Shown here: positions 1-20,000 of the stretch, piece by piece
How the letters are laid out: each line of letters opens with the position of its first letter
Position numbering within the stretch: position 1 is the first letter of the stretch
DNA from: an uncultured virus (IMG/VR IMGVR_UViG_3300033141_001977)
Taxonomy: Duplodnaviria > Heunggongvirae > Uroviricota > Caudoviricetes
Length of the DNA stretch: 20,000 nucleotides
IMG/VR virus record: IMGVR_UViG_3300033141_001977
Reading direction: 5' to 3' (one strand)
Translations under genes and position numbers: made by a program
Notes under the pieces: model-generated
The model's input: the letters and a program-made list of their open reading frames with translations, nothing else
Databases searched by the model: none
What the model was told of the DNA's origin: nothing

Positions 1-52
1 ACCCGACAGAATGCGTCAGTATCGTCGTATGGGGATGCCCAGACCAATAGAA

Positions 53-280
53 CTATAGGTAGGGCGCATTATCCCCCAACCCATAGAAATGGCTCATGGC
101 GAGTGCTGTGCGTGCTCTGTGCCATTCGGCAATTGAGTTTGCATCGCCGGCATTGAAGTCGGATGTCGGCATGTCGAGCGAGTGATATTCATGCTCAATG
201 CCGGCGAGGCGTAGCTGCTCGCGGAGTTCCGCACATGCGCCGCAAAGTTTGCGTCCGAAAACGACGAGTTGGTCAGTCAT
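53..280 (-). CDS. Glutaredoxin/thioredoxin-fold protein, possibly truncated by a frameshift
   Basis: N-terminal VVFGRKLCGAC (CxxC after a beta-strand), then a helix and 'GIEHEY', typical of the Grx/NrdH fold. SD GGAGG upstream. The ORF stops right at the expected cis-Pro strand. Confidence 0.65.
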   Translation of the reverse strand: MTDQLVVFGRKLCGACAELREQLRLAGIEHEYHSLDMPTSDFNAGDANSIAEWHRARTALAMSHFYGLGDNAPYL

Positions 281-560
281 TTATGCCCTCCTCCAGCGCA
301 CAGTCGTCGCATAGGTTACGTTGGGATAATATACTCGGCGCGGCCTCGGGACGCCCACACTTGTCGCAGAAGCAGGCCTCGGGTTCGGGCGTTTCATTGG
401 TCGGGATTAGGTCTGATGCGTCGCGTAGGCAGTCGAGGCAGATCTCGTGTGCTAGGTCAGGATAGTCTCCGGGAGCACAATAACGGAAGCCGGGTTTCTC
501 TTCTTTGTCGCACCAGTCGCACGCAACTATTCTTTCAACGTACTTACCCTTGAAGCTCAT
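273..560 (-). CDS. Cys-rich putative zinc-binding phage protein
   Basis: Multiple CxxC pairs (CDWC, CLDC, CDKC, CDDC). Overlaps neighbours. SD GAGGAAGG upstream. Confidence 0.7.
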   Translation of the reverse strand: MSFKGKYVERIVACDWCDKEEKPGFRYCAPGDYPDLAHEICLDCLRDASDLIPTNETPEPEACFCDKCGRPEAAPSILSQRNLCDDCALEEGIND

Positions 561-673
561 TTTGGGCCTTCCTCAGCGATTGGTTGGGCCGCGCCCGCCA
601 CTGCTGTGTGCATTGGGAAATACTCTGGGGTGAGTATAGGCGGGTGCAGGGCGGACGCGGCGTTGTTGTTCAT
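557..673 (-). CDS. Possible 38-aa ORF (MNNNAASALHPP...EEGPK) overlapping a strong hairpin
   Basis: ATGA overlaps with the genes on both sides. It is not in the ORF track. The RNA hairpin may be the real function of this stretch. Confidence 0.35.
   Translation of the reverse strand: MNNNAASALHPPILTPEYFPMHTAVAGAAQPIAEEGPK
588..661 (-). other. Long intergenic RNA stem-loop
   Basis: Minus strand GCCGCGTCCGCC-CTGC pairs with GCAG-T-GGCGGGCGCGGC (16 bp, one G-U, one bulge). Inner hairpin ATACTC/GAGTAT. Confidence 0.55.
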
Positions 674-1521
674 TTTTGTTTCGTTTCCCCGCCCAGCAGG
701 GCTATCAGCTTTTTCAACTCACGAGAGATATTGATATAGGCATCGCATGTTGGGGAGCCGGTTTCATTATCTCCATAAGTGGCACCGGTGTAGCCGAAGC
801 CGGGATCGTCCTCGAAAAACTTTGCTATCTTCTCCAGCGTCGGCATCATCTGCTCGCGGAGGTGAGTCTGGTAGCGGAGTATGGTATTGCCTGTTGAGCG
901 GTAGTTATCAAGGTGCACGTTAGCCATGATAAACAGGTCGTAAGCCATGAAAAGAATTGGGTCAGTTTCGGATGCTATCTTTAGGCGAAGTGCTATACAG
1001 ATTGCTTCACTGTATGCTATCCTATGATACCCCATCTCCACGTCCTCAATGTAGAGCAGGACTTGGGGGATGGGATTGCTTATTGTGCCCAAGCCGTTAC
1101 ATTTTGGACACGGGGTTAAACGGAATACGCCATCCCTCCGGCTGGCAACATAGGGGGCACCGTCTAATCCGATAGCTTTGTAAGAGGTTCTGCCTTGTTG
1201 TTTGATGTTACAAGTGCCCCCGCAAGTCGGGCAAGGTGTATGGGAATACACCGCCAGCCACAGCGCCACGCTTTTGCTCCGGCCTCTAGGATGCTTGCCG
1301 CCTGTGCCGTTGCATACCTGACACGTAATCGTTTCTGTGTATTCTGATGGGGTTATACGCACATCTTCGCTGTCAATGTGATGCTGACCGCGCCCATTGC
1401 AGATAGGACACACATCCGCCCCCCTCATCCGGTCGACGGTGTCGGGCACGATCAAACCTTCAGACTTGGCCTTCTGGCGGATGGCTGTGCAGGCTATGGC
1501 GTCAAGGGTTTGTGTGGTCAT
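670..1521 (-). CDS. Protein with DnaJ-type zinc-finger repeats (CxxCxGxG) and an unknown C-terminal domain
   Basis: CPICNGRG, CQVCNGTG, CPTCGGT, CPKCNGLG. No J-domain HPD motif. SD AGGAG. Confidence 0.8.
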   Translation of the reverse strand: MTTQTLDAIACTAIRQKAKSEGLIVPDTVDRMRGADVCPICNGRGQHHIDSEDVRITPSEYTETITCQVCNGTGGKHPRGRSKSVALWLAVYSHTPCPTCGGTCNIKQQGRTSYKAIGLDGAPYVASRRDGVFRLTPCPKCNGLGTISNPIPQVLLYIEDVEMGYHRIAYSEAICIALRLKIASETDPILFMAYDLFIMANVHLDNYRSTGNTILRYQTHLREQMMPTLEKIAKFFEDDPGFGYTGATYGDNETGSPTCDAYINISRELKKLIALLGGETKQK

Positions 1522-1673
1522 TGACTTGTCTCCTGTTTTCTTTTTTTGTCATCATCGAGCAATAGCTGCCATGCGAGGGAAACCATTTGTATGAGAGAAT
1601 CGATGTCAGTGGGCGGGATTTCCTCAGCGGATTGTTCAAGTGCGTACATAATTCGCGAGTCATCATTATTCAT
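1518..1673 (-). CDS. Small hypothetical protein, 51 aa (MNNDDSRIMYALEQSAEE...RKQETSQ)
   Basis: Translated by hand. ATGA overlap at both ends, and it fills the gap exactly. Confidence 0.6.
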   Translation of the reverse strand: MNNDDSRIMYALEQSAEEIPPTDIDSLIQMVSLAWQLLLDDDKKRKQETSQ

Positions 1674-2065
1674 GGCGTCTTCTTGAACTTGGCGAGGGCG
1701 GCTTGTGCATAGGCGAGACTATCTCGACCATAGCTGGTGTCGTAGTAATCGTCATTCTCAACTATGAGAATCAACCGTTTTAATGCTGCGGCCATTTGTT
1801 GTATATCCGCCGCCGGGTCAGCGAGACCGACGCAGGCGTTGTGGTTCATTAGTTCGCATACGAAGCCTAGCATGTTTATGAACCCGAATTGTGCAAGCCA
1901 AACACTTTTACCGTTAGCGTCCCTGATGGTATATGTAGAGACGCCAGGTTCTTCTCGAGGTTCCCACGGTGTAGGATGTTCCTTTAGGAGCCGTTCCCAT
2001 TCTCCGAACTTGGCCTTCTGGCGGATAGCGAGGACGGCTAATTGGTCGAGAGTTTGTGTGGTCAT
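1670..2065 (-). CDS. Phage hypothetical protein of the 'HxxxPW...NACxGL...AALAK' type
   Basis: Start reassigned to 2065 (SD AAGGAG, ATGA overlap). Motifs HPTPW, DANGKSV, NACVGLADPAADI, AQAALAKF. Confidence 0.75.
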   Translation of the reverse strand: MTTQTLDQLAVLAIRQKAKFGEWERLLKEHPTPWEPREEPGVSTYTIRDANGKSVWLAQFGFINMLGFVCELMNHNACVGLADPAADIQQMAAALKRLILIVENDDYYDTSYGRDSLAYAQAALAKFKKTP

Positions 2066-2268
2066 GGCGTCTCCTTTGTGTGAGTATATGTCCAAACGTA
2101 ATAGCCGACAGACAAGATGCTTATTACTGCAAGCATGATTGATAAAATAAAAACCATGCCCAGCCCCTCACCCCTTATCGCTACCCATATCCATGCTAGC
2201 ATTAACGCGGTGGCACATGCCCCTGATGCTGGCATAAATGTTCGTGCTGCTTTCTCAGTTTTGCTCAT
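2062..2268 (-). CDS. Small membrane protein, two TM helices
   Basis: Two hydrophobic stretches (ACATALMLAWIWVAI; LGMVFILSIMLAVISILSVGYYVW). SD GGAGGAG. Confidence 0.75.
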   Translation of the reverse strand: MSKTEKAARTFMPASGACATALMLAWIWVAIRGEGLGMVFILSIMLAVISILSVGYYVWTYTHTKETP

Positions 2269-2471
2269 GGCGTCTCCTCCTTACATTCGGGGTTCATACA
2301 AACACCATAGTGCTGATGTTGCGTCCGTCTATGACACACGGGGCACACCTCGGCGTGCCGGCCAGCCTGTTCTTCTGGGGTGCAGGTGCAGGTTTCTATA
2401 AGCTGTTGATATTGATCGGTTTTATCAATAGAGGCCGCTGCTTCACTCCAACACTTCTCACAGGATGGCAT
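2265..2471 (-). CDS. Small Cys/His-rich zinc-binding protein
   Basis: CEKC, CTC, CPVC, CMNPEC. SD GGGGAGGT. Overlaps both neighbours. Confidence 0.75.
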   Translation of the reverse strand: MPSCEKCWSEAAASIDKTDQYQQLIETCTCTPEEQAGRHAEVCPVCHRRTQHQHYGVCMNPECKEETP

Positions 2472-2677
2472 TATGTTACCTCCCCGAACTTGGCGAGGGC
2501 GGGCTTTGCCTCGGCGGTGTTGTCAACTTCATCTGCTGGTGGCTCGGAGGCGAGAGCCCGAGAGATGTCATCTTTAAGTGATATATCCCACTCGTCTCCG
2601 GTTGTCGATAGAATGTAATAGTCATTGACAAGGCTCATAGCCATCTTCAGCAGTTCTCGCGTTGTTTCATTAATCAT
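2471..2677 (-). CDS. Hypothetical protein, paralog of 2674-3147 and 3144-3389
   Basis: MINETTRELLK...DISRAL...ALAKF. SD GGAGG. Confidence 0.75.
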   Translation of the reverse strand: MINETTRELLKMAMSLVNDYYILSTTGDEWDISLKDDISRALASEPPADEVDNTAEAKPALAKFGEVT

Positions 2678-3147
2678 TTGTCATCCTCCTTGAACTTGGC
2701 GATGGCGGCCTCTGCGTTGGCGACCATTTTGTTAATTTCAGACATTGGCCTGATACCAGAACATGCCCAGATTAGACCTTCTGTCGCATCCACCAGCTCT
2801 TCTATATCCGCCGCCGGGTCAGCGAGTCCGGCGCAGGCGTTGGTGCAGTTGATGGCGCGGGCGAGATCTGAAACACTGATAACTCGCCAATTACTCTCTT
2901 CGTATTCGTCTGAATGTGCAGTCTCGGAGCCACATTTGGTGAAATCATTGTCATTCCACGGCTCGTTGAACTTGCCCTTACTCATGGCTGGCCTCCTGTG
3001 TGGGGTGGCGTCGAGTGCGTTACTGATGTCAACTCGTAGCTCGTTGGCGTCAGTATGAAATGCGGCTGTCCCAACATGACCGTCTCGGAATTGTATGAGT
3101 AGAGATTTGATTCGCTTTAGTAGCTCGCGTGTCTTCTCGTCAATCAT
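2674..3147 (-). CDS. Hypothetical mosaic protein (MIDEKTRELL module plus EPW...NACAGL...AAIAKF module)
   Basis: Shares its N-terminus with the flanking genes and the NACAGLADPAADI block with 1670-2065. Confidence 0.8.
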   Translation of the reverse strand: MIDEKTRELLKRIKSLLIQFRDGHVGTAAFHTDANELRVDISNALDATPHRRPAMSKGKFNEPWNDNDFTKCGSETAHSDEYEESNWRVISVSDLARAINCTNACAGLADPAADIEELVDATEGLIWACSGIRPMSEINKMVANAEAAIAKFKEDDK

Positions 3148-3389
3148 TTGTCATCCTCCTCGAGCTTGGCGAGGGCGGCTCTCATCGCATAATCTACTAT
3201 AAGATTCGCCGCCTCTATTAACTGCTTCACATCCGCCGCCGGGGCAGCAAGGTTGTTAAGGCGCTGGGCAATGTCGTTATATAGGCGGTTGGCGGTAGTT
3301 GAGTTGCTATGTCCGATCGCAATGTCGCCAATATCATCTATAAACTGCATTGTCCTCGTCAGTAGGTCTTGTGTCTTCTCGTCAATCAT
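3144..3389 (-). CDS. Hypothetical protein, paralog (MIDEKTQDLL...PAADV...AALAKLEEDDK)
   Basis: Shared termini with neighbours. SD AAGGAG. Confidence 0.75.
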   Translation of the reverse strand: MIDEKTQDLLTRTMQFIDDIGDIAIGHSNSTTANRLYNDIAQRLNNLAAPAADVKQLIEAANLIVDYAMRAALAKLEEDDK

Positions 3390-3585
3390 TCTTCGGCTCC
3401 TTTGGTGGTGTTGTGATTGGGTTGAATCTCACGCCATACCATTTCTCGCGGGCTATGGTCGCGGCATTAAAGGCCGCAAGACAGCTGATCATGAACTCTG
3501 CCAGAATGTAGTCCGGTGTGTTGGATTCGTTTTCAGTTGATTCGTAGTTGAGAAGAGTTGAAAGTTTGCGTTGTAAATCACTCAT
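3382..3585 (-). CDS. Conserved-looking phage hypothetical protein (ENESNTPDYILAEF motif)
   Basis: SD AAAGGA. Overlaps the next gene. The motif resembles small phage proteins as recalled, not searched. Confidence 0.7.
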   Translation of the reverse strand: MSDLQRKLSTLLNYESTENESNTPDYILAEFMISCLAAFNAATIAREKWYGVRFNPITTPPKEPKND

Positions 3586-3742
3586 CTTGATTATCCTTTT
3601 CTTTATTGGGTCCTCTAAATAGGTTCCCGGATTGTTCGTTCTGTTGTCGTTGTTCTTGTTGATGCTGTGCCTTGTATAGCCGCTTCGCCCGTTTTAGCAG
3701 CGCTTTCTGCTTTGCACATGGTGATTGGGGTTATGTGGCGCA

Positions 3743-4219
3743 TCAGAAGCCTCGACCTTCTTCTGGCGAGTTGCTGGCGTCTAGCTCAAGCCGCCGCAAG
3801 AATGTGTAGTTGACATATTCGTTCTCGCCCTTGACGGTGGTTCTCTTCTTGACCTCGACTTCCACATCAAGGACTTGTTCGCGGACGTGTGGCTCGCGGA
3901 GGTCACCAAGCTTCTGAGGCTCACAGCCACAGAGCTTGAGGCGGCTCTTTATGAAGCTCAGTTGCAGTTTCTTTGTCTCCGCATCATCCCCATGGATAAC
4001 TTGGTTGTCGAACACCTTGCGGCCTTCGTGGGTCGGCCCGATAACTTCAAGGCCCCATTTGACCATTGGCTTCTGGGTGTTCTTAGTCCGGGTCAGCTCC
4101 ATCGAGGCTACCCGCATCTGGTACAGGCCGTCCGGGATCGGTGAGTTGAGATCATCATCAGCATTCACCCAGTCGGGTTGCAGGTCGTCTAGGTCGGAAA
4201 AGTCGTCATACTCAGGCAT
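3743..4219 (-). CDS. DUF669-family putative single-stranded DNA-binding protein
   Basis: PIPDGLY...TKNTQKPMVKWGLEV...HEGRKVFDN, with acidic termini. Directly downstream of the Sak4-like ATPase, the usual arrangement. Confidence 0.85.
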   Translation of the reverse strand: MPEYDDFSDLDDLQPDWVNADDDLNSPIPDGLYQMRVASMELTRTKNTQKPMVKWGLEVIGPTHEGRKVFDNQVIHGDDAETKKLQLSFIKSRLKLCGCEPQKLGDLREPHVREQVLDVEVEVKKRTTVKGENEYVNYTFLRRLELDASNSPEEGRGF

Positions 4220-4985
4220 TCTTGGCCTCCTTCGGTGTGTCTAGGGCCGCCGGCTTCTTAGGGGCAGCTCTGTTGTACGCTTCGATAAACTTGTCATAGT
4301 CGAGTGGCAGCTTTGCTGGCAGCCGGCCTGTGCGGTCCTTGGCCTCGTAGAACTTGTTGGGTGTCGTGCGGATGATACGCTCGTCTCGGATAAAGTTACC
4401 GTCCTTGTCGTGCTTGGCCTCAGTCTCAGCGTAGAGAACCATGTCTGCCATCGGCAGGACTACCTCGTAGGAAATCTTCTCGCTAAGCGCCGGGACCATC
4501 TTGGTGTATTTGCCGGTGCGGGAGTCCTTTTCCTTCTCGCGGCAATGGGACGTTAGGATGAGGCCGCATGGCAGTTGGGCGAACGCGACCAGCATCCCTC
4601 TGATGCGGTTTTTGGCCATCGCGTAGCCCTTGCCATAGCCAAGATCGCCGGCGTTGATGCTTCTCTCGTTAAACTCGTTGCAGACCACCTCCTCACAGAA
4701 CAGGTACGCGAGGTCAATCGTATCGATGCAGATGGTATCGAAGCGAGGCGCGTCGCTTTGCTGGTCAACTCGAATGTCGTCGTACGCCGTCTGTAGCGCC
4801 GCCCAACTATTGATAGGCATCTGGTATGCCTCAAGCCCCTTCAGGCCAGGCTCGGTAGCCAGGAACAGCACGTTGGGGAATTTGTGGGCAAATGTGGTTT
4901 TGCCGACGCCCGGCGGCCCATAGATGAAGATAGTCTGCTTTGCCAGGCTCAGCTCTGGCGGGGTCATTGTCTCAGGTAGTGGCAT
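4212..4985 (-). CDS. sak4: Sak4-like AAA_24 ATPase (single-strand annealing recombinase)
   Basis: Walker A YGPPGVGKTT, LFLATEPG, Walker B TICIDTID, GYGKGY, ILTSH, AKDRTG. Confidence 0.9.
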   Translation of the reverse strand: MPLPETMTPPELSLAKQTIFIYGPPGVGKTTFAHKFPNVLFLATEPGLKGLEAYQMPINSWAALQTAYDDIRVDQQSDAPRFDTICIDTIDLAYLFCEEVVCNEFNERSINAGDLGYGKGYAMAKNRIRGMLVAFAQLPCGLILTSHCREKEKDSRTGKYTKMVPALSEKISYEVVLPMADMVLYAETEAKHDKDGNFIRDERIIRTTPNKFYEAKDRTGRLPAKLPLDYDKFIEAYNRAAPKKPAALDTPKEAKNA

Positions 4986-5907
4986 GGGGGGTATCCTCTT
5001 GAGTTAATTCACTATGAGCGGCTTTATGCTCATAGAACTCGTTTAGCACGTCCTCACTGTCGCGGGACGAGCACAGCTTAAAATAGGAACATGGCTTGTT
5101 GAACCGGAAGCAGGCCTGCCGGTCTTGGAGCCACATCCCGGACCGCGTACATCGACGCCAGCGGTTGGTCAGTTCCCAGAGCTCGGCCTGAAGTCGCCGC
5201 CGGTCATTCATATCGTAGAGAAACGTGAACCGCTGGAACGCGTCAGGCTCGGACAGCTTCTCGGCAAGCCGCGCTTGAAACGCCTCGTCTGTCTCAGGCT
5301 CTTTGCGGCGCTGGTTGGCCTCGAACTGTCTGATAGCCGGCTTTTTGAGTAGGTTGTAGATGACGCCCACCGGGCTGTCACCTGCAACGTTAGAATAGAT
5401 GTCGGCCTGTAGCGACAGGTTCAGCCCCTCGATGTAGGCCGCGTCAATGGTGGCCGCGGTTTTGTGCTCAACCACATAGGCCCGGTCATTTACCATGACT
5501 GCTAGGTCAATCTTGCCGCATAGCCTAAAGGTATGAGAGCCCCAGCCTGTTGCGGGGTTTTTGAGCGGCTGGTCAAACTCATGCTCAATAGCGACTACCC
5601 CCCAGTTGTCGAGGACATAGCGATTCATGTAGGCCAGCATCATGGCCCGCGCATAGTGCCAGTGCTTGCGCGCCGTCGCGTCGTAATGCCTCTCGGTATA
5701 GTTGTCATCGATGAGCGCTAGAACGCTTTCAGAACTGCCGTCCTTATACCACGACGCCAAACACTCGTGGATTAGCGAGCCGAACGTCAGGGCGTCATCC
5801 AGCCGCACCGGAACCATCTCACGGATATATCGCCAGTATGCGCGGCGCTCGCAGTGCAGGAACGTTGACCACATGGTGTAGGTGGAGATTTGTTTATTCA
5901 TCCGCAC
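4972..5907 (-). CDS. Cas4-like PD-(D/E)XK exonuclease with Fe-S staple cysteines
   Basis: HCERRAYW, FGSLIHECL, IE...GKIDL...VVEHKT, QxxxY (LQADIY), C-terminal CFRFNKPCSYFKLC. Confidence 0.9.
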   Translation of the reverse strand: MRMNKQISTYTMWSTFLHCERRAYWRYIREMVPVRLDDALTFGSLIHECLASWYKDGSSESVLALIDDNYTERHYDATARKHWHYARAMMLAYMNRYVLDNWGVVAIEHEFDQPLKNPATGWGSHTFRLCGKIDLAVMVNDRAYVVEHKTAATIDAAYIEGLNLSLQADIYSNVAGDSPVGVIYNLLKKPAIRQFEANQRRKEPETDEAFQARLAEKLSEPDAFQRFTFLYDMNDRRRLQAELWELTNRWRRCTRSGMWLQDRQACFRFNKPCSYFKLCSSRDSEDVLNEFYEHKAAHSELTQEDTPHATT

Positions 5908-6128
5908 AACTCATCCGTTACCTGCTCGCATACTACACACCGCACATTGTCCGGGATGTTCTCAGGGTCAATGTCGCGGAGCATGACGGCATTGCAAGCG
6001 TCTCCGCCAATATAGACGAAAATCACTCCATCGCCGTAGAACCGCACATTATCAACCAGGCCTAACTCGCACTTATACCATCTAGGGTCGTTGTCAAATC
6101 GCCTGAATACTTGCCACATCTTACTCAT
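5898..6128 (-). CDS. Hypothetical protein with a C-terminal CxxC
   Basis: SD GGAGG. Overlaps the next gene. Confidence 0.65.
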   Translation of the reverse strand: MSKMWQVFRRFDNDPRWYKCELGLVDNVRFYGDGVIFVYIGGDACNAVMLRDIDPENIPDNVRCVVCEQVTDELCG

Positions 6129-6189
6129 CGTTATCCTCCATTGTCGCCTCTAATGAACGTCAGGCTGTTTAGACTGATAGTGATGTTGT

Positions 6190-6534
6190 TTATTTCGTCT
6201 CCTCTGTGTTGAGAATATCGCCATACTCATCGATTATTTGCTTGGCTTTGCCGATTTTACTTTTAGCTTTGCTGGCAAGATCACAAAGCTTTTTTTGGAG
6301 GGTATCGAGTATTTCTTTCTTGAGGGCAGCGCCAAGTGCATCAGCTGCCTTGCTGCATGAGCCATTGATATATGCAATGTTGACCATCTCCGTCAGGGGC
6401 GTCTCTCCGATCTCGATACTATCATTAGCCCGTGTTTGAAAGGCTCTTACATCCTTCGGGTAAACTATGAAGCAAGTTTTCTCGCATTGTTCCAGCAACC
6501 ACTTGGTAGCAGCCAGCTTATCAAGTATGTGCAT
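6190..6534 (-). CDS. Hypothetical protein with a C-terminal coiled coil
   Basis: Start reassigned to MHILDK at 6534 (SD AGAGGAG). Confidence 0.7.
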   Translation of the reverse strand: MHILDKLAATKWLLEQCEKTCFIVYPKDVRAFQTRANDSIEIGETPLTEMVNIAYINGSCSKAADALGAALKKEILDTLQKKLCDLASKAKSKIGKAKQIIDEYGDILNTEETK

Positions 6535-6550
6535 CGTTGTCTCCTCTGTG

Positions 6551-6790
6551 TTATTGGGTTGCTTGTTCATCTTCATATCCATTTTCGCGCTCTTCGCAGT
6601 CTAGCTGTGGGCAGTCTTTGCATTCACCGTCACACAATGTCCGCTCTAACCAGTAGGGCATTTCGGCGTCATAGCCGATGTTGTTCTGGTCGCTCATTCG
6701 GGTATCTCTGTGATGCACACCTTGACTATGCGCTGAACCGGCCAGCGGGCACTCCACTCCGGTATACGCTCGTTTCATAGTAGCAGCCAT
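6551..6790 (-). CDS. Hypothetical Cys-rich protein (CDGECKDCPQLDC); start uncertain
   Basis: TAATG overlap with the upstream gene. SD GGAGG. Confidence 0.5.
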   Translation of the reverse strand: MAATMKRAYTGVECPLAGSAHSQGVHHRDTRMSDQNNIGYDAEMPYWLERTLCDGECKDCPQLDCEERENGYEDEQATQ

Positions 6791-7053
6791 TATTTGTCCT
6801 CCGCGGCCTGTAGTAGCATGGTGATCTTACTCGCGGCTATGTCTAGTATCATGTCGATCTTACTCACGGCTATGTCCGCCGCAAGGCTCCCGGCCATCTG
6901 TAGGTGCATGAGCTCGCCCTTGAGCGTGCCTTTGACATGCGCCGTCTCGATAGTGTGATAGATGCGCTCCCGAACGCGCCTTGCCCAATCAGTTTGCTGT
7001 AGTTGTTCTACCACCATTGGTTTCCTTTCGTGTTGGAGGTTGTTGGTTGTCAT
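6790..7053 (-). CDS. Hypothetical helical protein
   Basis: SD AGGAG. ATGA overlap. Confidence 0.7.
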   Translation of the reverse strand: MTTNNLQHERKPMVVEQLQQTDWARRVRERIYHTIETAHVKGTLKGELMHLQMAGSLAADIAVSKIDMILDIAASKITMLLQAAEDK

Positions 7054-7487
7054 TTGTTATCTCCTGTCAGTAGCGTATTGCCGACGCGGGTGAGTCGTGA
7101 TTCGGCAATATCATGTAGGCATTGGGATAGAGGGGCATTCTTGTCGAGAGGCAATAGACAAAATGCCCCTCGCCGCCATATAATTTCACAGTGTTCCCTC
7201 AAATAACTGTCGAAGACTATATCATTCTCCCACAGCTGGTTGCCGTCCTTGTCCTTGGCGCAGTCGACTTGGTGCTGGAATTCGATGTGCTGTAGCCGAA
7301 AACTATAATCGATGATACGGATGTCTTCGTAGCCATCTCTGTTGTTATATTCAACCAAGTTGAGTCGTCCGTTTGGGCCTATAAAGACCTCTGTTGGCGG
7401 CTCAAAGGAAATGAAGATGCGCCCGTGTTTGTCTGGCTCGAATGCCTGCTTGACCAGCGTATCAACTACCCTAAATGGTAGGTTCAT
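7050..7487 (-). CDS. YopX-family protein
   Basis: FRVVD N-terminus; KDKDGNQLWENDIV; IIWRRGAFCL; RVGN near the C-terminus. Confidence 0.85.
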   Translation of the reverse strand: MNLPFRVVDTLVKQAFEPDKHGRIFISFEPPTEVFIGPNGRLNLVEYNNRDGYEDIRIIDYSFRLQHIEFQHQVDCAKDKDGNQLWENDIVFDSYLREHCEIIWRRGAFCLLPLDKNAPLSQCLHDIAESRLTRVGNTLLTGDNK

Positions 7488-7674
7488 TCTTGAACTCCTT
7501 CTTTGAATCGTTCACGTAGAAGCCCGGCCCTCTAAATATTAGGACCGGGGCGTTCCATAGTCGTTTGAGAACTCCGCCGCATACGCAGCAGCGTTCGGGG
7601 CATTCGTCTGCGCTGTCGTGCAGGTATTGCTCGACGCGGTTGCAAGATTCACACTGAAAGTCAAAGAGCGGCAT
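7471..7674 (-). CDS. FmdB-family zinc-ribbon protein
   Basis: MPLFDFQCESC...CCVCGGVLKRL...FRGPGFYVND. Confidence 0.9.
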   Translation of the reverse strand: MPLFDFQCESCNRVEQYLHDSADECPERCCVCGGVLKRLWNAPVLIFRGPGFYVNDSKKEFKNEPTI

Positions 7675-8026
7675 GGCTACCCTCCTTGTGTAACGCCGCG
7701 TCCAGAGCGTCCAGCGCTTGAGACCGCCTCAGTTGCGGGTCATGGCTGCATTCGATTATCCTGCACATCACAGGGCGATGTTCATAAATGAGGCATTGGC
7801 CGTCTTTGTAGGCGGCGCAGAAGCCGTCGGCCTTCATCTTCATGCTCCAGAACTCGACTGCAACGTCACCAATTTTGATGTGTTCGCAGGTGCGATATTG
7901 TTCAGGGACAGATGCGACATCTTCGTCAAAGATGACCACATCTGATTGACAGCATGATCCACATCGGCTGCATTTCCAGTTTGACATAACTACTCCTGTC
8001 AGTTCAGTTGTCTTGGCATACTTCAC
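7661..8026 (-). CDS. YkgJ-family CxxCxxCC Zn/Fe-chelating protein
   Basis: WKCSRCGSCC...C...CLIYEHRPVMCR. Confidence 0.85.
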   Translation of the reverse strand: MKYAKTTELTGVVMSNWKCSRCGSCCQSDVVIFDEDVASVPEQYRTCEHIKIGDVAVEFWSMKMKADGFCAAYKDGQCLIYEHRPVMCRIIECSHDPQLRRSQALDALDAALHKEGSHAAL

Positions 8027-9110
8027 GATGCGCCTCCTGTAATGCTTCTCTGTCTAGGCCTCTCGCATGGGCGCTGGCGGAGTGGATTGCGGCCTCCTCA
8101 TCAAGCGTCGGTCGCACAAACCTGAATTGCAGCTGTCCGACCGACCCAATGATGGACAAACTTCTAACCTCATCCACAATAAGCTCCTCGATCTGAGCGT
8201 ATGTCATCCGGGCCTCGTTGATCACCTGCACATACTTGTCGCGCAGATGGCCGGGGCGAACCATTTTGCCGGTGCCATCATGCACCAAGAGCCGCTTATA
8301 CCGATTTGCGAGAATGGTGGCGATGACCCTGATATGCCGTGGCGAGGGTAACTCGACAATCCCGAGCTCATAGAGGTCAGTCGAGCCGGGCGGCCAGAAT
8401 GTAGCGGTTATCGCAGCCCGTCCTTCCTTGCTATGGTCATAACCATAAGACCTGAGTGAGCCTGCAACGATGACCTTCTTGTCCACCTCGCATGGTCGGT
8501 CATGACCGCCGATGACAATCAGGTCATAAGAGCCTAGCGGTAGTGAATCCATCCCTATCGAGAATAGTGATGGTGGGTTGTCTAGCCCTGTTATTCCGAG
8601 TGTGCAACACAATATCGCCGGACGATAGCCATCTCGGCGCTGCTCACATTCGGCGAGTAGTTTGCTCCATTTTACCCGGCTGGGACACCAAGAGATACAG
8701 GATAGGTGGACACCGTTAATCAGCTCGGAGAATATGGGCTGCGCTACTTGACAGCCAAAGAACCGATATGTCCCCAAGTATGCGCTATCGTGTTGGCCCC
8801 GCAGCTTCACTATGGGCGTCTGCCCGCCCCGATCGCCGGCGGCGAACATCAGTTTCATATCGAGCGGCGGCATCCATTCTAGCGGGGCGCATGACACGCA
8901 CTTCCGTTGTCTGAACCCATGATAGTCATCGCCAAGTGTAACAACACAACGCGGACGACTGGATACCCGCCTAATATGGCTGGCTATCTTGTCATAAGCC
9001 GCCTTAATGTCTTGCAGCTCTAACGGGATACCGTCCTCGTCAAACGGGGCGGCCATACGGGCGTGCGCCCCACCAAAGAAACAGAATGTGGTGCTGTCGT
9101 CTAGCGCCAT
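8004..9110 (-). CDS. Mre11/SbcD (gp47)-like metallophosphoesterase fold with degenerate metal motifs
   Basis: Motif spacing matches: FFGGAHAR (DxH), TLGDDYH (GDxxD), LRGQHD (GNHD), YDLIVIGGHDRP (YxxLGHxH), VAGSL...DHSKEGR (YxGS...E). Confidence 0.65.
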   Translation of the reverse strand: MALDDSTTFCFFGGAHARMAAPFDEDGIPLELQDIKAAYDKIASHIRRVSSRPRCVVTLGDDYHGFRQRKCVSCAPLEWMPPLDMKLMFAAGDRGGQTPIVKLRGQHDSAYLGTYRFFGCQVAQPIFSELINGVHLSCISWCPSRVKWSKLLAECEQRRDGYRPAILCCTLGITGLDNPPSLFSIGMDSLPLGSYDLIVIGGHDRPCEVDKKVIVAGSLRSYGYDHSKEGRAAITATFWPPGSTDLYELGIVELPSPRHIRVIATILANRYKRLLVHDGTGKMVRPGHLRDKYVQVINEARMTYAQIEELIVDEVRSLSIIGSVGQLQFRFVRPTLDEEAAIHSASAHARGLDREALQEAHREVCQDN

Positions 9111-9113
9111 GGC

Positions 9114-9308
9114 TCACCATGGCGCTTTCATAAATGCGACTATACCGACCAGCGCTAGCGCGGCGGCCACACCTATGACGCACCCCACGATTGCATGTGC
9201 GGCCTTACTCGACCATCGCCTTTGCTCCTGATACCAGAACTGAACGACATGGCCTAACCCGTTGCTGAAATAAGCGCTGGGTATTGGCATAGGCTCATTT
9301 CTATTCAT
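9114..9308 (-). CDS. Small single-pass membrane protein
   Basis: Start at 9308 (SD GGAGG). C-terminal hydrophobic helix. Confidence 0.65.
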   Translation of the reverse strand: MNRNEPMPIPSAYFSNGLGHVVQFWYQEQRRWSSKAAHAIVGCVIGVAAALALVGIVAFMKAPW

Positions 9309-9310
9309 CC

Positions 9311-10222
9311 TTATCCCTCCTGTTGATGCAGCCAAGTAGTTGGCGGCGGGTTGATCATCCTCTCTCTATATTTCTTTATGACGGCAACAGCCGGTGGTGG
9401 TAGTCTAGGGATCGCCAGCGCCCGCTCTCGCACCTCATCTTCTAAGACTGGTTCAAAGCGCTCATCCTCATCAATGTTGACCAGCCGGTTCCGAAACCAT
9501 TCTTGGGCATAGAGCCTATCCCAGTCGTAAGGTGTGCTTTCCTTAAACCGGCCTAACGGCAACGATTGAATGTTCCATGTGAGCCGGCGGCCTAGCTTCA
9601 CAACCGACAGGACACGAGCATATTCGGGGTCGAAAATGTTACGTTTAGGGTTGATATGGTCAAGCACCTCACCGTAACTGTTCTGGCACATATACCCGTC
9701 TAGCACATCGTTCTCAAACGAGCGGGCGGAGTTTGCTGTGAACAGCTGTGGGATGAGCTGATAATCGGACGGCAGATGGCGGTCGTGCTGGATACCGCGC
9801 ACCATGTCATGAGAGCTGATTAGACAGACGTTGAACATCACTGCGCCGCGTGCCGTGATATACTGCCTGTTCAACGCAGCCTGAAGCTGACGTCGGTCTG
9901 CCCGTTCCTCTAAAGTAGCCCGGCCAGCCTGCATATCTACGGTGAGCTGGTTTAACAATTGAAGGGCCGGTTCATATTCGTCGCAATAACAGGGGCCTAC
10001 TTTATGCTTCTTAGGGCAGGCAAACAGCCATGTCCGCATCTGCTTATCGACAAGCCGGTGGAGGTAGGCCACTCTATATCCGATGGAGCCAACGTCGGGT
10101 CTATATGCCCAATGGACGGGCAACAGCCGGTAGCTGAAGCCTTGTATTATCCTAATCTTCCGGGGCACGCCGGCTGTGATCAACTTGGGGTCAACGACCG
10201 GTAGCTGTGCGGGCTTATTCAT
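9311..10222 (-). CDS. Divergent T4 gp32-like ssDNA-binding protein (tentative)
   Basis: YRLLP...H...CP...GPCYC...FNVCLI...NIFDPEYARVLSVVK parallels gp32 IRFLP...H...C...CPVC...ANILVV...CPWEGANFVLKVK. No acidic tail. Confidence 0.5.
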   Translation of the reverse strand: MNKPAQLPVVDPKLITAGVPRKIRIIQGFSYRLLPVHWAYRPDVGSIGYRVAYLHRLVDKQMRTWLFACPKKHKVGPCYCDEYEPALQLLNQLTVDMQAGRATLEERADRRQLQAALNRQYITARGAVMFNVCLISSHDMVRGIQHDRHLPSDYQLIPQLFTANSARSFENDVLDGYMCQNSYGEVLDHINPKRNIFDPEYARVLSVVKLGRRLTWNIQSLPLGRFKESTPYDWDRLYAQEWFRNRLVNIDEDERFEPVLEDEVRERALAIPRLPPPAVAVIKKYRERMINPPPTTWLHQQEG

Positions 10223-10781
10223 ATATCCTCACCGCTGCCAGCGCATGTAAGGCAAGACCGGTCGCGTCGGAATACCCGCTCTTGGTATAGCTATACCGCT
10301 GCTGGAACTCTGGGCACGTCGGAAACCGCGCTCTGACGGTAGCCCAGACGTCGGGCTTCACGTCCGTCGATTTGCGCTTCATGTTGCGTAGCTTCTCGTT
10401 CTTGTCTTTACGCTGAGACCAGTTGGCAACGCCGATTGAAGAGCGCCATACCTCTGGTTTGACCACCAAGTGTGGGATGTCGAGATATGTGAGCGCTGCC
10501 CACCACAGTAACCAGCTGGCAGTCTGGGTGCGCATCGTCTTAGGGCTGCCGATTATCCCGGCGATTGGTGGTTCCTCAAGCGCGACCATATCAATCGGCT
10601 CCCGAGATCCGAGCAGCTGTAAGAGTTTAACCATACCTTTGAAGTCGAACTTAAATGGCCCGGCTGCCCTCGTCAGCGGAATGTCCTCAAACCGAAGACA
10701 ATGGTTGTTGTTCCTGTATTCAAGGACGGCTATGCGCCCGTCCTTACTACCTGGGTCAATGCCTACTACGAGCATGGTCAT
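10215..10781 (-). CDS. RuvC-like Holliday junction resolvase
   Basis: Start reassigned to 10781 (SD AAGGAG). VVGIDPG, VALEE, VKPEVWR, SDATGLA. Confidence 0.85.
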   Translation of the reverse strand: MTMLVVGIDPGSKDGRIAVLEYRNNNHCLRFEDIPLTRAAGPFKFDFKGMVKLLQLLGSREPIDMVALEEPPIAGIIGSPKTMRTQTASWLLWWAALTYLDIPHLVVKPEVWRSSIGVANWSQRKDKNEKLRNMKRKSTDVKPDVWATVRARFPTCPEFQQRYSYTKSGYSDATGLALHALAAVRIYE

Positions 10782-10799
10782 CTCCTTCCAACTAGTATT

Positions 10800-10930
10800 T
10801 AGCGGGAGTGCCGGGACTTGAACCCGGCTGCGGAGGTGATGGTTATGACTCTTGTACACGTGCTATAAGCATCATATCGTCCATCAAGTCTCTCCAACTG
10901 ACTGACTACCAGCGCTCCGTCTATACTCCC
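10800..10930 (-). ncRNA. tRNA-like RNA (Ser/GGA-like) with an irregular anticodon arm and a ~55-nt variable arm
   Basis: Acceptor GGGAGTA/CACTCCC; T8A9; D-stem GAC/GTC with CTGGTA in the loop; perfect T-arm CCGGG-TTCAAGT-CCCGG; discriminator G followed by CTA. Confidence 0.65.
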
Positions 10931-11078
10931 GCTCATTTTGTCGCATTTGCCGTAATCGTGAATTGATACGTGCCCAACAATCCTCGCAAACGAAATGACC
11001 CCAGAGGATTACACCACGCCTACTTTGACACCATTCGCCAAGCGAGCATGACTCTGGGCTGTTACTTACTATCTTCAT
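10884..11078 (-). CDS. Small Cys-rich hypothetical protein; its 3' end overlaps the tRNA-like element
   Basis: SD AAGGGA. C...C...CEDC. Confidence 0.55.
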   Translation of the reverse strand: MKIVSNSPESCSLGEWCQSRRGVILWGHFVCEDCWARINSRLRQMRQNEREYRRSAGSQSVGET

Positions 11079-11101
11079 GTTGTTAGTCCCTTCGTCTTCT
11101 C

Positions 11102-11338
11102 CTACTCTTTGCTTATACGGCCATATTTAACAAGTAGTCTGATACAGGCCTTACATGTGATTGGTTTCTTAACTCGTGTGAATCGCTGAGGCCGTCCACA
11201 TAATGTTTCATAATCGCCATCACAGTATGACTTAACGTGAACTTTGCCATGCGGCAATCGCTGTGCTCCGTAAGCCTTCCATTGAGGATTAATCTGCGAA
11301 ATCTCTATGCTGGTCGGCATATCTTTTTTCTGGGTCAT
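11102..11338 (-). CDS. Small zinc-binding phage protein (H...LCG...ITCKAC)
   Basis: SD AGGAG. VH...TLCG...ITCKAC pattern. Confidence 0.75.
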   Translation of the reverse strand: MTQKKDMPTSIEISQINPQWKAYGAQRLPHGKVHVKSYCDGDYETLCGRPQRFTRVKKPITCKACIRLLVKYGRISKE

Positions 11339-11358
11339 CGTCTTCTCCTATTCTTTAC

Positions 11359-11424
11359 GAGGGGCAAGGCACACCGGCGGCGTAGAGATGTGTTATTCGC
11401 CAGTGGCACACAGCCTTGCCCCTC
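11359..11424 (-). other. Long intergenic stem-loop
   Basis: Perfect 12-bp inverted repeat GAGGGGCAAGGC (11359-11370) / GCCTTGCCCCTC (11413-11424), with inner GGCG/CGCC. No U-tract. Confidence 0.65.
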
Positions 11425-11584
11425 ATCGTTTGCTGCCAATCCCAAGCTCTCGACGCTTGAACTGCAGGAGCTGTGTGGCGTACTTGATTTGGGTCTTATC
11501 ATCGTCTCTATAAACTGCGGCTAAGCATTTCTTGTGTGCCCGGCGCACACGCCATGTATAGTATCTACGTATCAGTGGGTTCAT
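11423..11584 (-). CDS. Small basic hypothetical protein, 53 aa (MNPLIRRYYTWRVRRAHKK...)
   Basis: Translated by hand. SD GAGGA directly after the dnaB stop. Confidence 0.65.
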   Translation of the reverse strand: MNPLIRRYYTWRVRRAHKKCLAAVYRDDDKTQIKYATQLLQFKRRELGIGSKR

Positions 11585-11594
11585 AATTTTGTCC

Positions 11595-12977
11595 TCATTT
11601 TACCCAGTCTGGCACATCTACTTCGTCCTCTACTTCGTCATCTACTTCGTCATCATCGCTTTTCGGCACAGCGTCCTTAAACGTGGCGCTCGACCCGTTA
11701 AATATCAGGTCGAAGGTGCCTAGCGGGCCGTTCTTATGTTTAGCCACAGTCCCTTTAATCCTTATGTTACGATGAAGGTGTGTCCGCTTTTGTGGGTTGT
11801 GTAAGAATATCACCTTATCAGCGGCTTGTTCAATTTCCCCGGATTCACGGAGGTCCGACAAACCAGGAGTCTTGAGGCTAATCCCTTTCTCTGACCGTCT
11901 CAACTGGGACAGCGCTATGACAGTAATGTCTAACTCGCTCGCTATCTCTTTGAGTCGGCGGGCGATCTCAGCAACGTCCTGCTGTCTATTCTCAGCCGTC
12001 TTCTTAGGGGCCTTAATCAACTGGAGGTAGTCAACAATGAGCACGCTGATATTATGCCGCTGCTTGATTACCTTAGCCCGCGAGAAGAGCTGTTGTATCC
12101 GCAAGGAAGCTGGTGAACCGATGTAGATCGGGAGTGCTTCAAGACTTTCCTTTATGCGATGCACAGCAGCCCTACGGTCTTCATTGAGTAGCCCGCGATG
12201 TAGGTTATGGAGTGATACACCTGCCTTCGCTGCTATGAGCCTATGCGTGATTGCAGACTTGGACATCTCTAACGAGAAGTCGAGGACACCATATCCGGCA
12301 GTTGCGACATGGCGGGCAATATCCAGCGAGATGGTCGTCTTGCCGACTGATGTTCGCGCCCCTATGATCACTAATTCGCCGGCGTGTAGCCCGCCTATTA
12401 TCTTATCCAGCTCGTTGAAGCCCGTCGGTACACCGGGCACTATCTGGTCACCAGCTGCTATCGCGTCCATCTCGGCCACGCTACTCTGCACCAAATCACG
12501 TAGATCGCTGATAGTACTCTTGGCTGATACGTCGATAAGGTCAGAAACGCACCGCTGCGCATACTCTACCTGCCCGTCGGCTTCGCCAGCCTCGTCATAA
12601 CACCGGTCCATGACTCGGCTGCACACAGAAATTAGCCGCCGAAGTAGATACTTGTCCTTGACAATACCGGCGTAGTGTGTGATGTTCGTTATGGCCGAAA
12701 CCTCTGTGAGTAATTTGGAGATATAGGCCATCCCCCCAACCTTGTCGACGTGTTTGCGCTTTTTGAGCTCATCCCCCAATAGAATGAAATCGACCGGGAT
12801 GTTTTGCTCGTGAAGCGCTATCACTGCCCTGTAAATCAATCGATGTGCAGAAAAATCAAATGCCTCAGGCGGCAAGATACTTGCAACCGTATCGATATAG
12901 GTGTTGTCGATAAGCAGACCACCTAAGACTATCCGCTCGGCCTCGCGGTTATGAGGTGGGACGTTAATGGTCATCAA
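11595..12977 (-). CDS. dnaB: Replicative DNA helicase DnaB
   Basis: PPHNREAE N-terminus, Walker A GARTSVGKT, FSLEMS, IVDYLQL, ALSQLRR, DLRESGEIEQAAD, AKHKNGP. Confidence 0.97.
   Translation of the reverse strand: MMTINVPPHNREAERIVLGGLLIDNTYIDTVASILPPEAFDFSAHRLIYRAVIALHEQNIPVDFILLGDELKKRKHVDKVGGMAYISKLLTEVSAITNITHYAGIVKDKYLLRRLISVCSRVMDRCYDEAGEADGQVEYAQRCVSDLIDVSAKSTISDLRDLVQSSVAEMDAIAAGDQIVPGVPTGFNELDKIIGGLHAGELVIIGARTSVGKTTISLDIARHVATAGYGVLDFSLEMSKSAITHRLIAAKAGVSLHNLHRGLLNEDRRAAVHRIKESLEALPIYIGSPASLRIQQLFSRAKVIKQRHNISVLIVDYLQLIKAPKKTAENRQQDVAEIARRLKEIASELDITVIALSQLRRSEKGISLKTPGLSDLRESGEIEQAADKVIFLHNPQKRTHLHRNIRIKGTVAKHKNGPLGTFDLIFNGSSATFKDAVPKSDDDEVDDEVEDEVDVPDWVK
11615..11650. repeat. 3 x 12-bp tandem repeat encoding the acidic DnaB tail
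   Basis: catctacttcgt cctctacttcgt catctacttcgt (DEVD/DEVE/DEVD). Confidence 0.85.
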
Positions 12978-13855
12978 TCTATTCCGTAGATGTCAAGTGT
13001 GTCCTTCAATCCAAGTAGCAGTTTGGACTTCAGAAAGTTGTTGGTCTCAAAACGTGTAGTAGTCTCACGGGCAGCCATCGCCATTGTGCAGACAAGCAGC
13101 TCATGATCGCAGATAGGGAGCTTCTGCCATTTGTAGGTCAACTGCTTGCCGTCGGCGAGCGCCACAAGTTCGATGATGATGTTGCGGAGGGCGCTGGTAT
13201 CACTCATCGTGCCATTATCCTTGAAGGCCTGGCGCTTAGTTGGGGCAAGAGCACAGGCAAAATACTCGATGAGGTATTTCAACTCTTTCTTCTCAAACCG
13301 TTTTAGGAACTTACGTGCAAGCTCTTGGGCGGTTACACCAGACTCACATTGTCCCTGCACTCCACTTTTGGTGGAGTTGGTGGGGACAGAGGTACTTCTT
13401 TTATCTTTCTTCTGTACAGACTCTTTAGAGTCTTCTATATCTATATCTATATCTGTCGCGCCGATTTTGCGCCGATTTTGTCCCAATTTAGATGAGCCTA
13501 ATCCATCATCCCTTACTCTTAGATTAGCGTTCCTTTGCTGCTTCGCAAAGTCTGGGAAGCCCCACGCGCCGTTCTCATCTTGACACATAAGCCCTTTTTT
13601 TGCAAGCACATCGAGTACTTTTTGCGTTGCTTTTACATTGCGTCTGCGAGTCATATTGCATATCTCTTGCAATGTCGCCGGCTGATCATGTTCGTATAGA
13701 AAGCCCCGGCGGATGCTCGGTTGGGTGAGAGATGCCCAATCATAGAGCCGTCGATAGAAGCCTTCTTGAGAAAGAGATAAAGAGAGCCACCTTAACGACG
13801 TGAGTGCTTTTGCTGGATGCCATTTATACCACGAGTATTCATTCGGCGACGGCAT
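12974..13855 (-). CDS. Phage replication initiator (replisome organizer / lambda O-like, N-terminal winged helix)
   Basis: Start reassigned to MPSPNEYSWYKW at 13855. N-terminus like the Phage_rep_org_N/DUF1376 type, central DIDIDIE linker, directly upstream of dnaB. Confidence 0.8.
   Translation of the reverse strand: MPSPNEYSWYKWHPAKALTSLRWLSLSLSQEGFYRRLYDWASLTQPSIRRGFLYEHDQPATLQEICNMTRRRNVKATQKVLDVLAKKGLMCQDENGAWGFPDFAKQQRNANLRVRDDGLGSSKLGQNRRKIGATDIDIDIEDSKESVQKKDKRSTSVPTNSTKSGVQGQCESGVTAQELARKFLKRFEKKELKYLIEYFACALAPTKRQAFKDNGTMSDTSALRNIIIELVALADGKQLTYKWQKLPICDHELLVCTMAMAARETTTRFETNNFLKSKLLLGLKDTLDIYGID
13435..13490. repeat. Putative replication origin iterons inside the initiator gene
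   Basis: GCGCCGATTTT x2 (13458-13479) plus degenerate GTCCCAATTTA (13480-13490), next to AT-rich (CTATAT)x3. Confidence 0.6.
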
Positions 13856-13991
13856 CTTCGGCTTCCTTGTTGCCGCCTTTAAGTGTGATAGAGCCGGCAG
13901 GTATTGATGCAGCAAGGCCGCAGTCAGGGCAGGGAAGGCATAGTTTGCCAGTTGGCATAAAGCCAAGAGTGATAATCTTCCATGTTCTCAT
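13839..13991 (-). CDS. Small hypothetical protein, 50 aa (MRTWKIITLG...CPDCG...)
   Basis: Translated by hand. SD AGGAG. Overlaps the initiator start. Confidence 0.6.
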   Translation of the reverse strand: MRTWKIITLGFMPTGKLCLPCPDCGLAASIPAGSITLKGGNKEAEDAVAE

Positions 13992-14119
13992 GGTGATCTC
14001 CTGGAGGGGAATACGGGGCCGCGGGCTGCAATGCCTAAACCAACGGAGTTGGGAGGAAACCTTTGGCCCCGGAATTGTTTTACGGAAGTTCTTAATTTAA
14101 GCATTGCAAATCCACTGTT

Positions 14120-14144
14120 ATCATACCCCGTTATCGGATGTCAA
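14120..14144 (-). promoter_or_regulatory. Possible sigma70-type promoter for the replication operon
   Basis: Perfect TTGACA (14144-14139). The -10 candidates TATGAT (13-bp spacer) and GATAAC (16-bp spacer) are non-canonical. Confidence 0.35.
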
Positions 14145-14308
14145 GCGGTAATCTTCTACCGCTTTATCTGGCCGCGCCGTTCGAGCCGGCCTATCTCGCG
14201 TTTCGCCGTCATAATCCTTGCCGTCCGGAGTCTCCATTGCGGAGGCCGCTACCCCTCCGCTTTCTCTAGCAGTCGTATCCTTGTATATCATCGTGGTCTC
14301 TTTCTCAG

Positions 14309-14608
14309 TTACTTCGCCTGGCGCTTGCGATAATGCTCCACAACAACATCGCGCCAGCCGCGCGCCGCCCTGAAGCGCATGGAGCACGAGGCCGGTATCC
14401 GCGTCCGTTCGCGGGTATAGACGTTATAGCCCTTGCGGGTGCGGATGTTGGACAGATAGAACCGCCCAACACCTCTGATTGTGATATTATGTCCAGCCTT
14501 CAACTGCTCTTGGATATGCCCAAAGACAGCCTCTATGGCTAGTTTCGCCTGTGGCTGTGTGATAGCGGCCTCTGTTGCGACGTATCTGACTATTGGTAAT
14601 GCTGACAT
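14309..14608 (-). CDS. HU/IHF-family DNA-bending protein
   Basis: ITIRGVGRF...RKGYNVYTRERTRIPASCSMRFRAAR matches the HU/IHF arm GFGxF...RxGRNPxTGE.I.IPA...FK. Confidence 0.9.
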   Translation of the reverse strand: MSALPIVRYVATEAAITQPQAKLAIEAVFGHIQEQLKAGHNITIRGVGRFYLSNIRTRKGYNVYTRERTRIPASCSMRFRAARGWRDVVVEHYRKRQAK

Positions 14609-14609
14609 G

Positions 14610-14696
14610 TTAATGTCCCTTTCGCTTATATTCCAGCCATGTAATCAGCCCCACCATACACATGAGAATTACCGTTACAGCTATTATACCGTTCAT
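14610..14696 (-). CDS. Small membrane peptide (MNGIIAVTVILMCMVGLITWLEYKRKGH); start uncertain
   Basis: A single hydrophobic helix with a basic tail. Its stop abuts the HU start. Confidence 0.45.
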   Translation of the reverse strand: MNGIIAVTVILMCMVGLITWLEYKRKGH

Positions 14697-14764
14697 ACTG
14701 ATGTGTCGCTCACGATTTCTCTCCTTTTGGTTTGGGTTTCTGTGGGATGGTGGTGCTATCGCCC

Positions 14765-14956
14765 TTATGCCACCAGCCCGTCGCACAGCCACATTTGCCG
14801 CAGACGGCTTTGTCGCTGGACAAGAACTCCTTGGTGGTCATGCCAACCGGAATAGAGAACGGCTGCCTCCGGGTCTGAAAGCAACTTGAAATCGTATTTG
14901 CCCGCGCCGTTCACCGCGACGCCGAACCGTTTTGGCAGCCGCGTCAAGCCCCGCAT
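14765..14956 (-). CDS. Hypothetical protein
   Basis: SD GAGGAG. Overlaps the upstream gene. Confidence 0.6.
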   Translation of the reverse strand: MRGLTRLPKRFGVAVNGAGKYDFKLLSDPEAAVLYSGWHDHQGVLVQRQSRLRQMWLCDGLVA

Positions 14957-15198
14957 CTTCGTTGCTCCTCTCTTGGGTGCATGAAATTGTCAACTATGGC
15001 GTGATACGTCCCGGCCTCTTTGGCCGCGACCTCTTCGTCTGGGTCGGCAAACGGCCAGCCCGCAGCACACAATTCCTCGTCAAACCGGAATGTGCATTCC
15101 GGGCAATCCTCATCGCAGTATAACGGCGGCTCCGGGCCAGGGCAGGCGTCAAAGCCTATCAGATAGCCATACTGCTCATCGCCTACTCTACTGGGCAT
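14944..15198 (-). CDS. Acidic Cys-rich hypothetical protein
   Basis: SD AAGGAGGG. CDEDCPEC...C. Confidence 0.65.
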   Translation of the reverse strand: MPSRVGDEQYGYLIGFDACPGPEPPLYCDEDCPECTFRFDEELCAAGWPFADPDEEVAAKEAGTYHAIVDNFMHPREEQRRCGA

Positions 15199-15218
15199 CC
15201 TCCCTCCTTACTTATTAG

Positions 15219-15497
15219 TTAGCTGTCGGTGGTAATGAGGCATACCGTCTCTATGATGTCTATCCCAATCGGTTGCCCGTCCCAGCCCGCAAAGAACAAG
15301 AGCCAGATGCTGCGCCCGTTCGCGGCTTGTCCGAAATAGGCGCGGCCCATGTAGCTACGCCTGCTAGCTAATAGCGAGAACTCAATGTCAACGGCAGCCC
15401 GCAGGCTTGAGTCAACACCGGTATACGGCAAACCAGGATAATGATGTGCTAGATTCTCCTCAAGTTGGGTCAACAGGTTGTCAACAATAGCTGTCAT
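15219..15497 (-). CDS. Hypothetical protein
   Basis: SD GGAGG. Confidence 0.7.
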   Translation of the reverse strand: MTAIVDNLLTQLEENLAHHYPGLPYTGVDSSLRAAVDIEFSLLASRRSYMGRAYFGQAANGRSIWLLFFAGWDGQPIGIDIIETVCLITTDS

Positions 15498-15552
15498 AAT
15501 AGATTCCTCCGTTAAGGTTGTTTAACTGCTTGGGATGTTACTACTATAGCGT

Positions 15553-15588
15553 GGCGGGCCATGCAAGAGGAGACAAACACAGCCCGCC
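15553..15588 (-). ncRNA. Hairpin displaying an anti-Shine-Dalgarno loop (candidate sRNA)
   Basis: GGCGGGCTGTG / CATGGCCCGCC 11-bp stem (two G-U pairs, favouring the minus strand). Loop TTTGTCTCCTCTTG. Confidence 0.45.
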
Positions 15589-15624
15589 GAAATGCCCAGC
15601 ATGCGCCAGGCGGTATGATACCTA

Positions 15625-15753
15625 CTATTTGAAACGAGGCGGCCTGCCCTTCGTCAGACCGCCAGAAGTGTTCATGGAACTGCTAATGAACGCAAACAAA
15701 CAGCCGAAGAGCGATGTGAACAGCACCGTTAGGATGCCGGTGGGGCGACTCAT
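15625..15753 (-). CDS. Small membrane peptide, 42 aa (MSRPTGILTVLFTSLFGCLFAFISSS...)
   Basis: Translated by hand. SD AAGGGAG. One TM helix and a basic tail. Confidence 0.6.
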   Translation of the reverse strand: MSRPTGILTVLFTSLFGCLFAFISSSMNTSGGLTKGRPPRFK

Positions 15754-15853
15754 ATCTCTCCCTTCTTTGTCATTCGCGCCATTACATTACTATACATTAT
15801 TACCCGGCCCCTCAAGCCGGTTGCATATTGGCCGCCCAACTGTATTCCCCGCT

Positions 15854-16153
15854 TCATAGCGGCCCCCAATGTTCTGGCAGTTCTATGGTTAGCAATCGGC
15901 CTTCTCTGTGCACCATGCCACGCCCGTGCTCAATCGCGTCTATTGCCGCAACGCTCAAATGGCCATTCCACTGCTCCAGCATTTCTATGGCACATGCGAT
16001 ACACGTGTTGTAATCCATCCGGCCATATAACGAGTGCCCAATAGCAGTGCCTCGTGATACGTGGGCAGTAGGGCATTTACAATTACGCCCTGCCGTTGCT
16101 AACGTGGAAATTGCGTCATCAAGACATGCGTTCTTTTGTGCTGTCATCCTCAT
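15854..16153 (-). CDS. Hypothetical protein with Cys/His residues
   Basis: Start reassigned to 16153 (SD GAGGAG). Confidence 0.65.
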   Translation of the reverse strand: MRMTAQKNACLDDAISTLATAGRNCKCPTAHVSRGTAIGHSLYGRMDYNTCIACAIEMLEQWNGHLSVAAIDAIEHGRGMVHREGRLLTIELPEHWGPL

Positions 16154-16166
16154 AGTCTGTCTCCTC

Positions 16167-16259
16167 TCATTGTGAATAAAGCAGCATGATCGCCGCACAG
16201 ATGAGGAGCGCCCAAACCACGAGCGCCCCAAGATAGTCCGAGCGGGCTTGTGGGGTCAC
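16167..16259 (-). CDS. Small membrane peptide, 30 aa (MTPQARSDYLGALVVWALLICAAIMLLYSQ)
   Basis: GTG start overlapping the upstream TGA. SD GGAG. Fills the gap. Confidence 0.55.
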   Translation of the reverse strand: MTPQARSDYLGALVVWALLICAAIMLLYSQ

Positions 16260-16489
16260 GGCGCTGTCTCCATTAGCCCGGCAACAAACCCGTTGAGAAA
16301 TATCCGGGCCTCACGGATGCTGCTTGCCGTGAATAATGACTCTGACCCAACTCGTGTGGCCAACATAGCCTTGTGGCATAACCTATATTGCCGCCTATGT
16401 GTGAGCGGGTGTTCACTAATCCATACCTTGAGACCTATATCGTCCGCGCTAGCACAGAGCTTCGCTAAGCTGTCTCTAACCTGACTCAT
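16256..16489 (-). CDS. Hypothetical early protein
   Basis: SD GAGGAG. ATGA overlap. C-terminal 'REARIFLNGF' helix. Confidence 0.7.
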   Translation of the reverse strand: MSQVRDSLAKLCASADDIGLKVWISEHPLTHRRQYRLCHKAMLATRVGSESLFTASSIREARIFLNGFVAGLMETAP

Positions 16490-16806
16490 ACCCTCGCTCC
16501 TCTCGTCAATTCCCTTGCCTGTCGCAACGCCTCAGCCCAGTCCATACCGGACCGCTCCAACAGTCCTGCTATGCTGCTTGCCGCCACATCAGTCGACGGG
16601 CAGCATGTTTCTCTGATATACTGTTCGACCGCAAGCCGCACCTCATTCGCACGGTTGTGCGCCAACAGGTGGGCGTTGACACCACGACCGTGCTGATATT
16701 GACGGCCAAGGCGCTGCAGCCGCCCTGTTTGGCTCCCGGACTCACACGCCCCAGAACAATGAGCCGGCGCTAATCCTGTTGTGAATACTCGACGTTGACG
16801 GGTCAT
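16486..16806 (-). CDS. Hypothetical protein
   Basis: Start at 16806 by ATGA overlap. Confidence 0.55.
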   Translation of the reverse strand: MTRQRRVFTTGLAPAHCSGACESGSQTGRLQRLGRQYQHGRGVNAHLLAHNRANEVRLAVEQYIRETCCPSTDVAASSIAGLLERSGMDWAEALRQARELTRGARV

Positions 16807-17090
16807 GAAGCCACCCCCCCCCGCACAATGCAAGACCCCAGCAGCCCGCCTTGCCGTACAATCTCATACGCATCAGCGATAGCACACTCTACGCCCCCGC
16901 CAACATGCGTGAGCGCCGGGCAGGTGTGCTCAATATCTCCCGCGTCGAATGACGCAATCTCAAAACAATACGGAGCCTCAAAGCGAACGATAGCCTCAAC
17001 TGCAACGCCAGCCCGAGGGACACGATGGACCCGCGTCCGACCATCGCCCAATGCCTTGAAATATATCCGACCGTAACCTGTTCTAGCCAT
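16803..17090 (-). CDS. Hypothetical protein
   Basis: Start reassigned to MARTGYG at 17090 (SD GAGGAGG). Confidence 0.65.
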   Translation of the reverse strand: MARTGYGRIYFKALGDGRTRVHRVPRAGVAVEAIVRFEAPYCFEIASFDAGDIEHTCPALTHVGGGVECAIADAYEIVRQGGLLGSCIVRGGVAS

Positions 17091-17325
17091 GATGGGGCTC
17101 CTCCTCTTCACCATAGGGGTTAGTGCCGCGGCAAAAGCACCGCACGCACGCACCACCCATTATACGACGCTTGGCGGCATCAAATACCTCGTCTGCCGCC
17201 TCACGGGTTCCAACACTAGTCTGAACTGCTATCCCATTGCAACTCACTGTAAAATGCTTGATAGCGCCCGTTGACGCCCGTATATGCAATACATTACCCT
17301 GAATAGTCTCCTTACGTGTGATCAT
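17083..17325 (-). CDS. Hypothetical protein with C-terminal CxxCxC
   Basis: SD GAGGGTG. First gene after the promoter at ~17460. Confidence 0.65.
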   Translation of the reverse strand: MITRKETIQGNVLHIRASTGAIKHFTVSCNGIAVQTSVGTREAADEVFDAAKRRIMGGACVRCFCRGTNPYGEEEEPHHG

Positions 17326-17454
17326 GGTGTCTCACCCTCTTAGGCGTGTTGAAAGTGATTGTTAACAGGCTGTCTTACTGCTAGTTACACTGAAAGCGGC
17401 TTGACAGAAGCTAACTCTCACTGTACGTGACGTAGCTATATCGGGGTATCCGCT

Positions 17455-17484
17455 ATTATGAACATCAAATATCGGTAAAGTCAA
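17455..17484 (-). promoter_or_regulatory. Sigma70-type promoter
   Basis: TTGACT-18 bp-CATAAT with an AT-rich upstream tract, in an intergenic region. Confidence 0.6.
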
Positions 17485-17615
17485 GCCCTAATTTCACTGT
17501 ATTTACCATATTTGTATAGTTTTTTGGTTGCAGTGAAAATATCGCAGCCGGGTCATTTGCTTCTCCTCTTCTGGGCGCGCTGCGTGGTGTTACGGCGCGC
17601 CGGTTGTTTGCGCGG

Positions 17616-17858
17616 TTAGTTTTCTGATATGTGGAATTGACCGAGCCGGTTCGATGCGTGGGTTGCTGGGTCGTATTTGTATGCTACATATATGCCGCTA
17701 CAATTTAGGTTGCCGGTTTCTCGTTGACAGAATATACCGCGAGCTGTGCCGTATATTTTGGTGGTGGCGCGTTGCGCGGCGGTTAGATAATCCGGTTGCC
17801 TGACGTTGAATAGTGTGTCCCCTGATGCGTCGTGTCTGGAGATTGTAAATAGCGTCAT
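17616..17858 (-). CDS. Hypothetical early protein
   Basis: SD AGGAGGAGGAG. Confidence 0.75.
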   Translation of the reverse strand: MTLFTISRHDASGDTLFNVRQPDYLTAAQRATTKIYGTARGIFCQRETGNLNCSGIYVAYKYDPATHASNRLGQFHISEN

Positions 17859-17888
17859 CGGGTTGCTCCTCCTCCTGTTGTCGGTCGG

Positions 17889-18149
17889 TTACGGGTAAAC
17901 GTTTGATGGGGAAAATGCTAGGCCAACAATGCCGTGTGCAGCGAAGGCGCGGTCAACGCCTGCTGCACATAGCCGGTCTATGAGCGGCGCTCGGTCAGAA
18001 CGAGCGGCGCGTTTGCAGTAGACGCGGATAATGGCGTGATAACGGGCATTATCTCTGATGACGAGAGCTCCTTTAGTGATCCATGCGGTCTCGTTGTCTG
18101 TAACGTGCAGGATATTCCCGTTGTGTAGCGGGATGTCTATTGTCGTCAT
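17889..18149 (-). CDS. Hypothetical early protein
   Basis: SD AAAGGGA. Confidence 0.7.
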   Translation of the reverse strand: MTTIDIPLHNGNILHVTDNETAWITKGALVIRDNARYHAIIRVYCKRAARSDRAPLIDRLCAAGVDRAFAAHGIVGLAFSPSNVYP

Positions 18150-18218
18150 TTTGCGTGTCCCTTTCCTATATGGTGGGAATTGTCGCCATCGTTGTTCCTC
18201 CGGTCATGTTGTTTCGTG

Positions 18219-18443
18219 TTAATCGTCCTCTGTTGGGGTTAGGTTGCGTATAATGCTTCTGGCTATCCTGTCTGCTCTATAATACTGGCCGTCGGGCACC
18301 CCATAAACCAGCCTATGTCGCACGTCCTCAACGAGGTGCCTGCCCTGGCACGGCACCACGACCCGACCGTCAACCGTGAGGTCATATTTTGATGTCGACT
18401 GCCGCGACATTTGGATGTCTATCCTGTGAATATCAATCGCCAT
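18219..18443 (-). CDS. Hypothetical early protein
   Basis: Start reassigned to MAIDIHRID at 18443 (SD GAGGAG). The longer predicted N-terminus is the ribozyme. Confidence 0.7.
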   Translation of the reverse strand: MAIDIHRIDIQMSRQSTSKYDLTVDGRVVVPCQGRHLVEDVRHRLVYGVPDGQYYRADRIARSIIRNLTPTEDD

Positions 18444-18454
18444 AACGGTCACTC

Positions 18455-18516
18455 CTCTCTGTTTCGGCCCTATCCGGGGCCTCATCGGCACAGGCCAATA
18501 GCCTGCGTACAGAGAA
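18455..18516 (-). ncRNA. Type III hammerhead ribozyme, core variant CCGAUGA
   Basis: TTCTCTG-TA^-CGCAGGC[TATTG]GCCTGTG-CCGATGA-GGCCC[CGGATA]GGGCC-GAAA-CAGAGAG. All three stems pair. Confidence 0.88.
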
Positions 18517-18620
18517 CGGCTGCCCATGCGTTTGTATCGTCTGCCCCGTGTATCAATAGTGAGTGCGTACTCGAGGCCGCATGTGGGGCCCGGTGTCTGT
18601 TCCGGTCCCGTCCGCCGCTT

Positions 18621-18689
18621 CCGTGCCGGGGCAGTGTGGTATCTCCCGACACGGGACTACAGCCGTCGAGGTTCACCACGCCTCGACGG
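18621..18689 (-). ncRNA. Unidentified two-hairpin kissing-loop RNA element
   Basis: CCGTCGAGG/CCTCGACGG (9 bp) and CCGTGTCGGG/CCCGGCACGG (10 bp). The loops contain complementary GTGGTG and TACCAC. Confidence 0.55.
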
Positions 18690-18709
18690 GATCACGATGA
18701 GGGGTTATG

Positions 18710-19141
18710 TTAGACTCCGCCCATCTCCTCCGAGTAGAACCGTAGGTCACTCAGTTGAAATCGTGTAATGCCCGCTGCCAGTAGTAGGCCGACGACCTCC
18801 GCCTCAGTATCGTAGGCGTGTCGGTACATGCTGGCCGGGATACCGCCAACGACGACATATTTACCCTGCCACTCACACGGGTGATCCAGCCGCATAATCC
18901 CGGTCGGCAGGCCGCGCGATAGCATCCTGATGGCGCTCGCCATCTCGCCTACGGGGGCCCGTTCCAGTCGAGGTGCGCGCTTGGGCGCAGGGATGCCAGT
19001 CAAGCGCCGCGCTTGTGCTAGCGAATAATTCTCTCGCCTCTCGTCGGGCATCAGCAGCCGGAATCTGCCGTTGTATGCCCAGTCCCTGGCCCCTCGCATG
19101 GAGGCCAGGGCTTTACCTAGCTCACGGGTTGACTCTCTCAT
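18710..19141 (-). CDS. Hypothetical early protein (possible HTH-like segment YSLAQARRLTGI)
   Basis: Start reassigned to MRESTREL at 19141 (SD AGAGGAG). Confidence 0.7.
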   Translation of the reverse strand: MRESTRELGKALASMRGARDWAYNGRFRLLMPDERRENYSLAQARRLTGIPAPKRAPRLERAPVGEMASAIRMLSRGLPTGIMRLDHPCEWQGKYVVVGGIPASMYRHAYDTEAEVVGLLLAAGITRFQLSDLRFYSEEMGGV

Positions 19142-19174
19142 ACTCTCGCTCTCCTCTTGTTGTATGGTTCTACT

Positions 19175-19284
19175 AGCTATCGTAAAAACACGGTGAAGCC
19201 TCATCGTCACTGGCCCGACGTACCCTGCCGGCCTGCGCGCTGAGCTCGTGGGCTCAACACGTCGCGAGATGTAATATGATAGCT
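19175..19284 (-). ncRNA. Unidentified multi-stem intergenic RNA
   Basis: Closing stem AGCTATC/GATAGCT; inner CATCTCGC/GTGA(C)GATG; hairpins GTGTTGAGC/GCTCAGCGC and GGCCGGC/GTC(G)GGCC. Confidence 0.5.
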
Positions 19285-19298
19285 CCTAGTGCGCCCCA

Positions 19299-19511
19299 TC
19301 ATACGATCCCTCGCTCTATCACAGGCGCGCTGTGCTCGTGTTCAGTTGCCTCATGCTCACACCGTATTGGAACGATCGTGACGCCCGGCCACGCATATTC
19401 GTGACCATGCCGCACACATGCATACTCCACGTGACCGTCATTATCGGTCAACCGATACTCGGACTCACGCTCACACCATGAGCAGGGACGCCTCCTCGTG
19501 ATTCGTGCCAT
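19299..19511 (-). CDS. Small zinc-binding early protein (CSWC...ACVRH)
   Basis: Start at 19511 (SD AGAGGAGG). First gene after the sigma54-type promoter. Confidence 0.7.
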   Translation of the reverse strand: MARITRRRPCSWCERESEYRLTDNDGHVEYACVRHGHEYAWPGVTIVPIRCEHEATEHEHSAPVIERGIV

Positions 19512-19587
19512 AATATGCCTCCTCTTGCACGTGGGCACCTCGCTGCGGCAACCACCGCAATTCCCGCGCCCTCTACACCCTTACATA

Positions 19588-19604
19588 AGCAGGTTCTGTG
19601 CCAA
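19588..19604 (-). promoter_or_regulatory. Sigma54 (-24/-12) promoter
   Basis: TTGGCAC-AGAAC-CTGCT versus consensus YTGGCAC-N5-TTGCW. Exact GG-N10-GC spacing, ~75 bp upstream of the first gene. Confidence 0.75.
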
Positions 19605-19692
19605 ACCCTCACGCTAATTCACCAATACCACTATTCAGCCCCTGCGAGAACGGAGCGGCCACGCCAGCCCAATTCCGATACCAGCCAAAAAC

Positions 19693-19707
19693 GTAACAAG
19701 GTGTGAC
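19693..19707. promoter_or_regulatory. Palindromic binding site, copy 2 (GTAACA-AGG-TGTGAC)
   Basis: Arms match 11/12 positions of the perfect palindrome at 19816-19830. Confidence 0.5.
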
Positions 19708-19814
19708 TCCGCTGAACCCAGAACGCCTACTAAAGCCAAACAGGCGTTGTCCCGAAGTGTCAAGCGCCACCCCCAAATAGCACCTATCGAGGCCACTAAA
19801 GCCAGAACTTGTGG

Positions 19815-19831
19815 TGTCACACAATGTGACA
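19815..19831. promoter_or_regulatory. Palindromic binding site, copy 1 (TGTCACA-CAA-TGTGACA)
   Basis: Perfect 7-bp inverted repeat with a 3-bp spacer in non-coding DNA upstream of the sigma54 promoter. Confidence 0.6.
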
Positions 19832-20000
19832 TCGGCAGATTCACTCAGCACGTGCGCTAGCTCGCCGCTAACCCTCATTTTTCCTCATTATGGTTTTACC
19901 TTATTTACTTTTGTTTTCTTGTGTTAGTTTTGGTTGTTTTATGTTGTTGCTTGGTTTTTGTTGTTTCAGGATTTTGTTGATTTCTTTTGCTGCGATATTT

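Follow-up and report, generated by a model that had tools for sequence, protein, structure and literature searches.

A probably tRNA-derived, non-decoding RNA domain in the replication operon of an uncultured phage and its possible role as a processing signal

Bacteriophage T4 encodes two small RNAs, RNA C and RNA D (species 1 and 2 RNAs), which are about 120–140 nt long and have tRNA-like ends. Their roles are still unknown (PMC3014915, PMC9697503). In plant mitochondria, t-elements carrying the motif GGTTCRANYCC are described as directing cuts by RNase P and RNase Z, even inside reading frames (ccmC -46, nad6 -17; PMC1920247), while the YrlA RNA of M. smegmatis is reported to be cut by RNase P and to have CCA added (PMC4201824). 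The element described here, a tRNA look-alike of 127–134 bases on the minus strand of an uncultured phage genome (10800–10933), located between two genes of the replication operon, may by analogy work like t-elements, T4 RNA C/D and YrlA, but is a member of none of these groups. It is very probably a non-decoding RNA domain derived from a class II (Ser/Leu-type) tRNA gene and lying inside the minus-strand replication/recombination operon.

The window analysed, a stretch of 20,000 nt, forms the last 20 kb of a phage contig of 67,328 nt, the first 114 nt of which recur at its end, indicating a complete circular assembly of 67,214 bp. PHROG and Pfam scans took in 95 phage ORFs, with one 915-aa ORF and some short ORFs falling outside, and returned matches to portal, protease, capsid, terminase and endolysin as well as several DNA methyltransferases and one HNH endonuclease. 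The 67-kb phage is apparently non-integrating. No phrog for an integrase was matched among the 95 ORFs scanned and no tRNA of its own genome matches the element, for which reasons an attP site was rejected; tRNA-enzyme phrogs were likewise absent from these ORFs. The contig is included in a 4.1-Mb assembly, 94% complete, which is regarded as the host by binning inference only. ARAGORN listed 46 tRNA/tmRNA genes in this assembly, a tmRNA and a tRNA-Ser(GGA) among them, and none on the phage contig.

The minus-strand replication/recombination block comprises genes for a 330-aa protein, DnaB, small ORFs, a RuvC-like resolvase, a PD-(D/E)XK exonuclease, Sak4 and SSB. The element lies on the coding strand and fills the 108-nt gap between the stop codon of a small ORF, ORF64, and the start of the resolvase gene. 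An earlier note on this DNA had reported the element from the letters alone; its sequence and coordinates (minus strand, 10800–10933) were exact, and so was its description of the neighbourhood, with the element overlapping the end of the ORF at 10884–11078 and the resolvase starting shortly downstream. The gene for the RuvC-like Holliday-junction resolvase (10215–10775, minus strand; phrog_1770, E 1e-8; N-terminus MLVVGIDPG) lies directly 3' of the element, its ATG at 10781 or 10775 being 19–25 nt downstream and its Shine–Dalgarno sequence GGAGA (10786–10782) 14 nt past the element. Sequestration of this ribosome-binding site by the CACCUCC of the element was considered and rejected, since the site folds as a separate local hairpin and not with the element.

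On the other side, ORF64 (10884–11078, minus strand), a Cys-rich frame of 64 aa, has its last 16 codons and stop inside the element, the overlap amounting to the first 50 nt of the latter. Its coding status is doubtful: at -11.7, its codon-usage log-likelihood ratio falls below that of all 64-codon windows taken from the long genes of the phage and is reached by 37% of windows in non-coding frames, yet a 19-nt upstream repeat is common to ORF64 and the neighbouring ORF78. A homologue search with ORF64 gave no match, and read-through from it into the resolvase was rejected, the two being in the same frame but separated by three in-frame stops. As no promoter-like or terminator-like site adjoins the element on the coding strand, it is probably co-transcribed with its neighbours.

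Read from 10933 to 10800 with textbook tRNA numbering and invariants, the element opens with a 3-nt 5' extension, AGC (10931–10933), which pairs with GCU (10803–10801, that is, G73 and the following C and U) and so lengthens the acceptor helix; it is paired in the minimum free energy (MFE) structure in all contexts tested. The acceptor 5' strand GGGAGUA (positions 1–7; 10924–10930) forms six of seven Watson–Crick pairs with its 3' strand, the exception being an A7.C66 mismatch, and the pair probabilities are 1.0, 1.0, 1.0, 1.0, 1.0, 0.91 and 0.0 in contexts of 221, 261 and 401 nt. There follow U8, A9 and a D-arm-like segment, GAC / GGAGCGCUGGUA / GUC (together 10904–10923), with a 3-bp stem and a 12-nt loop that contains GG and ends in A. 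Within this segment the D arm proper (10921–10904) passes both the generic and the strict D-arm tests described below, and the letters U8, G10, A14, G18 G19 and A21 are all present; the arm resembles the class II D arms of the assembly's Ser, Leu and Tyr tRNAs, except for one extra G that shifts the A14-like A. An interior of 75 nt (10829–10903) then takes the place of the anticodon arm and variable region and holds a Ser-like loop, UUGGAGA, the ORF64 stop codon (10886–10884) and the anti-Shine–Dalgarno-like CACCUCC. The T arm, CCGGG-UUCAAGU-CCCGG (10827–10811), matches the consensus perfectly, with a pair probability of about 1.0 and G53-C61 in place, and a G10828–C10810 pair can extend its stem to 6 bp. 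It is joined without a spacer to the final segment (10800–10810), made up of the acceptor 3' strand CACUCCC (10810–10804), G73 at 10803 and CUA.

The outer frame drawn in the earlier note (acceptor, D-loop GG, T loop, G73, CTA for CCA and the 3-bp AGC/GCT extension) is therefore present in the letters. It is alike to class II tRNAs (Ser, Leu and Tyr; RF00005) in its acceptor helix, U8, 3-bp D stem with a large GG loop, consensus T arm and extra arm between the anticodon region and the T arm, while G73 is found as in tRNA-Ser. The CUA is one transition from CCA and directly follows the G discriminator, as in the assembly's Ser tRNAs; all 11 class II and SeC genes listed from the assembly end in CCA. 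In contrast to class II tRNAs, the element is without a canonical anticodon stem-loop, has 75 nt where about 35–45 would be expected, carries A7.C66, one extra D-loop nucleotide and CUA rather than CCA, and goes unrecognised by ARAGORN, by Rfam and by a model of the class II tRNAs of the assembly.

Folding of the whole element gave a z-score of -3.28 (1 of 200 shuffles as good), placing it in the lowest 2.7% of 6708 phage windows of 134 nt, and the same closed domain was formed in contexts of 221, 261 and 401 nt. The MFE structure keeps the acceptor helix, as six pairs plus the 3-pair extension, and the acceptor/T stack amounts to 6+6 = 12 bp. Between these helices, CGGAG of the D loop pairs with CUCCG just before the T arm with a probability of about 0.9, compared to 0.003 for the D stem, so that the alternative helix mentioned in the earlier note is the thermodynamically preferred one. 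The low value for the D stem does not disprove the D arm, since thermodynamic folding often misses genuine D stems. Enforcing the D stem costs 3–4 kcal/mol, whereupon 10896–10831 becomes one imperfect hairpin of 66 nt with a z-score of -1.98 (8/200 shuffles as good). The distinct anticodon arm and single giant variable-arm hairpin that had been proposed could not be upheld: the 28-nt 'anticodon arm' has a z-score of +0.23, with 113 of 200 shuffles folding as well, the 55-nt 'variable arm' one of -0.48 (60/200), and the full drawing reaches -26.2 kcal/mol compared to -50.9 kcal/mol for the MFE. No interior sub-arm clearly beats its shuffles, and the 75-nt interior as a whole appears to be weakly structured.

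The MFE structure, in which the acceptor stem and T arm are joined by a long helix in place of an anticodon arm, recalls tmRNA, and a tmRNA- or Y-RNA-like arrangement had indeed been suggested. This part of the earlier proposal did not survive comparison. The element has a G3-C70 pair and not the G3.U70 of tmRNA, is 134 nt long compared to about 350 nt and lacks pseudoknots; its T arm scores 8.2 bits with the tmRNA model (RF00023), far from the gathering score of 47, and the assembly has a tmRNA of its own. A 10-codon mini-ORF in the element (MMLIARVQES, thus ending ...QES) was considered as a tmRNA-like tag and rejected, as it is fully paired and without Ala identity. The bacterial and phage Y RNAs YrlA and Yrn1 (PMC4201824) likewise do not decode, and their acceptor-like stem, D arm and T arm recall those of a tRNA. 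Unlike the element, they are located beside Ro60/Rsr, whereas TROVE (PF05731) gave 0 matches in the assembly, phage contig included; moreover, the GNCGAAN0-1G motif is absent, with no CGAA anywhere in the element, and no Y-RNA model of Rfam is matched. Allo-tRNAs (PMC5389517) have 8/4 or 9/3 arrangements in which the 12-bp branch results from a longer acceptor and a shorter T stem, while the branch of the element is 7/5 or 6/6 with 3 outer pairs added.

Two checks proposed in the earlier note, ARAGORN and Rfam, both came out negative. ARAGORN called no tRNA or tmRNA in the window at its default threshold, also when introns were allowed. With relaxed settings (-ps80, -ps70, introns to 120 nt) it made from dozens to 144 calls across the window, which is noise. 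No gathering-level Rfam match was obtained for the element, and with E values of up to 10 admitted, searches of 551 nt and of 146 nt recovered only T-arm fragments of tmRNA, permuted tmRNA and mascRNA, the last at 15.3 bits, plus two unrelated chance hits. A class II covariance model, R1, was built from six of the nine class II tRNAs of the assembly, Ser-gct, Ser-cga and Ser-gga being left out because MAFFT misaligned their D or anticodon strands. With filters off, R1 scored the T arm alone over the window (9.8 bits, E 0.59).

These results bear on the reading that the element is a working tRNA-Ser(GGA) of aberrant shape, whose anticodon loop is expanded and whose variable arm is giant, and which is charged by SerRS and used in translation. 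The UUGGAGA loop does resemble a Ser(GGA) anticodon loop (CUGGAAA in the assembly's own tRNA-Ser(GGA)) and has U33-like and R37-like neighbours, and G73 and the long extra arm point in the same direction. However, a canonical 5-bp anticodon stem with a 7-nt loop is absent, the best local pairing leaving a 9- or 10-nt, or a 5-nt, loop, and the only stem that flanks UUGGAGA leaves 9–10 nt unpaired and ends in two G.U pairs. The assembly already has a tRNA-Ser(GGA), the phage draws on UCC for 14.6% of its Ser codons compared to 31.6% in the assembly, and its long ORFs are intact under table 11, so that no recoding calls for a special tRNA. Given the failure of ARAGORN, Rfam and R1 and the low use of UCC, a decoding role is very unlikely, in agreement with the earlier note, and the specific proposal of a charged tRNA-Ser(GGA) is hardly credible.

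Whether the outer frame exceeds chance was assessed by scans that were designed after the element had been seen, with criteria that are textbook tRNA features. The generic frame called for a T arm whose loop reads TTCRANN, for six or more Watson–Crick pairs out of seven between the 7 nt directly after this arm and a segment 60–260 nt upstream, and, following that segment, for U8 and a 3–4-bp D stem with a GG-containing loop. Applied to both strands of the 4.1-Mb assembly, it returned five hits, namely three tRNA-Ser genes, one alternative frame on a tRNA-Leu and the element itself. In 96 Mb of third-order Markov sequence there were eight hits, or about 0.0033 per 40 kb. For the strict frame, a T stem made of Watson–Crick pairs only and including G53-C61 was required in addition, together with G10, A21 and an A near the start of the D loop. 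The element satisfies every one of these demands, and multiplying the chance rate by 0.043 and 0.049 gives about 7e-6 per window, the strict rate of 1.8e-10 per nt corresponding to about 1.8 per 250,000 windows. On the strength of the assembly scan, the Markov null and the strict invariants, descent of the element from a tRNA is well supported by its sequence.

A chance resemblance to a tRNA frame, on the part of a structured RNA between cistrons or of an inverted repeat in the DNA close to the replication genes, is accordingly to be weighed against these rates. The basic frame would arise by chance about 800 times in 250,000 windows, about 1.5 T-arm-like motifs are expected per phage genome (1070 in the 96-Mb null), the formal models score only the 15–17-nt T arm, and the MFE prefers the CGGAG/CUCCG rod to a cloverleaf. 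Against this stand the rarity of the strict frame, the placement on the coding strand in a non-coding gap, and a CUA one step from CCA right after a G discriminator. We regard chance, or a structure unrelated to tRNA, as quite improbable. The earlier note had left open whether the element was a tRNA mimic or processing signal, or a decaying tRNA with an insertion; the frame scans uphold a tRNA origin, whereas a simple insertion is not borne out, because only one of 8055 single deletions of the element led to an ARAGORN call, and this was a malformed 95-nt tRNA-Pro(UGG).

The homologue search that the earlier note had also suggested produced no relative in any collection. BLAST against INPHARED (50,697 phage records) returned only T-arm-sized pieces of ordinary tRNAs, with no similarity between the 5' half of the element and any phage tRNA, and BLAST against 61 related genomes gave T-arm-length matches only. 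The resolvase found itself alone in IMG/VR, in 209 genomes of the host order and in a word-based search of a 5.8-billion-protein collection. With DnaB, 12 IMG/VR loci were obtained, the phage itself and 11 others at 26–28% identity, and the best metagenome contig reached 36% identity; ARAGORN detected no tRNA gene in the 14 non-self loci (11 from IMG/VR, 3 from metagenomes). The 303-aa and Sak4-like proteins led in IMG/VR only to two pieces of the same assembly, identical to the contig (0 differences over 9380 and 6558 nt). DNA patterns, exact and gapped, recovered only the element itself in IMG/VR, a looser pattern yielded 46 loci there, none similar except self, and a gapped pattern gave one chance match in GTDB contigs, beside a normal tRNA-Val. 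Consequently, with no second copy in any collection searched, there is no conservation or covariation signal for selection on the element.

One of the two leading readings is that of an inert relic, in which a class II, probably Ser(GGA)-like, phage tRNA gene was wrecked mid-gene, acquired point changes and is now transcribed spacer, partly read by a small ORF. Taken by itself this is a serious possibility, though one to which we would not commit, and it is almost as likely as the cut site discussed below. No part of the element is free of lesions (A7.C66, the extra D-loop G, an 'anticodon' loop of 10 nt on a stem that ends in G.U, a variable region of 55 nt, and CUA for CCA). Its interior looks unconstrained, with arms that do not outperform shuffled sequence, and all detectors fail. 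The overlap with an ORF, the singleton status and a codon usage that makes no demand for a GGA anticodon fit the same picture. On the other hand, despite the lesions elsewhere, the 5-bp T stem and every invariant of the T loop and elbow have been preserved, and the three pairs added at the acceptor end have the look of a closing helix that is being maintained, one of them being created by C75U. The damage is not that of a fresh insertion, since no single deletion restores a tRNA, and useless DNA is usually deleted from phage genomes.

The effect that we consider most likely, though only tentatively and by analogy, is that of a tRNA-processing cut site for RNase P and a 3'-end activity in the operon mRNA. 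According to this proposal the element would fold as an autonomous domain within the operon transcript, RNase P would cleave at 10931/10930, and a 3' endo- or exonuclease would trim near 10803, possibly followed by CCA addition. Cut in this way, the transcript would be punctuated between the small-gene message upstream and the ruvC-like message, with release of a tRNA-shaped RNA of about 127 nt. Cleavage is suggested by the parts that survive, the 12-bp acceptor/T stack, the T loop and the D-loop GG, which are those read by tRNA end-processing enzymes. Further points in favour are a frame beyond chance, the autonomous fold with acceptor pair probabilities of about 1 and its low z-score, the 6+6-bp stack in the MFE, and the position in a coding-strand gap that no promoter- or terminator-like site adjoins. 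Apart from that of the element, no T-arm-like motif occurs on either strand of the 67-kb phage, on whose contig ARAGORN calls no tRNA, and two PolyA_pol/CCA-type nucleotidyltransferase genes are encoded in the assembly.

Several observations speak against processing. Positions -1 to -3 pair with 73–75 and there is no free RCCA in the element, features that make a poor substrate for bacterial RNase P, which prefers a free RCCA. The A7.C66 mismatch and the extra D-loop G damage precisely the half on which a processing signal would depend, folding energies disfavour the D stem, and a cut at +1 would remove the stop codon of ORF64, if that ORF is real. The best RNase Z match of the assembly stays below the family cut-off (100 bits compared to 293), the assignment of this assembly as host is a binning inference only, and, with no relatives found, conservation gives no support. 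The proposed cut site has a parallel in t-elements (PMC1920247), which likewise keep a GGTTCRANYCC T arm in a non-canonical cloverleaf embedded in mRNA between or inside reading frames, and are sometimes cut upstream of the stop codon. They differ from the phage element in belonging to a different kingdom, with no homology, and in having ends that were mapped experimentally.

If an RNA of about 127–131 nt were processed from the transcript, it could instead act in trans as bait for one of the host proteins that bind tRNA, be it a tRNA-targeting defence nuclease or modifier, a synthetase, EF-Tu or the CCA enzyme, in analogy to other phage tRNA look-alikes that do not decode. The element has kept its top half and elbow and lost the anticodon arm, and G73, the long extra arm and the UUGGAGA loop are Ser-like, all three counting as Ser traits under the tRNA identity rules. 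A further point in favour is that the tRNA region of T4 also gives rise to small RNAs, RNA C and RNA D, with roles that are still unknown (PMC3014915, PMC9697503). They resemble the element as phage-encoded small RNAs other than normal tRNAs; unlike it, they lie in a tRNA gene cluster, while this phage has no tRNA genes, and the INPHARED matches do not extend beyond T-arm pieces. No promoter of its own is seen for the element, and its interior does not make up a defined rod. The neighbourhood offers no partner gene, with no tRNA-enzyme phrog among the 95 ORFs, Ro60 is absent, and conservation is lacking for want of relatives. A trans-acting bait is, on balance, rather unlikely. A more elaborate version, in which a selected top-half mimic (127–131 nt, 6+6-bp branch, intact elbow, no anticodon) is released from the replication-operon mRNA, baits a tRNA-recognising host factor, for example a tRNA-targeting defence enzyme, and is the lone member of a wider, uncatalogued class of phage class II mimics, is unlikely as well.

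What the element means for the phage depends on which of these readings applies. A relic and nothing more would still record that this phage, which has no tRNA genes today, carried one in the past, and would serve as a useful negative example in the hunt for tRNA mimics, with a convincing outer frame and an interior no better than random. Should a released RNA act in trans, the short list of phage tRNA look-alikes that do not decode would grow by one; the roles of those already on it, T4 RNA C and D for example, have stayed unknown for decades. If, as we tentatively favour, the transcript is processed at the element, the organellar t-element would have a counterpart in a bacterial phage. A tRNA past its use would have been retained as a cut site, and the cut would set the 5' end of the resolvase message and truncate the message upstream.

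The small-ORF stretch between the DnaB gene and the RuvC-like resolvase gene (about 820 nt; window 10884-11584, minus strand) was assessed by codon usage, and the scores were weak or negative for every small ORF in it: -11.7 for ORF64, the Cys-rich 64-aa ORF that overlaps the tRNA-like element, +0.5 for the neighbouring ORF78, -18 for a 55-aa ORF and +5 for a 53-aa ORF. The ORFs could be small genes of an atypical kind; alternatively, most of the stretch could be non-coding. Both ORF64 and ORF78 are preceded on their 5' side by a copy of a 19-nt repeat, AAAGARTAGGAGAAGACGA (window 11092-11110 and 11338-11356, minus strand; 95% identity). The copy at ORF78 is immediately followed by an ATG, while the copy at ORF64 has AAG at the corresponding position and an ATG 13 nt beyond.

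Directly 5' of the ORF78 ribosome-binding site lies a strong 70-nt hairpin of 14 + 8 bp (window 11357-11426, minus strand), and a 111-nt stretch here folds at -39 kcal/mol (z -2.6). No T-run was found 3' of the hairpin, which possibly serves in regulation or processing. Three tandem 12-nt units at the DnaB gene's 3' end (window 11615-11654) code for an acidic D/E/V repeat tail.

Oversized tRNA frames were also met on three other IMG/VR contigs, namely L048 (7-139, minus strand), L057 (516-634, plus strand) and L058 (48-148 and 430-522, both minus strand). These span 93-133 nt and carry anticodon-loop inserts of 20-60 nt, the one on L048 including a second T-arm-like hairpin. Their appearance is that of intron-containing tRNAs from other viruses, and none is related to the element at window 10800-10933. 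Within the bin that includes the phage contig, ARAGORN predicted two tRNA-SeC genes (C104:1764-1855, 92 nt, and C186:9384-9481, 98 nt); one copy could be allo-tRNA-like or result from mis-binning.

The phage contig itself, C290, is a complete circular assembly of 67,214 bp, since its initial 114 nt are repeated at the contig end, from position 67215. The window corresponds to C290:47329-67328. Its GC content is 53.3%, compared to 52.1% for the remaining bin, and in IMG/VR it is present as two separate UViGs of 49.9 and 17.4 kb. Five of its ORFs matched DNA methyltransferase PHROGs (1643-2611, 3213-3695, 26406-27908, 45875-46672 and 46669-47259), and an HNH endonuclease ORF is found at 2599-3213. 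Together, the methyltransferase ORFs and the endonuclease suggest that the phage invests heavily in anti-restriction.

Follow-up and report, generated by a model that had tools for sequence, protein, structure and literature searches.

Hammerhead ribozymes of phages and prophages were described by Perreault et al. in 2011 (PMC3088659). These elements and the Rfam family RF00008 (clan CL00010) have in common a three-way junction in which stem III is open, the core letters G5 A6 N7 G8 A9 and G12 A13 A14, the A15.1–U16.1 pair and a cleavage nucleotide other than G. All of these features are shared by the element analysed here, found in a stretch of 20,000 nt of DNA from an uncultured tailed phage (the window) and, like the published phage elements, located between small phage genes. 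It departs from the RF00008 consensus in carrying C at core position 4 and in its low model score. As regards biological role, the function of hammerheads in phages and bacteria is still termed largely elusive in PMC6765202, where the processing of polycistronic RNA is suggested, but not shown, as a role of the bacterial elements.

Position 4 has received particular attention. U4 is treated as strictly conserved in PMC3088659, and the final alignments of that study dropped any match with a mutated core unless its activity had been measured, so C4 elements are absent from the published sets. As U4 is treated as invariant, published searches and Rfam thresholds discard C4 copies. The same source, citing Ambros and Flores 1998, records U4C in a natural viroid hammerhead, where the change "considerably decreases activity in vitro" and in vivo activity remains sufficient for infectivity. 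Apart from this one core change, which is the same as in the window, the natural type III motif of the viroid is intact; it processes the rolling-circle replication intermediates of a plant viroid, whereas the element in the window lies in an mRNA leader of a dsDNA phage. Furthermore, a deep mutational scan of a type III hammerhead indicated low activity for single mutants of the CUGA turn (PMC9901934). No mention of C4 in phage hammerheads was found in the literature searched, in which a U4C hammerhead appears only in PMC3088659. Phage hammerheads (2011) and the viroid U4C are already known, and the element in the window is a further instance of a variant that recurs.

In placement, the nearest published analogue is the HHphage hammerhead of the haloviruses HF1 and HF2, described in PMC3088659 as a variant-core element of an early operon, 13 nt upstream of a start codon within the early genome region, with a transcript 5´ end that maps within 3 nt of the cut site. 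Unlike the present case, the variation of HF1/HF2 is a 2-nt insertion near C3, studied for its salt dependence, and the host is archaeal. The insulators of synthetic biology, such as RiboJ (PMC7536230), also consist of a type III hammerhead directly before the RBS that removes the upstream RNA and leaves a structured 5´ end; faster decay of the uncleaved mRNA has been modelled for RiboJ circuits. Such insulators are synthetic: they use a ribozyme from a plant satellite RNA, whose core follows the consensus, and add a separate hairpin. The likeness is one of function and not of membership.

The hammerhead motif and its genomic setting

The window comprises the final 20 kb of a 67-kb contig in a draft genome of 4.1 Mb. 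On its minus strand, the sequence, RF00008, a sub-family covariance model (R1, described below) and the minimum free energy (MFE) fold all point to a complete type III hammerhead motif, which extends from the stem III 5´ arm to the 3´ arm at 18455..18516. The 5´ arm, UUCUCUGU (18509..18516, including U16.1 at 18509), pairs with 18462–18455; the 8 pairs between U18516–U18509 and A18462–G18455 include A15.1–U16.1 and a terminal G·U. The cleavage triplet is GUA (G18510 U18509 A18508), and the position in the hammerhead alignment places the predicted scissile bond at 18507..18508, between A17 (18508) and C1.1 (18507). Stem I, CGCAGGC/GCCUGUG (18489..18507), is formed in the MFE fold by 7 bp, one of them G·U, that join C18507–C18501 to G18495–G18489 under loop 1, UAUUG (18500–18496). 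The core strand C3 C4 G5 A6 U7 G8 A9 (18482..18488) leads to stem II, GGCCC/GGGCC (18466..18481), whose 5 bp, also recovered in the MFE fold, are closed by loop 2, CGGAUA (18476–18471). The motif is completed at 18455..18465 by G12 A13 A14 (18465–18463) and the stem III 3´ arm ACAGAGAG (18462–18455), as read from the sequence, RF00008 and R1.

Three helices of 7, 5 and 8 pairs thus meet at a single junction; loops cap stems I and II and stem III is left open, the arrangement of type III. The junction contains G12 A13 A14, A15.1–U16.1 (A18462–U18509), an H17 nucleotide (A18508) and G10.1–C11.1 (G18481–C18466). Compared with the strict core C3 U4 G5 A6 N7 G8 A9, six of the seven positions fit and only position 4 fails; in the Rfam alignment, too, the assembled C at 18487 is all that departs from the consensus CUGAUGA. 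Altogether, 12 of the 13 core letters and all 20 stem pairs are intact. From the letters alone, UAUU of loop 1 and GAUA of loop 2 could form three Watson–Crick pairs and one G·U. The original prediction of a type III hammerhead on the coding strand is therefore borne out by the sequence, the RF00008 alignment and the MFE fold; its coordinates, stem lengths and cut site (18508/18507) proved correct when the minus strand was read again, and so did the core CCGAUGA in place of CUGANGA. The only other record of the locus is an IMG/VR contig of the same phage, 100% identical over 3222 nt.

RF00008 aligns end to end with 18515–18456 (model positions 1–54) at 32.6 bits, with E values of 2e-5 over 301 nt, 0.0014 over the window and 6.6e-5 over the 4.1-Mb genome. 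The Rfam check proposed with the original prediction (Hammerhead_3) thus gave a match over the full length that fell short of the gathering cut-off of 48.5 bits, hence the element is not listed at that threshold. The MFE fold is the hammerhead fold itself, at -32.0 kcal/mol compared with -21.95 ± 3.24 for shuffled sequences (z -3.1; 1 of 200 shuffles as stable). A second covariance model, R1, was built from 25 other type III hammerheads of phage and metagenome origin, leaving the window's element out. Over 18516–18455 it gives 55.9 bits, with model positions 1–61 of 61 aligned, all 19 modelled pairs formed and none of them non-standard (E = 1.8e-14 over 41 kb and 1.8e-12 over the genome); since the members of R1 were picked by their shared stem II and core pattern, this score is partly obtained by construction. 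No further hammerheads were found by RF00008 or RF02276 in the 49.9-kb IMG/VR record and the genome, or by R1 in the genome. The segment 18516–18455 is a genuine type III hammerhead motif that carries the natural core variant C4.

The motif sits in a gap of 266 nt between an upstream gene of 166 aa (18710..19210, minus strand), without a PHROG or Pfam family match, and a downstream orphan gene of 74 aa (18219..18443, minus strand, ATG at 18443), equally without a PHROG or Pfam match and with no homologue other than itself in the protein clusters searched. A longer reading frame from an ATG at 18527, which would place the motif within a gene, was rejected because no Shine-Dalgarno (SD) sequence precedes it and 18443 has a well-spaced GAGGAG. 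All the plausible genes of the window lie on the minus strand, with phage replication and recombination functions according to PHROG and Pfam: a DnaB helicase, an HU-like protein, a Holliday-junction resolvase-like protein, a PD-(D/E)XK exonuclease, a Sak4-like ATPase and a DUF669 protein, together with a weak match to a Q-like antiterminator. The IMG/VR contig (49.9 kb, estimated to be 74% complete) extends the locus. The leftward unit begins around 7.7 kb upstream of the hammerhead, where it diverges from the portal, protease and major-head genes; its genes then include an SSB-like one, a methyltransferase and numerous small ones. The hammerhead consequently occupies a mid-operon position in a long leftward replication operon and not the operon head, and the early polycistron of the original prediction did not hold, with the element lying some 7.7 kb into the unit.

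Simple scans revealed no terminator-like site on the minus strand in 17000–20000 and neither promoter-like nor terminator-like sites in the 266-nt gap. Promoter-like sites in 17000–20000 are as numerous as in shuffled sequences (3 vs 2.8 ± 2.1). The best of them, at 17455–17484 on the minus strand (TTGACT, 18 nt, CATAAT; 10/12), is a possible internal promoter located in the 290-nt gap between the genes that end at 17616 and start at 17325. Immediately after the stop codon of the 166-aa gene, two hairpins, CCGUCGAGG...CCUCGACGG and UCCCG...CGGGA, are present at 18644–18690 (minus strand), with no U tract. In L025 (3815–5867, minus strand), a DNA methyltransferase appears to be split into ORFs of 160 and 322 aa that match successive parts of phrog_67, and an ORF for an HNH endonuclease of 204 aa lies between the two halves.

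Relatives of the locus itself were sought in several ways. The 74-aa and 166-aa proteins and the next one, of 86 aa, matched only the same phage in IMG/VR, and the element's own stem I pattern, allowing C or T at position 4, matched only the same IMG/VR contig. Megablast of 17500–19500 against named phages gave zero matches. When the element was compared with named phages by distant blastn, 18 records appeared, all with E = 10; among them, the intergenic match in an Arthrobacter phage proved to be a plain hairpin and no hammerhead. One contig (L003) was dropped as a candidate relative because its match of 13 residues was chance-like. When RF00008 was run over 121 related genomes, the stricter filters lost even the match in the element's own genome, and the one match recorded (25.6 bits) is uninformative.

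The stem II sub-family and core position 4

A census was carried out with a pattern that kept the stem II of this element and the exact letters G5–A9 and G12–C15.2, leaving positions 3 and 4 free; decay at the fixed positions is therefore invisible to the sample. The pattern matched 65 stretches in IMG/VR and at least 120 in a metagenome collection, and a simple parser typed 190 matches (140 flank-distinct) among the matches listed. Distinct type I elements comprise 87 with U4 and 1 with C4, and distinct type III elements 20 with U4 and 6 with C4, again among the matches listed. The 16 flank-distinct matches without stems, in the same set, include 10 with CU, 1 with CA, 2 with GC and 2 with UC at positions 3 and 4, plus L036, whose stem I is bulged and which was typed as type I by one parser and dropped by a second one. 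The five non-CU stemless matches look like chance, and one of the ten with CU (L205) is type III save for a single mismatch in stem I. Twelve extra stretches in genome contigs, read by eye, hold three type III elements, two with U4 and one with C4, from genomes labelled Acidimicrobiaceae, Fraserbacteria and Planctomycetota.

The window's element is a regular member of a phage type III sub-family characterized by stem II GGCCC/GGGCC; the U4 elements L142 and L198 have both its stem II and its loop 2. Across the 26 type III elements among the matches listed, 89.6% of the cells in the paired columns can pair, compared with 66.6 ± 1.4 after shuffling (0 of 500 shuffles reached the observed value); changes on both sides affect 12 of the 19 pairs, and all 6 columns of stem I covary, in a set that had been selected for having stems. 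This pattern of substitution argues that the sub-family structure is under selection. In the same 26 listed members, the longest Watson–Crick match between an element's own loops averages 2.31, against 2.00 ± 0.12 when loops are swapped, a value reached in 0.5% of 2000 permutations. It suggests a weak signal of loop 1–loop 2 pairing at the level of the family, not specific to the window's element.

Standard annotation would miss this sub-family. None of the five related phage loci tried reaches the RF00008 gathering threshold, and three clear phage type III hammerheads (L026, L004 and L015) have no RF00008 match even at E up to 1. In the IMG/VR contig L005, a type III hammerhead at 568–633 (RF00008, 27.7 bits) is followed some 60 nt on by an HDV-like match at 696–773 (RF00094, 39.8 bits, E 0.005, under the gathering value of 50), so that two self-cleaving classes may lie side by side. 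In L015, the stem III 3´ arm of a type III hammerhead (117–178) is the SD GAGGAG itself, and a type II hammerhead (517–587; RF02276, 52 bits, above gathering) is located about 340 nt downstream; the two would bracket one small gene.

Whether C4 occurs in other hammerheads was a question raised by the original prediction, and the census answers it: among the matches listed, C4 is carried by six of the 26 distinct elements of type III, each of the six with full stems. Visual inspection of a genome contig adds a seventh C4 element, L224. In the 114 intact elements listed, position 3 is always C, while position 4 is U in 107 and C in 7, and never A or G. As position 3 is equally open to transitions yet shows none, C4 appears to be tolerated rather than a product of decay. 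Judged by the variable columns, the nearest neighbour is a U4 element for four of the six C4 elements listed; C4 elements are thus interleaved with U4 elements and do not constitute one tight clade. One C4 element, shared by two contigs (L098 and L202), stands unchanged before two different downstream genes. The two metagenome contigs do not differ over the upstream gene, the ribozyme and the SD, beyond which they diverge fully, with the mosaic joint exactly at the ribozyme–SD boundary.

The frequency of C4 in type III (6/26) compared with type I (1/88) gives a Fisher p of 5e-4 among the matches listed, which overstates the excess, relatives being non-independent. A second sample, drawn from IMG/VR with other G/C stem II sequences, provided at least 10 type III elements, and C4 occurs in 0 of 10 among the matches listed, all being U4. 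C4 tolerance may be confined to one sub-family, or the 6/26 may be inflated by kinship. By inspection, no position covaries with C4 at the 1.1–2.1 pair or in either loop, which are the same as in U4 elements. Taken with the published measurements, the recurrence of intact C4 elements suggests that C4 probably lowers the cleavage rate and is still tolerated. A degenerate copy of stem II lies in L026 (genome G122, 3578–3620), around 210 nt past the other C4 hammerhead of that genome and before the SD of the next gene; with its altered core (CGGAUGA, and GUAAG for GAAAC) and 20.8 bits in R1, it resembles a decayed duplicate.

Stem III and the ribosome-binding site

The SD sequence GAGGAG (18452..18457, minus strand) has its first three letters inside stem III. 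GGAG ends 8 nt, and stem III 11 nt, from the ATG at 18443, which confirms that the stem III 3´ arm adjoins the SD of this gene. The further claim that stem III covers the RBS stands for the 5´ part of the purine tract, with three of the six SD letters (18457–18455), a part that a ribosome would require for initiation, and not for the GGAG core, which is mostly accessible already in the precursor. Two additional pairs, G18452–C18519 and U18451–G18520, are predicted on the far side of a 2x2 internal loop. In the thermodynamic models, the unpaired probability of 18460–18456 (AGAGA) is 0–0.09 in the precursors and 0.83–0.94 in the 3´ product that starts at C18507. The corresponding values are 0.10–0.82 and 0.74 for G18455, 0.68–0.92 and 0.76 for G18454, and 0.83–1.0 and 0.87 for A18453. 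Opening of the RBS by cleavage, as originally proposed, would therefore apply to the purine tract (18460–18455); GGAG is already largely open in the uncut RNA, and the gain in translation from unmasking may be small. The stem III duplex to be released, of 8 bp, amounts to only -9.9 kcal/mol, so the 5´ arm should depart quickly. According to these models, stem III would flank the RBS rather than cover it, and a full "RBS masking" is overstated. Hammerhead switches that do mask the RBS have reportedly been described by Ogawa and Maeda and by Wieland and Hartig, both in 2008.

This arrangement recurs in the sub-family. An SD followed by ATG or GTG within 30 nt was found in 20 of 25 type III elements among the matches listed (median distance 14 nt; here, 11 nt) and in 29 of 86 type I elements. 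The SD falls wholly within stem III in a few members (L070 and L189) and directly after it in most. C4 and RBS adjacency are therefore traits of the sub-family and not private to the window's element. A protective hairpin just 5´ of the hammerhead was detected in 6 of 26 type III and 11 of 86 type I elements among the matches listed, and is absent here, so it does not constitute a consistent feature of the family.

Proposed processing of the phage messenger and alternative readings

The reading we favour, with rather better than even confidence, is that of an active ribozyme that processes a polycistronic phage mRNA. The hammerhead would be transcribed together with the replication genes, as part of the same long leftward operon, and the motif would fold in the nascent RNA and cut after A18508. 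Given the type III topology, the ribozyme body (stems I and II) would stay attached to the downstream RNA and form its leader, fully paired and beginning with a 5´-OH. The 8-nt stem III 5´ arm would depart with the upstream RNA, and the purine tract AGAGAGGAG would thereby be freed, 11 nt from the ATG (18443). In this way, the cut would separate the small genes that follow from the message ahead of them, and provide them with a 5´ end that is both defined and structured and with an accessible site for ribosomes to land. A contact between loop 1 and loop 2 might perhaps offset the rate defect caused by C4, with which the weak family-level signal is compatible. Any effects on RNA stability or on translation are what we infer from this arrangement.

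That a GC-rich intergenic hairpin cluster merely happens to fit the hammerhead pattern is very improbable: although the RF00008 score is below the curated threshold and control genomes likewise yield sub-threshold matches at E up to 1, the genome-wide E values (6.6e-5 for RF00008 and 1.8e-12 for the leave-one-out R1), 12 of 13 core letters with three perfect stems, and the usual phage intergenic site before an SD, shared with 20 of 25 relatives among the matches listed, weigh against coincidence. More serious, if still rather unlikely, is a dead or decaying allele, in which C4 abolishes cleavage and leaves a stable three-way junction beside the RBS, at most a static structure that damps translation or protects the RNA, or else inert. 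The strict conservation attributed to U4 and the loss of in vitro activity in the viroid U4C (PMC3088659), together with the low activity of CUGA-turn mutants (PMC9901934), point in this direction, as do the RF00008 score under gathering, the lack among the searches above of relatives that could show purifying selection on this element, and the count of C4 in 0 of 10 listed type III elements with other stem II sequences. The degenerate copy beside the other C4 element of G122 indicates that decay does happen in such loci. Against a dead allele, however, the remaining core positions and the 20 stem pairs are all intact here; among the matches listed, C4 is found in 6 of 26 type III elements with full stems, with C3 invariant and A4 or G4 in 0 of 114; C4 and U4 elements are interleaved; and one C4 element has been retained before two different downstream genes.

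Conditional cleavage, also contained in the original prediction, would make the C4 ribozyme slow, or dependent on a condition such as pH, Mg2+, a protein or a competing ribosome, and the downstream gene would then be translated according to the fraction of RNA that has been cut. A 30S subunit engaged in initiation could compete with stem III for 18462–18455, to judge from the 11-nt distance to the ATG, and the same adjacency is observed in 20 of 25 listed type III elements; the enrichment of C4 in RBS-adjacent type III elements (6/26 vs 1/88 among the matches listed, kin not being independent) goes in the same direction. In a U-turn, C in place of U lacks the N3–H donor unless it is protonated, which offers a possible route to pH dependence. 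Nevertheless, the proposal found no support: the predictions yield neither a ligand-binding fold nor an alternative one, the hammerhead is dominant in every precursor ensemble tested, no position was seen to covary with C4 and the SD core is mostly open before cleavage, all of which makes a switch improbable. A wider version, in which C4 hammerheads are a selected class, slower or condition-dependent and tied to translation starts, with the change from U4 to C tuning cleavage, possibly through protonation of C4, is to be regarded as a similarly long shot. If it were true, the share of cut transcripts would set the output of the downstream phage gene, and the more than sixfold C4 excess (6/26 vs 1/88 among the matches listed) would be a functional signature and not drift.

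The window's element adds little by itself, and it is the census around it that provides two regularities, both unpublished as far as the searches reach. Around a quarter of the intact type III hammerheads in one phage sub-family carry C4, and four in five such type III elements lie directly before an RBS, in both cases among the matches listed. Cleavage by the C4 copies would mean that the accepted core consensus is too strict and that a ribozyme class escapes annotation. Should the location ahead of the RBS prove to matter, the ribozyme insulators of synthetic biology would have natural counterparts in phage hammerheads.
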